Source: a virus
Lineage: Duplodnaviria > Heunggongvirae > Uroviricota > Caudoviricetes
DNA: 15,030 bases
Direction: 5' to 3' (one strand)
IMG/VR virus record: IMGVR_UViG_3300014749_000039
Location: 1 to 15,030 of that record
In this document: positions 1 through 15,030 of the stretch, in pieces
Position numbering within the stretch: position 1 is the stretch's first letter
How the letters are laid out: every line of letters starts with the position of its first letter
Notes under the pieces: model-generated
Told to the model about the DNA's origin: nothing
Database searches by the model: none
What the model saw: only the letters and a program-made list of their open reading frames with translations
Program-made: the position numbers and the translations under genes

Positions 1-1
1 C

Positions 2-952
2 AAAAAATGGCGACAAACCTATTTTTCCACGCCATCCAGCCTGACACACAGTGCTTATCCGTTCTGGTCCGGTGCGCTGTTCAACCGAGGGCGCAACAAA
101 GCCGATAAGGTGGACATCGACCTGTCCCACAGCAATCTGGCCCCCGGCCTGCTGTGCGCAGACGGGCAATACCGCCAGATAGTCACCGTGGAAGATGCGG
201 TGCGCGGCGGCTGTAACCTGTTCGACCTCGACCAGTTGCGCATGGAGTACAGCCCGGACGAATACCAGAACCTGCTGATGTGTGAGTTCGTGGACGATCT
301 CGCGTCTGTGTTCCCACTCAGCGAGCTGCAGGCGTGCATGGTGGACAGTTGGGAAGTCTGGACCGACTTTCATGCACTGGCCCTGCGCCCGTTTGGCTGG
401 CGCGAAGTGTGGATCGGTTATGACCCGGCAAAAGGTACGCAAAACGGCGACAGCGCCGGATGCGTGGTGGTGGCACCGCCAGCCGTGCCGGGTGGTAAGT
501 TCCGCATTCTTGAGCGTCACCAGTGGCGCGGAATGGACTTCCGCGCCCAGGCTGACGCCATCAAAAAACTGACCGAACAGTACAACGTGACCTATATCGG
601 TATCGACTCAACCGGCGTTGGTCACGGGGTTTACGAGAACGTGAAAGCGTTTTTTCCTGCCGTCCGGGAGTTTGTCTACAACCCCAACGTTAAAAACGCC
701 CTGGTACTCAAGGCCTACGACATTATCAGCCACCGCCGTCTGGAGTTTGACGCCGGACACACCGACATAGCGCAGTCCTTTATGGCAATCCGTCGCGCCA
801 CCACCGCCAGTGGCAACCGCCCGACCTATGAAGCCAGCCGCAGCGAAGAAGCCAGCCACGCCGATCTGGCCTGGGCAACGATGCACGCACTGTTTAACGA
901 ACCGCTGCAGGGCGAATCCGCCAATACCAGCAATATTGTGGAGATTTTTTGA
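2..952 (+). CDS. Terminase large (ATPase/nuclease) subunit, P2 gpP-like, C-terminal part; 5' end lies outside the window
   Basis: Reading frame is open from position 2 with no stop before the listed GTG at 110, so the ORF is truncated by the window edge. Translation resembles the C-terminal nuclease region of P2-family terminase large subunits, and the gene sits directly upstream of the portal gene as in the P2 P-Q operon. Confidence 0.7.
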   Translation, partial: KKWRQTYFSTPSSLTHSAYPFWSGALFNRGRNKADKVDIDLSHSNLAPGLLCADGQYRQIVTVEDAVRGGCNLFDLDQLRMEYSPDEYQNLLMCEFVDDLASVFPLSELQACMVDSWEVWTDFHALALRPFGWREVWIGYDPAKGTQNGDSAGCVVVAPPAVPGGKFRILERHQWRGMDFRAQADAIKKLTEQYNVTYIGIDSTGVGHGVYENVKAFFPAVREFVYNPNVKNALVLKAYDIISHRRLEFDAGHTDIAQSFMAIRRATTASGNRPTYEASRSEEASHADLAWATMHALFNEPLQGESANTSNIVEIF

Positions 953-1983
953 TGGGAAAGAGTAAGAAGAACCGCGCTGCGGCGACGAAACAGATCCAGC
1001 TTAAAAGTCAAACTACAGCCGAAGCATTCAGCTTCGGCGATCCCGTTCCTGTTCTGGACCGCCGAGAACTGCTGGATTATGTGGAATGCGTACAGATGGA
1101 CCGCTGGTATGAGCCGCCCGTCAGCTTTGACGGACTGTCGCGCACCTTCCGCGCTGCCGTTCATCATAGTTCCCCGATTGCAGTAAAGTGCAACATTCTG
1201 ACCAGCACCTACATCCCTCACCCGCTGCTCAGCCAGCAGGCTTTTTCGCGTTTTGTGCAGGACTATCTGGTATTTGGTAACGCCTACCTGGAGAAACGCA
1301 CGAACCGCTTCGGTGAAGTTATCGCCCTTGAACCTGCCTTGGCAAAATACACCCGACGCGGGTTAGACCTGGATACCTACTGGTTTGTGCAATACGGTAT
1401 GACCACGCAGCCATATCAGTTCACGAAAGGCAGCATCTTTCATCTGATGGAACCGGACATCAACCAGGAGATCTACGGCCTGCCCAGTTATCTTTCTGCT
1501 ATTCCATCCGCCCTGCTCAACGAGTCTGCCACGCTGTTCCGCCGCAAGTATTACATTAACGGCAGTCATGCAGGCTTCATCATGTATATGACCGACGCCG
1601 CGCAGAACCAGGAAGATGTGAACAACCTCCGCAACGCGATGAAAAGCGCCAAAGGCCCTGGCAACTTCCGCAACCTGTTTATGTACTCGCCTAACGGCAA
1701 AAAGGACGGGCTTCAGATCATCCCGTTGTCAGAAGTCGCAGCGAAAGATGAATTTCTGAACATCAAGAACGTGAGCCGGGACGACATGATGGCTGCACAC
1801 CGCGTACCGCCTCAGATGATGGGAATTTTGCCGAATAATGTTGGGGGGTTTGGTGATGTGGAAAAAGCAAGCAAAGTGTTTGTTAGAAATGAATTAATCC
1901 CATTGCAAAGAAGGATTCAAGAACTTAACGAATGGCTTAACATAGAAGTTATTATCTTTTCTCCATATAATTTATCCAATTGA
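952..1983 (+). CDS. Portal protein, P2 gpQ-like (alternative TTG start at 949)
   Basis: 343/344-aa ORF, the size of P2 portal. ATG at 952 overlaps the terminase stop TGA (950-952) as TGATG; GGAG at 940-943 as SD. The last ~40 codons (from ~1861) are markedly AT-rich compared with the rest of the gene. Confidence 0.7.
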   Translation: MGKSKKNRAAATKQIQLKSQTTAEAFSFGDPVPVLDRRELLDYVECVQMDRWYEPPVSFDGLSRTFRAAVHHSSPIAVKCNILTSTYIPHPLLSQQAFSRFVQDYLVFGNAYLEKRTNRFGEVIALEPALAKYTRRGLDLDTYWFVQYGMTTQPYQFTKGSIFHLMEPDINQEIYGLPSYLSAIPSALLNESATLFRRKYYINGSHAGFIMYMTDAAQNQEDVNNLRNAMKSAKGPGNFRNLFMYSPNGKKDGLQIIPLSEVAAKDEFLNIKNVSRDDMMAAHRVPPQMMGILPNNVGGFGDVEKASKVFVRNELIPLQRRIQELNEWLNIEVIIFSPYNLSN

Positions 1984-1990
1984 ATTTAAT

Positions 1991-2007
1991 GGGTAGTAAA
2001 ACTACCC
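1991..2007 (-). terminator. Short hairpin between convergent portal and DprA-like genes (possible bidirectional terminator)
   Basis: Perfect 7-bp inverted repeat GGGTAGT-aaa-ACTACCC immediately after the DprA-like stop codon (2009-2011); flanks are A/T-rich but there is no clean U-run. Confidence 0.3.
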
Positions 2008-2008
2008 A

Positions 2009-2971
2009 CTAAATCAGAAAGTGACTCATATTAGATCTATAAATATCAGAATTTATCTTAATTTTGCTTATTGACTCAGATATTACATTCATCAGTGAAT
2101 CATAGTCTTGACTAGTGCGCAAGGGATTAGCCAATTCATTATCAACAAGTTGTTGAGTTCCTTCGCAATTAAGTCCCAGTGGATTATCAGCCTTATGCGG
2201 TACAACAGCAAAAATAGGTCTTGCCGCTTTAATAGCAAAATCCGCCTGCGTCATTGTCCCACTATTTTTTGCTGCTTCGATTAGTATCGAAACTGCTGAT
2301 AAACCTACCTGGATTCTGTTGCGTTGCACAAATGACTGCTTGAATGCAGGCCTCCCTACAGGATACTCAGAAATCCAAGCCCCACCGTTAGATAAAATTT
2401 CATTTGCTAATCTAGCATTTTGTTTAGGCTTAGCGCTCTCTAAACCATGAGCTAATACAGCAATTGTTTTAGCACCTGCCTTAAGAGTTGCCTTGTGTGC
2501 ATTTGTATCAGTACCAATAGCTAGGCCGCTTACAATCACCACACCTCTTTCACAGATTTTCTTGGTAATTCTCTTCGTAATTTCTTCCCCTGCCATAGAA
2601 ACTTCACGAGAACCAACAATTGCAACTCCTGGCATCTCACTAAGAATATTTACGTCCCCCTTCAAATATAACATTGCTGGGGGATTTGGCGTAATTGCTA
2701 AACAAATAGGGTATTTAGCATCTCCAAAAGGAATTGGAACAATCCCCAATGATAAATGCTTGCTCAAATAGTCTTCAGCATTATGCAATGACGCTATAGA
2801 AAAGGTTGATTTTAAAATCCCGGCTGAATTAACACACTCAACCAATTCATATTCATCGGAAATAATATGGAATGGAATATCGTTAAATAATTTAAGCAAC
2901 CCTTGTTCTGATGCAAGTCTATCAACCTGTACCGATAGACCTAACAATATTTTGAATTGGGAAGGGTGCAT
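2009..2971 (-). CDS. DprA/Smf-like Rossmann-fold (SLOG-type) protein with ~100-aa N-terminal extension; second gene of the PRTase-DprA pair
   Basis: Translation contains the DprA core signature (VAIVGSREVS...VVIVSGLAIGTDTNAHKATLKAGAKTIAVLAHGLE...WISEYPVG...QRNRIQVGLS...IEAAKNSGTMTQADFAIKAARPIFAVVP). Start chosen at ATG 2969-2971, preceded by AGGAG; the listed ORF start at 2986 lacks an SD. Low GC. Confidence 0.75.
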   Translation of the reverse strand: MHPSQFKILLGLSVQVDRLASEQGLLKLFNDIPFHIISDEYELVECVNSAGILKSTFSIASLHNAEDYLSKHLSLGIVPIPFGDAKYPICLAITPNPPAMLYLKGDVNILSEMPGVAIVGSREVSMAGEEITKRITKKICERGVVIVSGLAIGTDTNAHKATLKAGAKTIAVLAHGLESAKPKQNARLANEILSNGGAWISEYPVGRPAFKQSFVQRNRIQVGLSAVSILIEAAKNSGTMTQADFAIKAARPIFAVVPHKADNPLGLNCEGTQQLVDNELANPLRTSQDYDSLMNVISESISKIKINSDIYRSNMSHFLI

Positions 2972-2975
2972 TATT

Positions 2976-3545
2976 TCACTCCTCATAATTAGCTGTTTCT
3001 AGTAACGCCAGTGGCAATATTGTCTTTGCGCCTGCATATCTTAACAGATAATAGCACGCCGTCATACTCCCCCCAGTTGTAGTAACATCATCAATAAGGA
3101 GAATAACCTTATCAGCCACATTGGATGTAACTCCGATTGTTGACATATGATGTTCGACAGAACGATCTCCGCCCCCCTTATGAGCACTCACTACTGTTGT
3201 TTTTCTCTGTAATGATTGGTTATATACAGCATTAGGAAATTTTTTCGCAATATCTTGCGCTATTTTTATTAAAGCTTGAGATACTTTTCCCTCAGCATGA
3301 GAAGGAACAATTGTTATCTCAAAGGGCACGTCGGTAAAAGCAACCCTACCAATCACATAGCTTTGGAGGCTAGAAGTTAAAAGTTGGGTAAAAATATTAA
3401 CAGCCTTTGCATACCCGGAATTTGAAGCGTCCTTCAAATCCATCATTGCCTTTGAAAGTCTATCCCCGGAACGAGGATTTCGCTCTCCTCGATATCGCCA
3501 AGGATGATATGTACCGCAAGAGTAAATTTTGATTGGCCCCATCAT
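2976..3545 (-). CDS. Phosphoribosyltransferase-domain protein (ComF/ComFC-like PRTase); first gene of the pair
   Basis: Classic PRPP-binding loop VILLIDDVTTTGGSM near the C-terminus. Stop TGA at 2976-2978 lies 4 nt upstream of the DprA-like start, so the two genes form a tight operon. Low GC. Confidence 0.75.
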   Translation of the reverse strand: MMGPIKIYSCGTYHPWRYRGERNPRSGDRLSKAMMDLKDASNSGYAKAVNIFTQLLTSSLQSYVIGRVAFTDVPFEITIVPSHAEGKVSQALIKIAQDIAKKFPNAVYNQSLQRKTTVVSAHKGGGDRSVEHHMSTIGVTSNVADKVILLIDDVTTTGGSMTACYYLLRYAGAKTILPLALLETANYEE

Positions 3546-3672
3546 TTTTCTGCGCCTTAAGAGTAGATATATCCATATTAAATGGATACTTACATCATTT
3601 ACAACCCAAAAAATGACACCAAGTTATCACTAATGACTTAGGTTCAAATGCCAAACTAACTCTCTGCGCGCG

Positions 3673-3691
3673 CTCGTATCCCCGCCACGCC
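3673..3691 (-). other. cos-like cohesive-end site of the P2/186 type
   Basis: Minus strand reads GGCGTGGCGGGGATACGAG; the first 13 nt match the start of the P2/186 19-nt cohesive end as I remember it (GGCG[A/T]GGCGGGGA...). It sits in a GC-rich patch between the portal-side cargo and the tum-like/A side, where cos lies in P2/186. Confidence 0.45.
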
Positions 3692-3736
3692 TGCCCGCTT
3701 TATGTAGTGGTTTTCATGCAGGTGCATGATCTACGC

Positions 3737-3764
3737 AAAAGCCCGCCAGTTCTGGCGGGCTTTA
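3737..3764. terminator. Stem-loop with short T/A runs on either side (possible bidirectional terminator near cos)
   Basis: AAAA-GCCCGCCA-gttc-TGGCGGGC-TTT: 8-bp GC-rich stem with 4-nt loop, flanked by AAAA upstream and TTT downstream. Confidence 0.35.
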
Positions 3765-4033
3765 GCAAAAACGATCCTCAAACGATCATGCAATCTCATG
3801 CAGCATAGACATGCACAGACGAGTAAAGCGAATCGGACTTTACGCAAGGTGAACTCCTCAGCGGGCATAATCAGTATGTCGGAAGATCTCTAAAAATGAA
3901 TAATTCGGTTAACAGGTATGCTTACAAAAGCATATATTTGATTAAAAATCATGTAAGGGGGAGGATCTCAAACTGAATCGCCACGGGTTTTACAAATTTC
4001 GATAGTCTCTCTAACGTTTCGGCTGAGGTCAAA

Positions 4034-4459
4034 ATGAAAAGCTTTTACGTATTAATTTTAATTCTGGTTGCAAGCTTTGTTAGCGTCCCAGTTCAGGCGG
4101 TAACAGCTAAAAACTATGAGAAAGGAACTAAAGCTCAACAGAAATCAATATCTTACCTTTCATGTGCATTCTATGGCAGTAGCACACAATTAGATCCTAG
4201 CTACACGGAGCAAGTACCTACAGCCGATATCAAGATATTACAGAAAGCAGCTTACCACGCTTACAACGATGCGCTCTCATACTTTGGTTATGAGGAACCA
4301 GATCACGAACAACGCATAATTGATTATGCTGAATTTGTGGCGTCGCAAGAAGCTGTGTTATGGGATAAACCAGGAATGAATGGAAAGCAGGTAACACTAA
4401 TTGCTCGTTCTCTCTACAATGAGAGTAACTGTAACTTGTTACTGGACTCAATTAAGTAG
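4034..4459 (+). CDS. Small secreted/periplasmic protein of unknown function (cargo gene next to cos)
   Basis: N-terminus MKSFYVLILILVASFVSVPVQA has a charged n-region, hydrophobic core and a VQA-V signal-peptidase-I-like site; no lipobox. SD GAGGT 5 nt upstream of the ATG. AT-rich relative to the phage core. Confidence 0.6.
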   Translation: MKSFYVLILILVASFVSVPVQAVTAKNYEKGTKAQQKSISYLSCAFYGSSTQLDPSYTEQVPTADIKILQKAAYHAYNDALSYFGYEEPDHEQRIIDYAEFVASQEAVLWDKPGMNGKQVTLIARSLYNESNCNLLLDSIK

Positions 4460-4618
4460 GAAAAAGATGGTATTTTGCCCGTAGTTTCAACCTTAATCTC
4501 CGAACCTGTCGCAGAACGGGCGTTCACTCATCAAATAAACGCCACACCTAACGCCTCACTGTACTCGTTGTTCAACCTTGCTGACGCCAGAAGCAATTTC
4601 AGACGCCAGCAACGTTTC

Positions 4619-4852
4619 TTAATGCAGCCAGCTGTCGTCTTCCCACACCTTCTGCATAATTTTCATCACTTGTTTTCTTTCTTCGTCCAGTTGCAGTCCG
4701 GTCAGTTCCACACCGTTAGAGCTACCTTTACGGATACGGATTACCGTTTTGGGATACAGGGGGCGCAGATTGCGGTAAAGCTCGGATTCAAGGGCGTCCA
4801 GGGTAGACTGGCTAATCTTCTGCTCTTTATCGATCATTATTTCAATGCGCAT
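4619..4852 (-). CDS. DinI-family protein
   Basis: Translation from internal ATG (4850-4852) begins MRIEIMIDKEQ... and aligns along its length with E. coli DinI (MRIEV..., ...WE..D.W at the C-terminus). GAGGTGA SD sits 8 nt upstream. The listed 101-aa ORF is an N-terminally over-extended version. Confidence 0.75.
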   Translation of the reverse strand: MRIEIMIDKEQKISQSTLDALESELYRNLRPLYPKTVIRIRKGSSNGVELTGLQLDEERKQVMKIMQKVWEDDSWLH

Positions 4853-4862
4853 AAAAGTCACC

Positions 4863-5051
4863 TCAGCTGATGACATCCATTGAGCGGTTGTATTCGTGGG
4901 TTCTGATTTTTGCCATGAGTTCATCAGTCAATTCAGAAACCCACTGCAGAGCCAGCCCCTTCTCTTCATCACTACACTCACTAGCCGCTACAAGCCTAAG
5001 AAAAAAATCAATGCGCTGGAGCTTCAAAGACTCCAAAAAATAGTCCTGCAT
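4863..5051 (-). CDS. 62-aa protein, first gene of the LexA-box operon; possible Tum-type antirepressor (function inferred from position only)
   Basis: Internal ATG at 5049-5051 is preceded by a strong SD AGGAGGAAAG; the listed 96-aa ORF start has none. Lies 10 nt upstream of the DinI-like gene and directly downstream of a LexA box. Confidence 0.55.
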   Translation of the reverse strand: MQDYFLESLKLQRIDFFLRLVAASECSDEEKGLALQWVSELTDELMAKIRTHEYNRSMDVIS

Positions 5052-5092
5052 CTTTCCTCCTATGACACCACACGCAACACTGTATGTATAAC

Positions 5093-5112
5093 CACTGTTT
5101 ATATTTACAGTA
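5093..5112. promoter_or_regulatory. LexA (SOS) box upstream of the 62-aa/DinI-like operon
   Basis: CACTGTTTATATTTACAGTA has the CTGT-N8-ACAG pattern with an AT-rich spacer, a near-consensus match, and overlaps AT-rich promoter-like sequence about 40 nt upstream of the operon start. Confidence 0.7.
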
Positions 5113-5204
5113 TATAATAATCTTACTGATGTAAAACGTTTTTTTACGTTCATCAGCCTGATATGCCTGGTATTATTAAGAGCACGAATTGTTAACCCGC
5201 GTAA

Positions 5205-7619
5205 TTAATACAGGTTCCGCCACTGATCATCTTCCTGCAAACGCTGGTTCCGATAGAAGATACGCAGGCCTGCTCCTGACGGAATACTGCCTCCGCGAAG
5301 GAGTAAATCGACCTCTTTCTCGCTGCCATCAAATCCTCTGGACTTCAGCTCATACACGAGCTGCAGTCGCTGATGGTCTGTAATTCGCTGTTTGTAGTCT
5401 TTACGCCGTTTCGGTTTCACCAGGCGTAACCTTGCTGCCAGTTCCCGGCGCTCTTTTTTGCTCATACTGTGCAGGTAATCGTGCAACTCCTTGTCATCCA
5501 TGCGGGTAATGTCCGTCCTGGTATCCCCATCAGCTGATTTATCTTTCCCTTGTTGGTTCAAATTTTCAGCAAGGGGACAGTTATTGCCACGAGTCCAAGG
5601 GGCGCAAGCGCCCTGGTCGGCTGCCGCCTCCTGAACGTCAACGGCTTTACGAACCATTTTCCACTTCACTGCATGAGTGCAGATCTTGCCCTCTGCAATG
5701 GGTGACCAGATGCCATAAATACGAATACCGTGATCGCCATAGGCGGTCGGCTCTTCGTTGATTTCATAAGCGGTTCTGATGAGGTGATATTTACGGGGAA
5801 CCAGTACGCCGCCCTGCTTCATGATGTAGGTGGCAAAGCAACCAGCATCAGCTGCAGCCAGAATGGCATCAAGGCGCGGGTTATCCAGTACCGGCGCACC
5901 TGCTTTTTTGTCACCCTGTTGCCTTGCCGCCTGACCAGCCAGCAATCGCAGTTCACGGTAAGCCTGACGCCCCGGAATGCCAAAGAAGCGGAATTGCTGA
6001 ACACGATGCAGAGACGCCCAGGCATTAACGTATTCAGCGTTATCACGCAGAGATTTACCCGTTTCCTTGCTGATCTCGCCAGCCAGACCACGCCCGTCAA
6101 TGTTCTTACTGATATATTTCGCGATGTAGCTTGTCGGCGTTCCTTTGCGCGGGTTAATCAACTCAGACTTAAAGCGCGGCCCAGTGTTATTGCCCAGCTC
6201 CTCGCGGTCTTCACGGATGGCAAACTTACGCAGTAATGCAGTGATGGCGCGGCGGTCTTTTTTGCGCATAAAACACAACAGGTGCCAGTGAACTGTACCG
6301 TCATGATGCGGCTCAGCCACCCGCACGCCATACCAGCGCAATCCGGCTTTGTGCATCGCCTTACGAAATGCAGCAAACATGCCGACCAGATAGTCGCTGC
6401 TTTGTCTTACCGTCGAGTTTGTCCAGGTCGGGTTGGGTCTGCCGTTATTGAGCGTGGAATGGAAACGCGACGGACAGGTGATAGTGTAGAAAACGGCGCA
6501 GTCACCGCGCATTTCCGCGATAAGCTCCAGACCTTTAACACAGGCCATCATCTCATTGCGGCGATGCGCCGGGTTGCTGCTGCTGGCGTTTACCACATCT
6601 TCCATATCCAGCGTGTCGCCGTCTTCGTTCACCAGTTCATGAGAACGGAAAAACTCCAGCGACTTACGGCGCTGCTCACGTTTATGCATCACGGCTTCAT
6701 AGCTGACATAGGGGGATGCTTTTTTGCTGACCAGGCAGACAGCACGCAACTGCTCTTCCCGCCATTCGCAACGCATCTTCCATAATTTCCGATACCACCA
6801 GTCGGCACACAACATACGCGCCAGCGAACCCGGAATGAGTTCATAGGGCACGGGTTTACGGCGGTTTCTTTTCCGACGGAGTTGCTCAAACGCAGGCGGA
6901 ATAACATCCAGACGCAGGGTTTCCGCTGCCACCTTTTCCCATGTTTTGCGGATTTCTTCTGGCTTAACGTCATCGGTGGCATACAAATCACCACAAGCGG
7001 CATCAAGGCACATGCTCATATGCGCAGCGACAAGGGTAGACAGGCGTTTCACCTGATCCTGACTCATTTCAGGCAGGATAAGCAGGCCATCCAGCCCTTC
7101 ATGGCTTGCCATAAAGCGAAAAGAAGTGGATAGCTGACAGTCGCGGACATGCTCCAGTCGTTCCAGACATGGCTTAATCGTCTCACGCAAATAGCGGGAA
7201 TAAGCCTTTGGCCTGCCCAGGCTGCTGAAATATTCAATACGTTGCATCAGCGGCTTGCTGATATGGGAAGGCTGGGCGTTGACGTCAGCCAGAATGACCA
7301 TGTCCGGATTAAAACGCTGCTGCTCATGCGCCAGCTTTGCCCGGCTAATGAGCTTATCCTGCTCCATTTCGCGCTGGACAGGATCACGGGATTCATTAAA
7401 GAAATAACGCTCCCAGACCTGATCACTCAGTGCCTCGCGGCGCAGTTGTTCCTGCTCGTTATCGGCAGCGTACAGAGTGATCAGGTTTGAAAGTGCAGAA
7501 ACCGGCGCAACTTCCGCCGGGTCCAGATAAGGGTTAATGGCCTTTTTTGGGCTGTTCCATGAGAATGCTGCGGCGACCTCGTTAAAGCCGCTGCAGTTGT
7601 TCATATCAGCATGGCTCAT
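5205..7619 (-). CDS. Rolling-circle replication initiation endonuclease, P2/186 gpA-like
   Basis: ~800-aa protein with an HUH-type motif ([10 protein letters not shown]) and a twin-tyrosine motif ([10 protein letters not shown]) typical of superfamily I rolling-circle initiators. Start chosen at ATG 7617-7619, which overlaps the Dam stop as ATGA; the listed ORF begins at an upstream TTG (7646). Confidence 0.8.
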
Positions 7620-8473
7620 GCACGCACTCCGTACACGGCGGAACAATCCACGCCACGCGAAGGATCAAATCCTATCCAGCAGCGCGGCCCGGCAACAGCA
7701 ATGATTTCTGTTGCAGATTTACTCTCACCAGGTGCCACGCCGATGCTGCGTTTTGCCTTGATGTAGTGGTGAGTAAAATTGCGATACAGCGAACGGATCA
7801 GGGATGTGTCACTGTTAGAAATAATGACCGGATATCCTTCTGATGACCGATGTTCAAGAACGGATGCCAGGTGATACTGGTCATCTTCAGTGAAACCATC
7901 AGTGTGATAGCCGGAAAACGTACCGTCATAAGGCGGATCGCAATACACCACATCCCCCGCGTGCAACATCGCCAGCGTTTCATCGAAGCTGGCGCAGATA
8001 AACGTTGCCCGCTGGGCTTTTACTGCAAATGCACGAATTTCTTTTTCAGGAAAATACGGATTTTTATAATTACCGTAGGGAATGTTGAAATGCCCGCTCT
8101 TGTTATAGCGACATAAACCACGGTAACCGTGACGATTGAGATACAGGAAATATATCGCTTTCATGAAATCAGTAATTTCAGTTGAGTAATTAAACTCCTG
8201 CCTTATGTTGTAATAATCCATCTCCCTGTTTGCGTTCTCAAATAAAACTCTGGCGCGAGATATAAACGATTCACAATCAGCGGCAACCTTTTTATAGAGG
8301 TTGATTAAATCAGGATTAATATCCGCAACCAGATAGCTGGGATAATCCGTCTCCATCATCACAGCACAGGAACCCGCGAAAGGTTCAACCAGTCGCGGGC
8401 CAGCAGGAAGATGTTTTTTCAGTTCGGACATTATGGCAGTTTTATTTCCCGCCCATTTCAGGATGGTGCTCAT
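7616..8473 (-). CDS. dam: DNA adenine methyltransferase, Dam-like (D12 class N6-adenine MTase)
   Basis: Translation from ATG 8471-8473 begins [11 protein letters not shown]...[11 protein letters not shown] and contains the DPPY catalytic motif, with overall resemblance to E. coli Dam. SD GGAGGTG upstream; a C-terminal tail overlaps the start of gene A. Confidence 0.8.
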
Positions 8474-8697
8474 ACAGCACCTCCGTTGTAATGTTTGCCT
8501 TTCAGCTCTGCGATTTCCTGACAGGTAATGCAAAGCTGCACACCCGGAATGGCACGGCGGCGTGCTGGCGGAATTGGCGCTTCACACTCAATGCAAAGCA
8601 CGCGGGACACGCCCGGCGTTTTGGCACGGGCAGCACGGATATGGCGTTGGCGTTCTTCTTCAACGCGCTGCTGTACGAGATCCATTGCATCAGCCAT
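8470..8697 (-). CDS. TraR/DksA-family C4 zinc-finger protein
   Basis: 75 aa with CIECEAPIPPARRRAIPGVQLCITCQ (CxxC...CxxC). AGGAGA SD upstream; stop overlaps the Dam start as ATGA. Confidence 0.65.
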   Translation of the reverse strand: MADAMDLVQQRVEEERQRHIRAARAKTPGVSRVLCIECEAPIPPARRRAIPGVQLCITCQEIAELKGKHYNGGAV

Positions 8698-8930
8698 TAG
8701 TGGATCTCCTGCGCTTCGTTCTGGATTGCTTCAGCAGTCACACGAAGCAGTTCTGCCGCTTCCACGTGGTTTAGCTGGCGGGATGAGATATGACACGCCA
8801 GGCTATCAAGGCGAGCTGCCATTGCTTCAGCCCTTGCCCGGCGTTCTTCCAGACGAGCCTCTGTCAGTAAAATATTAAGCCCTGCGTCAGCCGGTCCGGT
8901 TTTGGTCGAGAGGGTTTCAATATTACGCAT
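8697..8930 (-). CDS. Hypothetical early-operon protein (77 aa)
   Basis: ATG at 8928-8930 with AGGAGAA SD; the listed ORF starts two codons earlier at TTG. Stop overlaps the TraR-like start by 1 nt. Confidence 0.5.
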   Translation of the reverse strand: MRNIETLSTKTGPADAGLNILLTEARLEERRARAEAMAARLDSLACHISSRQLNHVEAAELLRVTAEAIQNEAQEIH

Positions 8931-9187
8931 AATCAATTCTCCTGAATTTAGATAAAGGGATGCCCGGCGGGTTTACGCCATTAATTTCATTAGTTGGTTA
9001 ATTCGGCATGGTTAGCCGTCTGGGGAATAAGCTCACCACTGCACGAAAATGATTCATTGCTTTAATCAACTCCCGCTTTTCGTCAGTGGTCAGCTCATTA
9101 ATGCTGATGCTATGACGTTCAGCTGGAATTTTTGCCATAAAGAATATGGCTGCCCGGGCTTCGTTTTTTTGTTTGTTATTGATTGGA

Positions 9188-9406
9188 TCATGGATTTTTT
9201 GCAATAAAGAATTGGGCAGCCAGTGCCCGTTTATTTTGTTCGCTATTAATATCGCGTGGATCACGCATATCTTTAATAAACCGTTCAAGCTCTGACTCAA
9301 TATTCAGACCAAAAACTTTCGCCCTTAACTCCGCAATGTGATTAAGTCCATTCAGGCGTTCACCGGGGCCTAATGGAACAGTCGCCGCAGCGCCATTAAT
9401 TGCCAT
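9188..9406 (-). CDS. Hypothetical early protein (72 aa); ends inside a tandem imperfect duplication
   Basis: ATG start at 9404-9406. Its C-terminal segment DPRDINSEQNKRALAAQFFIAKNP is repeated in diverged form in the +1 frame immediately downstream (ORF 8998..9300). Confidence 0.4.
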   Translation of the reverse strand: MAINGAAATVPLGPGERLNGLNHIAELRAKVFGLNIESELERFIKDMRDPRDINSEQNKRALAAQFFIAKNP

Positions 9407-9428
9407 AATTCATATTCCCAAAACGCAA

Positions 9429-9653
9429 CTATCGCTCTTTGTTCTTACGGTAACGCTCAAGAGGAGATATATTTTTTCGTATCATCTCTTTAACCTGCTC
9501 TCCCCGTAAAAACGTCCCATCCTTTAGCGTGAAAAAGTAACTGCCATCGCCCGACAACGACGGATAACAACAGAGCAAATCATCTTCAGATACTGAATAA
9601 CTCTCCCCTCTGTAACGAAACTGATAAACCACTTCACTTTCCGCTGCATACAT
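9429..9653 (-). CDS. Hypothetical early protein (74 aa)
   Basis: ATG at 9651-9653 with GGAGAAAG SD 6 nt upstream; overlaps the upstream ORF by 130 nt in another frame. Confidence 0.45.
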   Translation of the reverse strand: MYAAESEVVYQFRYRGESYSVSEDDLLCCYPSLSGDGSYFFTLKDGTFLRGEQVKEMIRKNISPLERYRKNKER

Positions 9654-9820
9654 TTTGACTTTCTCCGTATCCCCGTGGTCAATTCAGACAGCAATTCATC
9701 TTGTGAACGGCACGGATGCCAGCGTTTACCATCCTCACCCATGATCCAGCCGTGACCGTAGTGCATTGCCGGGCTTTGTTTTACCAGCAGCGATGCAAAT
9801 GATGGTTCTTTCGTCAGCAT
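9524..9820 (-). CDS. Hypothetical protein immediately downstream of cII (99 aa as written; C-terminal third looks like out-of-frame translation)
   Basis: ATG at 9818-9820 with SD GAGGTG overlapping the cII stop. The N-terminal ~50 aa look protein-like; the remainder is Cys/Arg-rich and overlaps the next gene. Confidence 0.4.
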   Translation of the reverse strand: MLTKEPSFASLLVKQSPAMHYGHGWIMGEDGKRWHPCRSQDELLSELTTGIRRKSKCMQRKVKWFISFVTEGRVIQYLKMICSVVIRRCRAMAVTFSR

Positions 9821-9827
9821 AAGCACC

Positions 9828-10337
9828 TCACAGCAAACCGAATGAAGCACCGAGGCCAGTCACGGTATCAACTGCACTCGCCATCGCAGGATTAGCCTGT
9901 AAACGGGCCTGCAATGAAACAGCAGCCAGCGCCATCAGTCGTGTTACAGAGTTAATGCTGCTGATAGCATCACGACGACCTGCACTGGTTTTTACATCGC
10001 CAGATACCGCACCTGCAGCAACACGCCCGATCTCTGCGGTTGCACTCATGACGTAATGTGGCAGTTTCTCTTTTGCCACCTCATTAATCGGTACACATGG
10101 CAGACAATGAATCTGTGCCAGAAAACCATCTATCAGCGTTGAGTCTTCTGTCAGATCGGTAAGCAGCCAGATTTCTGGCGCATTGAGCTGATGCGGTTGA
10201 TCTGGGTTGAGTTTGTTTCGCAGTGTCTGAACATTCATTCCTGCACGTTCTGCCAGCTTCGCCATATTGTGACGTAGTGCAAAAGCTCTACAGGCTTCAT
10301 CAAAATACGGATGTTTGGAAATCTTGTAATCAAACAT
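9828..10337 (-). CDS. cII: Phage 186 CII-like regulatory protein
   Basis: 169 aa, the length of 186 CII; N-terminal HTH-like region; AAGGGGG SD; positioned directly after the apl-like gene as in the 186 early lytic operon. Confidence 0.7.
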   Translation of the reverse strand: MFDYKISKHPYFDEACRAFALRHNMAKLAERAGMNVQTLRNKLNPDQPHQLNAPEIWLLTDLTEDSTLIDGFLAQIHCLPCVPINEVAKEKLPHYVMSATAEIGRVAAGAVSGDVKTSAGRRDAISSINSVTRLMALAAVSLQARLQANPAMASAVDTVTGLGASFGLL

Positions 10338-10369
10338 GCTGCCCCCTTAGAAAGTTCCCATAATTGAAC

Positions 10370-10612
10370 TTACTTACCAACAATGACGCGGAAGTTGGAA
10401 TGTCCGAGGGATTCACGGACCTGATCAGTTTTGTACATCAGATAACGCAGACTTACGCGGCCTTTGTTTTTTTCTTTCTTTACCATGTACTTAGCAAGTT
10501 GACCATGGTGAATTTTTTGGTAAACAGAGCCGCGGGAAATGCCCTCCCACTCTGCGAACTCTGCAGGTGTTGCCATCTCTTTTGGTACACGAATTGAAAT
10601 ATCAGTACTCAT
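10370..10612 (-). CDS. apl: Apl/Cox-like small HTH protein (excisionase / lytic-operon regulator)
   Basis: 80-aa protein with an HTH-like segment (EFAEWEGISRGSVYQKIHHGQL); first gene of the leftward operon, divergent from cI, as for 186 apl. Confidence 0.65.
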   Translation of the reverse strand: MSTDISIRVPKEMATPAEFAEWEGISRGSVYQKIHHGQLAKYMVKKEKNKGRVSLRYLMYKTDQVRESLGHSNFRVIVGK

Positions 10613-10658
10613 AGTGCAGTATCTCTTACTTTGTGTGCGTGTTAGTTCGTTTTAGCCC

Positions 10659-10720
10659 GTCTCTTAAACTCTCACATCAAGAGACAAGAAAACATTACGA
10701 TCCTGATTCAAGATTGTCAA
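10659..10720 (-). promoter_or_regulatory. Putative lytic promoter (pR-like) with adjacent inverted-repeat operator in the cI/apl switch region
   Basis: Minus strand has a perfect -35 TTGACA (10715-10720), a 17-bp spacer and -10 TAATGT (10692-10697). Immediately downstream is the inverted repeat GTCTCTT-N13-AAGAGAC (10659-10685); the half-site TCTCTTA recurs at 10622-10628. Confidence 0.4.
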
Positions 10721-10733
10721 ATGGAGATTACCA

Positions 10734-11366
10734 ATGTTAAACATCAGAATGGGTTCCGATACGGGAGGTAAAGCAGCTATTGAGAGGCTGCTTGCGGCTT
10801 ATGGATTCACAACTAAGCAGGCATTAAGTGAGCACCTGAATGTCTCAAAAAGCACTATGGCAAACAGAGTGTTACGTGACAGCTTTCCTGCTGACTGGAT
10901 AATTCAGTGCGCACTAGAAACCGGTGTTTCGTTGCTTTGGTTAGCTACAGGACAGGGAAGCATGAAAGCAGGATCTGAGACTGAAAAAAGATCTCACAAT
11001 GAGAACAAACAAGCAATTAAACCGTTATCTAAACTCATAACTCCATCTATTCCTAAAGGAACCTTGGAGAATGGACAACTCAGTATTGATGAAGAGATTT
11101 TCCTAGACCACAGCATATTACCTGCAAATTATGAAGAATCGATGTTCTTAGAAACCCCTACTGATTGTTATCTCATCGATAAATCAGTTAAACAAGTCAG
11201 CAATGGATTCTGGCTTATCAATATTGATGGAATGATTATTATTGCAAAAATTATGCGGATTCCCGGCAATAAGATTGTAGTAAATCAAGATGAAGCGTCT
11301 TTCGAGTGCTCTGCTGATGATGTGGAAGTTATTGGGCGTGCAGTCAAAGTAATAAAGAGTATCTAA
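10734..11366 (+). CDS. cI: CI-type immunity repressor (186 CI-like)
   Basis: 210-aa protein with N-terminal HTH region (TKQALSEHLNVSKSTMANRV) and motifs resembling 186 CI (CALETGVSLLWLATGQG; GFWLINIDG...FEC..DDVEVIGR). GGAG SD; divergent from apl and upstream of int. Confidence 0.75.
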   Translation: MLNIRMGSDTGGKAAIERLLAAYGFTTKQALSEHLNVSKSTMANRVLRDSFPADWIIQCALETGVSLLWLATGQGSMKAGSETEKRSHNENKQAIKPLSKLITPSIPKGTLENGQLSIDEEIFLDHSILPANYEESMFLETPTDCYLIDKSVKQVSNGFWLINIDGMIIIAKIMRIPGNKIVVNQDEASFECSADDVEVIGRAVKVIKSI

Positions 11367-11368
11367 AC

Positions 11369-12385
11369 ATGACTGTCAGAAAACAGCCAAACGGCAAATG
11401 GTTGTGTGAGTGCTATCCCAATGGACGCAATGGCAAGCGCGTGCGTAAGCAATTTGCTACGAAAGGAGAAGCCATTGCTTTTGAAAGCTTCACAATGGAA
11501 GAAGTGAATAAAAAACCGTGGCTAGGTGAAAAGGATGATCGGCGACGCCTATCAGAATTAATTGAGCTTTGGTATTCCCTGTATGGCCAGACACTCGCAG
11601 ACCCCAAGCGCCTCATGGCGAAACTTAGAATTATCTGTAATGGTCTAGGCGACCCCATCGCCTCAGAACTGACAGCCGGTGACTTTACAAAATACCGCGA
11701 AGCACGGTTAAAAGGCGACGTTCGTAACGAAGACGGCACACTAATGTCGCCAGTAAAACCACGCACGGTGAATCTTGAGCAACGTAACCTATCATCGGTT
11801 TTCGGCACATTGAAAAAACTAGGCCACTGGTCAGCACCAAATCCTCTCGCCGGGCTGCCAACATTTAAAATCGCTGAGGGGGAACTGGCGTTCCTGACCT
11901 CGGAAGAAATTAAACGTCTGCTAGATGCCTGCGCTGATTCTCAAAACCCCAGTCTGCTTTTGATTGCAAAAATATGCCTGGCCACCGGCGCACGCTGGAG
12001 TGAAGCCGAAAACCTGCAGGGCCATCAGTTATCTAAATACCGCATCACTTATACCAAGACGAAGGGCAAGAAAAACCGCACCGTGCCGATATCTCAAGAT
12101 CTGTATGACGAACTCCCCAAGAACAGAGGGAAGCTATTCACCCCGTGCAGAAAAGCCTTTGAACGGGCAGTAAAGCGAGCTGGCATCGAGCTGCCAGAGG
12201 GCCAATGCACTCACGTGCTACGTCATACATTCGCCAGTCATTTTATGATGAATGGCGGAAACATACTGGTCCTACGCGATATTCTGGGCCATGCCGATAT
12301 AAAAATGACGATGATTTACGCCCACTTTTCGCCGGATCATCTTGAAGATGCAGTTACTAAAAACCCTTTATGCAACTTAAGATAG
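11369..12385 (+). CDS. int: Tyrosine recombinase / phage integrase (P2/186 Int family)
   Basis: 338 aa; C-terminal catalytic region HVLRHTFASHFMMNGGNILVLRDILGHADIKMTMIYAHF with the R...HxxR...Y signature; immediately follows cI. Confidence 0.85.
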   Translation: MTVRKQPNGKWLCECYPNGRNGKRVRKQFATKGEAIAFESFTMEEVNKKPWLGEKDDRRRLSELIELWYSLYGQTLADPKRLMAKLRIICNGLGDPIASELTAGDFTKYREARLKGDVRNEDGTLMSPVKPRTVNLEQRNLSSVFGTLKKLGHWSAPNPLAGLPTFKIAEGELAFLTSEEIKRLLDACADSQNPSLLLIAKICLATGARWSEAENLQGHQLSKYRITYTKTKGKKNRTVPISQDLYDELPKNRGKLFTPCRKAFERAVKRAGIELPEGQCTHVLRHTFASHFMMNGGNILVLRDILGHADIKMTMIYAHFSPDHLEDAVTKNPLCNLR

Positions 12386-12758
12386 AGTAACTTATGAAAA
12401 TAAACTCAAATTATTTACAAATATTCAGCAGGTTATCCATTCTTATTTAACTCTTCAGACTGAGATTAGATTTTATTTATAGAATAAGATAATTTAATAT
12501 CACAAAAAACCTGTAAGCCCTCATCTTTGTTGTATAAAAACATAAAAGATGCCATATTCAAAAAAGTAGAAAAGCATTGCAATGCAACATTAAAAATAAG
12601 CCAATAAAAACCAGTCATTAGAAAATGAAAAAAAACAAAAACATTTTTTATCAAAGCTTCAGTCTGACTACTAGTTTGACTCTGCAATTAACTATCAAGA
12701 TGATCAATATTTATTGATCATCTTGAAGTTGCCCTCAGGAAAGATGAGTATAATATTT

Positions 12759-14492
12759 CTACTCAAGAAGATATTCTAACTCATCTTTTATCGGGATAAC
12801 TTGCTCATAAAGTCGGTGATATGACTTCCCAATTGCGCCTCTGAATTGTATTAACTTTGGTGGCTTGTTACCTATATTAATAATATGGTCTTGAGCTATA
12901 CCTGGGTAGGGATCAATAAATACAATTTCAGATATACCTAACTGATAAGCTTTTTTCGCACACAGCTCACAGGGACTGGCAGTTGTATATAACCTCCCCC
13001 CCTGAACGCCAATGCCACCATATTTTGCAAGTTGTAAAAATGCGTTTTCCTCAGCATGTAATGCACGTGTATGAACTTGATTACCTTTTTTATCTTTATC
13101 AAGATCATTATGTATATCTTTAAAACAATAAGATAAGTTCCTGCCTCTATAAATATCACCAGTTTTATCTATCGCCCTAAAATTTAATAGTTTCTCATTA
13201 GCTTTAATTCTGAAAGAACTATTATTTCTCTCATAATGACTGTACACTTTTTCATCAAAGTCGTTCATTAGGCCATCTAGCGATCTCATAGAGCAAGGAA
13301 TCTGACCGTTGGCGACATCATTCCAACCCACTGATTTTATTGAGTTTTCACCATCAGTTACTACAGCTCCCACCTGTCTAGATATACAACCAGAGTTTAA
13401 TTTTACCGTATACGCAACTTGCATAACCCTTTCCATTGCAGTAGGTGTTATCAGACCAGGATGCTTCATCAGTGCGATGTACCACGCTAATTGTGCTTTT
13501 AAAATATTGTCATTATCAAATTCATTTTTTGGGTTAAAAATGTGTATATCTGATAGTTCAATGCATTTAGTTACATTTGGATTAGTGAGATGTTTGTAAG
13601 AGTTATCACCTTTACCTGACTCTACAGAATCTATTTCCTCTATCTGCTTTTCAGAAAACTTATGTAGTTTCCGCAAATAGTTTGTTCGATGTTCATCTGG
13701 GGCATTTATTGACATTAAATGAAATGCAGAATATCTATCCTTAAAAAATTTTGCTTCATATGGATTTCTAATAGCATCTATGACAATTAATGCGTTATCT
13801 CTTTTGCTTTTTCTTATTAATTTAATAACCCTATTAATAGTTTCCGGCAAATGAAAAACAGATTTAGGTATAAACTCTTTATCTTCAAAATCGACTTCAA
13901 TACGCCCACGGCGTCTAATTGACTTACCTGCTAACTGATAGACTGAAACATATAAATTTGAGTTTATCGCATTTAGTTCAGCTTTGAATTCCTTAGTAAA
14001 TTTTCTAACTAACCTCAAAATTGATATAAATTTATTAATCGTTTTTTCATTAAGCTTCAATTCACTATTATGATCAAGCAAATTCTCAATTACATTTTTA
14101 AATCTTGTTAAAATGAGATTATCTGAAAATACACCAAAAGTTAATACATTATCTAAATGCTCTTTACTGATAGATTTATTAGATGATAGAATAAACTCAG
14201 AAGCTTCTTCAACTGTTAACATCAAAAGATACGCTGAGATTAGGTCACTCACCTTAATTGAGTAAAAATTTTCCCAGTGATTTTCTGCGAATTTTTTAAC
14301 TATATTATAACGATGGACATCCAATCCCTTGTAAAAACCCTGTAATTTACTTACATCAGGGAAGACTGTTTTTTCGTTTTCAAGAATATTAGCTGTTGTT
14401 GTGCAACCAGAACCAGTTCGACCTGTCAAACCGACTAAAATAAACTGCCCATTTTCAAGGAAAAGCTCACTAACGAATTTTTTTTCTTTCAT
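12759..14492 (-). CDS. P-loop kinase-like + deoxycytidylate/cytidine deaminase fusion protein (AvcD / defensive dCTP-deaminase-like)
   Basis: N-terminal nucleotide-binding loop LVGLTGRTGSGCTTT and C-terminal zinc-deaminase motifs HAEENAFLQ...PCELCAKKAYQLGISEIVF (H[AC]E...PCxxC). Very AT-rich gene in an AT-rich islet between int and the ssrA fragment. First codon is GTG (14493-14495) or ATG at 14490-14492. Confidence 0.75.
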   Translation of the reverse strand: MKEKKFVSELFLENGQFILVGLTGRTGSGCTTTANILENEKTVFPDVSKLQGFYKGLDVHRYNIVKKFAENHWENFYSIKVSDLISAYLLMLTVEEASEFILSSNKSISKEHLDNVLTFGVFSDNLILTRFKNVIENLLDHNSELKLNEKTINKFISILRLVRKFTKEFKAELNAINSNLYVSVYQLAGKSIRRRGRIEVDFEDKEFIPKSVFHLPETINRVIKLIRKSKRDNALIVIDAIRNPYEAKFFKDRYSAFHLMSINAPDEHRTNYLRKLHKFSEKQIEEIDSVESGKGDNSYKHLTNPNVTKCIELSDIHIFNPKNEFDNDNILKAQLAWYIALMKHPGLITPTAMERVMQVAYTVKLNSGCISRQVGAVVTDGENSIKSVGWNDVANGQIPCSMRSLDGLMNDFDEKVYSHYERNNSSFRIKANEKLLNFRAIDKTGDIYRGRNLSYCFKDIHNDLDKDKKGNQVHTRALHAEENAFLQLAKYGGIGVQGGRLYTTASPCELCAKKAYQLGISEIVFIDPYPGIAQDHIINIGNKPPKLIQFRGAIGKSYHRLYEQVIPIKDELEYLLE

Positions 14493-14687
14493 CACGTCCC
14501 ACTTATGAATGTAAGAATATTCAACATATTAATTATAATTTATTAACTCATTTTGTTCTAGATACTTGATGTAATGGCGGCACTTTGGCGACGGAGCATT
14601 AAAAACGCGTAAGACGAGCAAATACAACAAAACACTAACACATTGTTTTTAAATATAAATAGCTGTTTTTACTATACTAAAAATGGT

Positions 14688-14732
14688 ATGTAGGAATTTC
14701 GGACGCGGGTTCAACTCCCGCCAGCTCCACCA
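14688..14732 (+). other. ssrA: Partial tmRNA (ssrA) 3' end, ~45 nt ending in CCA: probable attachment-site repeat
   Basis: ATGTAGGAATTTCGGACGCGGGTTCAACTCCCGCCAGCTCCACCA matches my recollection of the E. coli tmRNA 3' terminus (T-arm GCGGG/CCCGC, acceptor strand, CCA). Sequence immediately upstream is AT-rich and not tmRNA-like, so this is a fragment and not a gene. Confidence 0.6.
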
Positions 14733-14860
14733 ATCATGATTGGACGGTGTAAGGACAACACCAACAAAAACAGGAAGTTAGAAGTCTCAGCAAAACACCG
14801 ACCAGACGGTGAGGAGACATAAAAGGATACGCAAAGGAGCCGCGGCTCCTGGTAACATGA

Positions 14861-14884
14861 AAGCCCACAGATGTGGGCTTTTTC
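14861..14884 (+). terminator. Rho-independent terminator-like hairpin
   Basis: AGCCCAC-agat-GTGGGCT followed by TTTTT on the + strand. Confidence 0.4.
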
Positions 14885-15030
14885 GTTGATGGTCAGAACG
14901 ACCAGTTCACACCAGCTACCGCGTTCCACGGGGATTCCACACCGGCACTATGGCTATACCCCACCCCAAGATGCCCGCTTAACGTACTGCTGAATGAGGC
15001 TTTAATACCTGCCTGGTATATTCCACGTCT

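What the first reader, a model, noticed from the sequence alone, without database searches (positions are those of the whole stretch)
1861..3660. AT-rich two-gene cassette (ComF-like PRTase + DprA/Smf-like) inserted between the portal gene and cos
Seen: two tightly linked minus-strand genes (4-nt spacing, SD inside the upstream gene's 3' end) in DNA far more AT-rich than the flanking phage core. One carries a textbook PRPP-binding loop (LLIDDVTTTGGSM); the other carries the DprA Rossmann-fold core behind a ~100-aa N-terminal extension of unknown fold. Established: ComFC-type PRTases and DprA are both natural-transformation proteins, but here they sit at the variable cos-proximal site of a P2/186-type prophage, where P2 itself carries old/tin and relatives carry anti-phage genes. 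From memory, a DprA + PRTase pair has been reported from P2-like hotspots as a candidate anti-phage system (named something like 'DprA-PPRT'); as far as I know its mechanism and trigger are not described. Inference: a PRPP/nucleotide-handling enzyme paired with a SLOG-type ssDNA/nucleotide-binding fold suggests nucleotide modification or depletion, or recognition of incoming ssDNA.
Basis: partly seen in the sequence, partly recalled or inferred. Interest (0 to 1): 0.75.

Follow-up and report, generated by a model that had tools for sequence, protein, structure and literature searches.

The report
Short-toxin ShosTA anti-phage cassette
The two AT-rich genes between the portal gene and cos of this P2/186-like E. 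coli prophage are a compact member of the known ShosTA toxin-antitoxin anti-phage family, so the finding is real but belongs to a system whose mechanism has already been published.

Summary
Two tightly linked minus-strand genes lie between the portal stop codon (1983) and cos (about 3674-3692). They are a 189-aa phosphoribosyltransferase (PRTase, 2976-3545) and a 320-aa DprA-like protein (2009-2971). The DNA is 39% GC, against 52-59% in the flanking phage core.

The interpretation needs updating. The pair matches the PADLOC models ShosT (2.7e-18) and ShosA (9.3e-70). ShosTA is the same system as the "DprA+PRTase" pair of Rousset 2022. It is a validated toxin-antitoxin defence, with crystal structures and mechanism papers from 2025 and 2026.

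This copy differs from the studied 424-aa ShosT. Its toxin lacks the N-terminal pyrophosphatase domain. It shares only about 20% identity with the ShosT PRTase domain, although ShosT is its best structural match in the PDB. The "N-terminal extension of unknown fold" is the ordinary helical SAM domain of DprA and ShosA.

The PRTase-then-DprA pair recurs in P2-like, Mu-like and other mobile contexts across Gammaproteobacteria. Only 14 of 5,426 complete E. coli genomes carry this allele.

Verdict: a new, untested member of a known kind. Interest is low to moderate.

The parts
2976..3545 (-). Short ShosT-like PRTase (predicted toxin), 189 aa, identical to WP_016245841. PRPP loop D152-D153-V-T-T-T-G-G-S. 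No HAD/pyrophosphatase domain and no 4-Cys zinc finger.
   Evidence: Sequence matches: Pfam Pribosyltran 28.9 bits; PADLOC ShosT PDLC03962 2.7e-18 and PsyrT 3e-10. AF2 model pLDDT 90.1. Best PDB folds are ShosT 8zvc/8zvd/8zvb (TMq 0.55-0.58), then ComFC 7p0h. A family profile aligns residues 6-189 to ShosT 159-367, probability 93.6%.
2009..2971 (-). ShosA-like DprA-family protein (predicted antitoxin), 320 aa, identical to WP_016245842. An alternative upstream ATG at 2986 would give 325 aa. Domains: SAM-like helical N-terminal domain (~1-75), Rossmann/SLOG core (~77-285), long C-terminal helix (287-317).
   Evidence: Sequence matches: Pfam DNA_processg_A 9.4e-60; PADLOC ShosA PDLC03961 9.3e-70; TIGR00732 dprA 181.8 bits, below its 191.15 cut-off. 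AF2 model pLDDT 93.7. Foldseek top hits are 3maj, 8zva (ShosA) and 3uqz, over ~290-309 columns. BLASTP gives 34% identity to APEC O1 ShosA.
3546..3673 (-). Cassette promoter/leader region between cos and the PRTase start. It holds a conserved -35-like TTGTAA and -10-like TAATAT 18 nt apart, then an AAGG Shine-Dalgarno. The inverted repeat ATCCAT-TTAAT-ATGGAT overlaps the -10.
   Evidence: Nine diverged loci were aligned. Sequence is invariant through cos, diverges immediately afterwards, and only the TTG..(17-18 nt)..T(T)AAnAT blocks stay conserved. The consensus scanner did not report it (8 of 12 matches, below its threshold), so the promoter is inferred.
1984..2008 (.). Hairpin between the convergent DprA-like and portal genes: a probable bidirectional terminator and the left edge of the cassette.
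   Evidence: 15-bp stem, -18.1 kcal/mol, z = -5.3 on the cassette strand; -14.1 kcal/mol, z = -3.6 on the portal strand. The T-tract is weak, and the terminator scan did not list it.
3674..3692 (-). P2/186-type cos core (GGCGTGGCGGGGATACGAG), the right-hand boundary of the inserted cassette.
   Evidence: Sequence read. The pattern is found ~135-150 nt upstream of the PRTase gene in 27 related loci and is invariant in the alignment.
949..1983 (+). Portal protein gpQ (context, the left flank). Its last ~80-100 nt are already AT-rich.
   Evidence: RefSeq annotation of the identical DNA; GC profile.

Best explanation
The cassette is a compact ('short-toxin') member of the ShosTA toxin-antitoxin / abortive-infection family, carried as an accessory gene pair by a P2/186-like prophage.

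Shown here:
- The upstream gene encodes a minimal ComF/ShosT-type PRTase that keeps the PRPP-binding residues.
- The downstream gene encodes a DprA-fold protein with a SAM-like domain, a Rossmann core and the two arginines that ShosA needs for ssDNA binding.
- The two genes are co-oriented, 4 nt apart and always found together.
- The pair moves between variable sites of temperate phages and other mobile islands.

Inferred by homology to the studied E. coli ShosTA (Pu 2025, Yang 2026):
- The PRTase uses PRPP to phosphoribosylate a still-unidentified acceptor. This disturbs purine/nucleotide pools and causes DNA damage, filamentation and death.
- The DprA-like protein does not bind the toxin. 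It counteracts the damage by binding ssDNA and recruiting RecA-dependent recombination (a type IV TA).
- Infection tips the balance in one of two ways. Phage shut-off of host transcription may stop resupply of a less stable antitoxin. Alternatively, phage ssDNA or replication intermediates may titrate the antitoxin away from RecA. Either way the infected cell dies or stalls before the phage matures.

This toxin has no fused pyrophosphatase domain, so PPi removal would be left to the host Ppa. That fits the published result that the ShosT pyrophosphatase mutant R56A loses only a little toxicity.
For: Both proteins hit the PADLOC ShosTA models: ShosT PDLC03962 at 2.7e-18 and ShosA PDLC03961 at 9.3e-70. 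The related PsyrT/PsyrA models come next. APEC O1 ShosT and ShosA hit the same broad models.

The PRTase model (pLDDT 90) has ShosT crystal structures as its top three of four PDB matches, with ComFC third. A profile alignment maps H83, R114, D152/D153 and T156-G158 onto ShosT H240, R274, D331/D332 and T335-G337. D331A/D332A abolishes ShosT toxicity and H240E reduces it.

The DprA-like model (pLDDT 93.7) matches DprA and ShosA over ~300 columns. R122 and R217 correspond to ShosA R139 and R234, which are essential for ssDNA binding and antitoxin function, and both are invariant in 30 homologues. K183 corresponds to the RecA-contact residue K200.

A PRTase homologue lies directly upstream of the DprA-like gene, on the same strand with a gap of no more than ~60 nt, in 44 of 44 loci with a full-length DprA-like match and upstream DNA available. 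The contexts include:
- P2-like phages at the portal-cos site, including the isolated Salmonella phage SopEPhi, orf14/orf15;
- Mu-like prophages of Aeromonas and Shewanella;
- a Pseudomonas island beside HicAB and RES-Xre TA pairs;
- an integrase-flanked Vibrio element.

The cassette is accessory. This allele is complete in 14 of 5,426 complete E. coli genomes, while about 1,050 further genomes match only short parts of the query, such as its cos end. The low GC points to horizontal origin.

The tested relative protects against T7 and lambda (PMC9122126) and T7 (PMC11961720).
Against: No experiment exists for this short subtype. Toxicity, neutralisation and phage defence are all inferred.

Similarity to the studied ShosT is remote: no phmmer hit in the PDB at E<0.01, ~20% identity, and TMq only 0.55-0.58. 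The pyrophosphatase domain that the 2025 paper presents as part of the mechanism is absent.

Some ShosA functional residues are not conserved: R206 is A189 here, and the dimer-interface pair L181/F182 is K164/A165. ShosA's disordered C-terminal tail, reported to confer instability, is replaced here by a confidently predicted long helix with only 3 disordered residues. The antitoxin-instability trigger may therefore not apply.

One viral contig (L043) has a frameshifted DprA-like gene next to an intact PRTase. If real, this is unexpected for a lethal toxin. The frameshift lies in a G7 run and may be a sequencing error.
Confidence: 0.72

Rival explanations
1. It is a prophage addiction/stabilisation module only. 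The pair is a genuine toxin-antitoxin that penalises loss of the prophage but gives no protection against other phages.
For: The module has a TA-like architecture and sits in mobile elements next to other TA pairs, such as HicAB and RES-Xre in Pseudomonas. No defence data exist for this subtype. ShosTA was first described as a TA system, not a defence system.
Against: The two tested relatives, E. coli APEC O1 and KTE181 ShosTA, defend against T7, lambda and SECphi phages. The cassette occupies the P2 cos-proximal hotspot, which is enriched in validated defence systems. It also recurs at variable sites inside lytic-capable phages such as SopEPhi. Addiction and defence are not mutually exclusive.
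Confidence: 0.12
2. It is a phage-serving recombination / DNA-handling module related to the ComFC-DprA pair of natural transformation. On this view the PRTase-fold protein binds ssDNA and hands it to the DprA-like RecA loader. This would help phage recombination, lysogeny or repair, and the pair would not act as a toxin-antitoxin.
For: ComFC is the second-best structural match and the best NCBIfam match, although far below its cut-off. ComFC binds ssDNA and interacts with DprA in other species (PMC9005727). The DprA-like protein keeps ssDNA-binding arginines and a RecA-contact lysine. ShosA itself promotes short-repeat recombination.
Against: The PRTase lacks the 4-Cys zinc finger that defines ComFC; its only cysteines are at 10 and 164. 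It scores 28.5 bits against the ComF cut-off of 233.55. The best sequence-profile and fold matches are to ShosT. The pair is rare and patchy among P2-like prophages, not a conserved part of the recombination or replication gene set. The strictly conserved catalytic DD motif and flexible-loop residues argue for enzymatic activity.
Confidence: 0.06
3. It is a nucleotide or DNA modification system. On this view the PRTase makes a modified nucleotide, or phosphoribosylates DNA bases directly, to mark or damage DNA, and the DprA/SLOG fold acts as a nucleotide-binding sensor rather than a RecA mediator.
For: The acceptor substrate of ShosT is still unknown and no tested purine bound it. DprA belongs to the SLOG superfamily, with weak hits to LDcluster4 and structural hits to LOG and ThsA SLOG domains. 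Weak PADLOC DpdF hits cover the PRPP loop.
Against: The DpdF hits cover only the generic PRPP loop, 38-39 residues. The DprA-like protein matches true DprA and ShosA far better than nucleotide-binding SLOG proteins: E 1e-17 to 1e-19 against 1e-4 to 1e-6. It also keeps the ssDNA-binding arginines. This reading overlaps with the main explanation in the toxin step and differs mainly in the role of the second protein.
Confidence: 0.07

Closest known systems
ShosTA of E. coli APEC O1 / KTE181. This is the 'DprA+PRTase' (DefenseFinder-style 'DprA-PPRT') system of Rousset 2022 and Millman 2022. Structures: 8ZVA-8ZVD, 9VZO.
   Same: Both are two-gene modules of a ComF-type PRTase plus a DprA-like protein with SAM and Rossmann domains. 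Both are carried in the gpA-cos-gpQ hotspot of P2-like prophages. The PRPP-loop DD motif, the H240-equivalent histidine and the two essential ssDNA-binding arginines are conserved. ShosT is the best PDB fold match for the PRTase, and both proteins hit the broad PADLOC ShosT/ShosA models.
   Different: The toxin is 189 aa against 424 aa, with no N-terminal HAD/pyrophosphatase domain and a shorter flexible loop. It is ~20% identical in the PRTase core and does not hit the APEC O1-specific model PDLC03012. The antitoxin is 34% identical over the core. It lacks R206, the L181/F182 interface residues and the disordered C-terminal tail. The cassette sits on the portal side of cos, not the gpA side. 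It is untested experimentally.
PsyrTA (RqlHI)
   Same: It pairs a DprA-like antitoxin with a toxin that ends in the same PRTase family. PADLOC gives PsyrT 3e-10 (matching model positions 553-686 of 689) and PsyrA 5.3e-29.
   Different: PsyrT carries a large N-terminal RecQ-like helicase that is absent here. PsyrA is longer, with a 398-position model.
ComFC + DprA of natural transformation
   Same: The PRTase fold has a DDxxTTG PRPP loop, and ComFC 7p0h is the third-best PDB match. The DprA fold has SAM and Rossmann domains. ComFC and DprA are functionally and physically linked in competent bacteria.
   Different: There is no 4-Cys zinc finger. Both proteins score below the curated family cut-offs: comF 28.5 against 233.55, dprA 181.8 against 191.15, and E. 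coli DprA PRK10736 161.9 against 495. The C-terminal DprA extension of long DprAs is absent. The location is an accessory site on a prophage rather than a competence regulon.
Retron-associated and phage 'polyvalent protein' PRTase effectors
   Same: These are stand-alone or fused PRTase domains of mobile elements that use the catalytic DD motif as conflict effectors.
   Different: There was no PADLOC retron-effector hit, and there is no reverse transcriptase or ncRNA nearby. The partner here is a DprA-like protein.

Membership tests
ShosTA (toxin-antitoxin anti-phage system) | The toxin contains a ComF/ShosT-type PRTase domain with an intact PRPP-binding site (the DD motif is essential for toxicity). 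| tested here: met
   PADLOC ShosT PDLC03962 2.7e-18. ShosT structures are the top PDB fold matches. D152/D153 align to D331/D332 and H83 to H240. These residues are invariant in 20 homologues.
ShosTA (toxin-antitoxin anti-phage system) | The antitoxin is a DprA-like protein (SAM domain plus Rossmann fold) with ssDNA-binding arginines. | tested here: met
   PADLOC ShosA PDLC03961 9.3e-70. Foldseek matches 8zva (ShosA) at TMq 0.72 over 306 columns. R122 and R217 correspond to R139 and R234 and are invariant.
ShosTA (toxin-antitoxin anti-phage system) | The two genes are adjacent, co-oriented and co-inherited as a module. | tested here: met
   4-nt spacing in the window. A PRTase lies directly upstream of the DprA-like gene in 44 of 44 informative loci.
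ShosTA (toxin-antitoxin anti-phage system) | An N-terminal HAD-like pyrophosphatase domain is fused to the PRTase, as in the structurally characterised ShosT. | tested here: not met
   The protein is 189 aa and aligns only to ShosT 159-367. It has no HAD Pfam hit and no hit to the APEC O1-type model PDLC03012. This domain is a feature of the studied subtype rather than of the family model. The broad PADLOC ShosT model has only 237 positions, and 123 of the 150 best family representatives are 215 aa or shorter.
ShosTA (toxin-antitoxin anti-phage system) | The PRTase is toxic, the DprA-like partner neutralises it, and the pair protects against phage. | not testable with these tools
   This needs expression and plaque assays. 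Published data exist only for the long-toxin APEC O1 / KTE181 systems.
ComFC (competence protein) | An N-terminal 4-Cys zinc finger plus a PRT domain, scoring above the curated family cut-off. | tested here: not met
   Cysteines occur only at positions 10 and 164. TIGR00201 scores 28.5 bits against a cut-off of 233.55, and GntX PRK11595 scores 17.7 against 304.
DprA/Smf (transformation recombination mediator) | A score above the equivalog cut-off, and a housekeeping or competence-regulon context. | tested here: not met
   TIGR00732 scores 181.8 against a cut-off of 191.15, and the E. coli-type PRK10736 scores 161.9 against 495. The gene lies in an accessory prophage cassette present in 14 of 5,426 genomes. 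The fold itself is DprA-like.
P2 cos-proximal defence hotspot cargo (Rousset 2022) | Located between gpA and gpQ next to cos, and variable between related prophages. | tested here: met
   Gene order in the window is portal, cassette, cos, three small genes, gpA. Rousset's Table S5A lists WP_016245841 + WP_016245842 at this hotspot. The flanks are shared with about 1,050 genomes that lack this cassette.

The most novel reading that the evidence does not exclude
The short PRTase may be the minimal, ancestral form of the ShosT toxin. Its real acceptor might not be a free purine but DNA, or a DNA-bound nucleobase: for example phosphoribosylation of ssDNA, analogous to ADP-ribosylation by DarT. That would explain three things. 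No purine bound ShosT. The closest non-ShosT fold is the ssDNA-binding ComFC. The antidote is a RecA-loading ssDNA binder. On this reading ShosTA would be a weaponised derivative of the ComFC-DprA transformation pair. The 189-aa enzyme, with no accessory domain, would be the cleanest tool for finding the acceptor.
Probability: 0.12. Interest if true: 0.75.

Novelty: new member of a known kind. Interest (0 to 1): 0.3.

Why it matters
Little changes conceptually. The cassette adds one more defence or addiction module to a well-described P2 hotspot, and existing defence-finder models already recognise it.

Its practical value lies in three points:
- All ShosTA biochemistry so far comes from the 424-aa two-domain toxin. 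The family search here suggests that most relatives are ~185-200-aa stand-alone PRTases like this one. Testing a short form would show whether the 'coupled PRTase-pyrophosphatase' model is general.
- The acceptor substrate of ShosT is still unknown, and a minimal enzyme is a simpler route to finding it.
- The pair is present but unannotated, or annotated 'unknown', in well-used strains and phages. In EPEC E2348/69 the toxin ORF is missing from RefSeq. Salmonella phage SopEPhi carries it as orf14/orf15. This could matter for phage-sensitivity phenotypes of those strains.

Tried and rejected
- A sequence search of the PRTase against PDB chains found nothing at E<0.01. The relation to ShosT appeared only through structure prediction with Foldseek and profile alignment.
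- The genome-contig scan with the PRTase alignment gave only 2 true loci, because the peptide patterns were narrow. Contexts were obtained instead from the look-up of encoding contigs and a viral-contig scan.
- The consensus promoter/terminator scan found no minus-strand promoter upstream of the PRTase and no terminator after the DprA-like gene. Both were inferred instead from cross-locus conservation and folding.
- Rfam found no RNA family in the whole window, so there is no retron ncRNA or RNA antitoxin. ARAGORN found no tRNA.
- I tried to establish whether the original ShosTA of Kimelman 2012 had a short or long toxin. The paper is not held, and a review I searched instead does not mention it. 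This stays unresolved.
- ComFC membership, housekeeping DprA and retron PRTase effector were considered and rejected.
- The L028-type allele (70% aa identity) is absent from complete E. coli genomes.


Full report
**1. Observation**

The window is a P2/186-like prophage of E. coli. The finding's stretch (window 1861-3700) is 100% identical to the chromosome of strain KK19-02, and the other genes named below are 99.7-100% identical in protein.

Gene order in the window:
- terminase fragment, 110-952 (+)
- portal gpQ, 949-1983 (+)
- DprA-like gene, 2009-2971 (-)
- PRTase gene, 2976-3545 (-)
- cos, about 3674-3692
- three small genes, including a DinI-like one
- replication endonuclease gpA, 5205-7646 (-)
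- Dam methylase, CII, CI and integrase
- outside the prophage, an anti-phage dCTP deaminase

The two genes of the finding are exactly as described. They are 4 nt apart when the RefSeq start (MHPSQF...) is used, and a GAGGAG Shine-Dalgarno lies inside the 3' end of the PRTase gene. The PRPP loop LLIDDVTTTGGSM is present.

The cassette is 39.0% GC, against 52-59% for portal, terminase and gpA. The drop begins about 80-100 nt before the portal stop and ends just before cos.

Pfam confirms both domains: Pribosyltran at 28.9 bits, just over the 26.3 cut-off, and DNA_processg_A at 201.8 bits.

**2. What it is**

PADLOC models identify the pair as ShosT (2.7e-18) and ShosA (9.3e-70). The related PsyrT/PsyrA models are weaker second hits.

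Rousset et al. 2022 cloned a DprA+PRTase pair from the P2 hotspot of E. coli APEC O1 and showed protection against T7 and lambda. They linked it to the shosTA toxin-antitoxin system. Millman et al. validated ShosTA independently. Rousset's Table S5A lists this window's exact proteins, WP_016245841 + WP_016245842, as one of the hotspot arrangements.

Two mechanism papers now exist.
- Pu et al. 2025 solved ShosT, a 424-aa protein with an N-terminal pyrophosphatase domain (1-164) and a PRTase domain (165-424). They also solved ShosA (SAM domain plus DprA Rossmann fold). PRTase-dependent toxicity went with disturbed purine metabolism, filamentation and DNA duplications. T7 Gp0.7 triggered the system through transcription shut-off combined with an unstable antitoxin.
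- Yang et al. [quoted passage not shown] ShosA is an ssDNA-binding dimer that must bind RecA to neutralise the toxin, and excess ssDNA disrupts the ShosA-RecA interaction.

The statement that the mechanism and trigger are undescribed is therefore out of date.

**3. How this copy differs from the studied system**

The toxin candidate is only 189 aa. It has no HAD/pyrophosphatase domain and does not hit the APEC O1-specific ShosT model. It has no sequence-level hit in the PDB.

A confident AlphaFold model (pLDDT 90.1) nevertheless places ShosT structures first among PDB folds: 8zvc, 8zvd and 8zvb, TMq 0.55-0.58, rmsd 2.7-3.0 Å, 20-22% identity. H. pylori ComFC ranks third, and the metabolic PRTases follow.

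A profile built from 135 family members aligns residues 6-189 to ShosT 159-367 (probability 93.6%). The alignment maps these residues:

| This PRTase | ShosT | Published ShosT mutant result |
|---|---|---|
| H83 | H240 | H240E reduces toxicity |
| R114 | R274 | not tested |
| D152/D153 | D331/D332 | D331A/D332A abolishes toxicity |
| T156-G158 | T335-G337 | not tested |

These residues are invariant across homologues 47-88% identical to the window protein. So is a basic flexible-loop block, SAHK..GDRS...H.

The protein is not ComFC. It has cysteines only at positions 10 and 164, so no 4-Cys finger. It scores 28.5 bits against a ComF cut-off of 233.55.

The DprA-like protein gives a pLDDT 93.7 model. 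It matches R. palustris DprA, ShosA (8zva) and S. pneumoniae DprA over about 290-309 columns.

The protein is 34% identical to APEC O1 ShosA over the core. Its conservation of ShosA's functional residues is mixed:
- R139 and R234, the two arginines essential for ssDNA binding, are kept as R122 and R217, both invariant.
- The RecA-contact lysine K200 is kept as K183.
- R206 is not kept; it is A189 here.
- The dimer-interface residues L181/F182 are not kept; they are K164/A165.
- ShosA's disordered C-terminal tail is replaced by a long, confidently predicted helix (287-317).

The protein falls just below the curated DprA cut-off and far below the E. coli Smf model.

**4. Distribution and context**

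*The PRTase family.* It is large. There are 769 representative clusters at E<=1e-10, and 123 of the best 150 are 215 aa or shorter, so stand-alone. A minority are fused to HAD, helicase or other domains. The broad PADLOC ShosT model has only 237 positions. This suggests that short toxins are already inside the family as database curators define it.

*Linkage of the two genes.* Forty-four retrieved loci had a full-length DprA-like match and upstream sequence. In every one, a PRTase homologue lies immediately upstream on the same strand.

*Contexts.* They are diverse but always mobile:
- the portal-cos interval of P2-like phages of E. coli, Salmonella and relatives, with cos 135-150 nt upstream of the PRTase gene;
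- the isolated Salmonella phage SopEPhi, orf14/orf15, both annotated 'unknown';
- two different positions in Mu-like prophages of Aeromonas and Shewanella;
- a Pseudomonas island beside HicAB and RES-Xre TA pairs;
- an integrase-flanked Vibrio element.

*Frequency in E. coli.* Only 14 of 5,426 complete E. coli genomes carry this allele, and 22 carry a second allele that is 51% (PRTase) and about 60% (DprA-like) identical in protein. About 1,050 other genomes match only short parts of the query, such as its cos end. The pair is therefore accessory, not core.

*Cassette boundaries and signals.* An alignment of nine upstream regions is invariant through cos and then diverges abruptly. Only a -35-like TTGTAA and a -10-like TAATAT stay conserved, which is probably the native promoter. 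A 15-bp hairpin (-18.1 kcal/mol, z = -5.3) separates the convergent DprA-like and portal genes.

**5. Mechanism**

*Shown:* the domain identities, the conserved catalytic and DNA-binding residues, strict gene linkage, and accessory mobile-element carriage.

*Inferred by homology:*
- The PRTase is a PRPP-dependent toxin whose acceptor is still unknown.
- The DprA-like protein is a type IV antitoxin that offsets the resulting DNA damage through ssDNA binding and RecA.
- Phage infection releases the toxin, either by shutting off host transcription or through phage ssDNA and replication intermediates. Escape mutations in phage SSB and primase-helicase genes support the second route.

The lack of a pyrophosphatase domain is probably tolerable, because the R56A pyrophosphatase mutant of ShosT lost only a little toxicity.

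*Uncertain points:* the antitoxin-instability trigger, because the C-terminus differs here; and the oligomeric interface.

I put about 0.72 on this being a functional ShosTA-type TA/abortive-infection defence module. Rivals, from most to least likely after that, are addiction only, a nucleotide or DNA modification system with a sensor-type SLOG protein, and a recombination helper derived from ComFC-DprA.

**6. Novelty and score**

The kind of system is known, validated and mechanistically studied. This exact gene pair is already catalogued, and current defence-finder models recognise it.

What is new is modest. This is an untested short-toxin subtype, on the portal side of cos rather than the gpA side where old/tin and APEC O1 ShosTA lie.

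I rate it as a new member of a known kind, with interest 0.3. The main residual value is as a minimal enzyme for identifying the unknown ShosT acceptor, and for testing whether the published two-domain model generalises.

Noticed in passing
window 12759-14495 (-): A 578-aa protein with an N-terminal P-loop and a C-terminal dCMP/cytidine deaminase zinc motif lies in 33% GC DNA just beyond the prophage integrase. PADLOC dCTPase scores 2.9e-145, and RefSeq calls it 'anti-phage dCTP deaminase'. A second, unrelated defence gene therefore abuts the prophage attachment side.
   Followed up: partly
L051 2501-3076 (E. coli O127:H6 E2348/69, NC_011601.1 863510-864085): The prototype EPEC strain carries the second allele of the cassette in its P2-like prophage. 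The 191-aa PRTase ORF is intact, but it has no CDS in the RefSeq annotation. Only the DprA-like gene is annotated.
   Followed up: partly
L050 4001-5549 (Salmonella phage SopEPhi AY319521.1, orf14 and orf15): The well-known SopE-converting P2-like phage carries a 63%-identical short PRTase plus a DprA-like gene at the same portal-cos site. Both are annotated 'unknown'. This shows that the cassette is compatible with a viable, inducible phage.
   Followed up: partly
L021 about 4795-4805 and L043 about 5555-5565: Single frameshifts split the PRTase (L021, a G9 run in the HKGGGDRS loop codons) and the DprA-like gene (L043, a G7 run). They may be sequencing errors, pseudogenes or slippage-prone tracts. 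The window's own tracts are shorter or interrupted.
   Followed up: partly
window 3571-3587 (-): A perfect inverted repeat, ATCCAT-TTAAT-ATGGAT, overlaps the putative -10 of the cassette promoter. Similar palindromes centred on TTAATA occur in some diverged loci (L021, L039) but not all. It could be an operator or a coincidence.
   Followed up: partly
window 4034-4459 (+), 4619-4852 (-), 4863-5051 (-): The gpA side of cos holds other hotspot cargo. There is a 141-aa protein with a signal-peptide-like N-terminus (no Pfam or PADLOC hit; PHROG 7437, unknown function). There is a DinI-like protein (Pfam 6.6e-23). There is also a 62-aa ORF with no hits.
   Followed up: partly
L044, L046, L047 (IMG/VR contigs): More distant viral versions pair a ~190-aa PRTase with a ~230-245-aa DprA-like protein that lacks the N-terminal SAM-like domain. 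In L049 the DprA-like gene comes first, and the PRTase domain sits at the C-terminus of a 396-aa protein.
   Followed up: no

What the first reader, a model, noticed from the sequence alone, without database searches (positions are those of the whole stretch)
1840..1983. Cargo junction lies inside the portal gene: the portal's last ~40 codons are encoded by AT-rich DNA
Seen: the portal ORF is GC-balanced up to ~1860, then switches abruptly to AT-rich sequence that continues into the DprA/PRTase cassette. This suggests the cassette was exchanged by recombination within the 3' end of the conserved flanking gene, bringing its own version of the portal C-terminus. It marks the exact left boundary of the hotspot and implies portal C-terminal sequence variation tracks cargo type.
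Basis: seen in the sequence. Interest (0 to 1): 0.4.

Follow-up and report, generated by a model that had tools for sequence, protein, structure and literature searches.

The report
Defence cargo swaps carry the portal gene's tail
In this P2/186-like E. coli prophage, the swappable anti-phage gene cassette next to the packaging site takes the last 43 codons of the essential portal gene with it, so the true edge of the known defence hotspot lies inside that gene.

Summary

**GC drop.** Portal-gene GC falls from 0.53 (952-1853) to 0.30 (1854-1983). GC3 falls from 0.65 to 0.26, matching the adjacent cargo at 0.29-0.32.

**Breakpoints.**
- A prophage with the same cargo on a different backbone differs by 5.6% up to 1836, then is almost identical from 1837 to about 5636.
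- Two prophages with the same backbone but other cargo are identical up to 1853 and diverge from 1854.
- The crossover interval is therefore 1837-1853, in the codons for N-V-G-G-F-G.

**Linkage in E. coli.** In 5,426 complete genomes, this tail allele occurs in exactly the 14 records that carry this DprA/PRTase (Shosta-like) cassette. Two other tail+cargo alleles gave only full-length matches, in all 25 and all 18 matching records.

**Close relatives.** Among 84 close relatives, 54 tail classes map almost one-to-one onto 53 cargo classes (ARI 0.96). Portal body versus cargo gives ARI 0.37.

**Empty sites.** Phages with no cargo between portal and cos, including P2 and 186, mostly have GC-normal tails (one of seven empty species loci is lower, at 0.44).

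**Assessment.** The hotspot and the cassette are already published. The intragenic boundary and the cargo-linked portal C-termini appear undescribed in the papers I could search. Why the tail is AT-rich is unresolved. Interest is moderate.

The parts
1..952 (+). 3' part of the terminase large-subunit (gpP-like) gene. Backbone DNA, GC about 0.59.
   Evidence: Annotation of the 99.9%-identical KK19-02 prophage. Composition.
952..1853 (+). Portal gene (gpQ/W homologue), backbone-linked part, codons 1-301. GC 0.53, GC3 0.65.
   Evidence: Pfam Phage_portal, 3.8e-18. 99.8-100% identical to the BEN5202 and ACN001 prophages, which carry other cargo.
1837..1853 (+). Crossover interval AATGTTGGGGGGTTTGG, coding N-V-G-G-F-G. 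This is the left edge of the exchangeable module.
   Evidence: The last mismatch to the same-cargo loci GDAR2-2 and L108 is at 1836. The first mismatch to the same-backbone loci ACN001 and BEN5202 is at 1854. In 9 tail classes found on divergent backbones, the last backbone mismatch falls at 1803-1842.
1854..1983 (+). Cargo-linked portal tail: the last 43 codons plus the stop. GC 0.30, GC3 0.26. In frame and homologous to other portal tails.
   Evidence: composition. (14/14 linkage). (homology; VFVRNEL.PLQ motif kept).
1990..2006 (.). Short hairpin GGGTAG-TAAAA-CTACCC between the convergent portal and DprA stop codons. Part of the module. A terminator role is only inferred.
   Evidence: Read directly from the sequence. 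Not called by the terminator scan because there is no T-run.
2009..2986 (-). DprA-like gene (ShosA-like) of the defence cassette. PGAP starts it at 2971.
   Evidence: PADLOC ShosA 9.3e-70. Pfam DNA_processg_A 9e-60. Annotation.
2976..3545 (-). Phosphoribosyltransferase gene (ShosT-like). It overlaps the DprA start and lies upstream in the same operon.
   Evidence: PADLOC ShosT 2.7e-18. Pfam Pribosyltran.
3546..3660 (.). Cargo-specific upstream region, presumably holding the cassette promoter. This is the right end of slot A.
   Evidence: 100% identical in same-cargo loci and unalignable in other-cargo loci. The promoter role is an inference.
3661..3816 (.). Conserved cos island. The 19-nt cohesive-end sequence, placed by homology to P2 and 186, is 3673-3691.
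   Evidence: Identical to the annotated cos of phage Cartapus. Alignment with other-cargo prophages resumes at 3661-3667. P2 and 186 cos ends.
3817..4547 (.). Second variable slot (slot B, the side where P2 carries tin/old). It holds a 141-aa hypothetical gene at 4034-4459 (+).
   Evidence: This segment is missing from BEN5202 and ACN001, where only about 7 nt lie between the flanks. No Pfam or PADLOC hit.

Best explanation
The window is a 186/P2-like (Peduoviridae) prophage. Its known cos-proximal defence hotspot, between portal gene gpQ and replication gene gpA, holds a Shosta-like DprA+PRTase cassette between the portal stop codon and cos.

The unit that is exchanged between phages by homologous recombination does not end at the portal stop codon. 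It starts inside the portal gene, right after the codons for the conserved N-V-G-G-F-G motif (1837-1853). It therefore includes the last 43 portal codons (1854-1983), the cassette and its upstream region, up to cos.

**Shown.** Each cargo type has its own diverged but still functional-looking portal C-terminus, about 68% nt and 70% aa identical between classes. The rest of the portal gene is shuffled freely among backbones.

**Inferred mechanism.**
- The tails of different cargo classes are too diverged (25-40%) for homologous recombination.
- Crossovers that swap cargo can therefore only resolve in the last well-conserved stretch upstream.
- Repeated recombination in the roughly 93%-identical portal body has trimmed the hitch-hiking flank down to that limit.
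- On the other side, cos or the homology beyond it supplies the second exchange point.

**Unresolved.** The tail's cargo-like AT-richness reflects long co-inheritance with the cargo. I cannot say whether it arose in place, as a non-recombining segment drifting to AT, or was imported from AT-rich donor phages.
For: **Breakpoints.**
- Window versus GDAR2-2 (same cargo): 102 mismatches in 1-1836, then 8 in 1837-5636.
- L108 gives the same left break, with its last mismatch at 1836.
- Window versus BEN5202 and ACN001: 99.8-100% identity up to 1853, 60-80% across the tail, and unalignable after the stop until cos at 3661-3667.

**Linkage.**
- E. coli genomes: the tail allele occurs in exactly the 14 cassette-bearing records, and two other tail+cargo alleles gave only full-length matches (25 of 25 and 18 of 18 records).
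- IMG/VR 4/4 and metagenomes 1/1.

**Generality.**
- 84 close relatives give 54 tail classes and 53 cargo classes. ARI is 0.964 for tail-cargo and 0.37 for body-cargo.
- 11 of 16 multi-member tail classes sit on more than one body class.
- Mean GC is 0.529 for the body, 0.366 for the tail and 0.368 for the cargo.
- Left junctions of 9 tail classes on divergent backbones fall at 1803-1842.

**Across species.** In 64 loci, portal GC3 is uncorrelated with downstream GC for codons 1-290. For codons 321-343, Spearman rho is 0.72 with P = 2e-11.

**Empty sites.** Portal-to-cos distances are 132-233 nt in the seven empty species loci and 186-195 nt in P2 and 186. Tail GC is 0.50-0.60, similar to the body, in eight of these nine; L053 is lower at 0.44.

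**Diverged DprA cassettes.**
- E2348/69: body 94%, tail 67%, cargo 70% identical to the window.
- IMG/VR set: cargo 78% with tail 72-79%.
- SopEPhi-like set: cargo 66-68% with tail 55-64%.
Against: - The recombination mechanism (RecA or phage-encoded, role of cos ends) is inferred, not shown.
- In the one event that can be reconstructed for this window, the right-hand junction is not at cos. It lies at least 2 kb beyond it.
- Some occupied loci keep a GC-normal tail (L007, L034, L039, L015). The junction is therefore not always intragenic.
- One cargo class carries two tail classes that are 92% identical.
- A pairwise correlation test within the small DprA family did not separate tail-cargo from tail-body association. 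Rho was 0.54 versus 0.68, with non-independent samples and one frameshifted locus.
- The identical stretch at the junction is only 17 nt, shorter than the roughly 25 nt usually quoted for efficient RecA recombination (my own knowledge). Resolution at the edge of heterology after initiation further left has to be assumed.
Confidence: 0.85

Rival explanations
1. The portal C-terminus is simply a weakly constrained, fast-evolving region. Its divergence and AT-richness have nothing to do with the cargo.
For: Amino-acid identity across 62 species-level loci falls from about 0.95 at codons 303-306 to 0.4-0.55 at codons 327-343. The extreme C-terminus is therefore less constrained.
Against: - The step is abrupt between otherwise 99.8%-identical genes.
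- Identical tails occur on backbones that are 7% diverged.
- Tail and cargo classes map one-to-one.
- Tails at empty sites are conserved and GC-normal. L009, L022 and L028 come from three genera and share one tail protein sequence.
- Synonymous composition equals that of the cargo.
Confidence: 0.04
2. Tail and cargo co-vary only because both mark clonal phage lineages. This would be whole-genome linkage with no special junction.
For: Body and cargo classes are partly associated (ARI 0.37). In the small DprA family, tail identity also correlates with body identity.
Against: - The window's portal body is 99.8% identical to BEN5202 and 99.5% to ACN001, which carry other cargo and tails only 64-67% identical.
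- The same body is only 93% identical to GDAR2-2, which carries the same cargo and a 100%-identical tail.
- 11 of 16 multi-member tail classes occur on several body classes.
Confidence: 0.03
3. Origin variant A. The AT-rich tails were imported together with the cargo from P2-like phages of AT-rich hosts, whose whole portal genes are AT-rich. Crossovers at the conserved motif trimmed away everything else.
For: - In this allele GC3 drops in a step and stays flat, at 0.27, 0.27, 0.27 and 0.18 over four 11-codon bins.
- Among 54 tail classes, tail GC correlates with cargo GC (rho 0.40, P = 0.002).
Against: - No AT-rich-bodied donor was found. Every DprA-cassette locus recovered has a portal body of GC 0.50-0.56.
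- The closest tails at protein level in 50,697 phage records come from Escherichia, Klebsiella, Yersinia and Salmonella phages, at 77.5% identity or less.
- AT-rich tails keep the enterobacterial consensus.
- Sampling of low-GC Enterobacterales was poor, so absence of donors is weak evidence.
Confidence: 0.3
4. The portal C-terminal allele is functionally matched to its cargo, or is itself the target of diversifying selection. For example, it might avoid recognition of the phage's own portal by the defence system it carries, or by portal-sensing systems of competitors. The linkage would then be selected rather than passive.
For: There is one portal tail per cargo class and more than 50 alleles. 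Some defence systems, such as Avs4, are known to sense portal proteins (my own knowledge, not tested here).
Against: - Linkage is seen for every cargo type examined, whatever its predicted mechanism.
- Synonymous sites are saturated and AT-shifted just like the cargo, which selection on the protein does not explain.
- The conserved half of the tail (VFVRNEL.PLQ) is under purifying selection.
Confidence: 0.06

Closest known systems
cos-proximal gpA-gpQ defence hotspot of P2-like phages (Rousset et al. 2022, PMC9122126; also PMC13586616 and the iLund4u preprint 10.1101/2024.10.15.618418)
   Same: - Same locus: between the replication gene and the portal gene, adjacent to cos.
- Highly variable cargo.
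- A DprA+PRTase system from this hotspot was validated against T7 and lambda.
- Exchange by a cos-end event plus a homologous crossover was proposed as speculation.
   Different: Those papers treat the portal as an intact conserved flank and delimit the hotspot at gene level. Text searches for portal, flank, breakpoint and GC content found no mention of a junction inside gpQ or of cargo-linked portal C-termini. Here the boundary is mapped to 17 nt inside gpQ. The locus is also resolved into two slots on either side of cos.
Hitch-hiking of core-gene segments next to loci under diversifying selection, for example gnd beside the O-antigen rfb cluster in enteric bacteria (my own knowledge, not checked in the paper library)
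   Same: A conserved housekeeping or essential gene next to a hypervariable, horizontally exchanged, AT-rich cluster carries allele-specific diverged sequence. That sequence is co-transferred with the cluster.
   Different: Here the hitch-hiking tract is only about 130 nt with a knife-edge boundary at a conserved motif. It lies in a phage structural gene, and its synonymous composition has converged on that of the cargo.
Mosaic-module junctions of tailed phages, as described for the lambdoid phages HK97 and HK022 by the Hendrix school (my own knowledge)
   Same: Sharp transitions between near-identical and highly diverged sequence. They arise from recombination and are occasionally placed inside genes.
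   Different: Classical mosaic junctions are mostly at gene boundaries and are attributed to illegitimate recombination followed by selection. Here the junction is reused by many independent cargo classes and sits at a short conserved coding motif, which fits homologous exchange.
Shosta (ShosTA) / DprA-PRTase / PsyrTA toxin-antitoxin-like defence systems
   Same: The two cargo genes match the PADLOC models ShosA (9e-70) and ShosT (3e-18), and more weakly PsyrA and PsyrT. The two genes overlap in a single operon.
   Different: This concerns the cargo, not the finding itself. No function was tested for this allele. It is 62-70% identical in protein to the E2348/69 and SopEPhi versions.

Membership tests
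P2-like gpA-gpQ cos-proximal defence hotspot | Located between the portal gene (gpQ) and the replication gene (gpA) of a P2/186-like phage | tested here: met
   Portal at 952-1983, replication endonuclease at 5205-7646 (-). The full P2/186-like gene set is present in the near-identical KK19-02 prophage.
P2-like gpA-gpQ cos-proximal defence hotspot | [quoted passage not shown] | tested here: met
   Window 3661-3720 is identical to the annotated cos of phage Cartapus and homologous to the P2 and 186 cohesive ends.
P2-like gpA-gpQ cos-proximal defence hotspot | Gene content varies among otherwise closely related phages | tested here: met
   53 cargo classes in 84 loci with portal identity of 93% aa or more. 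DUF262, DUF4145, a hypothetical gene and DprA variants all occur at the same place.
P2-like gpA-gpQ cos-proximal defence hotspot | Cargo confers anti-phage defence | not testable with these tools
   Homology only: PADLOC ShosA/ShosT. A DprA-PRTase system from this hotspot was validated by Rousset et al..
Recombination-module junction with hitch-hiking flank | The same segment is nearly identical on diverged backbones, with an abrupt change in identity | tested here: met
   5.6% divergence left of 1836 against 0.2% in 1837-5636, versus GDAR2-2. The same break appears in L108 and in 9 tail classes.
Recombination-module junction with hitch-hiking flank | The same backbone carries different segments, with the break at the same place | tested here: met
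   BEN5202 and ACN001 are identical to the window up to 1853 and diverge from 1854. Across 24 such pairs the first mismatch falls at 1812-1869.
Recombination-module junction with hitch-hiking flank | Exchange occurs by homologous recombination, dependent on RecA or a phage recombinase | not testable with these tools
   Inferred from the junction lying in conserved sequence. No Chi site is present in the window.
Phage portal protein (Pfam PF04860), gpQ/W type | Match to the family model above its curated threshold, with the tail lying inside the domain | tested here: met
   66.2 bits against a cut-off of 39.1. The match covers residues 95-329, so it extends into the tail, which starts at residue 302.
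Shosta / DprA-PRTase system | DprA-like and PRTase genes adjacent in one operon | tested here: met
   ShosA 9.3e-70 and ShosT 2.7e-18. The genes overlap at 2976-2986 on the minus strand.

The most novel reading that the evidence does not exclude
The AT-rich tail is not foreign. It would be a native portal segment that decayed to cargo-like composition in place (GC3 from 0.65 to 0.26) because, once linked to a cargo class, it could no longer recombine with the general pool of portal genes.

The same gene, transcript and protein then provide a natural control. Expression level and codon-usage selection are the same for body and tail, and only the recombination regime differs. That would argue that the high GC3 of phage core genes is maintained by recombination, for example through biased gene conversion. 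It would also argue that the AT-richness of accessory or defence DNA is partly a consequence of recombinational isolation rather than of foreign origin.
Probability: 0.25. Interest if true: 0.65.

Novelty: new member of a known kind. Interest (0 to 1): 0.42.

Why it matters
- **Hotspot definition.** The result sharpens the definition of a widely mined defence hotspot. Its left edge is about 130 nt inside gpQ, so the portal C-terminus is part of the accessory module.
- **Practical uses.**
  - The 130-nt tail is a near-perfect barcode for cargo type, usable on short contigs or amplicons.
  - Hotspot-mining pipelines that anchor on whole portal genes will misplace the boundary.
  - Portal-based phylogenies of Peduoviridae should exclude the last 45 or so codons.
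- **Mechanism.** It gives a concrete, testable picture of how cargo is swapped: a crossover confined to the last conserved motif, with cos on the other side.
- **Protein tolerance.** An essential structural protein tolerates more than 50 natural C-terminal variants.
- **Open question.** The composition contrast within one gene may bear on why accessory DNA is AT-rich.

Tried and rejected
- **P2 cos search.** The P2 cos 19-mer, allowing up to 3 mismatches, found nothing. cos was then located through the annotated cos of Cartapus.
- **megablast end-points.** In one search these (query 1029-1070, window 1928-1969) at first suggested that the AT-rich tail was shared with other-cargo phages. Base-by-base comparison showed the alignments were simply running on at 60-75% identity.
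- **Species-level pairwise analysis.** 64 loci gave only 15 shared-cargo pairs, too few to test linkage. It was replaced by E. coli-wide searches and 80 close IMG/VR relatives.
- **Correlation and partial correlation within the DprA family.** Not discriminating: samples were non-independent, L094 has a frameshifted portal and L092 a split PRTase.
- **Structure.** An AlphaFold2 single-sequence model of the portal had pLDDT 30.7 and was unusable. There was no sequence hit in the PDB. The structural position of the tail therefore remains unassigned, and no fold search was run.
- **Chi site.** None in the window.
- **Terminator and promoter scan of 1800-4100.** At or below chance, and it did not call the 1990-2006 hairpin.
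- **AT-rich donor lineage.** None was found, either among DprA-cassette loci or by tblastn of the tail peptide against phages.
- **Literature.** Nilsson et al. 2004 (MBE), the most likely earlier description of this region, is not in the library. A second keyword search returned only irrelevant papers.
Full report
**What the window is.** The window is 99.8% identical over most of its length to a prophage of E. coli KK19-02. That prophage carries a complete P2/186-type gene set. On the + strand the order is:

| Coordinates | Strand | Feature |
|---|---|---|
| to 952 | + | terminase large subunit |
| 952-1983 | + | portal |
| 2009-2986 | - | DprA-like gene |
| 2976-3545 | - | phosphoribosyltransferase |
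| 3661-3816 | . | cos island |
| 4034-4459 | + | 141-aa hypothetical gene |
| about 4619-4852 | - | DinI-like gene and a small ORF |
| 5205-7646 | - | replication endonuclease (gpA-like) |
| further right | | early genes, CI, integrase |

- cos was placed by its identity to the annotated cos of phage Cartapus and by homology to the cohesive ends of P2 and 186.
- The two cargo genes match the PADLOC models ShosA (9e-70) and ShosT (3e-18).
- A DprA+PRTase system from this very hotspot was validated against T7 and lambda by Rousset et al. 2022.

**Checking the observation.**
- GC is 0.531 over portal positions 952-1853 and 0.300 over 1854-1983 (Fisher P = 8e-7).
- No 130-nt window in 1-1853 falls below 0.469.
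- A maximum-likelihood changepoint lies after 1823, with support 1803-1873 and LLR 54.
- Third-codon-position GC is 0.653 in the body and 0.256 in the tail. That matches DprA (0.286) and PRTase (0.317).

**Locating the junction by comparison.**
- *Same backbone, other cargo.* BEN5202 (hypothetical cargo) and ACN001 (DUF262 cargo) share the window's backbone. They are identical to the window up to 1853, apart from one ACN001 mismatch at 1812, and differ from 1854 onward. Identity is 60-80% through the rest of the portal gene, still in frame. After the stop the sequences cannot be aligned until cos at 3661-3667.
- *Same cargo, other backbone.* GDAR2-2 carries the same DprA/PRTase cassette. It shows 102 mismatches in 1-1836, the last at 1836, and then only 8 in 1837-5636. 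Metagenome contig L108 shows the same left break, with its last mismatch at 1836 and none in 1837-1983.
- *Result.* The two comparisons bracket the crossover to 1837-1853, AATGTTGGGGGGTTTGG, which codes N-V-G-G-F-G.

**Does the tail travel with the cargo?**
- About 1,261 records in 5,426 complete E. coli genomes carry a related portal.
- The 133-nt tail allele is at least 99% identical in exactly 14 of them. The next-best listed tail matches were only 74-80% identical and partial.
- The same 14 records hold the cassette at 99.7% or more.
- Queries made of tail plus about 900 nt of cargo gave only full-length matches for the BEN5202 allele (all 25 matching records) and the ACN001 allele (all 18). 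No record matched the tail part alone or the cargo part alone.
- An exact 33-mer of the window's tail occurs in 4 IMG/VR contigs, the same 4 that hold the cassette at 99% or more. It also occurs in one metagenome contig that is colinear with the window.

**Generality among close relatives.** 84 close relatives have portals at least 93% identical in protein (plus the E. coli loci).

| Measure | Value |
|---|---|
| Tail classes (95% nt or more) | 54 |
| Cargo classes | 53 |
| ARI, tail versus cargo | 0.964 |
| ARI, portal body versus cargo | 0.37 |
| Between-class identity, tail | median 68% nt, 70% aa |
| Between-class identity, body | median 93% nt |
| Mean GC: body / tail / first kb of cargo | 0.529 / 0.366 / 0.368 |
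| Multi-member tail classes on more than one body class | 11 of 16 |

- The single tail-cargo mismatch is a pair of tails 92% identical, just under the clustering threshold.
- In the 9 tail classes found on clearly diverged backbones, the last backbone mismatch before the shared tail lies at 1803-1842 in window coordinates.
- In 24 pairs with identical upstream sequence but different tails, the first mismatch lies at 1812-1869.

**Generality across species.**
- In 64 species-level loci from GTDB, portal GC3 is uncorrelated with downstream GC for codons 1-290. For codons 321-343 it correlates strongly (rho 0.72, P = 2e-11).
- Seven loci with nothing between portal and cos (132-233 nt) were found; six have tail GC of 0.50-0.60, similar to the body, and one (L053) has 0.44. 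P2 and 186, with 186-195 nt between the portal stop and the cos end, have tail GC of 0.51 and 0.53.
- Three of these loci, from different genera, share an identical tail protein sequence.
- A few occupied loci keep a GC-normal tail (L007, L034, L039, L015). In those the cargo presumably joins after the stop codon.

**The tail is portal, not cargo.** Every tail is in frame and retains the VFVRNEL.PLQ.R..ELN.W pattern. AT-rich alleles show more K, N, I and F. Amino-acid conservation declines towards the extreme C-terminus, and third positions are saturated from about codon 291.

**Diverged DprA cassettes have similarly diverged tails.** All identities below are relative to the window.

| Locus or set | Body | Tail | Cargo |
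|---|---|---|---|
| E2348/69 | 94% | 67% | 70% |
| Four IMG/VR loci | 82-86% | 72-79% | 78% |
| SopEPhi-like loci | 77-84% | 55-64% | 66-68% |

The linkage is therefore old. A formal correlation test on this small, non-independent set was not discriminating.

**Mechanism.**
- *Shown.* The exchangeable module begins inside the portal gene. It has moved between backbones repeatedly, and its left junctions cluster within about 50 nt of the GGFGD codons.
- *Inferred.*
  - Exchange is by homologous recombination between co-resident P2-like phages.
  - Because tails of different classes differ by 25-40%, crossovers can only resolve upstream of 1854.
  - Frequent recombination in the roughly 93%-identical body trims any hitch-hiking flank to that limit.
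  - cos, or the homology beyond it, supplies the other exchange point, as Rousset et al. speculated.
- *Limit of the cos idea.* In the one event reconstructable here, the donor block extends from 1837 past cos to at least 5636 versus GDAR2-2, and to at least 6000 versus L108. That particular exchange was not bounded by cos.
- No Chi site is present in the window.

**Origin of the AT-richness is unresolved.**
- No AT-rich-bodied donor was found. All DprA-cassette loci have portal bodies of GC 0.50-0.56.
- The closest tails in 50,697 phage records are enterobacterial, at 77.5% aa identity or less.
- This mildly favours divergence within the enterobacterial P2-like pool.
- Translational selection cannot explain the contrast, because body and tail belong to one gene. 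A difference in recombination regime could, but that is speculation.

**Comparison with the literature.**
- The hotspot, its adjacency to cos and the DprA-PRTase system are all published.
- The three relevant papers treat the portal as a conserved flank. Text searches found no mention of an intragenic junction, breakpoints or cargo-linked portal C-termini.
- Nilsson et al. 2004 could not be read, so an earlier description cannot be excluded.
- Conceptually this is hitch-hiking of a core-gene flank with a locus under diversifying selection, and a phage mosaic junction. Both are known kinds.

**Verdict.** This is a useful refinement of a known hotspot rather than a new kind of system. The open question is the composition of the tail.

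Noticed in passing
window 3817-4547 (ORF 4034-4459, +): There is a second variable slot on the far side of cos. It is a 731-nt insert with a 141-aa hypothetical protein that has a hydrophobic, signal-peptide-like N-terminus. It has no Pfam or PADLOC hit. It is present in the DprA-type loci, while BEN5202 and ACN001 have only about 7 nt here.
   Followed up: partly
window 12759-14495 (-): The gene just outside the integrase end of the prophage is annotated 'anti-phage dCTP deaminase' in the near-identical KK19-02 record. A defence gene therefore abuts the prophage attachment side.
   Followed up: no
window about 9180-9191: The window and KK19-02 differ by a length change in what looks like a short tandem repeat. 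The two megablast segments overlap by 57 nt in KK19-02 and leave a 10-nt gap in the window.
   Followed up: no
L096 (IMGVR_UViG_3300048923_000150), reverse-complement coordinates 4001-7850: A distant P2-like contig has a portal 66% identical in protein to the window's. It carries a DprA/PRTase cassette (71% and 62% aa) with terminase, portal, PRTase and DprA all on one strand. The cassette therefore sits in the opposite orientation relative to the portal compared with the window.
   Followed up: no
L043 (Pantoea stewartii), portal 3' end: The portal ORF reads on for about 30 extra residues past the usual C-terminus (...GYVWDGSALIWMARWRCIHQRAGR). No cos match was found downstream. This may be a fusion or a rearranged locus.
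   Followed up: no
L009, L022, L028 (Enterobacter, Citrobacter, Pantoea), portal tails: Three empty-site prophages from different genera share an identical, GC-normal portal C-terminus (...EEVIRFEPYTLGLTEDKRND). This contrasts with the 54 diverged tails found at occupied sites.
   Followed up: partly
E. coli 33-6 and 58-3 (NZ_CP050031.1, NZ_CP050036.1), BEN5202-type cargo: An IS1 transposase interrupts the hypothetical cargo gene next to the portal in two broiler isolates.
   Followed up: no

What the first reader, a model, noticed from the sequence alone, without database searches (positions are those of the whole stretch)
3673..3691. cos-like site separates two independent cargo slots
The minus-strand 19-mer GGCGTGGCGGGGATACGAG resembles the P2/186 cohesive end at its first 13 positions but diverges in the last six. 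If it is the functional cos, cargo sits on both sides: the PRTase/DprA pair on the portal side, and the secreted protein plus the LexA-controlled operon on the replication side. The divergent 3' half may reflect a terminase specificity variant.
Basis: partly seen in the sequence, partly recalled or inferred. Interest (0 to 1): 0.4.

Follow-up and report, generated by a model that had tools for sequence, protein, structure and literature searches.

The report
Known cos site of Fels-2-type prophage
This 19-base sequence is the real DNA-packaging cut site (cos) of a Fels-2-type, P2-like prophage of E. coli; it has been published and physically mapped in a sister phage with an identical cutting enzyme, and the variable defence-gene slots on either side are a described hotspot, so the finding is correct but ordinary.

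Summary
The minus strand of window 3691..3673 reads GGCGTGGCGGGGATACGAG, matching the 186/PSP3 cohesive end at 15/19 positions (13/13 at the start) and P2 at 14/19. It is not a divergent oddity. It is 19/19 identical to the cos of Fels-2, SEN8 and the E. coli HS prophage. In HS the ends were mapped by read-start analysis/PhageTerm, and HS large terminase is 100% identical to the part encoded in the window. The 19-mer lies in a sharply bounded 148-bp cos block (3666..3813) homologous to P2/186/P4 cos. Both flanks are variable: 83 related loci show 36 replication-side states, 57 portal-side states and 76 combinations. "Two independent slots" therefore holds, but the LexA-controlled DinI/TumB operon is conserved backbone, not cargo. 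The portal-side pair is ShosTA (DprA+PRTase), and this exact locus is catalogued in Rousset et al. 2022. Both slots were described before. The terminase-specificity idea stays open: cos type co-segregates with terminase clade in enterics, and none of 146 Psu-type P4 satellites carries this 3' half, but terminases only 52-61% identical use the same 19-mer. Verdict: already known, low interest.

The parts
3673..3691 (-). 19-nt cohesive-end sequence (cosN equivalent) GGCGTGGCGGGGATACGAG. Predicted nicks: top strand between 3692 and 3691, bottom strand between 3673 and 3672.
   Evidence: Sequence read. 19/19 identical to SEN8 positions 1-19 'putative cos site', to Fels-2 and to the PhageTerm/start-site-mapped cos of the E. 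coli HS phage. SEN8 and EtG records end exactly at the base corresponding to window 3692.
3666..3813 (-). Complete conserved cos block, -122..+25 relative to the first base of the 19-mer. Its two edges are the inner borders of the two cargo slots.
   Evidence: Per-position conservation over 133 distinct sequences from 143 loci collapses outside -122 and +25. BLAST hits in phages and in 1278/5426 E. coli genomes cover only this block. The block aligns with P2, 186, PSP3, Fels-2 and SEN8 cos regions.
3666..3672 (-). CGCGCGC flank immediately 3' of the 19-mer (TGCGCGC in P2/186/P4); context of the bottom-strand nick.
   Evidence: At least 95% conserved in all four groups compared; alignment; nick contexts.
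3692..3700 (-). AAGCGGGCA flank immediately 5' of the 19-mer; context of the top-strand nick.
   Evidence: Conserved in P2, 186, PSP3, P4-like satellites and the Fels-2 type.
3714..3729 (.). Palindromic pair of TGCATGA motifs followed by AAAACC; candidate terminase (gpM) recognition element. That role is an inference.
   Evidence: Inverted repeat I4. ATGCAnnTGCAT(G/T)AAAACC is at least 95% conserved in all cos types, including P4-like satellites.
3735..3766 (.). GC-rich hairpin (15-nt arms, 93% complementary) with a T-run on the minus strand. It sits where 186 has terminator t95b and probably stops tum-operon transcription before cos.
   Evidence: Inverted repeat I1. 186 annotates t95b 160-190 bp from its right end. 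An equivalent inverted repeat is present in P2-type, 186-type and P4-like cos regions.
3784..3816 (-). Three further TGCATG(A) repeats at the distal end of the cos block.
   Evidence: Direct repeat family D1 and inverted pairs I2, I5 and I6; conserved in all cos types.
2..952 (+). C-terminal 316 aa of terminase large subunit gpP (nuclease domain), the enzyme that cuts cos.
   Evidence: Pfam Terminase_6C 4e-50. 100% identical to E. coli HS and KK19-02 gpP WP_001098431.1. Full-length gpP is 97.4% identical to Fels-2 and about 63% to P2/186.
949..1983 (+). Portal protein gpQ; outer border of the portal-side slot.
   Evidence: Pfam Phage_portal; RefSeq 'phage portal protein'.
1984..3665 (.). Portal-side (cosL-Q) cargo slot, here filled by ShosTA.
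   Evidence: In relatives the distance from cos to the gpQ stop ranges from about 150 to 3526 bp. The slot is empty in 14/111 loci, with 57 distinct states among the 83 loci where both slots are readable. P2 and 186 have it empty.
2976..3545 (-). ShosT-like phosphoribosyltransferase (toxin/effector of the ShosTA defence pair).
   Evidence: PADLOC ShosT 3e-18; Pfam Pribosyltran. RefSeq WP_016245841 is listed in the gpA-gpQ locus table of Rousset 2022.
2009..2986 (-). ShosA-like DprA/SLOG protein (RefSeq start at 2971).
   Evidence: PADLOC ShosA 9e-70; Pfam DNA_processg_A 9e-60. A DprA+PRTase system from this hotspot was validated against T7 and lambda.
3814..4618 (.). Replication-side (A-cosR, 'TO-region' equivalent) cargo slot, here filled by one ORF.
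   Evidence: In relatives the distance from TumB to the cos block ranges from about 40 to 3389 bp. The slot is empty in 44/126 loci, with 36 distinct states among the 83 loci where both slots are readable. It holds old/tin in P2 and orf97 in 186.
4034..4459 (+). 141-aa ORF with an N-terminal signal-peptide-like sequence (MKSFYVLILILVASFVSVPVQA); function unknown; the actual replication-side cargo.
   Evidence: Translation. phrog_7437 4e-99, unknown function; no Pfam or PADLOC hit. Seen with at least 3 different portal-side cargos. RefSeq WP_000834899.
4619..4852 (-). TumB/DinI-family protein; conserved backbone, not cargo.
   Evidence: Pfam DinI 1e-22; 78% identical to PSP3 TumB; present at the same position in most related loci.
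4863..5051 (-). 62-aa ORF in the tumA position; conserved backbone.
   Evidence: phrog_698 7e-38. Found in nearly all related loci. No BLASTP similarity to PSP3 TumA.
5093..5112 (-). LexA box TACTGTAAATATAAACAGTG (CTGT-N8-ACAG) in the promoter of the 62-aa ORF/TumB operon.
   Evidence: Sequence. It is positionally equivalent to the annotated LexA site in p95 of 186.
5205..7619 (-). Replication endonuclease gpA; outer backbone on the replication side.
   Evidence: Pfam Phage_GPA 9e-127; RefSeq coordinates.

Best explanation
The 19-mer is the cohesive-end site (cos) of an apparently intact, Fels-2-type (Felsduovirus-like) P2-family prophage integrated at ssrA in E. coli. It is the core of a 148-bp cos module (window 3666..3813). 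The module contains five TGCATGA repeats, a GC-rich hairpin, the motif TGCATGAAAACC, AAGCGGGCA, the 19-mer and CGCGCGC. After induction, the phage terminase (small subunit gpM plus large subunit gpP) is expected to bind this module, and the gpP nuclease domain nicks the two strands 19 nt apart. That produces a linear genome with 5'-protruding GGCGTGGCGGGGATACGAG ends. The left end then starts next to ShosT-ShosA-gpQ and the right end finishes next to the secreted-type ORF, the tum operon and gpA. Because the module is conserved while the DNA on each side is not, it separates two accessory-gene slots. Each slot is bracketed by conserved sequence: gpQ and cos on one side, cos and tumB on the other. 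Each can therefore be replaced by homologous recombination without touching the other. Shown here: the identity of the site, its block structure, its position, the variability and independent assortment of both flanks, and the identity of the cargo. Shown in the literature for an identical 19-mer with an identical gpP: that virion ends lie here. Inferred: the exact nick positions in this prophage, gpM binding to the TGCAT repeats, the terminator role of the hairpin, and recombination at the cos block as the cause of slot independence.
For: The 19-mer is identical to the SEN8 annotated/published cos and to Fels-2. E. coli HS phage cos 5'-GGCGTGGCGGGGATACGAG-3' at 926016-926034 was determined by start-site analysis/PhageTerm after mitomycin C induction. 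I confirmed the position in the HS genome, that the HS cos block is near-identical, that HS gpP is 100% identical to the window's 316 aa, and that gpM is 98.6% identical between HS and KK19-02. The SEN8 and EtG records end exactly at the predicted nick, and fiAA91-ss annotates the homologous stretch as cosR. The alignment with the mapped cos regions of P2, 186 and PSP3 shows the same architecture and the same orientation towards gpQ. The prophage in the 99.7% identical genome KK19-02 has all packaging, head, tail, lysis and regulatory genes and 46-bp att repeats 34,745 bp apart. There is only one cos-like site in the whole prophage. All 105 classifiable IMG/VR contigs and 38 GTDB loci with the exact 19-mer have the order gpA - tum - variable - cos - variable - gpQ - gpP. 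Slots: 36 x 57 states give 76 combinations in 83 loci. Near-identical backbones carry swapped cargo.
Against: The ends were not mapped for this particular prophage. The SEN8 cos was called by annotation, not by experiment. PhageTerm/start-site mapping in HS is read-based rather than direct end sequencing. Inducibility of this prophage is unknown, and a Fil-family gene is annotated as truncated in KK19-02, although that gene is not a packaging function. Roles assigned to the TGCAT repeats and the hairpin rest on conservation and on analogy with lambda cosB and 186 t95b only.
Confidence: 0.93

Rival explanations
1. Terminase-specificity variant. The ACGAG-type 3' half, together with linked changes in the block, makes this cos cleavable only by Fels-2-clade terminase. 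That would define a packaging-specificity group separate from P2/186/P4.
For: gpP and gpM of the window phage are 97% and 94.5% identical to Fels-2 but only about 63% and 42% identical to P2/186, whereas P2 and 186 gpP share 88%. Among enteric loci, cos type and gpP nuclease-domain clade co-segregate without exception: at least 83% identity to the window for this type, 61-71% for P2/186 types. P4-like satellites make up 21/120 and 2/120 of contigs with P2-type and 186-type 19-mers but 0/120 and 0/54 with this 19-mer. All 146 Psu-bearing satellite loci have ...AGCA(C/T) 3' halves.
Against: The evidence is purely correlative, because cos and terminase are tightly linked genes that would co-segregate by descent anyway. 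Chitinimonas (gpP 61% identical) and Pasteurella testudinis (52%) carry the identical 19-mer, so the 19-mer does not track terminase sequence. P2, 186 and the satellites already tolerate changes at positions 5, 13, 14 and 19. The satellite samples are biased towards close relatives of P4 Psu and were capped at 80-120 loci. Specificity could equally lie in the TGCAT repeats and gpM rather than in the overhang.
Confidence: 0.35
2. Relic site. The 19-mer is a true cos by descent, but this prophage is defective and no longer cuts or packages at it.
For: Inducibility was not tested here. One regulatory-region gene (Fil family) is annotated as truncated in KK19-02 and CV839-06.
Against: All packaging and morphogenesis genes are full length in the 99.7% identical prophage. 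gpP is 100% identical to that of the inducible HS phage. The cos block shows no degradation relative to the consensus. The LexA box, the tum operon, CI, Cox/Apl-like excisionase and the integrase are all present.
Confidence: 0.05
3. Chance GC-rich resemblance to P2/186 cos with no packaging role.
For: With up to 3 mismatches the 13-mer alone is not rarer than chance in the window: 4 hits against 2.5 expected.
Against: The exact 19-mer is embedded in a 148-bp block homologous to mapped cos regions, at the canonical gpQ-gpA position, in 143 related loci. Genuine chance hits in GTDB (4 of 54) lack that context.
Confidence: 0.01

Closest known systems
cos of Fels-2 / SEN8 / the inducible E. coli HS P2-like prophage (Felsduovirus type)
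   Same: 19/19 identical cohesive-end sequence, near-identical 148-bp block, same position between gpQ and the tum-gpA region, and the same terminase clade (gpP 97-100%, gpM 94.5-98.6%).
   Different: Only the cargo in the two flanking slots differs. Fels-2 has a 565-aa ORF and STM2726. SEN8 has a hypothetical protein plus an HNH endonuclease on one side and a DNA-binding protein on the other. HS has a 463-aa and a 225-aa hypothetical protein.
cos of P2, 186, PSP3 and satellite P4 (19-nt 5' cohesive ends; 55-bp conserved core of Ziermann & Calendar 1990, as cited in PMC3931495 and PMC5694545)
   Same: Same overhang length, the same GGCG(A/T)GGCGGGGA start, the same flanks AAGCGGGC(A/G) and (T/C)GCGCGC, the same TGCAT repeats and hairpin, and the same orientation towards the portal gene.
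   Different: Positions 14, 16, 17 and 19 of the overhang differ (TACGAG against AAGCA[C/T]), as do the first base after the overhang (C against T) and TGCATG against TGCATT. The terminase is only about 63% (gpP) and 42% (gpM) identical. No Psu-type P4 satellite was found with this variant.
P2-like gpA-gpQ defence hotspot (Rousset et al. 2022), made of the classical TO region (tin/old, A-cosR) and the cosL-Q insertion site (Dodd & Egan 1996; Nakayama 1999, as cited in PMC5694545)
   Same: Variable accessory or defence genes lie directly next to cos between gpA and gpQ. The window's own proteins (WP_016245841, WP_016245842, WP_000834899, WP_001217575) appear in that paper's locus table, and a DprA+PRTase system from this hotspot was validated.
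   Different: Rousset et al. treat gpA-gpQ as one hotspot. In this lineage the portal-side half is the more often filled one (87% against 65%), whereas P2 itself has cargo only on the replication side.
Lambda cos (cosQ-cosN-cosB)
   Same: Works alike: a staggered-nick site flanked on one side by repeated terminase-binding elements, giving 5' cohesive ends.
   Different: Lambda has a 12-nt overhang, unrelated sequence, unrelated terminase small subunit and IHF dependence. No homology is claimed; this comparison rests on general knowledge and was not tested here.
ShosTA toxin-antitoxin/defence pair (PRTase + DprA-like SLOG protein)
   Same: Two-gene PRTase-then-DprA operon with strong PADLOC ShosA/ShosT matches.
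   Different: ShosT here is 189 aa against a 237-position profile (matched 52-211). Defence activity of this allele was not tested.

Membership tests
P2-family cos site | 19-nt GC-rich cohesive-end sequence beginning GGCG(A/T)GGCGGGG | tested here: met
   Exact sequence at 3691..3673. 15/19 identical to 186/PSP3, 14/19 to P2, 19/19 to Fels-2/SEN8/HS.
P2-family cos site | Conserved core flanking the overhang (the roughly 55-bp region shared by P2, P4, 186 and PSP3) | tested here: met
   TGCAT(G/T)AAAACC...AAGCGGGC(A/G) + 19-mer + (T/C)GCGCGC aligns without gaps. It is at least 95% conserved in each group. The 55-bp definition is taken from secondary citations; the original paper was not readable here.
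P2-family cos site | Located between the portal gene Q and the right-end accessory/replication genes, with the overhang reading towards Q | tested here: met
   Gene order gpA - tum - cos - gpQ - gpP in the window and in 143 related loci. The orientation is the same as in P2, 186 and PSP3.
P2-family cos site | Cognate gpP/gpM terminase encoded by the same element | tested here: met
   The gpP C-terminus is in the window. Full gpP and gpM are present in the 99.7% identical KK19-02 prophage.
P2-family cos site | Terminase cleavage here yields 19-nt 5' overhangs on virion DNA | not testable with these tools
   Not measured for this prophage. Read-start/PhageTerm mapping gives this exact 19-mer for the E. 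coli HS phage, whose gpP is identical.
Felsduovirus-type (Fels-2-like) P2-family phage | Structural and terminase proteins closest to Fels-2; 186-like SOS-inducible regulatory module; integration at ssrA | tested here: met
   gpP 97.4%, gpM 94.5%, gpN 88.3% and gpQ 83.8% identical to Fels-2. CI, CII, Cox-like protein, LexA box and TumB are present. A 46-bp repeat of the ssrA 3' end flanks the prophage.
P2 gpA-gpQ defence hotspot | Hypervariable gene content between conserved gpA and gpQ, including known defence systems | tested here: met
   76 combinations in 83 loci. ShosTA is present here. The locus proteins are listed in the table of Rousset 2022.
ShosTA defence system | Adjacent PRTase (ShosT) and DprA-like (ShosA) genes matching the family profiles | tested here: met
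   PADLOC ShosA 9e-70 and ShosT 3e-18. The ORFs from the six-frame ORF list overlap by 11 bp (2976..2986); with the RefSeq DprA start at 2971 the genes are adjacent with a 4-bp gap.
ShosTA defence system | Protects against phage; toxin neutralised by antitoxin | not testable with these tools
   Only literature evidence for a homologous DprA+PRTase system, active against T7 and lambda.
186/PSP3-type tum SOS operon | LexA box in the promoter, followed by an antirepressor and a DinI-like gene, downstream of gene A | tested here: inconclusive
   The LexA box CTGT-N8-ACAG is present. The DinI/TumB homologue is 78% identical to PSP3 TumB. The 62-aa ORF in the tumA position has no detectable similarity to PSP3 TumA, so antirepressor identity is only positional.

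The most novel reading that the evidence does not exclude
The ...TACGAG cos type marks a packaging-specificity group distinct from the ...AAGCA(C/T) group of P2, 186 and P4. Fels-2-type phages, present in roughly a quarter of complete E. coli genomes, would then be invisible to canonical Psu/Sid P4-like satellites, and any satellites that exploit them must carry the matching cos, as the P4-integrase-bearing element next to this 19-mer in Chitinimonas may do. Cos-type switching would be a helper-side escape route from satellite piracy.
Probability: 0.2. Interest if true: 0.5.

Novelty: already known. Interest (0 to 1): 0.1.

Why it matters
For annotation, it fixes the virion genome ends of this prophage and splits the known gpA-gpQ hotspot into two separately exchangeable slots, with defined inner borders at window 3666 and 3813. 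That is useful for mining defence genes in Fels-2-type prophages. Nothing here changes current understanding. The cos sequence, its physical mapping in a sister phage, the hotspot, the ShosTA/DprA-PRTase system and even this exact gene arrangement are all in the literature. The only open question with some interest is whether the two cos types are functionally incompatible, and so partition helpers and satellites.

Tried and rejected
(1) Chance match: rejected.

(2) A better cos elsewhere in the prophage: none.

(3) 'The LexA operon is cargo': rejected, because it is conserved backbone.

(4) 'The 3' half is a recent divergence': rejected. The same or a nearly identical 3' half occurs in Smp131, SEN4/5, Chitinimonas and Pasteurella.

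(5) 'This cos type is free of satellites': could not be established. Canonical P4 markers were absent, but the samples are capped and biased. L417 (Chitinimonas) has a P4-type integrase, defence-like cargo and weak alpha/delta-like hits next to the 19-mer. Its psu-position ORF is not Psu-like, so the element stays unclassified.

(6) L043, a 13.5-kb contig that might have been a satellite, is a lambdoid RecE/RecT fragment with an orphan 19-mer in poor context. L012 is a P2-like remnant.

(7) Technical slip: the TumB query used started one base late (4851 instead of 4852). It was therefore an out-of-frame translation. It still served as a positional DNA-homology marker, but its percent identities are not protein identities. 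This was corrected.

(8) The original Ziermann & Calendar 1990 paper was not available, so the 55-bp core is cited second-hand.

(9) The protein-database, structure-prediction and Rfam tools were not used, because nothing in the question depended on them.

Full report
OBSERVATION. The + strand of window 3673..3691 is CTCGTATCCCCGCCACGCC, so the minus strand reads GGCGTGGCGGGGATACGAG, as reported. The annotated cohesive ends of the reference phages were read from their records: P2 is GGCGAGGCGGGGAAAGCAC, and 186 and PSP3 are GGCGTGGCGGGGAAAGCAT. The window matches 186/PSP3 at 15/19 positions (1-13, 15 and 18) and P2 at 14/19. The 13-mer with up to 3 mismatches is not rare by itself (4 hits, 2.5 expected). 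However, the exact site is unique in the window and in the whole prophage.

WHAT IT IS. The window is a P2-family prophage of E. coli, 99.7% identical to strain KK19-02, shown in the reverse of the usual P2 map. The order is: gpP C-terminus (2..952), gpQ portal (949..1983), DprA-like and PRTase genes (2009..3545, minus strand), the 19-mer, a 141-aa ORF (4034..4459), a DinI/TumB gene and a 62-aa ORF behind a LexA box (4619..5112, minus strand), gpA (5205..7619), Dam methylase, CII, a Cox-like protein, CI, and integrase.

BLAST of the intergenic region against phage genomes finds only a block of about 150 bp (window about 3665..3816) at 91-97% identity in Fels-2, RE2010, SEN8 and many Klebsiella and E. 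coli P2-like phages. The flanks do not match. The SEN8 and EtG records end exactly at the base corresponding to window 3692. SEN8 starts with the identical 19-mer, annotated 'putative cos site', and fiAA91-ss annotates the homologous stretch as cosR.

A joined-ends alignment with P2, 186, PSP3, Fels-2 and SEN8 shows one shared architecture: distal TGCAT repeats, a GC-rich inverted repeat, ATGCAnnTGCAT(G/T)AAAACC, AAGCGGGC(A/G), the 19-mer, and (T/C)GCGCGC. Fels-2 and SEN8 are 19/19 identical to the window.

PHYSICAL EVIDENCE FROM THE LITERATURE. The SEN8 genome announcement prints ggcgtggcggggatacgag as its cos (PMC5427200). More importantly, Supplementary Table 4 of PMC8008629 lists the cos of the mitomycin-C-induced E. 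coli HS prophage as 5'-GGCGTGGCGGGGATACGAG-3' at 926016-926034, determined by start-site analysis/PhageTerm. I fetched that region. The 19-mer is at 926016, and the cos block is nearly identical to the window's from about -123 to +26. HS gpP (WP_001098431.1) is identical to KK19-02 gpP and to all 316 aa encoded in the window, and gpM is 98.6% identical between HS and KK19-02. The KK19-02 prophage has full-length P, Q, O, N, M and L genes, plus tail, lysis and ogr genes. It is bounded by 46-bp repeats of the ssrA 3' end that lie 34,745 bp apart. The packaging system therefore looks intact.

EXTENT AND ANATOMY OF THE COS MODULE. Exact-19-mer scans returned 120 IMG/VR contigs (capped) and 54 species-representative genome loci. 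Of the 54, four lack any cos context, which matches the roughly 4 chance hits expected in 596 Gb. All other hits have the cos context. Per-position conservation over 133 distinct sequences is high from -122 to +25 relative to the first base of the 19-mer and collapses immediately outside. That corresponds to window 3666..3813. Inside the block are five TGCATGA motifs (3714-3720 and 3723-3729 as a palindrome, then 3786-3792, 3796-3802 and 3810-3816) and a hairpin with 15-nt arms at 3735..3766. The hairpin sits where 186 annotates terminator t95b. The same elements are conserved in P2-type, 186-type and P4-satellite cos regions. That the TGCAT repeats bind gpM, and that the hairpin stops tum-operon transcription before cos, are inferences from conservation and analogy.

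TWO SLOTS. All 105 classifiable IMG/VR contigs and 38 GTDB loci have the order gpA - 62-aa ORF/TumB - variable - cos - variable - gpQ - gpP.
- The portal-side interval ranges from about 150 bp (empty, as in P2 and 186) to 3.5 kb. It is empty in 14/111 loci.
- The replication-side interval ranges from about 40 bp to 3.4 kb. It is empty in 44/126 loci.
- After clustering the inserts, 83 loci with both sides readable show 36 replication-side states, 57 portal-side states and 76 combinations.
- The window's replication-side ORF occurs with three different portal-side cargos, and ShosTA occurs with three different replication-side states. The window's own pairing recurs in L056.
- Near-identical E. 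coli backbones confirm recent swaps. GDAR2-2 keeps both cos-flanking cargos but has another gene between int and att. CV839-06 keeps the backbone and the dCTP deaminase but has three unrelated ORFs on the portal side and nothing on the replication side.

So 'two independent slots separated by cos' is correct. The most economical explanation is that the conserved cos block gives each slot its own pair of homology arms. This is an inference, because breakpoints were not mapped.

The LexA-controlled operon is not cargo. TACTGTAAATATAAACAGTG (5112..5093) precedes a 62-aa ORF and a DinI-family gene that is 78% identical to PSP3 TumB. The arrangement matches the p95/LexA/tum module of 186 and tumA-tumB of PSP3, and it is present in almost every relative. 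The 62-aa ORF has no detectable similarity to PSP3 TumA, so its antirepressor role is only positional. The true replication-side cargo is the 141-aa ORF alone. It has a signal-peptide-like N-terminus, matches phrog_7437 of unknown function, and has no Pfam or PADLOC hit.

CARGO IDENTITY AND PRIOR KNOWLEDGE. The portal-side pair matches PADLOC ShosA (9e-70) and ShosT (3e-18). Rousset et al. 2022 described the gpA-gpQ, cos-proximal locus of P2-like phages as a defence hotspot and validated a DprA+PRTase system from it against T7 and lambda. Their locus table lists the very proteins found here: WP_016245841, WP_016245842, WP_000834899 and WP_001217575. The portal-side position (cosL-Q) was proposed as a foreign-gene hotspot long ago (Dodd & Egan 1996; Nakayama 1999, as cited in PMC5694545), and the replication-side position is the classical tin/old region of P2. 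A 2026 survey again treats gpA-gpQ as the main P2 hotspot and also notes an int-att hotspot.

TERMINASE SPECIFICITY. In favour:
- gpP and gpM are 97.4% and 94.5% identical to Fels-2 but about 63% and 42% identical to P2/186, while P2 and 186 gpP share 88%.
- Across 79 loci with this 19-mer and 140 with P2- or 186-type 19-mers, the gpP nuclease-domain clade and the cos type co-segregate perfectly among enterics.
- P4-like satellites account for 21/120 P2-type and 2/120 186-type contigs, but for none of the 174 loci with this 19-mer.
- All 146 Psu-bearing satellite loci with a detectable cos have ...AGCA(C/T).

Against:
- cos and terminase are closely linked, so they would co-segregate by descent anyway.
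- Chitinimonas (gpP 61% identical) and Pasteurella testudinis (52%) carry the identical 19-mer. Smp131 of Stenotrophomonas has 18/19. The overhang type is therefore ancient and is not tied to terminase sequence.
- The satellite samples are capped and dominated by close relatives of P4.
- One Chitinimonas locus (L417) looks satellite-like: a P4-type integrase, DUF4062 plus AAA-ATPase cargo, then cos. It lacks a recognisable Psu.

The idea remains plausible but untested. I put it at about 0.35 for any specificity difference, and about 0.2 for the stronger reading that this insulates Fels-2-type phages from canonical P4 satellites.

VERDICT. The site, its mapping, the hotspot and the cargo are already published. 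Novelty: already known. Interest: low.

Noticed in passing
window 12759-14495 (minus strand), with the att repeat at 14688-14733: A 578-aa P-loop + dCMP-deaminase protein (PADLOC dCTP-deaminase defence, 3e-145; RefSeq 'anti-phage dCTP deaminase') lies between the integrase and the 46-bp ssrA-derived att repeat. It is therefore inside the prophage, in a third (int-att) cargo slot. GDAR2-2 has a different 363-aa gene there.
   Followed up: partly
L373, L374, L378, L379, L403 (Chitinimonas sp. BJB300); L382, L406, L417 (C. taiwanensis): These betaproteobacterial genomes carry 3-5 copies each of the exact enteric 19-mer with recognisable but diverged cos context. Only one copy (L379) sits next to a recognisable gpQ/gpP (61-71% identity). 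L417 has a P4-type integrase, DUF4062 and AAA-ATPase genes beside it. This suggests several elements, perhaps satellites, sharing one cos in one genome.
   Followed up: partly
L132-L371 and L431-L590 (IMG/VR and metagenome loci): Psu-bearing P4-like satellites carry several overhang variants (AAAGCAC, AAAGCAT, AGAGCAT, GGAGCAT; position 5 A/T/G), but all 146 keep AGCA(C/T) at positions 15-19. None has the ACGAG type.
   Followed up: partly
L393 (Pasteurella testudinis DSM 23072): The identical 19-mer sits next to a gpP nuclease domain that is only 52% identical to the window's.
   Followed up: no
L084: 3447-3465 (minus strand) and 6704-6722 (plus strand): A 16-kb metagenomic viral contig holds two complete cos sites with full context, in inverted orientation, 3.2 kb apart. 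This could be an assembly chimera or two adjacent elements.
   Followed up: no
L043: 1475-1493: The exact 19-mer plus CGCGCGC occurs, with poor upstream context, inside a lambdoid (RecE/RecT, YdaT, DnaC-like) prophage fragment next to a DndB-like gene. It is an orphan cos fragment outside any P2-like element.
   Followed up: partly
window 3735-3766: The GC-rich hairpin inside the cos block is conserved as an inverted repeat in Fels-2-type, P2-type, 186-type and P4-satellite cos regions, although its sequence differs between them. That hints at a structural or terminator role that is part of cos function.
   Followed up: partly
window 4863-5051 (minus strand): The 62-aa ORF between the LexA box and TumB is conserved across the lineage (phrog_698) but has no detectable similarity to PSP3 TumA. 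If it is the SOS antirepressor of Fels-2-type phages, it is a different protein.
   Followed up: partly
window about 9600-9750 (minus strand): RefSeq annotates a truncated Fil-family (filamentation) gene at this position in KK19-02 and CV839-06. GDAR2-2 and E. coli HS have it intact.
   Followed up: no
window 3560-3900, used as the query: The cos block is found by megablast in 1278 of 5426 complete E. coli genomes (up to 3 places per genome; 9 places on plasmids). Fels-2-type and related cos modules are therefore very common in the species.
   Followed up: no

What the first reader, a model, noticed from the sequence alone, without database searches (positions are those of the whole stretch)
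4034..4459. Cargo gene for a small secreted protein of unknown function beside cos
Seen: 141-aa ORF with a clear Sec signal peptide and no lipobox, its own strong SD, AT-rich composition, and divergent from the PRTase/DprA pair. The mature ~119-aa protein has two cysteines (possible disulfide) and no motif I recognise. Inference: secreted prophage-encoded proteins at hotspots are often superinfection-exclusion or envelope-modifying factors; this one is uncharacterised as far as I can tell.
Basis: partly seen in the sequence, partly recalled or inferred. Interest (0 to 1): 0.5.

Follow-up and report, generated by a model that had tools for sequence, protein, structure and literature searches.

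The report
Exported prophage moron protein, function unknown
This is a real accessory gene at the end of a P2/186-type E. coli prophage, encoding a small helical protein exported to the periplasm; its family is confined to phages and plasmids of enteric bacteria, has no known relative or fold match, and its function is still unknown.

Summary
ORF 4034-4459 (+) is a genuine gene: RefSeq WP_000834899.1, PHROG 7437, both "unknown function". dN/dS is about 0.16 against the Klebsiella and Hafnia orthologues. It has a GAGGT Shine-Dalgarno sequence, 39.7% GC and a type-I Sec signal peptide (VQA|V after residue 22) with no lipobox. Both cysteines (C44, C133) are invariant across the family.

New findings:
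1. cos lies at 3673-3691, between this gene and ShosTA, so the two sit at opposite ends of the virion DNA.
2. The gene does not co-vary with ShosTA. It is in 101 of 5,426 complete E. coli genomes, ShosTA is in 14, and the two are adjacent in 9.
3. It sits in a ~730-bp insert that is absent from related phages.
4. Just upstream are an IS3-family end remnant and the 3' stump of a lost 215-aa membrane-protein gene. That gene still precedes homologues in a Hafnia and a Klebsiella aerogenes prophage.
5. The AlphaFold model is confident (pLDDT 88.6) and all-helical, with no significant match in PDB or BFVD. Pfam, NCBIfam, PADLOC and PDB sequence searches found nothing.

Best reading: a stand-alone lysogenic-conversion protein, most likely a periplasmic binder or inhibitor of the exclusion/immunity type. 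That function is inferred, not shown. Interest is moderate to low.

The parts
4034..4459 (+). CDS of the 141-aa exported protein (WP_000834899.1; PHROG 7437); stop codon included
   Evidence: Purifying selection, dN/dS about 0.16. AF2 pLDDT 88.6, all-alpha.
4034..4099 (+). Signal-peptide coding part (residues 1-22, MKSFYVLILILVASFVSVPVQA; predicted SPase I cut VQA|V)
   Evidence: Rule-based analysis. The same organisation is kept in all 19 family members, and none has a lipobox. Low pLDDT (~54) only here.
4025..4029 (+). Shine-Dalgarno GAGGT, 4-nt spacer to the ATG
   Evidence: Read. Conserved in the Klebsiella and Hafnia orthologous loci.
3909..3938 (+). Sigma-70-like promoter candidate TTAACA-18-TATATT (10/12). 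The -35 lies in the IS remnant and the -10 in the stump of the lost upstream gene.
   Evidence: This is a consensus match only: 3 sites found against 2.1 expected. Function is inferred.
3829..3926 (.). About 97-bp remnant of the left end of an IS3-family element (terminal repeat, 5'UTR and first ~6 codons of the transposase in antisense)
   Evidence: 74-82% identity to the ends of annotated IS3-family transposase genes; alignment.
3927..4005 (+). Pseudogene stump: last ~25 codons (HIFD*KSCKGEDLKLNRHGFYKFR*) of a 215-aa two-TM membrane-protein gene that precedes the orthologue in Hafnia
   Evidence: DNA alignment with Hafnia L011; translation. tblastn finds the same stump in Klebsiella loci L006-L010.
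3817..4545 (.). Whole inserted segment carrying the gene. It is absent from phages 500465-1 and 813R9, where the flanks are contiguous.
3665..3814 (.). Conserved cos region of the prophage. The 19-nt cohesive end is the reverse complement of 3673-3691 (GGCGTGGCGGGGATACGAG).
   Evidence: 150 bp conserved in Fels-2, RE2010 and Klebsiella/Yersinia peduoviruses. The SEN8 and EtG linear records end at window 3692, and fiAA91-ss annotates this region as cosR.
2009..3545 (-). Context, not part of the unit: ShosA (DprA-like) and ShosT (PRTase) defence cassette in the separate Q-cos variable locus
   Evidence: PADLOC ShosA 9e-70, ShosT 3e-18. Occurs with and without the ORF.
4619..4852 (-). Context: DinI/Tum-like gene, convergent with the ORF; right-hand conserved flank of the insert
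   Evidence: Pfam DinI 1e-22; RefSeq annotation

Best explanation
**What it is (shown).** This is an independently acquired 'moron' gene at the cos-proximal right end of a P2/186-type (Peduoviridae) prophage. It encodes a precursor with a cleavable Sec signal peptide. The mature ~119-aa, 13.4-kDa acidic protein (pI ~5.1) is predicted to fold in the periplasm into a compact five-helix bundle.

**Disulfide (inferred).** The two invariant cysteines, C44 at the end of helix 1 and C133 at the start of the last helix, presumably form a disulfide that staples the bundle.

**How it got here (inferred from remnants).** The gene was once the second gene of a cassette, downstream of a 215-aa membrane-anchored periplasmic protein. 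An IS3-family insertion and later deletions removed that partner. Only the exported protein remains, and it is now probably transcribed from a junction promoter. It points away from, and is independent of, the flanking phage operons and the ShosTA cassette across cos.

**What it does (inferred, not shown).** It has no catalytic-looking motif and no constant partner, yet it is conserved on phages, phage-plasmids and islands. It most likely acts alone as a stoichiometric periplasmic binder or inhibitor that alters an envelope step for the benefit of the lysogen. The likeliest version is exclusion or immunity against an incoming phage's envelope-penetration proteins or against a periplasm-acting toxin.

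The anatomy is about 0.9 certain. The functional class is about 0.35-0.4; the confidence value given is for the functional class.
For: - **Gene reality and selection:**
- **Export:** signal-peptide organisation in all 19 members, no lipobox, no other hydrophobic segment. The two cysteines are invariant, as expected for a periplasmic disulfide.
- **Fold:** AF2 pLDDT 88.6, pTM 0.77, helices 25-50, 63-83, 91-110, 120-130 and 133-140.
- **Moron status:** insert absent from related phages; low GC; opposite strand to its neighbours.
- **Independence from cassettes:**
- **Mobility between loci and elements:** the S-V locus of a Hafnia P2-like prophage; another prophage type in K. aerogenes; a Salmonella plasmid; a Citrobacter prophage end; SSU5-like IncFIB phage-plasmids.
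- **Former partner:** the 215-aa and 219-aa upstream proteins are homologous (E 3e-18), and stumps remain in E. coli and Klebsiella.
- **The partner-less gene is still functional:** it is under purifying selection (E. coli vs Klebsiella).
- **Precedent:** T4 Spackle is a 97-aa precursor whose 75-aa mature form is a disulfide-bonded helical bundle that inhibits the gp5 lysozyme in the periplasm (PMC7677548). Phage K139 has a periplasmic glo gene (PMC4870250).
Against: - No experiment or homology links the protein to any function. Foldseek against PDB (best E 1.0, TM <= 0.37) and BFVD (best E 0.41) found nothing significant.
- The family occurs in phages with different tail types, so a target specific to one injection machine is unlikely.
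- The promoter is only a consensus match, and no terminator was found. Expression in lysogens is unproven.
- No dedicated signal-peptide predictor was run.
- The Cys-Cys distance in the model could not be read.
- No sequenced phage record carries the gene, so all carriers known here are prophages or plasmids.
Confidence: 0.4

Rival explanations
1. An orphan immunity protein. It would be the retained half of a toxin-immunity-like pair, or an acquired immunity gene. It would neutralise a periplasm-acting antibacterial effector (T6SS amidase/lipase, colicin or pesticin-type muramidase) delivered by competitors, not by phages.
For: - It has the usual make-up of periplasmic immunity proteins: small, exported, disulfide-bonded and helical.
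- The upstream partner was lost while the small gene stayed under selection.
- A homologue of the partner lies in an island with an RNase toxin / CdiI pair.
Against: - No family member in the contexts examined lies next to a recognisable toxin gene.
- The 215-219-aa partner often stands alone in Enterobacter islands, which a self-toxic effector could not do.
- There were no Pfam or NCBIfam immunity-family hits.
Confidence: 0.12
2. A host-fitness or virulence moron unrelated to phage or toxin defence, for example a periplasmic chaperone or stress protein (in the manner of HdeA or Spy), a ligand- or metal-binding protein, or a factor acting on the animal host after release.
For: - Many prophage morons with signal peptides are fitness factors.
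- Its carriers come from very varied sources: human, poultry, cattle, dog and water.
- It is found on plasmids next to mer and IS elements.
- The protein is acidic, helical and periplasmic.
Against: - There was no fold match to HdeA, Spy, CpxP, cytochrome b562 or any other periplasmic helical protein in PDB.
- There are no conserved His or Met ligands; the invariant residues are C, C, W, Y and N.
- It is confined to phage-type elements and absent from core genomes.
- It sits in loci that otherwise hold exclusion and defence genes.
Confidence: 0.2
3. A phage life-cycle accessory that acts during lytic growth in the envelope (for example lysis timing or inhibition, or protection of the infected cell wall), not a lysogen-expressed protein.
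For: - It is periplasmic, like T4 lysis-inhibition and Spackle proteins.
- In K. aerogenes the homologue is one of five consecutive envelope-targeted genes in a prophage.
Against: - It is absent from most P2-like phages, in only 101 of about 1,278 E. coli genomes with this cos region, so it is dispensable.
- It is on the opposite strand to, and outside, every phage operon here.
- It moves between unrelated loci and elements.
Confidence: 0.1
4. A decaying leftover with no present function: the surviving ORF of a cassette broken by an IS.
For: - The partner gene is reduced to a stump and the IS to a 97-bp remnant.
- The Enterobacter roggenkampii copy is truncated before the second cysteine.
Against: - dN/dS is about 0.16 between two partner-less lineages.
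- The reading frame is intact and the protein 100% identical in the loci inspected. The insert is >=99% identical in DNA in 91 of the 101 genomes, and the exact protein occurs on at least 1,000 contigs.
- The SD and start codon are conserved.
Confidence: 0.04

Closest known systems
T4 Spackle (gp61.3), periplasmic superinfection-exclusion protein
   Same: - A signal peptide of about 22 residues, then a small compact alpha-helical bundle with one disulfide.
- Phage-encoded and soluble in the periplasm.
- Works alone, by stoichiometric binding (PMC7677548).
   Different: - The mature protein here is 119 aa against 75 aa.
- Spackle is an early gene of a lytic phage; this is a prophage moron.
- The target is unknown.
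Glo of Vibrio phage K139 (a P2-like phage)
   Same: A small periplasmic protein encoded as an accessory gene by a P2-family temperate phage and linked to exclusion or immunity. [quoted passage not shown]
   Different: - No detectable similarity: tblastn of the ORF against 50,697 phage records found nothing.
- Different locus (glo is near int/cI).
- Different host range.
P2 old and tin (and other cargo of the gpA-gpQ hotspot)
   Same: It occupies the same map position as old/tin: the last cargo before cos at the right end of the genome. Rousset et al. list it in their table of hotspot arrangements.
   Different: - Old and Tin are cytoplasmic nucleic-acid-directed exclusion proteins; this one is exported.
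- It was not tested by Rousset et al.
- There is no PADLOC match.
T6SS amidase immunity proteins Tai4 / Rap family
   Different: - No effector gene is adjacent.
- No sequence-family hit.
Fels-2 STM2726 (PHROG 1353), cargo at the same cos-dinI site
   Same: Occupies the same insertion site between the conserved cos element and dinI, and is also targeted to the envelope.
   Different: - Unrelated sequence, 243 aa.
- Has a lipobox (LTGC), so it is a lipoprotein.
- Lies on the opposite strand.

Membership tests
PHROG 7437 / WP_000834899 family (uncharacterised phage protein family) | Full-length sequence match to the family profile | tested here: met
   E 4.3e-99 over residues 1-141 of 141. Exact sequence is in RefSeq as a MULTISPECIES hypothetical protein.
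Sec/SPase I-exported periplasmic proteins | Positively charged n-region, hydrophobic h-region, small residues at -3/-1, no downstream membrane anchor | tested here: met
   MK; hydrophobic core with KD 3.26; VQA|V. Highest KD19 in the mature part is 0.35. The pattern holds in 19 of 19 members. SignalP was not available, and actual processing was not tested.
Bacterial lipoproteins (SPase II) | Lipobox [LVI][ASTVI][GAS]C at the end of the signal peptide | tested here: not met
   No lipobox in any of 19 members; the first cysteine is at residue 44.
Periplasmic disulfide-bonded proteins | Conserved cysteine pair that is close in space in the fold | tested here: inconclusive
   C44 and C133 are invariant.
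ShosTA defence system (as a third component) | Consistent co-occurrence and co-orientation with shosT/shosA | tested here: not met
   ORF in 101 genomes, ShosTA in 14, both adjacent in 9. cos lies between them. Rousset Table S5 lists ShosTA without it, and it with other cassettes.
Known anti-phage defence proteins (PADLOC-DB 2.0) | Match to any defence-protein model | tested here: not met
   0 families at E <= 0.1.
T4 Spackle family | Sequence or fold similarity to Spackle | tested here: not met
   [not shown]
T4 Spackle family | Binding and inhibition of a tail lysozyme | not testable with these tools
   Needs biochemistry.
T6SS immunity proteins (Tai4/Rap) | Fold similarity clearly above background, and an adjacent cognate effector gene | tested here: not met
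   [not shown]
LprI / DUF1311 helical lysozyme inhibitors | Profile similarity of the mature domain | tested here: not met
   hhalign aligns only the signal peptides (probability 9%). No Pfam PF07007 hit in any member.
K139 Glo | Sequence similarity | tested here: inconclusive
   No tblastn hit in the phage collection. I did not verify that K139 itself is in that collection.

The most novel reading that the evidence does not exclude
The protein founds a family of phage- and plasmid-borne periplasmic exclusion or immunity proteins with a helical fold not yet seen in solved structures. It would work alone, without the membrane partner it once travelled with, by binding an envelope-stage component. 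That component would be common to several phage types or to a periplasm-acting toxin. If so, the cos-dinI site of P2-like phages would be a second defence locus, specialised for the envelope and distinct from the Q-cos locus that holds cytoplasmic systems such as ShosTA.
Probability: 0.25. Interest if true: 0.55.

Novelty: new member of a known kind. Interest (0 to 1): 0.3.

Why it matters
Surveys of the P2 gpA-gpQ hotspot treat it as one locus and concentrate on cytoplasmic defence systems. This case suggests a different picture.

- **Two loci, not one.** cos splits the region into two independently varying sites. The cos-dinI site can carry envelope-targeted cargo: this exported protein here, and a lipoprotein in Fels-2.
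- **A cheap test case.** If the protein blocks an envelope step of infection or neutralises a periplasmic toxin, it would add a compact single-gene mechanism with a new fold. It is only 423 bp and could be tested by simple expression.
- **If it has no such phenotype.** It remains one of many hypothetical morons, and the finding is ordinary.

Tried and rejected
**Searches that found nothing**
- Pfam, NCBIfam, PADLOC and PDB sequence searches, with the single sequence and with the family profile, gave no meaningful hit. The weak PepQ and LolA matches (E 0.08-0.24) are spurious. One public record's name for the protein, 'outer membrane lipoprotein-sorting protein', presumably comes from the same weak LolA resemblance.
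- tblastn of the ORF and of a distant member against 50,697 phage records gave no match.
- The P2 cos 19-mer with up to 3 mismatches gave no match. The cos here differs at 4-5 positions and was located by alignment instead.
- Rfam and tRNA scans of the window were empty.
- No convincing terminator was found between the ORF and dinI.

**Ideas tested and rejected**
- *The ORF is part of ShosTA.* Rejected on co-occurrence counts and the position of cos.
- *The 215-aa partner is an obligate partner or a toxin.* Rejected: that family often stands alone, and most ORF-family members lack it.
- *Kae157 in K. aerogenes is a paralogue.* Only the C-terminal 18 residues align (probability 34%), so this is left open.
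- *It is related to LprI lysozyme inhibitors.* Rejected.

Full report
**Setting.** The window is part of a P2/186-type (Peduoviridae) prophage. It is 100% identical over the region tested (3546-4618) to E. coli KK19-02. The order of features is:
- terminase P (110-952, +) and portal Q (949-1983, +);
- ShosA/DprA-like (2009-2986, -) and ShosT/PRTase (2976-3545, -). PADLOC gives 9e-70 and 3e-18. Rousset et al. validated a DprA+PRTase cassette from this hotspot against T7 and lambda (PMC9122126);
- the finding (4034-4459, +);
- a DinI/Tum-like gene (4619-4852, -), a small ORF, gpA, Dam, and so on to CI and integrase.

**Check of the observation.** Every item is present.
- The ORF, its ATG and its length agree with RefSeq WP_000834899.1.
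- GAGGT lies 4 nt upstream of the ATG.
- GC is 39.7%, against 50-59% for P, Q and gpA.
- The N-terminus MKSFYVLILILVASFVSVPVQA|VTAK has the charge, hydrophobic core and -3/-1 residues of a type-I signal peptide. It has no lipobox, and the mature part has no hydrophobic segment.
- I had no dedicated predictor. However, 19 family members with divergent N-termini all keep this organisation, which is hard to explain otherwise.
- C44 and C133 are invariant, together with W110, Y128 and N132.
- dN/dS is 0.155 against the Klebsiella orthologue and 0.159 against the Hafnia one, so this is a gene under selection and not a chance ORF.

**Where cos is, and why it matters.**
- The reverse complement of 3673-3691 reads GGCGTGGCGGGGATACGAG. 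From memory, it matches the 186 cohesive end (GGCGTGGCGGGGAAAGCAT) at 15 of 19 positions.
- A 150-bp block (3665-3814) is conserved in Fels-2, RE2010 and many Klebsiella and Yersinia peduoviruses.
- The linear records of Salmonella phage SEN8 and Erwinia phage EtG end exactly at the base matching window 3692. fiAA91-ss annotates this region as cosR.
- cos therefore lies between ShosTA and the finding. In virion DNA the two are at opposite ends, and the finding is the last gene before the right end, the map position of old/tin in P2.
- The published 'gpA-gpQ hotspot' is thus two sites here, Q-cos and cos-dinI.

**The gene is separate cargo.**
- In phages 500465-1 and 813R9 the cos block and the dinI flank are contiguous. 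The window has about 730 extra bases between them, roughly 3817-4545.
- Fels-2 carries a different gene at this site, a 243-aa protein with a lipobox.
- The identical 141-aa protein sits next to quite different Q-cos cassettes: ShosTA, a DUF262 protein and a 208-aa hypothetical in E. coli; AIPR, nSTAND and a DUF4325 cassette in the 90% orthologue's loci; and HIRAN, trypsin and DUF262/DUF1524 in Rousset's Table S5, which also lists ShosTA without it.
- Among 5,426 complete E. coli genomes the insert is in 101, this ShosTA cassette is in 14, and both are adjacent in 9.

**Traces of its history.**
- In a Hafnia alvei P2-like prophage the 77% orthologue lies in another accessory locus, between tail genes S and V. 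It directly follows a 215-aa protein with two N-terminal transmembrane helices and a roughly 165-aa C-terminal domain. Positive residues in the loop between the helices suggest that this domain is periplasmic.
- In a K. aerogenes prophage of a different type, a 34%-identical family member follows a homologous 219-aa protein (29% identity, E 3e-18). Three more signal-peptide proteins follow it.
- In the window, and in Klebsiella, the last ~25 codons of that upstream gene survive as a stump with an internal stop (3927-4005).
- Directly to its left is a 97-bp remnant of the left end of an IS3-family element (3829-3926).
- The only good promoter-like site upstream, TTAACA-18-TATATT at 3909-3938, straddles this junction. 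That would fit an IS-created hybrid promoter, but it is a consensus match only.
- The partner is not obligatory. Its family often stands alone in Enterobacter islands, and other members of the ORF family lack it.

**The family.**
- A word-indexed search of 5.8 billion proteins found 7 clusters. An exhaustive HMM search of 1.84 billion representatives found 17 hits, 14 of them convincing. A profile search added a few more.
- Every member with a named source comes from Enterobacterales: Escherichia, Klebsiella, Hafnia, Enterobacter, Salmonella and Citrobacter.
- Every context inspected is a mobile element: P2-like prophages (two loci), another prophage type, a Salmonella plasmid beside IS and mer genes, a prophage end in Citrobacter, and SSU5-like IncFIB phage-plasmids.
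- All are annotated as hypothetical, and no paper mentions the accession.

**Structure.**
- With 19 sequences AlphaFold gives pLDDT 88.6 and pTM 0.77, with about 95 over the mature domain. The helices are 25-50, 63-83, 91-110, 120-130 and 133-140.
- The most conserved stretch, IIDYAEFVASQEAVLWDKPGMN (residues 95-116), spans helix 3 and the following loop.
- The protein is therefore a small helical bundle without an identifiable structural relative in the libraries available. AFDB could not be searched.

**How it most likely works.**
- *Shown:* it is a selected, mobile, stand-alone gene for a protein with all the marks of Sec export and a conserved cysteine pair.
- *Inferred:* it is processed after A22, oxidised by DsbA and soluble in the periplasm. 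It is expressed independently of the phage operons, because it lies on the opposite strand to all its neighbours and outside any operon.
- *Inferred function:* the invariant residues are C, C, W, Y and N, there is no catalytic-type motif and no constant partner. Its loci otherwise hold exclusion and defence genes. The most economical mechanism is therefore a stoichiometric binder or inhibitor acting on an envelope step.
- T4 Spackle shows that a disulfide-bonded helical bundle of this size can do exactly this (PMC7677548), and K139 Glo is a P2-family precedent.
- I put this functional class at about 0.35-0.4. The rivals are a toxin-immunity version (0.12), a fitness or stress factor (0.2), a lytic-cycle accessory (0.1) and a decaying leftover (0.04).
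- Because the family occurs in phages with different virion types, a host-side or widely shared target is more likely than one phage's own injection machine.

**Comparison with the known, and novelty.**
- It belongs to PHROG 7437 (function unknown) and to no characterised family. Tests for membership of Spackle, Tai4/Rap, LprI, PADLOC systems, lipoproteins and ShosTA were all negative.
- By kind, it is a prophage moron encoding an exported protein, which is a well-known category, so I rate it a new member of a known kind.
- The gene is already catalogued as hypothetical, including in the Rousset hotspot table.
- What is new here: the split of the hotspot by cos, the independence from ShosTA, the lost membrane partner with the IS scar, and the absence of any fold relative.

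**Verdict.** The finding is real and well described. Its proposed function is plausible but unsupported by direct evidence. Interest is 0.3. It is cheap to test, and would be of moderate interest if it turns out to be a new-fold periplasmic exclusion or immunity protein.

Noticed in passing
window 3665-3814 (cos), with cargo on both sides (2009-3545 and 3817-4545): The published gpA-gpQ 'hotspot' of P2-like phages is here two independently varying sites separated by cos: Q-cos (ShosTA and similar cassettes) and cos-dinI (this gene; a lipoprotein in Fels-2; empty in phage 500465-1). Cargo starts right at the edges of the 150-bp conserved cos block.
   Followed up: partly
window 3829-3926: A 97-bp remnant of the left end of an IS3-family element (74-82% identical to annotated IS3-family ends). 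It abuts the stump of the lost upstream gene. Its inner part supplies the -35 of the only good promoter-like site (3909-3938).
   Followed up: partly
window 3927-4005; L011 6333-6980; L014 6267-6926: An uncharacterised family of 215-219-aa proteins with two N-terminal TM helices precedes the ORF's homologues in Hafnia and K. aerogenes prophages and survives as a stump in the window. The same family stands alone in Enterobacter islands next to HEPN and SIR2 genes (L023-L026).
   Followed up: partly
L014 6267-8635 (K. aerogenes prophage): Five consecutive envelope-targeted genes: the 2-TM 219-aa protein, a family member (131 aa), then three more signal-peptide proteins (116, 157 and 141 aa). The 157-aa protein ends in LYSDKNCDLLK, like the family's C-terminus, but only 18 residues align.
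   Followed up: partly
L005 3201-3932 (Fels-2 STM2726): At the same cos-dinI site Fels-2 carries an unrelated 243-aa gene with a lipobox (LTGC), PHROG 1353, function unknown. This is another envelope-targeted cargo at this position.
   Followed up: no
window 12759-14495 (-): A 578-aa gene matching the PADLOC dCTP-deaminase defence model (E 2.9e-145). It is very AT-rich (27-36% GC) and lies just beyond the integrase gene (11369-12385). It is either a further defence locus at the int-att end of the prophage or one just outside it.
   Followed up: no
window ~1800-1983 (3' end of portal gene Q): GC falls from about 53% to 35-44% within the last ~180 bp of Q. Portal lengths differ between prophages with different cassettes (343, 355, 346 and 341 aa). 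This suggests that cassette exchange breakpoints lie inside the 3' end of Q.
   Followed up: no
L029 4998-5417; L030 5001-5417 (IncFIB plasmids of 108-116 kb): Family members about 50% identical to the Salmonella plasmid copy sit as lone, oppositely oriented genes in non-mobilizable IncFIB plasmids that carry phage genes (phage adenine methyltransferase, DUF4942, RNase HI). These are probably SSU5-like phage-plasmids.
   Followed up: partly
window 3726-3893 (+): The 55-aa ORF listed here spans the conserved cos block and the IS remnant, has no family match, and is not annotated in RefSeq. It is most likely not a gene.
   Followed up: partly

What the first reader, a model, noticed from the sequence alone, without database searches (positions are those of the whole stretch)
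4619..5112. LexA-box-controlled bicistronic operon: 62-aa protein + DinI-like protein (Tum-like induction module)
Seen: a near-consensus LexA box (CACTGTTTATATTTACAGTA) overlapping the promoter region, then two short genes with strong SDs 10 nt apart; the second is clearly DinI-family. Established: phage 186 is SOS-inducible through a LexA-repressed antirepressor (Tum), and DinI-like proteins modulate RecA. Inference: the 62-aa protein is the best candidate antirepressor for the CI-like repressor in this window, though it is much shorter than 186 Tum as I remember it, so it may be a different family. The DinI homolog would also let the prophage adjust the host SOS response.
Basis: partly seen in the sequence, partly recalled or inferred. 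Interest (0 to 1): 0.45.

Follow-up and report, generated by a model that had tools for sequence, protein, structure and literature searches.

The report
Split tum (tumA-tumB) SOS induction operon
This is the known DNA-damage switch of a 186/Fels-2-type E. coli prophage: a LexA-repressed two-gene operon encoding a small antirepressor (TumA) and a DinI-like protein (TumB). It is ordinary and present in about a fifth of complete E. coli genomes.

Summary
On the minus strand, just after replication gene A, lie a LexA box (5093-5112), a 62-aa gene (5051-4863) and, 10 nt later, a 77-aa DinI-family gene (4852-4619).

The 62-aa protein is not a new family. Profile searches link it to the N-terminal half of 186 Tum and to PSP3 TumA. 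It is 97% identical to Fels-2 STM2728 and to the E. coli HS prophage gene 'tum'. An in-frame deletion of that gene, made with primers that match this window exactly, abolishes mitomycin C induction.

The literature already says that Fels-2 and PSP3 carry tum split by a stop codon, antirepressor half first and DinI half second. The module occurs in 1125 of 5426 complete E. coli genomes. It is already known.

Two small additions:
- The operator is double. A second, overlapping box (5078-5097) sits in the register and nearly the sequence of colicin double SOS boxes. 186 and PSP3 lack it.
- Near-identical TumA accompanies CI repressors that are only 43-60% identical overall. Their N-terminal DNA-binding domains stay 67-80% identical, which hints that TumA targets that domain.

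The parts
5120..5162 (-). Hairpin between the end of gene A and the tum promoter. It overlaps the -35 and may be a terminator or insulator for early-operon read-through.
   Evidence: RNA fold: -18.4 kcal/mol for the 88-nt stretch 5118-5205, z=-2.3. Lemire 2011 notes terminator-like palindromes before the LexA boxes of Gifsy prophages. Weak; not followed up.
5107..5135 (-). Putative sigma-70 promoter: -35 TTTACA (5135-5130), 17-nt spacer, -10 TACTGT (5112-5107).
   Evidence: Read. Same layout as the p95 promoter annotated in the 186 record. Not called by the consensus scan because the -10 matches only 3 of 6 positions. Conserved in Fels-2, E. coli HS, 813R9 and others.
5093..5112 (-). LexA (SOS) box 1: TACTGTAAATATAAACAGTG. 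It overlaps the -10.
   Evidence: Unique in the window, 0.00 expected. A box is present upstream of tumA or tum in all 14 phages examined; in Klebsiella phage ST15-OXA48phi14.1 its right-hand CAG is mutated to CAT.
5078..5097 (-). LexA box 2: CAGTGGTTATACATACAGTG, core GTG-N10-CAG. It shares one base with box 1, giving a colicin-type double SOS operator.
   Evidence: The combined pattern gives 1 match against 0.01 expected. It is in register with, and nearly identical to, the double boxes of ColE1 cea and a Klebsiella colicin-E3-like gene. Eight of the nine phages with this TumA type keep the core; the ninth has a G-to-T change at the shared base. It is absent from 186, PSP3, ESSI2_ev015, ESSI-2 and YenM_06.16-2.
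4863..5051 (-). tumA: 62-aa antirepressor, homologous to the N-terminal half of 186 Tum; stop codon included. Shine-Dalgarno AGGAGG at 5061-5056.
   Evidence: PHROG matches: phrog_698 at 6.6e-38, with cross-hits to phrog_8554 and phrog_1993, which also hold the 186 Tum N-terminus and PSP3 TumA. 97% identical to Fels-2 STM2728 and to E. coli HS tum. dN/dS 0.06-0.12. AlphaFold2 model is a helical hairpin, pLDDT 89.
4619..4852 (-). tumB: 77-aa DinI-family protein; stop codon included. Shine-Dalgarno GAGGTG at 4864-4859, overlapping the tumA stop codon.
   Evidence: PF06183 at 6.6e-23. 41% identical to residues 71-145 of 186 Tum, 78% to PSP3 TumB and 100% to the Fels-2 and HS proteins. Matches E. 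coli DinI structure 1ghh at 2.7e-6.
4574..4616 (-). Stable hairpin just after the tumB stop codon, with no U tract. Possibly the 3' end or a stabiliser of the operon transcript.
   Evidence: RNA fold: -31.8 kcal/mol for the 96-nt stretch 4530-4625, z=-2.8. It lies inside the block shared with related phages, which ends near 4548. The terminator scan did not call it.
10734..11366 (+). cI: 186-type immunity repressor and the presumed target of TumA.
   Evidence: PF07022 + PF16452 with no S24 peptidase domain. Matches the 186 CI structure 2fjr at 2.8e-26.

Best explanation
This is the SOS induction operon of a 186/Fels-2-type (Peduoviridae) prophage of E. coli, in its split form, tumA-tumB.

**Proposed sequence of events**
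1. In the lysogen, LexA sits on a double operator (two overlapping boxes, 5078-5112) that covers the -10 and the start of the transcript. The operon is silent.
2. DNA damage activates RecA, LexA cleaves itself, and the operon is transcribed.
3. TumA, a 62-aa helical hairpin, binds the 186-type CI repressor, which cannot cleave itself, and stops it binding its operators. The early lytic promoter then fires, and excision and lytic growth follow.
4. TumB, the DinI-like protein, is translated from its own Shine-Dalgarno 10 nt downstream and probably modulates RecA filament activity, and so the size or duration of the SOS signal.

**Basis of each step**
- Shown directly by the sequence: the boxes, the genes, and their conservation and selection.
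- Shown experimentally in a 97%-identical orthologue: the need for tumA and for cleavable LexA.
- Established for 186 Tum: binding to CI and blocking of its DNA binding.
- Inferred: TumA acting on this particular CI, contact through the CI N-terminal domain, cooperative or late derepression from the double box, and the role of TumB.
For: - **Synteny.** The arrangement gene A, LexA box, tum matches 186, PSP3, Fels-2 and E. coli HS.
- **Homology of TumA to the Tum N-terminal half.** TumA hits phrog_698 (6.6e-38), phrog_8554 (1.2e-8) and phrog_1993 (9.6e-4). 186 Tum residues 1-70 hit phrog_1993 (2e-23), phrog_8554 (3.3e-12) and phrog_698 (6.7e-6). PSP3 TumA hits phrog_1993 (2.7e-32). The family aligns without gaps over about 50 residues.
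- **TumB.** It is 41% identical to the Tum C-terminal half.
- **Literature.** Tum is an antirepressor half fused to a DinI half. Fels-2 and PSP3 have it split by a stop codon, and the upstream PSP3 gene carries the antirepressor activity (PMC3121763). The PSP3 record annotates tumA ('UV induction of prophage') and tumB.
- **Genetics.** In E. coli HS, both delta-tum and lexA(Ind-) block mitomycin C induction (PMC12055606). The deletion primers fuse exactly the ATG and TGA of the 62-aa ORF and match the window at 5049-5071 and 4843-4865 without a mismatch. HS TumA is 97% and HS TumB 100% identical to the window's proteins.
- **Repressor.** CI lacks a self-cleavage domain.
- **Selection and spread.** Both genes are under purifying selection. 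The module is in 1125 of 5426 complete E. coli genomes.
- **TumA alone.** Related phages carry a LexA box and TumA without any DinI gene, which fits TumA being the essential part.
Against: - No experiment exists on this prophage itself.
- Its CI is only 43% identical to the HS CI and 60% to the Fels-2 CI. The TumA-CI pairing here is therefore extrapolated.
- Pairwise BLAST of TumA against 186 Tum finds nothing; the homology rests on profiles.
- The lexA(Ind-) phenotype in HS shows dependence on LexA, not direct binding at this operator.
- The generic promoter scan did not call the promoter.
- Non-polar dinI deletions in Gifsy prophages had no effect on induction, so the contribution of TumB may be small.
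Confidence: 0.85

Rival explanations
1. The operon is a genuine SOS operon, but in this prophage TumA no longer matches the resident CI. It would then be a mosaic leftover that is inert here, or that acts only in trans on other co-resident P2-like prophages.
For: TumA is at least 97% identical across phages whose CI proteins are only 43-60% identical overall and 30-58% in the C-terminal domain. Their pR operator regions also differ. Peduoviridae are mosaic. Trans-acting antirepressors are documented for Gifsy and Fels-1.
Against: The CI N-terminal domain stays 67-80% identical to the window's in every phage that carries this TumA type. Across the 66 phage pairs, TumA identity tracks the N-terminal domain (Spearman 0.77) much better than the C-terminal domain (0.36). 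tumA is under strong purifying selection in all these contexts. HS, whose CI is the most divergent of the set overall, is the phage in which tum was shown to be required.
Confidence: 0.08
2. The 62-aa protein is not an antirepressor. It is instead a partner or regulator of the DinI-like protein, or of RecA or LexA, and induction proceeds by another route.
For: It is co-transcribed with the DinI-like gene, only 10 nt away, and fused to it in 186. It has no Pfam or NCBIfam family, no solved relative and no informative fold match.
Against: In HS the delta-tum strain still shows normal SOS reporter activation yet does not lyse. Tum therefore acts downstream of SOS, on the prophage. TumA homologues occur without any DinI gene in ESSI2_ev015, ESSI-2 and YenM_06.16-2. 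186 Tum is reported to bind CI and prevent operator binding (186 record).
Confidence: 0.04
3. The real first gene is the longer 96-aa ORF (5153-4863). The 'LexA box' then lies inside coding sequence and is a chance match.
For: The mechanical ORF list gives 4863-5153 with an ATG start. Some database entries call longer versions of 84-121 aa.
Against: The extension is interrupted by stop codons in HS and SopEPhi and put out of frame by a 1-nt indel in Fels-2. The strong Shine-Dalgarno sits before the ATG at 5051. The box is unique in the window, with 0.00 expected by chance, and is conserved upstream of every homologue examined.
Confidence: 0.01

Closest known systems
PSP3 tumA-tumB and the Fels-2 pair STM2728 / STM2726.1 (split tum)
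   Same: Same position after gene A and a LexA box overlapping the promoter. A gene of about 60 aa is followed within 3-10 nt by a 77-aa DinI-family gene. TumA is 97% identical to Fels-2 STM2728 and TumB 100% identical to the Fels-2 protein; TumB is 78% identical to PSP3 TumB. The split is described in the literature, with the antirepressor activity assigned to the upstream gene.
   Different: PSP3 TumA belongs to a different sub-family (phrog_1993, about 12-16% pairwise identity), and PSP3 has a single LexA box. Compared with Fels-2, the differences are the CI (60% identity) and the cargo downstream of tumB.
E. coli HS prophage DuoHS 'tum' (Phollow study)
   Same: TumA is 97% and TumB 100% identical. 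LexA box 1 is identical and box 2 differs at one position. The published deletion primers match this window exactly. Deleting the gene, or making LexA non-cleavable, abolishes mitomycin C induction.
   Different: The HS CI is only 43% identical overall and 67% in the N-terminal domain. HS carries other genes downstream of tumB.
Coliphage 186 Tum (146 aa) and its p95 SOS operon
   Same: A LexA-repressed promoter with the box starting at the -10, located after gene A. The N-terminal half is related to TumA and the C-terminal half is DinI-like. It acts on a 186-type CI that does not self-cleave.
   Different: 186 has one fused polypeptide, with internal starts that also yield the DinI-like part separately. 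It has a single LexA box and orf97 downstream. TumA identity is only about 21-24% and is detectable only with profiles.
Colicin operon double SOS boxes (ColE1 cea, colicin-E3-like genes)
   Same: Two LexA boxes overlapping by one base, CTG-N10-CAGTG-N10-CAG. Box 2 of Fels-2 is identical to box 2 of ColE1, and the window differs from it at 3 of 20 positions. In colicin operons the pair binds two LexA dimers and gives very tight repression (PMC2994835).
   Different: The controlled genes are unrelated (a bacteriocin rather than an antirepressor), and the promoter hexamers sit differently relative to the boxes. Binding of two LexA dimers has not been tested here.
Gifsy-1/2/3 dinI-gfoA/gftA operons (Salmonella)
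   Same: A LexA-controlled prophage operon that combines a DinI homologue with a small antirepressor acting on a repressor that does not self-cleave.
   Different: The gene order is reversed, with dinI first. The phages are lambdoid and have a different repressor family. Sequence similarity between GfoA/GftA and TumA was not tested here.

Membership tests
TumA-type antirepressor (N-terminal half of 186 Tum; PSP3 TumA; Fels-2 STM2728) | Sequence homology to the Tum N-terminal half or to PSP3 TumA | tested here: met
   Reciprocal PHROG profile hits link the three sub-families phrog_698, phrog_8554 and phrog_1993. The family aligns without gaps. The protein is 97% identical to Fels-2 STM2728 and HS tum. 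Pairwise BLAST against 186 Tum alone finds nothing.
TumA-type antirepressor (N-terminal half of 186 Tum; PSP3 TumA; Fels-2 STM2728) | Located directly downstream of replication gene A, under a promoter overlapped by a LexA box | tested here: met
TumA-type antirepressor (N-terminal half of 186 Tum; PSP3 TumA; Fels-2 STM2728) | The resident immunity repressor is 186-type CI without a RecA-dependent self-cleavage domain | tested here: met
   PF07022 + PF16452 only. Matches the 186 CI structures 2fjr and 2fkd.
TumA-type antirepressor (N-terminal half of 186 Tum; PSP3 TumA; Fels-2 STM2728) | Binds CI, blocks operator binding and is required for SOS induction | not testable with these tools
   The genetic requirement is shown for the 97%-identical HS orthologue. 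Biochemistry is reported only for 186 Tum.
186 Tum proper (fused 146-aa protein) | Antirepressor and DinI-like halves in a single polypeptide | tested here: not met
   A TGA stop at 4865-4863, a 10-nt spacer, and a separate Shine-Dalgarno and ATG for the DinI-like gene.
DinI family (Pfam PF06183) | Match to the family model above the curated threshold | tested here: met
   81.3 bits against a cut-off of 24.2, E=6.6e-23, covering the whole 63-position model. Matches E. coli DinI structure 1ghh at E=2.7e-6 over residues 1-75.
DinI family (Pfam PF06183) | Equivalog of chromosomal E. coli DinI (NCBIfam NF007893) | tested here: not met
   42.7 bits against a cut-off of 111. It is a phage-borne paralogue of the TumB type, not the host dinI.
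DinI family (Pfam PF06183) | Binds RecA filaments and modulates co-protease activity | not testable with these tools
   Inferred from family membership. The 186 record describes the truncated Tum forms as modulating SOS induction.
LexA (SOS) regulon member | A 20-bp box with the CTGT-N8-ACAG core, close to consensus, overlapping the promoter | tested here: met
   3 mismatches to the consensus, unique in the window, 0.00 expected. Conserved in 14 of 14 related loci, one of them carrying a point mutation in the box.
LexA (SOS) regulon member | LexA binding and damage-inducible transcription | not testable with these tools
   In HS, lexA(Ind-) blocks induction. No footprint is available.
Colicin-type double SOS operator | Two boxes overlapping by one base, CTG-N10-CAG then GTG-N10-CAG | tested here: met
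   1 match against 0.01 expected. In register with ColE1 cea and a colicin-E3-like promoter.
Colicin-type double SOS operator | Occupancy by two LexA dimers, giving tighter or later derepression | not testable with these tools
   Known for colicin operons. Untested for this promoter.

The most novel reading that the evidence does not exclude
The Fels-2/HS/window lineage may have rebuilt the tum switch in two ways that I could not find described.

1. Its operator is a colicin-type double SOS box. This would make prophage induction a tightly repressed, late, high-threshold SOS function, unlike the single-box 186 and PSP3.
2. One nearly invariant TumA serves CI repressors whose C-terminal domains and operators have diverged but whose N-terminal DNA-binding domains are conserved. 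TumA would then be a clade-wide antirepressor that targets the CI N-terminal domain, and it could co-induce heteroimmune P2-like prophages in the same cell.
Probability: 0.3. Interest if true: 0.35.

Novelty: already known. Interest (0 to 1): 0.15.

Why it matters
The practical value is in annotation. The antirepressor that decides SOS induction of one of the commonest E. coli, Salmonella and Klebsiella prophage types is labelled 'hypothetical protein' wherever a name is given. That holds for the listed best 120 of 1086 protein clusters, and the protein has no Pfam or NCBIfam model. Only its DinI-like neighbour gets a name. Recognising it as tumA lets one predict which P2-like prophages, and the defence cargo they carry, are SOS-inducible. 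If the double operator and the clade-wide TumA specificity hold up, they would explain low spontaneous induction and possible co-induction of several P2-like prophages.

Tried and rejected
- **Pairwise BLAST of the 62-aa protein against 186 Tum.** No hit. Only profiles show the relationship.
- **Pfam, NCBIfam and PDB sequence searches for TumA.** Nothing found.
- **AlphaFold2 model plus Foldseek against PDB.** The model is a confident helical hairpin, but the matches are generic helical hairpins only, none with E below 0.001. This was uninformative.
- **Consensus promoter and terminator scan.** It did not call the tum promoter or an operon terminator. Its one terminator-like hit (4857-4874) is a weak hairpin across the tumA stop codon and tumB Shine-Dalgarno, with z=-1.3, not distinguishable from shuffles.
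- **Rfam scan of the whole window.** No RNA family.
- **MAFFT alignment of promoter regions.** It aligned the single 186/PSP3 box with box 2 of the window, which is an alignment artefact between unrelated flanks. The register analysis supersedes it.
- **Primary papers.** Shearwin 1998, Lamont 1989, Bunny 2002 and Gillor 2008 are not held. What they say is cited second-hand through PMC3121763 and the GenBank annotations.
- **The long 96-aa ORF.** Rejected.
- **A literature search for 'TumA/TumB'.** It returned only unrelated papers.

Full report
**What is there**

Read on the minus strand, the sequence after the end of replication gene A (5205) contains the following, in order:
- a hairpin (5162-5120);
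- a promoter-like pair, TTTACA (5135-5130), 17 nt, TACTGT (5112-5107);
- the LexA box TACTGTAAATATAAACAGTG (5112-5093);
- an AGGAGG Shine-Dalgarno and a 62-codon ORF (5051-4863);
- 10 nt containing GAGGTG;
- a 77-codon ORF (4852-4619).

The box is the only match in the window within 3 mismatches of the 20-mer consensus, with 0.00 expected by chance. The second ORF is a clear DinI-family protein: PF06183 at 6.6e-23 and E. coli DinI structure 1ghh at 2.7e-6.

**Context**

The window is a 186/Fels-2-like Peduoviridae prophage. Its genes include:
- int, a 186-type cI, and apl/cox, cII, a Dam methylase and gene A;
- the portal and terminase genes at the left end.

The CI protein has the Phage_CI_repr and Phage_CI_C domains and no S24 peptidase domain. 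Its closest solved relative is 186 CI. It therefore cannot be inactivated by RecA-stimulated self-cleavage and needs an antirepressor.

In phage 186 the same position after gene A holds the p95 promoter, a LexA site that starts at the -10, and tum.

**What the 62-aa protein is**

BLAST against 186 Tum finds nothing, but profiles do:
- The 62-aa protein hits phrog_698 (6.6e-38), phrog_8554 (1.2e-8) and phrog_1993 (9.6e-4).
- Residues 1-70 of 186 Tum hit phrog_1993 (2e-23), phrog_8554 (3.3e-12) and phrog_698 (6.7e-6).
- PSP3 TumA hits phrog_1993 (2.7e-32).

A family alignment is gap-free over about 50 residues. The DinI-like protein is 41% identical to residues 71-145 of Tum. The two genes are therefore the two halves of tum.

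This is already described:
- Lemire et al. 2011 (PMC3121763, citing Bunny, Liu & Roth 2002) state that Tum looks like an antirepressor fused to DinI. They add that Fels-2 and PSP3 have tum split by a stop codon, and that in PSP3 the upstream gene carries the antirepressor activity.
- The PSP3 record names the genes tumA ('UV induction of prophage') and tumB.
- The window's TumA is 97% identical to Fels-2 STM2728.

**Experimental support in a near-identical orthologue**

The Phollow study showed that the P2-like prophage of E. coli HS is not induced by mitomycin C in a delta-tum strain or a lexA(Ind-) strain. The SOS reporter still fires in delta-tum (PMC12055606).

The primer table of the preprint shows that the deletion fuses ATG to TGA within GTGGTGTCATAGGAGGAAAGATG|TGAGGTGACTTTTATGCGCATTG. 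Both halves occur without a mismatch in this window, at 5049-5071 and 4843-4865. These are exactly the start and stop of the 62-aa ORF.

HS TumA is 97% identical to the window's and HS TumB is 100% identical. So 'tum' in that work is this gene, and the DinI-like gene was left in place.

**Reality and spread of the genes**

- dN/dS is 0.06-0.12 for tumA and 0.03-0.10 for tumB, at dS of about 1.
- The alternative 96-aa reading from 5153 is broken by stops or a frameshift in relatives.
- The 641-bp module is present in 1125 of 5426 complete E. coli genomes and in 68 phage records, mainly from Klebsiella, Salmonella and Escherichia.
- A profile search finds 1086 protein clusters. Among the best 120 that were listed, none has a Pfam domain and every one that a source names is called 'hypothetical'. 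There is also no NCBIfam model.
- Some relatives (ESSI2_ev015, ESSI-2, Yersinia YenM_06.16-2) carry a LexA box plus TumA without any DinI gene. This fits TumA being the essential component.

**Addition 1: a double operator**

Fifteen bases after the start of box 1 there is a second 20-mer, CAGTGGTTATACATACAGTG (5097-5078). Its core is GTG-N10-CAG and it shares one base with box 1. The combined pattern CTG-N10-CAGTG-N10-CAG occurs once in the window, against 0.01 expected.

A BLAST of the 45-bp operator against plasmids hit hundreds of small Col-type plasmids. In the two I opened, the match lies just upstream of cea (colicin E1) and of a colicin-E3-like gene. The alignment is in register: ColE1 reads CTGTATATAAAACCAGTGGTTATATGTACAG and the window reads CTGTAAATATAAACAGTGGTTATACATACAG. 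Box 2 of Fels-2 is identical to box 2 of ColE1.

Of the nine phages with the phrog_698-type TumA, eight keep box 2 intact; the ninth, a Klebsiella phage, has a G-to-T change at the shared base. 186, PSP3, ESSI2_ev015, ESSI-2 and YenM have a single box and a short leader.

I found no mention of this in the searchable literature, but I could not read Bunny 2002. Function is inferred only.

**Addition 2: TumA does not track immunity type**

Among phages whose TumA is at least 97% identical to the window's (813R9, Fels-2, HS, Klebsiella ST15-OXA48phi14.1), CI is only 43-60% identical overall. Their pR operator regions also differ.

Splitting CI by domain gives the following identities to the window's CI:

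| CI region | Window residues | Identity to window CI in the seven other phages with TumA at least 82% identical |
|---|---|---|
| N-terminal DNA-binding domain | 10-75 | 67-80% |
| C-terminal domain | 107-210 | 30-58% |

Over the 66 phage pairs, TumA identity correlates with N-terminal identity (Spearman 0.77) more than with C-terminal identity (0.36). This is descriptive and is confounded by phylogeny. It does fit TumA contacting the DNA-binding domain, consistent with the report that 186 Tum prevents operator binding.

**Structure**

AlphaFold2 on a shallow alignment gives a confident helical hairpin: helices 2-23 and 28-61, mean pLDDT 89. No PDB structure is significantly similar.

**Verdict**

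The thing itself is the known split tum (tumA-tumB) SOS operon, near-identical to those of Fels-2 and the E. coli HS prophage. Novelty: already known. Interest is low. The double colicin-type operator and the apparently clade-wide TumA are modest leads worth a bench test.

Noticed in passing
window 2009-3545 (-): A two-gene ShosTA (Shosta) anti-phage defence system sits in the variable cargo slot between tumB and the portal gene. The DprA-like protein matches ShosA (9.3e-70) and the phosphoribosyltransferase matches ShosT (2.7e-18). 186, Fels-2 and HS carry other genes here: orf97 in 186, and genes annotated as hypothetical in Fels-2 and HS.
   Followed up: partly
window 12759-14495 (-): A 578-aa anti-phage dCTP deaminase (PADLOC dCTPase at 2.9e-145) lies just outside int. 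In E. coli KK19-02 it sits between the host gene ypjA and the prophage integrase and is annotated 'anti-phage dCTP deaminase'. Whether it lies inside the prophage boundary was not determined.
   Followed up: partly
window 4034-4459 (+): A 141-aa ORF convergent with tumB matches phrog_7437 (4.3e-99, unknown function). It has no Pfam, NCBIfam or PADLOC hit. It lies in the cargo hotspot next to ShosTA.
   Followed up: no
L006 (Klebsiella phage ST15-OXA48phi14.1), about 7250-7270, upstream of tumA: The single G shared by the two overlapping LexA boxes is mutated to T, so box 1 ends CAT and box 2 starts TTG. TumA is nevertheless 100% identical to the window's. This predicts weakened LexA repression and perhaps higher spontaneous induction.
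   Followed up: no
window 4857-4874 (-): A small hairpin (GTCATC...GGTGAC) pairs the last codons of tumA with the tumB Shine-Dalgarno, which could couple tumB translation to tumA. It is conserved in Fels-2, but its stability is not distinguishable from shuffles (z=-1.3).
   Followed up: partly
window 4574-4616 (-): A strong hairpin directly after the tumB stop codon, without a U tract. The fold of 4530-4625 gives -31.8 kcal/mol, z=-2.8. It lies inside the block conserved with related phages and may be the 3' end or a stabiliser of the operon mRNA.
   Followed up: no
window 9340-9430 compared with L016 (E. coli KK19-02): KK19-02 matches the tum module 100%, but gene coordinates drift by 67 nt between the DUF5347 gene and the 74-aa ORF (9429-9653). 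The window is therefore not identical to that prophage across the early region. The KK19-02 record also annotates a truncated fil pseudogene there.
   Followed up: no
L011, L012, L013 (phages ESSI2_ev015, ESSI-2, Yersinia vB_YenM_06.16-2): These relatives have a LexA box and a TumA homologue but no DinI-like gene. In ESSI-2 the TumA ORF is not annotated at all.
   Followed up: partly

What the first reader, a model, noticed from the sequence alone, without database searches (positions are those of the whole stretch)
12386..14732. AvcD / dCTP-deaminase-like defence gene in an AT-rich islet between integrase and the att repeat
Seen: a 577-aa minus-strand gene with an N-terminal P-loop-like nucleotide-binding domain and a C-terminal zinc deaminase domain (HAEEN...PCELC), in DNA far more AT-rich than the phage core, wedged between int and the ssrA 3' fragment. 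Established: proteins with this architecture (defensive dCTP deaminase, AvcD) deplete dCTP/dCMP during phage infection and so starve phage replication. Unusual detail seen here: the P-loop reads GRTGSGCTT, with Cys where the canonical Walker-A lysine would be, which may mean the N-domain binds but does not hydrolyse nucleotide. The int-att junction as a cargo slot for a P2/186-type phage, in addition to the cos-proximal slot, is worth noting.
Basis: partly seen in the sequence, partly recalled or inferred. Interest (0 to 1): 0.7.

Follow-up and report, generated by a model that had tools for sequence, protein, structure and literature searches.

The report
Known anti-phage dCTP deaminase, prophage-borne
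This is an intact copy of an already characterised bacterial anti-phage enzyme (a dCTP deaminase that starves invading phages of a DNA building block), carried as cargo by a P2-like prophage of E. coli; it is real and correctly read, but ordinary.

Summary
A 577-aa minus-strand gene (12759-14492) lies in a 31.5% GC insert (about 12381-14566) between the integrase gene and the attP arm/ssrA 3' fragment of a P2/186/Fels-2-type prophage.

It passes the curated NCBIfam equivalog "anti-phage dCTP deaminase" (423.7 bits, cutoff 400) and PADLOC dCTPase (E 4e-145). RefSeq already gives the identical gene that name in E. coli. Tal et al. tested this same locus from E. coli U09: their construct's upstream DNA is the reverse complement of window 14496-14894.

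The "unusual" Cys in the Walker A lysine position is a family signature. It is Cys in 115/115 close homologues and in 132/140 diverse representatives, and never Lys. It has been probed experimentally: G29A+C30A in the AW1.7 protein abolishes defence, and S52K inactivates V. cholerae AvcD.

The int-att cargo slot is real: empty in phage SEN8, a 401-aa gene in Cartapus/HH107, deaminase alleles here and in sister prophages. It was described in 2026 as a minor P2 defence hotspot.

Still open: whether an AvcI-type RNA antitoxin exists here, and what the lysine-less kinase-like domain does. Verdict: already known; low interest.

The parts
12759..14492 (-). Anti-phage dCTP deaminase gene: 577 aa, ATG at 14490-14492, stop codon at 12759-12761. 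An in-frame GTG lies one codon upstream at 14493-14495.
   Evidence: ORF list. NCBIfam NF041025 scores 423.7 bits against a cutoff of 400. PADLOC dCTPase E 4.2e-145. The 100% identical gene is annotated 'anti-phage dCTP deaminase' WP_000660070.1 in RefSeq. pN/pS is 0.12 against the second E. coli subgroup.
13503..14492 (-). N-terminal nucleoside-monophosphate-kinase-like domain (about residues 1-330).
14397..14423 (-). Variant P-loop GRTGSGCTT (residues 24-32). Cys30 (14403-14405) occupies the Walker A lysine position.
   Evidence: Read from the sequence. Cys in 115/115 close homologues and in 132/140 representatives at 36-58% identity, with Lys in none. G29A+C30A abolished defence in the AW1.7 protein.
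12762..13460 (-). C-terminal zinc-dependent dCMP/dCTP deaminase domain (about residues 345-577). HAE is at 13050-13058 and PCELC at 12960-12974.
14493..14566 (-). Cassette-specific leader and putative promoter. A minus-strand TATAAT lies at 14537-14532, about 40 nt upstream of the ATG, and the ribosome-site/start context AAGTGGGACGTG is invariant.
   Evidence: Conserved between the E. coli, Citrobacter and Siccibacter copies. Homology to cargo-free phages resumes only at 14567-14574. The consensus scan found no 9-of-12 sigma-70 match, so the promoter call is an inference.
14567..14732 (+). Phage attP arm plus the ssrA 3' fragment/att core (about 14690-14732). It contains the tandem motif TGGCGGC...TGGCGAC at about 14575-14592.
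   Evidence: 83-86% identical to the sequence that directly follows int in Salmonella phage SEN8 and follows the 401-aa cargo in Escherichia phage Cartapus. Rfam tmRNA 3' end.
12386..12758 (+). Non-coding spacer. Its first 110-215 nt are a decayed remnant of the 5' end of a 208-aa gene that is intact at this position in Citrobacter and Siccibacter prophages.
   Evidence: Local alignment score 55-67 against a shuffle mean of 24.8, sd 2.8, max 36; blastn E 4e-36, including the int end. In-frame stops are visible. The 73-codon minus-strand ORF 12466-12687 is broken by homopolymer indels in sister strains. The spacer diverges about 8%, the same as the gene's synonymous sites.
12695..12726 (.). Perfect palindrome with 15-nt arms, 33 nt beyond the deaminase stop codon.
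   Evidence: Repeat I5. Invariant in four E. coli copies. The stem is kept in Citrobacter and Siccibacter through a compensatory C:G to T:A change. No U-tract follows on either strand, so it is not a canonical intrinsic terminator.
11369..12385 (+). P2/186-type tyrosine integrase, the left border of the cargo slot.
   Evidence: ORF; RefSeq 'site-specific integrase'. 84-86% DNA identity to the int genes of SEN8, Cartapus and HH107, ending at about 12366-12380.

Best explanation
The gene encodes a single-polypeptide anti-phage dCTP deaminase of the Tal et al./AvcD family. It is carried as lysogenic-conversion cargo in the int-attP slot of a P2/186/Fels-2-type prophage integrated at ssrA in E. 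coli.

Shown here: family membership, intact catalytic residues, a two-domain fold (NMP-kinase-like N-domain plus dCMP-deaminase C-domain), purifying selection, and position inside the phage, between int and a conserved attP arm.

Taken from published work on an allele of this same locus (E. coli U09) and on the about 72%-identical AW1.7 protein: the enzyme is made in uninfected cells but is inactive. When an infecting phage shuts down or tampers with host RNA polymerase, the enzyme becomes active and deaminates dCTP (also dCDP and dCMP) to deoxyuridine nucleotides. dCTP disappears and the invader cannot replicate its DNA. Both domains are required.

Inferred: the lysine-less P-loop (G-R/K-T-G-S/A-G-C-S/T) binds a nucleotide or another phosphate-bearing ligand as a regulatory or substrate-presenting site, and does not catalyse phosphotransfer. 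Release from inhibition follows the decay of a labile inhibitor, which is the AvcI RNA in Vibrio systems and is unidentified here.
For: Family: NF041025 equivalog at 423.7 bits against a cutoff of 400; PADLOC dCTPase E 4e-145; PF00383; more than 4,600 homologues, many named anti-phage dCTP deaminase.

Same locus as a tested gene: the 399 nt upstream of the U09 construct are 95.5% identical to the reverse complement of window 14496-14894 and 99.5% identical to strain FDAARGOS_1337. That strain's protein is 563/577 identical to the window protein. U09 and AW1.7 are both marked 'validated experimentally'.

Mechanism: dCTP depletion with a rise in dUMP; defence lost with the zinc-site mutations and with G29A+C30A; T7 escapers map to gp5.7. 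AvcI decays after transcription shut-off.

Fold. Selection: pN/pS 0.12.

Phage cargo: the slot is empty in SEN8, holds other cargo in Cartapus and HH107, and holds diverged deaminase alleles in strains 127 and LF4-1 and in Citrobacter and Siccibacter.
Against: No experiment was done on this exact allele. The U09 coding sequence was cut off in the held supplement, so the 97.6% identity rests on a proxy strain. No deposited phage genome carries a full-length homologue (0 of 50,697 records), so mobility as part of a viable phage is inferred from an apparently complete prophage. No inhibitor RNA was found. The biochemical role of the N-domain is unknown.
Confidence: 0.9

Rival explanations
1. It is a full AvcID-type type III toxin-antitoxin module. 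A cis-encoded small RNA immediately 5' of the gene, on the same strand, binds and inhibits the deaminase. Its decay after phage-induced transcription shut-off is the trigger.
For: [quoted passage not shown] AvcI decays on rifampicin treatment or infection. The AW1.7 protein is also linked to host RNA polymerase shut-off through the gp5.7 escapers. AvcI homologues share no sequence similarity, so failing to find one by alignment is weak evidence.
Against: Only 74 nt (14493-14566) upstream of the ATG are specific to the cassette. Beyond that lies the attP arm, which cargo-free phages share. V. cholerae AvcI is 152-174 nt, and an avcI transcript of about 280 nt is seen on blots. The upstream 240 nt fold no better than shuffles (z -0.65). 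No element is conserved across the prophage and tRNA-Phe island contexts. The AW1.7 construct carried only 83 nt upstream and was still tolerated and protective.
Confidence: 0.25
2. It is a metabolic gene that benefits the phage: a dCMP deaminase that feeds dUMP into dTMP synthesis during the phage's own replication, as T4 Cd does. On this view it is not a defence gene.
For: The C-terminal domain is structurally closest to phage and cellular dCMP deaminases. Many lytic phages encode such enzymes (established knowledge).
Against: The ComEB/dCMP deaminase equivalog scores 37 bits against a cutoff of 219. The protein is 577 aa with an obligatory kinase-like domain, not 140-190 aa. The gene sits in a lysogenic-conversion slot, convergent with int, in AT-rich foreign DNA, and is absent from most relatives of the phage. 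The same-locus allele was shown to restrict other phages.
Confidence: 0.03
3. It is a decaying or silent passenger gene, H-NS-silenced AT-rich DNA with no current function in this strain.
For: The neighbouring cargo gene has decayed to a 373-nt remnant. The consensus scan found no strong sigma-70 promoter. GC content is only 31.5%.
Against: The ORF is intact in 20 of 20 E. coli copies, with all catalytic and P-loop residues present. pN/pS is 0.12, while the flank evolves at the synonymous rate. Tal et al. obtained defence from the native upstream region of this locus.
Confidence: 0.05

Closest known systems
E. coli U09 dCTP deaminase (Tal et al., bioRxiv 10.1101/2021.04.26.441389; IMG 2677870675)
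   Same: Same chromosomal locus and same prophage slot: the construct's upstream DNA contains the ssrA fragment and the ypjA-side host DNA. Same length (577 aa). About 97.6% protein identity, judged from the proxy strain FDAARGOS_1337. Experimentally protective.
   Different: The window belongs to the other of the two E. coli subgroups: 14 amino-acid differences, none in the P-loop or the zinc site.
E. coli AW1.7 dCTP deaminase (WP_045268677.1; Tal et al.)
   Same: Same two-domain architecture and an identical GRTGSGCTT P-loop. About 72% protein identity. This is the protein for which dCTP depletion, the G29A+C30A and zinc-site mutants, and the gp5.7 escapers were reported.
   Different: 576 aa. 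It sits in an integrative island at tRNA-Phe, not in a P2-like prophage, and its upstream region is unrelated.
V. cholerae AvcD/AvcI (DcdV/DifV; Hsueh et al., bioRxiv 10.1101/2021.03.31.437871; PMC10511110)
   Same: P-loop kinase-like N-domain plus a dCMP-deaminase C-domain with HAE...PCxxC. The Walker A lysine is absent (Ser52, and S52K inactivates). It deaminates dCTP and dCMP and is activated by transcription shut-off.
   Different: 532 aa, with Ser instead of Cys at the Walker A position. It has a defined 152-174 nt cis RNA antitoxin and is encoded on the VSP-1 island. No equivalent RNA could be shown here.
Stand-alone dCMP deaminases (T4 Cd 1vq2, S-TIM5 4p9c, S. mutans 2hvv, PBCV-1 bi-DCD 7fh4)
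   Different: They have no kinase-like domain and a metabolic role. The ComEB equivalog cutoff is not met.
Defence hotspots of P2-like phages (Rousset et al. 2022, PMC9122126; NAR 2026, PMC13586616)
   Same: A small variable locus between conserved phage features, holding different defence genes in related phages. The int-att position is listed as a minor hotspot with 3% of P2 systems. The window's GpA-GpQ hotspot holds ShosTA, the DprA+PRTase system.
   Different: Nothing substantive; this is one instance of the described pattern.

Membership tests
Anti-phage dCTP deaminase (NCBIfam NF041025; PADLOC dCTPase; Tal et al.) | The full-length profile match exceeds the curated equivalog cutoff. | tested here: met
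   423.7 bits against a cutoff of 400, covering profile positions 1-437 of 437. PADLOC E 4.2e-145.
Anti-phage dCTP deaminase (NCBIfam NF041025; PADLOC dCTPase; Tal et al.) | C-terminal zinc-dependent deaminase active site H-A-E ... P-C-x-x-C. | tested here: met
Anti-phage dCTP deaminase (NCBIfam NF041025; PADLOC dCTPase; Tal et al.) | N-terminal kinase-like domain with the family's lysine-less P-loop G-[RK]-T-G-[SA]-G-C-[ST]. | tested here: met
Anti-phage dCTP deaminase (NCBIfam NF041025; PADLOC dCTPase; Tal et al.) | Depletes dCTP on infection and protects against phages. | not testable with these tools
   Reported for the U09 allele of this locus and for the AW1.7 protein. Not measured for this allele.
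AvcID type III toxin-antitoxin system (Hsueh et al.) | Toxin with P-loop kinase-like and dCMP deaminase domains. | tested here: met
AvcID type III toxin-antitoxin system (Hsueh et al.) | A cognate small RNA antitoxin encoded immediately 5' of the toxin gene on the same strand and co-transcribed with it. | tested here: inconclusive
   Only 74 nt upstream are cassette-specific. Folding is unremarkable, z -0.65. Nothing is conserved across contexts. No Rfam hit. However, known AvcI RNAs share no sequence similarity, so absence cannot be concluded.
AvcID type III toxin-antitoxin system (Hsueh et al.) | The toxin causes filamentation or replication arrest when expressed without the RNA. | not testable with these tools
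   Needs expression experiments. The AW1.7 construct with only 83 nt upstream was tolerated.
P2-like phage int-att defence hotspot (PMC13586616) | Lies between the integrase gene and the att site, inside the element's boundaries. | tested here: met
   int ends at 12385. The attP arm, shared with free phage genomes, starts at 14567, and the att core ends at 14732.
P2-like phage int-att defence hotspot (PMC13586616) | Variable gene content between conserved flanks in related phages. | tested here: met
   Empty in SEN8. A 401-aa gene in Cartapus and HH107. Deaminase alleles of about 73% DNA identity in strains 127 and LF4-1. Deaminase plus a 208-aa gene in Citrobacter and Siccibacter.
Housekeeping or phage metabolic dCMP deaminase (ComEB / T4 Cd type) | Single-domain protein of about 140-190 aa that meets the ComEB/dCMP deaminase equivalog cutoff. 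| tested here: not met
   TIGR02571 scores 37.1 bits against a cutoff of 219.45. The protein is 577 aa with an extra N-terminal domain.

The most novel reading that the evidence does not exclude
The near-invariant Cys in place of the Walker A lysine marks the kinase-like domain as a non-catalytic sensor. On this reading it binds a nucleotide, or the phosphate backbone of an inhibitory RNA, and gates the deaminase. In this prophage the inhibitory RNA, if there is one, would have to be a short leader or be transcribed across the attP arm. Prophage excision or integration would then rewire the regulation of the defence gene. No structure or biochemistry for this domain was found in the PDB copy or the paper library, so this reading is not excluded.
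Probability: 0.15. Interest if true: 0.5.

Novelty: already known. Interest (0 to 1): 0.12.

Why it matters
The finding itself adds little. The gene family, its mechanism, its name in RefSeq and the P2 int-att cargo slot are all published, and an allele of this very locus was one of the two genes used to discover the system.

Its value is as a clean, well-delimited example. One small slot between int and attP in a single phage lineage holds nothing, an unrelated 401-aa gene, or any of at least three diverged deaminase alleles, with a decaying second cargo gene beside one of them.

Two open questions about the family are visible here, though not specific to this window. What does the lysine-less kinase-like domain do? 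Do the enterobacterial single-gene versions have an RNA inhibitor like AvcI?

Tried and rejected
1. AvcI-like RNA. I folded the 240 nt upstream (z -0.65). I aligned upstream regions across four contexts and across three genera, and ran Rfam at permissive thresholds. No candidate emerged, and only a short conserved leader with a TATAAT was seen.

2. The 73-codon minus-strand ORF in the spacer (12466-12687). Its hydrophobic look suggested a small membrane protein. I rejected it because single-base homopolymer indels break it in sister strains and it has no Pfam hit.

3. The spacer as a second att site or a tandem island. There is no second ssrA fragment. The spacer is instead a remnant of a 208-aa gene.

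4. The 17-nt repeat of the int 3' end (12335-12351 and 12716-12732) as a recombination scar. The second copy is one arm of a hairpin that Citrobacter and Siccibacter keep with a different sequence, so the match to int may be partly coincidental. It is left unexplained.

5. A solved structure for the N-domain by sequence: none.

6. The Rfam microRNA hits (E about 0.3) are noise.

7. A search for the gene in deposited phage genomes found only one weak partial hit. A search for the 208-aa gene found none.

8. The supplement of PMC13586616 is not held, so I could not check whether that survey lists dCTP deaminase in the int-att hotspot.
Full report
OBSERVATION. The window holds a minus-strand ORF at 12759..14495. 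It is 577 aa counted from the ATG at 14492, which is also the start PGAP uses. Reading the sequence directly, the P-loop GRTGSGCTT is residues 24-32 (14397-14423), with Cys30 at 14403-14405. HAE is residues 479-481 (13050-13058) and PCELC is residues 507-511 (12960-12974). The surrounding DNA is AT-rich. The insert is 31.5% GC, against 48.5% for int and 53% for the phage core. The plus-strand 3' end of ssrA (...GGACGCGGGTTCAACTCCCGCCAGCTCCACCA) ends at 14732 (Rfam tmRNA, E 5e-11), and there is no complete tmRNA gene in the window.

IDENTITY. The protein passes NCBI's curated equivalog model NF041025, 'anti-phage dCTP deaminase', at 423.7 bits against a cutoff of 400 and over the full model. 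It matches PADLOC's dCTPase model at E 4e-145. Pfam sees the dCMP/cytidine deaminase zinc-binding region (E 1e-14) and only a faint AAA_18 signal in the N-terminus. A DNA search of 5,426 complete E. coli genomes found the gene in 20 of them, always on the chromosome. One copy is 100% identical and is already annotated 'anti-phage dCTP deaminase' (WP_000660070.1). A further 24 genomes have a more distant DNA match (60-80% identity); 13 of them cover at least 80% of the gene, AW1.7 among them. The wider family has more than 4,600 detectable members across Proteobacteria and beyond.

LINK TO EXPERIMENT. Tal et al. (bioRxiv 10.1101/2021.04.26.441389) discovered this defence by cloning two E. coli genes, from strains U09 (577 aa) and AW1.7 (576 aa), with their native promoters. 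Both are marked as experimentally validated. The held part of their Table S5 gives 399 nt upstream of the U09 gene. These are the reverse complement of window 14496-14894 at 95.5% identity, including the ssrA fragment and the ypjA-side host DNA. They are 99.5% identical to the same region of strain FDAARGOS_1337, whose deaminase is identical to the window protein at 563 of 577 residues. The window therefore carries an allele of the very locus that was tested. For the AW1.7 protein (about 72% identical) the paper reports four results. dCTP, dCDP and dCMP disappear within minutes of T7 infection while dUMP rises. Zinc-site mutations abolish defence. [quoted passage not shown] T7 escape mutants map to gp5.7, an inhibitor of host RNA polymerase.

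CONTEXT AND THE CARGO SLOT. The window is part of an apparently complete P2/186/Fels-2-type prophage inserted at ssrA next to ypjA. Homology to related phages ends at about 12380, in the last codons of int, and resumes at 14567-14574. The resumed stretch, 14567-14732, is 83-86% identical to the attP arm of Felsduovirus and Elveevirus phages. In Salmonella phage SEN8 that arm begins 3 nt after the int stop codon, so the slot is empty there. In Escherichia phage Cartapus and in E. coli HH107 the slot holds a 401-aa gene annotated as RES-like. I found only a sub-threshold RES hit (E 0.23) and no PADLOC hit for it. In E. coli strains 127 and LF4-1, sister prophages at the same site carry deaminase alleles only about 73% identical in DNA, in the same orientation and abutting int. 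In Citrobacter portucalensis and Siccibacter colletis, 89%-identical copies occupy the same slot, again at ssrA. The AW1.7 copy lies in a different element, at tRNA-Phe. The int-att slot is thus a genuine exchange point. [quoted passage not shown] No deposited phage genome among 50,697 carries a full-length homologue. In that collection the phage-borne copies are therefore known only as prophages.

THE FLANKS. Downstream of the gene is a 373-nt spacer (12386-12758) that other alleles lack. In Citrobacter and Siccibacter this position holds an intact 208-aa gene, co-directional with int. By eye it is rich in hydrophobic stretches, and it has no Pfam, PADLOC or phage-genome match. The first 110-215 nt of the window's spacer align with that gene's 5' end, with a local score of 55-67 against 24.8 +/- 2.8 for shuffles, and carry in-frame stops. 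A 73-codon minus-strand ORF in the spacer is broken by homopolymer indels in sister strains. The spacer diverges about 8% between the two E. coli subgroups, the same as the gene's synonymous sites, whereas the gene itself has pN/pS of 0.12. The spacer is therefore a decaying second cargo gene, and the deaminase is maintained by selection. A palindrome with 15-nt arms lies 33 nt past the deaminase stop codon (12695-12726). It is invariant in E. coli and keeps its stem in the other genera through a compensatory change. No U-tract follows it, so its role is unclear.

IS THERE AN AvcI? In Vibrio-type AvcID systems, a 152-174 nt RNA encoded just 5' of the gene on the same strand inhibits the enzyme and decays when transcription stops. 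Here only 74 nt upstream of the ATG belong to the cassette. They are conserved among the three genera and contain a TATAAT about 40 nt upstream of the start, plus an invariant ribosome-site/start context. Everything further upstream is the attP arm shared with cargo-free phages. The 240 nt upstream fold no better than shuffled sequence. Nothing is conserved between the prophage and tRNA-Phe contexts, and Rfam finds nothing. The AW1.7 construct had only 83 nt upstream and was tolerated and protective. This argues against a long AvcI here. It cannot exclude a short or overlapping one, because known AvcI RNAs share no sequence similarity.

VERDICT. The finding is real and the reading is right. 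It is an already known defence gene, already named as such in RefSeq, at a locus that was itself used in the discovery paper, and in a phage slot that has since been described. The 'unusual' P-loop is the family's hallmark and has been mutated experimentally. I rate novelty 'already known' and interest 0.12. The residual interest lies in two family-wide open questions: the function of the lysine-less kinase-like domain, and whether there is an RNA inhibitor in the enterobacterial single-gene versions.

Noticed in passing
window 2009-3545 (minus strand); also the ORF at 4034-4459 (+): The other, cos-proximal GpA-GpQ cargo slot (GC 37-44%) holds a DprA-like ShosA (325 aa, PADLOC E 9e-70) and a phosphoribosyltransferase ShosT (189 aa, E 3e-18). 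This is the DprA+PRTase system that Rousset et al. 2022 validated against T7 and lambda. A 141-aa ORF beside it has no PADLOC hit. The prophage therefore carries two known defence systems in two slots.
   Followed up: partly
window 12386-12600 (+); L011 7872-8498, L014 7874-8500: The 373-nt spacer between int and the deaminase is the decayed 5' remnant of a 208-aa gene that is intact in Citrobacter portucalensis and Siccibacter colletis prophages. By eye that gene's product is rich in hydrophobic stretches. It has no Pfam, PADLOC or deposited-phage match. I did not determine its function, or whether it ever cooperated with the deaminase.
   Followed up: partly
window 12695-12726: A perfect palindrome with 15-nt arms lies 33 nt past the deaminase stop codon. 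It is invariant in E. coli copies, and its stem is kept in Citrobacter and Siccibacter by a compensatory C:G to T:A change. It lacks a U-tract on either strand. It could be a non-canonical terminator, an mRNA stabiliser or a protein-binding site.
   Followed up: partly
window 12335-12351 and 12716-12732: A 17-nt direct repeat (16 of 17 identical). One copy is inside the int 3' coding end and the other forms the right arm of the palindrome. It may be a recombination scar or partly a coincidence; the Citrobacter arm differs.
   Followed up: partly
L002 4696-5901 (E. coli HH107); L004 2298-3503 (phage Cartapus): The alternative cargo in the same int-att slot is a 401-aa gene deposited as 'putative RES protein, NAD+ binding domain'. 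My scans gave only a sub-threshold RES hit (E 0.23, 11.9 bits against a cutoff of 23.2) and no PADLOC hit. Its function is effectively unknown.
   Followed up: partly
window 14575-14592: A tandem motif lies in the attP arm (TGGCGGC...TGGCGAC on the plus strand, spaced 11 nt). It is conserved in all related phages, including those without cargo. The two copies are candidate arm-type integrase binding sites; this was not tested.
   Followed up: no
phage genome collection (no window coordinates): No full-length homologue of the deaminase exists in 50,697 deposited phage genomes; there is only one 26.6%-identical partial hit. Yet several diverged alleles sit inside P2-like prophages. This may reflect sampling bias, or a cost to phages that carry the gene.
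   Followed up: no

What the first reader, a model, noticed from the sequence alone, without database searches (positions are those of the whole stretch)
14688..14732. 45-nt ssrA (tmRNA) 3'-end copy marks an integration site; the element organisation around it is unresolved
Seen: the last ~45 nt of tmRNA, ending in CCA, appear without the rest of the gene, which is the signature of the displaced or duplicated att core of an element integrated into ssrA. The integrase is 2.3 kb away with the deaminase islet in between, and no second att copy is visible between int and the islet. Inference: either the deaminase is cargo carried inside the prophage between int and att, or it is a remnant of an older ssrA island into which the phage inserted. 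The intact ssrA should lie at the far end of the prophage, beyond the window.
Basis: partly seen in the sequence, partly recalled or inferred. Interest (0 to 1): 0.45.

Follow-up and report, generated by a model that had tools for sequence, protein, structure and literature searches.

The report
Prophage end-scar in the tmRNA gene
The 45-base tmRNA-gene fragment is the ordinary right-end scar (attR) of a Fels-2/186-like prophage integrated into E. coli ssrA, and the nearby anti-phage dCTP deaminase is cargo carried inside that phage in a known variable slot between its integrase gene and its attachment site.

Summary
Window 14688-14732 (+) is an exact 45-nt copy of the ssrA 3' end, with no tmRNA gene in the window.

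- **Far end:** in a genome 99.7% identical over the whole window (KK19-02), the intact ssrA lies 34,745 bp upstream, across an apparently complete 186/Fels-2-like prophage.
- **Right flank:** the sequence after 14732 is the native ssrA-ypjA flank. The empty junction is present in 1389 of 5426 complete E. coli genomes.
The deaminase is phage cargo, not an older island. The 121 nt left of the core (14567-14687) are the phage attP arm, homologous to those of Fels-2, RE2010 and Cartapus. It carries two TGGCGRC repeats at fixed positions.
- **The cargo slot:** the deaminase cassette (12386-14566) lies between the int stop codon and that arm. No second core or arm copy exists.
- **Linkage:** the cassette occurs in 20 genomes, always joined to this int and core, with two different downstream contexts.
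- **Relatives:** of 55 related viral contigs, 15 have the slot empty and 40 carry other cargo.

All of this is known biology: Fels-2/SopEΦ integrate at ssrA, and a 2026 paper describes the int-att hotspot of P2-like phages. Interest is low.

The parts
14688..14732 (+). attR core: exact 45-nt copy of the ssrA (tmRNA) 3' end ending in CCA. It is the direct repeat of the same 45 nt inside the intact ssrA at attL, outside the window.
   Evidence: The direct repeat is 45 nt plus 1, with the copies 34,745 bp apart in KK19-02 (L005).
14567..14687 (+). P arm of the phage attachment site. It is homologous to the attP arms of Cartapus, RE2010 and Fels-2. It is A/T-rich, with two candidate Int arm-type sites.
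   Evidence: 81-83% identity over 14567/14574 to the core in three Peduoviridae records..
14575..14592 (+). Two direct TGGCGRC heptamers 11 bp apart (14575-14581 and 14586-14592). They are inferred arm-type binding sites of the integrase.
   Evidence: the same pair occurs in the P' arm at +49/+60, plus an inverted copy at +90, and at identical positions in Cartapus; the pair sits at exactly -113/-102 from the core in 55 of 56 loci. Binding itself is inferred, not shown.
12386..14566 (.). Cargo slot between the int stop codon and the P arm, here a 2181-bp low-GC cassette. It is empty in Fels-2 and holds other genes in relatives.
   Evidence: homology with the three phage records breaks at 12366-12380 and resumes at 14567-14574. 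(GC 0.28-0.37 against about 0.5 in phage core genes)..
12759..14492 (-). Anti-phage dCTP deaminase, 577 aa. It has an N-terminal P-loop-like motif GRTGSGCTT and a C-terminal zinc deaminase with HAEENA and PCELC motifs. It is convergent with int.
   Evidence: PADLOC dCTPase, E 2.9e-145. NCBIfam NF041025 equivalog, 423.7 bits against a cut-off of 400. Pfam PF00383. Translation. RefSeq annotation WP_000660070.1.
11369..12385 (+). Tyrosine integrase of the 186/Fels-2 type, 338 aa, transcribed towards the attachment site.
   Evidence: Pfam PF24624 plus PF00589. 91% DNA identity to the Cartapus/RE2010 cI-int block and 78% to that of Fels-2.
10734..11366 (+). CI-type immunity repressor, 210 aa, upstream of int.
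   Evidence: Pfam PF07022 plus PF16452. Annotation of homologous records.
10370..10612 (-). Apl/Cox-like excisionase-regulator gene, divergent from cI. It is the probable directionality factor for excision.
   Evidence: Position homologous to Cartapus gp36 'Cox-like excisionase and repressor' and Fels-2 Apl. The role is inferred.
14733..15030 (.). Native chromosomal flank of ssrA. It holds an intergenic region with a hairpin plus T-run at 14863-14883, and the 3' end of ypjA on the minus strand (stop codon at 14893-14895).
   Evidence: a synthetic ssrA-plus-flank junction is present, many copies at 100% identity, in 1389 of 5426 genomes. Annotation. The hairpin was read directly.

Best explanation
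The 45-nt fragment is the attR core left by integrase-mediated site-specific recombination. The partners were the attP of a 186/Fels-2-like temperate myophage (family Peduoviridae) and the 3' end of the E. coli tmRNA gene ssrA.

The phage attP carries its own 45-nt copy of the ssrA 3' end. Integration therefore rebuilds an intact ssrA at attL, with a terminator supplied by the phage P' arm 9 nt after the CCA. It also leaves a promoterless 45-nt duplicate at attR, next to the native ssrA-ypjA flank.

In this phage group the int gene is transcribed towards attP and ends right at the P arm. That tight junction is a cargo slot. In this window it holds a horizontally acquired anti-phage dCTP deaminase, which is expected to protect the lysogen by depleting dCTP during infection by other phages.

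Shown here: the repeat, the intact ssrA, the empty site, the arm homology, the variable slot, and the linkage of the cassette to int and core. Inferred: Int binding at the TGGCGRC repeats, the exact crossover point, present-day excision competence, and deaminase activity.
For: - **Exact repeat.** The 45-nt ssrA 3' end occurs once in the window. No tmRNA gene is in the window.
- **Far end.** KK19-02 is 99.7% identical over all 15,030 nt. It shows ssrA, a complete P2/186-type gene set, cI, int, the deaminase, the 45-nt copy, then ypjA. The repeats are 34,745 bp apart and the ssrA is intact.
- **Empty site.** The ssrA-ypjA junction is present in 1389 of 5426 complete E. coli genomes.
- **Arm homology.** Homology to Cartapus, RE2010 and Fels-2 runs through cI-int to 12366-12380, breaks, and resumes at 14567-14574 through the core. 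In Fels-2 the two blocks are only about 31 bp apart.
- **attL side.** The right flank of attL in KK19-02 is 96% identical to the sequence following the core in Cartapus. So attP equals the attR-left arm plus core plus the attL-right arm.
- **Arm repeats.** TGGCGRC pairs occur in both arms. They sit at fixed -113/-102 positions in 55 of 56 loci, with or without cargo.
- **Linkage.** The cassette occurs in 20 of 5426 genomes, once each, always contiguous with this int and core. In 9 of them the conservation ends at the core. The one inspected, TUM1887, has a P4-type integrase remnant and IS3 there.
- **Survey.** In IMG/VR loci with Int at least 90% identical, the slot is empty in 15 and filled in 40, with at least six unrelated cargo types. 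One is a 69%-identical deaminase in the same orientation with a different downstream flank.
- **Deaminase identity.**
- **Terminator.** A phage-supplied terminator follows the ssrA CCA.
- **Literature.** SopEΦ and Fels-2 integrate in ssrA (PMC3448106, citing Pelludat 2003). A minor defence hotspot between integrase and att in P2-like prophages is described in PMC13586616. The tmRNA locus is a multi-element hotspot in E. coli (PMC10121019).
Against: - The full ssrA and attL are not in the window. They are inferred from near-identical genomes.
- No virion-derived or circular assembly containing this deaminase was found. The protein search of 50,697 phage records gave only distant homologues of 30% identity or less. 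None of the 80 IMG/VR loci showed a cargo-bearing attP junction.
- Cartapus and RE2010 records derive from prophages. Cartapus virion production is reported only at low level (PMC9928086).
- A Fil-family gene is annotated as truncated in this prophage, so full lytic competence is unproven.
- No sigma-70-like promoter for the deaminase was detected in 14493-14566.
Confidence: 0.9

Rival explanations
1. The deaminase is a remnant of an older ssrA-integrated island. The phage later inserted upstream of it, so the fragment at 14688-14732 is the old island's attR, not the phage's.
For: - Tandem arrays at ssrA are common. The median is 2 and the maximum 5 ssrA-3'-end copies per E. coli genome.
- The cassette has much lower GC than the phage and is on the opposite strand to int.
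Against: - This model needs the order int, P arm, core, island, core. Only one core and one arm exist.
- The arm next to the core is the phage's own arm, at a fixed distance from the core as in cargo-free relatives.
- In TUM1887 the older island remnant sits after the core while the deaminase stays on the phage side.
- The cassette is never found without this int.
Confidence: 0.04
2. The cassette is an integrase-less hitchhiker (a mini-satellite or integrative mobilisable element) that uses the phage Int in trans and has its own attachment site.
For: - Elements without their own integrase that exploit helper recombinases are known (general knowledge).
- The slot shows frequent replacement by unrelated genes.
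Against: - No repeats of the core or arm flank the cassette. The best internal matches to arm plus core are 13 nt or shorter, with E of 0.27 or higher.
- The cassette boundaries coincide with the int stop codon and the first arm-type heptamer in every variant. That fits gene replacement by recombination between phages rather than site-specific insertion.
Confidence: 0.02
3. The structure is as described, but the prophage is now a fixed, non-excising fossil. The fragment would then be only a historical scar, and the deaminase would behave as a chromosomal gene.
For: - A Fil-family gene is annotated as a pseudogene.
- Some carriers, such as strain 5735, have heavily deleted versions of the prophage that still keep int, the deaminase and attR.
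- Related Cartapus produces few virions (PMC9928086).
Against: - In KK19-02 all structural, lysis, replication and regulatory genes, as well as int and the apl-like gene, are annotated intact. Both att cores are identical.
- The same phage-cassette unit at 96-99.7% identity sits in strains from varied hosts and sources and in two flank contexts, which implies recent mobility.
Confidence: 0.2

Closest known systems
Fels-2 / SopEΦ / RE-2010 (ELPhiS) / Cartapus: 186-type Peduoviridae integrating into ssrA
   Same: - Same cI-int module (78-91% DNA identity) and homologous P arm.
- Identical 45-nt core in Cartapus and RE2010, and in the part of the core held in the Fels-2 record.
- Same target gene and same orientation, with int transcribed towards attP.
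- ssrA integration of SopEΦ and Fels-2 is cited in PMC3448106.
   Different: - Fels-2 has nothing between int and the P arm.
- Cartapus and RE2010 carry a gene of about 400 aa annotated as RES-like, on the int strand.
- This phage carries a 577-aa dCTP deaminase on the opposite strand. Its int ends a few codons earlier than in cargo-free relatives.
Minor defence hotspot between integrase and att site of P2-like prophages (NAR 2026, PMC13586616)
   Same: A recognised defence gene sits between int and the att site of a P2-like prophage in E. coli. [quoted passage not shown]
   Different: - The paper reports only 3% of P2 defence systems at this location.
- In the ssrA-targeting Int group sampled here the slot is occupied in 40 of 55 loci, mostly by genes that PADLOC does not recognise.
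- The paper's own element list was not checked for this locus.
CP4-57 and other P4-type-integrase islands at E. coli ssrA
   Same: They use the same target gene and duplicate the ssrA 3' end. They can lie in tandem with this phage, as the remnant in TUM1887 does. The tmRNA locus is described as a multi-element hotspot in PMC10121019.
   Different: Those elements have int immediately downstream of the rebuilt ssrA, on the attL side. Here int is at the distal, attR end, pointing at the partial copy. The layout of CP4-57 itself is from general knowledge and was not tested here.
Anti-phage dCTP deaminase (nucleotide-depletion defence; listed as reference 16 in PMC10121019; NCBIfam NF041025)
   Same: It scores above the equivalog cut-off. 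It has the zinc deaminase motifs HxE and PCxxC and an N-terminal P-loop-like region.
   Different: No activity data exist for this allele. Its location in the int-attP slot of a Fels-2-like phage is simply one genomic context of a known gene.

Membership tests
attR of an element integrated into a tRNA/tmRNA gene | Partial copy of the 3' end of the target gene, identical to the gene and ending at or near CCA | tested here: met
   45 of 45 nt identical, ending in CCA. The match is unique in the window, with 0 of 200 shuffles reaching it.
attR of an element integrated into a tRNA/tmRNA gene | Intact target gene in direct orientation at the other end of the element | tested here: met
   Met in KK19-02, which is 99.7% identical over the window: a 363-nt ssrA lies 34,745 bp upstream. 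It cannot be seen in the window itself.
attR of an element integrated into a tRNA/tmRNA gene | Unoccupied site in related strains, with the gene joined directly to the outer flank | tested here: met
   The synthetic ssrA-plus-flank junction is found in 1389 of 5426 complete E. coli genomes, many at 100% identity.
attR of an element integrated into a tRNA/tmRNA gene | Site-specific recombinase encoded within the element | tested here: met
   A 338-aa tyrosine integrase at 11369-12385.
attR of an element integrated into a tRNA/tmRNA gene | Excision regenerates attP and attB | not testable with these tools
   This needs junction PCR or reads from an induced culture. No circular contig was found among 80 IMG/VR loci.
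186/Fels-2-like Peduoviridae prophage | Characteristic gene order: terminase and portal, then replication gene A, dam, cII, apl, cI, int; with ogr-D at the other end | tested here: met
   Annotations of L005 and L001. Window ORFs. Homology to Cartapus, RE2010 and Fels-2.
186/Fels-2-like Peduoviridae prophage | attP arms homologous to those of characterised members, with repeated arm-type motifs | tested here: met
   The P arm is 81-83% identical to the three phage records. TGGCGRC pairs occur in both arms. Protein binding was not tested.
P2-like int-att defence hotspot (PMC13586616) | Variable gene content between conserved int and conserved att in related phages | tested here: met
   The distance from int stop to core is 126 nt in 15 loci and 764-2787 nt in 40, with at least six unrelated cargo types.
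P2-like int-att defence hotspot (PMC13586616) | Cargo is a defence system | tested here: met
   PADLOC dCTPase and NCBIfam antiphage_deaminase for the window's gene. The other cargo types gave no PADLOC hit.
P2-like int-att defence hotspot (PMC13586616) | Cargo is packaged and transferred with the phage | tested here: inconclusive
   Supported indirectly by the cargo's position inside the arm, its 20-of-20 linkage to int, and its two flank contexts. No virion sequence contains it.
Anti-phage dCTP deaminase | Sequence membership above the curated cut-off | tested here: met
   NF041025 equivalog, 423.7 bits against a cut-off of 400. PADLOC E 2.9e-145.
Anti-phage dCTP deaminase | Zinc-dependent cytidine deaminase catalytic motifs | tested here: met
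   HAEENA and PCELC in the translation. PF00383 at 54.3 bits.
Anti-phage dCTP deaminase | dCTP depletion on phage infection and protection of the host | not testable with these tools
   This needs nucleotide measurements and plaque assays.

The most novel reading that the evidence does not exclude
In the ssrA-targeting Fels-2-like phage group, the few bases between the int stop codon and the first arm-type site of attP form a high-occupancy, single-gene exchange slot, filled in about 70% of sampled relatives. Most occupants give no PADLOC hit and no Pfam match above gathering score apart from a dCTP-deaminase/dUTPase-like domain. They include a RES-like protein of about 400 aa, a membrane protein of about 350 aa, a protein of about 500 aa, and a protein with a dCTP-deaminase/dUTPase-like domain and a predicted transmembrane segment. 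On this reading they are undescribed anti-phage genes. The slot would then be a richer source of defence genes than the 3% figure in the 2026 survey suggests.
Probability: 0.4. Interest if true: 0.35.

Novelty: already known. Interest (0 to 1): 0.15.

Why it matters
The result settles the annotation. The prophage boundary is at 14732, and the deaminase belongs to the mobile phage rather than to the chromosome or to a separate island. This defence gene can therefore spread by lysogenic conversion.

It also gives a clean anatomical example of a cargo slot squeezed between an integrase gene and its attachment-site arm. The pieces themselves are already described: ssrA integration by Fels-2-like phages, tandem occupancy of ssrA, P2-like defence hotspots, and the dCTP deaminase. 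The one modest lead is the set of uncharacterised genes occupying the same slot in relatives.

Tried and rejected
- **Phage records with the deaminase.** The tblastn search of 50,697 phage records found only distant deaminases of 30% identity or less, such as T4-like dCMP deaminases and a Burkholderia phiE094 gene. There is no packaged-genome proof.
- **Circular attP contigs with cargo.** I looked for core followed by ogr/D downstream of int among the 80 IMG/VR loci. Only deleted prophages with both att copies (L026, L029, L034) and a tandem element (L045) turned up.
- **IHF site in the P arm.** There is one one-mismatch match at 14636-14648, but window-wide counts are not above chance: 26 observed against 21.5 expected. 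No claim is made.
- **Promoter and terminator scan of 12300-15030.** No promoter-like site lies in the 14493-14566 spacer upstream of the deaminase, and overall counts are at or below shuffle expectation.
- **Primary papers.** Pelludat 2003 (PMC181011) and Williams 2003 (PMC142792) are not held in the library. ssrA integration by SopEΦ and Fels-2 is cited second-hand from PMC3448106.
- **Cartapus as an independent virion genome.** Rejected after reading PMC9928086. It is LF82 prophage 4, re-annotated, with low virome coverage.
- **PADLOC and Pfam on five other slot cargos.** There were no PADLOC hits, and only a DCD/dUTPase domain for the L018 protein.

Full report
**1. The observation**

Window 14688-14732 (+) reads ATGTAGGAATTTCGGACGCGGGTTCAACTCCCGCCAGCTCCACCA. 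This is an exact, unique match to the last 45 nt of E. coli ssrA. There is 1 hit at up to 3 mismatches and 0 of 200 shuffles reach it. The T-arm 16-mer also occurs only once.

No tRNA or tmRNA gene is present in the window (ARAGORN). Rfam at gathering thresholds finds nothing in the whole-window scan. A permissive Rfam scan of 14560-14800 gives a 5'-truncated tmRNA alignment in which only about the last 45 model positions are confidently aligned. The fragment is therefore real, is a 3' piece only, and is far beyond chance.

**2. Source and the far end**

The window is E. coli DNA. It is 99.7% identical over all 15,030 nt to strain KK19-02. In that genome (L005) the order, in window orientation, is:

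- smpB, then ssrA (363 nt)
- a BRCT-domain/exonuclease-like gene, ogr, D, tail genes, capsid genes, terminase, portal
- a DprA-like plus phosphoribosyltransferase pair
- DinI, replication gene A, dam, cII, an apl-like gene, cI, int
- the dCTP deaminase, the 45-nt copy, then ypjA

ARAGORN calls the ssrA there intact, with tag peptide ANDENYALAA. The two copies of the 45-mer are direct repeats 34,745 bp apart. Identity extends one further base (A) on the 3' side and zero bases on the 5' side. This is the attL/attR pair of an apparently complete P2/186-type prophage.

**3. The right flank is native chromosome**

I built a synthetic junction from the last 195 nt of ssrA joined to window 14733-15030. 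It is present as one contiguous place in 1389 of 5426 complete E. coli genomes, many at 100% identity, annotated ssrA | ypjA. So 14733 onward is the ordinary ssrA downstream region, and the element lies entirely to the left of 14732. The ypjA stop codon is at 14893-14895 on the minus strand (mapped). A hairpin GCCCAC-AGAT-GTGGGC followed by T5 lies at 14863-14883 (read).

**4. Is the deaminase inside the phage?**

Five lines of evidence say yes.

(a) *Arm homology.* Homology to Cartapus, RE2010 and Fels-2 runs through cI and int, stops within 5-20 nt of the int stop codon (12366-12380), and resumes at 14567-14574 through the core.

- In Fels-2 the two blocks are about 31 bp apart, so nothing lies between int and the arm.
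- In Cartapus and RE2010 a gene of about 1.2 kb, annotated RES-like, fills the gap.
- The 121 nt immediately left of the core are therefore the phage's own P arm, and the deaminase cassette (12386-14566) lies between int and that arm.

(b) *attL side.* The sequence to the right of the core at attL in KK19-02 is 96% identical over 2.5 kb to the sequence following the core in Cartapus. So attP equals the attR-left arm plus core plus the attL-right arm, as the Campbell model requires.

(c) *Arm repeats.* Both arms carry a pair of direct TGGCGRC heptamers 11 bp apart. The P arm pair is at window 14575-14581 and 14586-14592. The P' arm pair is at +49/+60, with an inverted copy at +90. Positions are identical in Cartapus. 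Across 56 loci (the window plus 55 IMG/VR contigs with Int at least 90% identical), the P-arm pair sits at exactly -113/-102 from the core in 55, whether cargo is present (41) or not (15). I interpret these as arm-type Int sites, by analogy with P2-family attP organisation as summarised in PMC3448106. Binding is not shown.

(d) *No second site.* There is no second core or arm remnant anywhere between int and the arm. The best matches are 13 nt or shorter, with E of 0.27 or higher.

(e) *Linkage.* The cassette (12386-14566) occurs in exactly 20 of 5426 complete genomes, once each. Those are the same 20 in which int, cassette and core are contiguous. In 11 the downstream flank is ypjA. In 9 the conservation stops at window 14732-14734. 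In the one inspected, TUM1887, a P4-type integrase remnant plus IS3 follows the core. That is an older island lying after the core, while the deaminase stays on the phage side.

In addition, IMG/VR locus L017 has a 69%-identical deaminase in the same slot and orientation, next to a 95%-identical Int, with yet another downstream flank.

Together these reject the 'older island remnant' alternative and support 'cargo inside the prophage'.

**5. The slot**

In cargo-free relatives the int reading frame runs a few codons further (…NLNWKR*), and the first heptamer starts 3-4 nt after the stop codon. In cargo-bearing phages the int C-terminus diverges over its last few codons, and the cargo ends within about 10 nt of the first heptamer.

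Among the 55 IMG/VR loci where the core was found downstream of int, the distance from int stop to core is 126 nt in 15 and 764-2787 nt in 40. The cargo types are:

| Cargo | Size | Loci |
|---|---|---|
| RES-like protein | 395-414 aa (one truncated to 312 aa) | 16 |
| Membrane protein (one locus, L073, has a larger multi-ORF insert) | 343-364 aa | 11 |
| Unnamed protein | 490-509 aa | 8 |
| Membrane protein | about 220 aa | 2 |
| Deaminase homologue (L017) | 585 aa | 1 |
| DCD/dUTPase-like protein plus a second ORF (L018) | 261 aa and 255 aa | 1 |
| IS5-type transposase (L011) | 267 aa | 1 |

None of the five non-deaminase representatives hits PADLOC. E. coli genomes also show 'hypothetical protein' and 'HNH endonuclease' genes at this position. 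The window's cassette has GC 0.28-0.37 against about 0.5 for phage core genes.

**6. The cargo gene**

The CDS at 12759-14492 (-) encodes 577 aa.

- It matches PADLOC dCTPase (E 2.9e-145).
- It matches NCBIfam NF041025 'anti-phage dCTP deaminase' as an equivalog above cut-off, 423.7 against 400 bits.
- It matches Pfam dCMP_cyt_deam_1.
- It shows the zinc-binding motifs HAEENA and PCELC, and an N-terminal GRTGSGCTT P-loop-like motif.

Its mechanism is dCTP depletion on infection. That follows from the published family (reference 16 of PMC10121019) and was not tested here.

**7. How it works**

The phage Int is a tyrosine recombinase (Pfam PF00589 plus Int_N). It recombines attP with the 3' end of ssrA.

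Because attP carries the 45-nt ssrA 3' end, ssrA is rebuilt at attL. The P' arm supplies a hairpin with a 12-bp stem plus a T-run, 9 nt after the CCA, which can act as a replacement terminator. The displaced 45 nt remain at attR next to the native flank and have no function of their own except as the excision substrate.

Excision should need Int plus the Apl/Cox-like protein encoded at 10370-10612 (inferred from the homologous Cartapus and Fels-2 annotations). The crossover point inside the 45 nt cannot be located because both cores are identical.

**8. Comparison with what is known**

- SopEΦ and Fels-2 are known to integrate into ssrA (PMC3448106, citing Pelludat et al. 2003).
- The E. coli tmRNA locus is a known hotspot used by several element types (PMC10121019, citing Williams 2002 and 2003).
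- Defence hotspots of P2-like phages are well described (PMC9122126).
[quoted passage not shown] It suggests that the region is mobilised with the phage (PMC13586616).
- RefSeq already annotates the gene as anti-phage dCTP deaminase.

The finding is therefore an instance of known biology. What this analysis adds is base-level anatomy: the cargo sits between the int stop codon and the first arm-type repeat. It also adds the observation that, in this Int lineage, the slot is occupied in most sampled members by genes that PADLOC does not recognise.

**9. Limits**

- attL is inferred from near-identical genomes, not from the window.
- No virion or circular sequence contains this deaminase.
- Cartapus and RE2010 records derive from prophages. 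Cartapus virions are produced only at low level (PMC9928086).
- A Fil-family gene is annotated as truncated.
- No promoter for the deaminase was identified.

**10. Verdict**

Novelty is 'already known'. Interest is 0.15.

Noticed in passing
window 2009-3545 (-): A DprA-like protein (325 aa, PF02481) and a phosphoribosyltransferase (189 aa) form a pair matching PADLOC ShosA/ShosT (E 9e-70 and 3e-18). They lie between the portal gene and the DinI/replication genes, in the classical A-Q defence hotspot of P2-like phages. This prophage therefore carries two defence cargos in two hotspots.
   Followed up: partly
window 4034-4459 (+): A 141-aa ORF in the same AT-rich A-Q hotspot region, annotated hypothetical in KK19-02. 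It has no Pfam or PADLOC match, and its function is unknown.
   Followed up: partly
L005 37259-37741 and L001 20972-23238 (just inside attL, outside the window): The other side of the attachment site, between the P' arm and ogr, is also variable. KK19-02 and Cartapus have a BRCT-domain/'exonuclease' gene there, reported as expressed 15-fold above background in LF82 lysogens (PMC9928086). Strain 5735 has a reverse-transcriptase-domain gene plus a small ORF and an IS421 there.
   Followed up: no
L018 about 7017-8760 (IMG/VR contig 3300028453_000039): In the same int-attP slot, one relative carries a 261-aa protein with a dCTP-deaminase-like/dUTPase domain (PF22769, PF00692) and a predicted C-terminal transmembrane segment. 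A second ORF of 255 aa accompanies it. Neither has a PADLOC hit. This may be another nucleotide-targeting defence candidate.
   Followed up: partly
window 12366-12385 compared with L043/L045/L004: Cargo-bearing phages have an integrase whose last few codons differ from, and end earlier than, those of cargo-free relatives (…NLNWKR*). Cassette exchange therefore appears to have overwritten the 3' end of int.
   Followed up: partly
L001 (strain 5735) 20501-43500: One carrier has a heavily deleted version of the same prophage, with tape-measure, baseplate V and portal genes truncated and an IS421 inserted. It still keeps cI, int, the deaminase and both att cores. This is an example of prophage decay with retention of the defence gene.
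   Followed up: no
window about 9650-9830 (-), homologous to L005 8037-8192: The Fil-family (filamentation) gene is annotated as a truncated pseudogene in this phage lineage, in several genomes.
   Followed up: no
whole window against KK19-02: The window is 62 nt longer than the matching KK19-02 stretch (15,030 against 14,968 nt, aligned in two pieces). So there is one indel somewhere left of the int region. It was not located.
   Followed up: no
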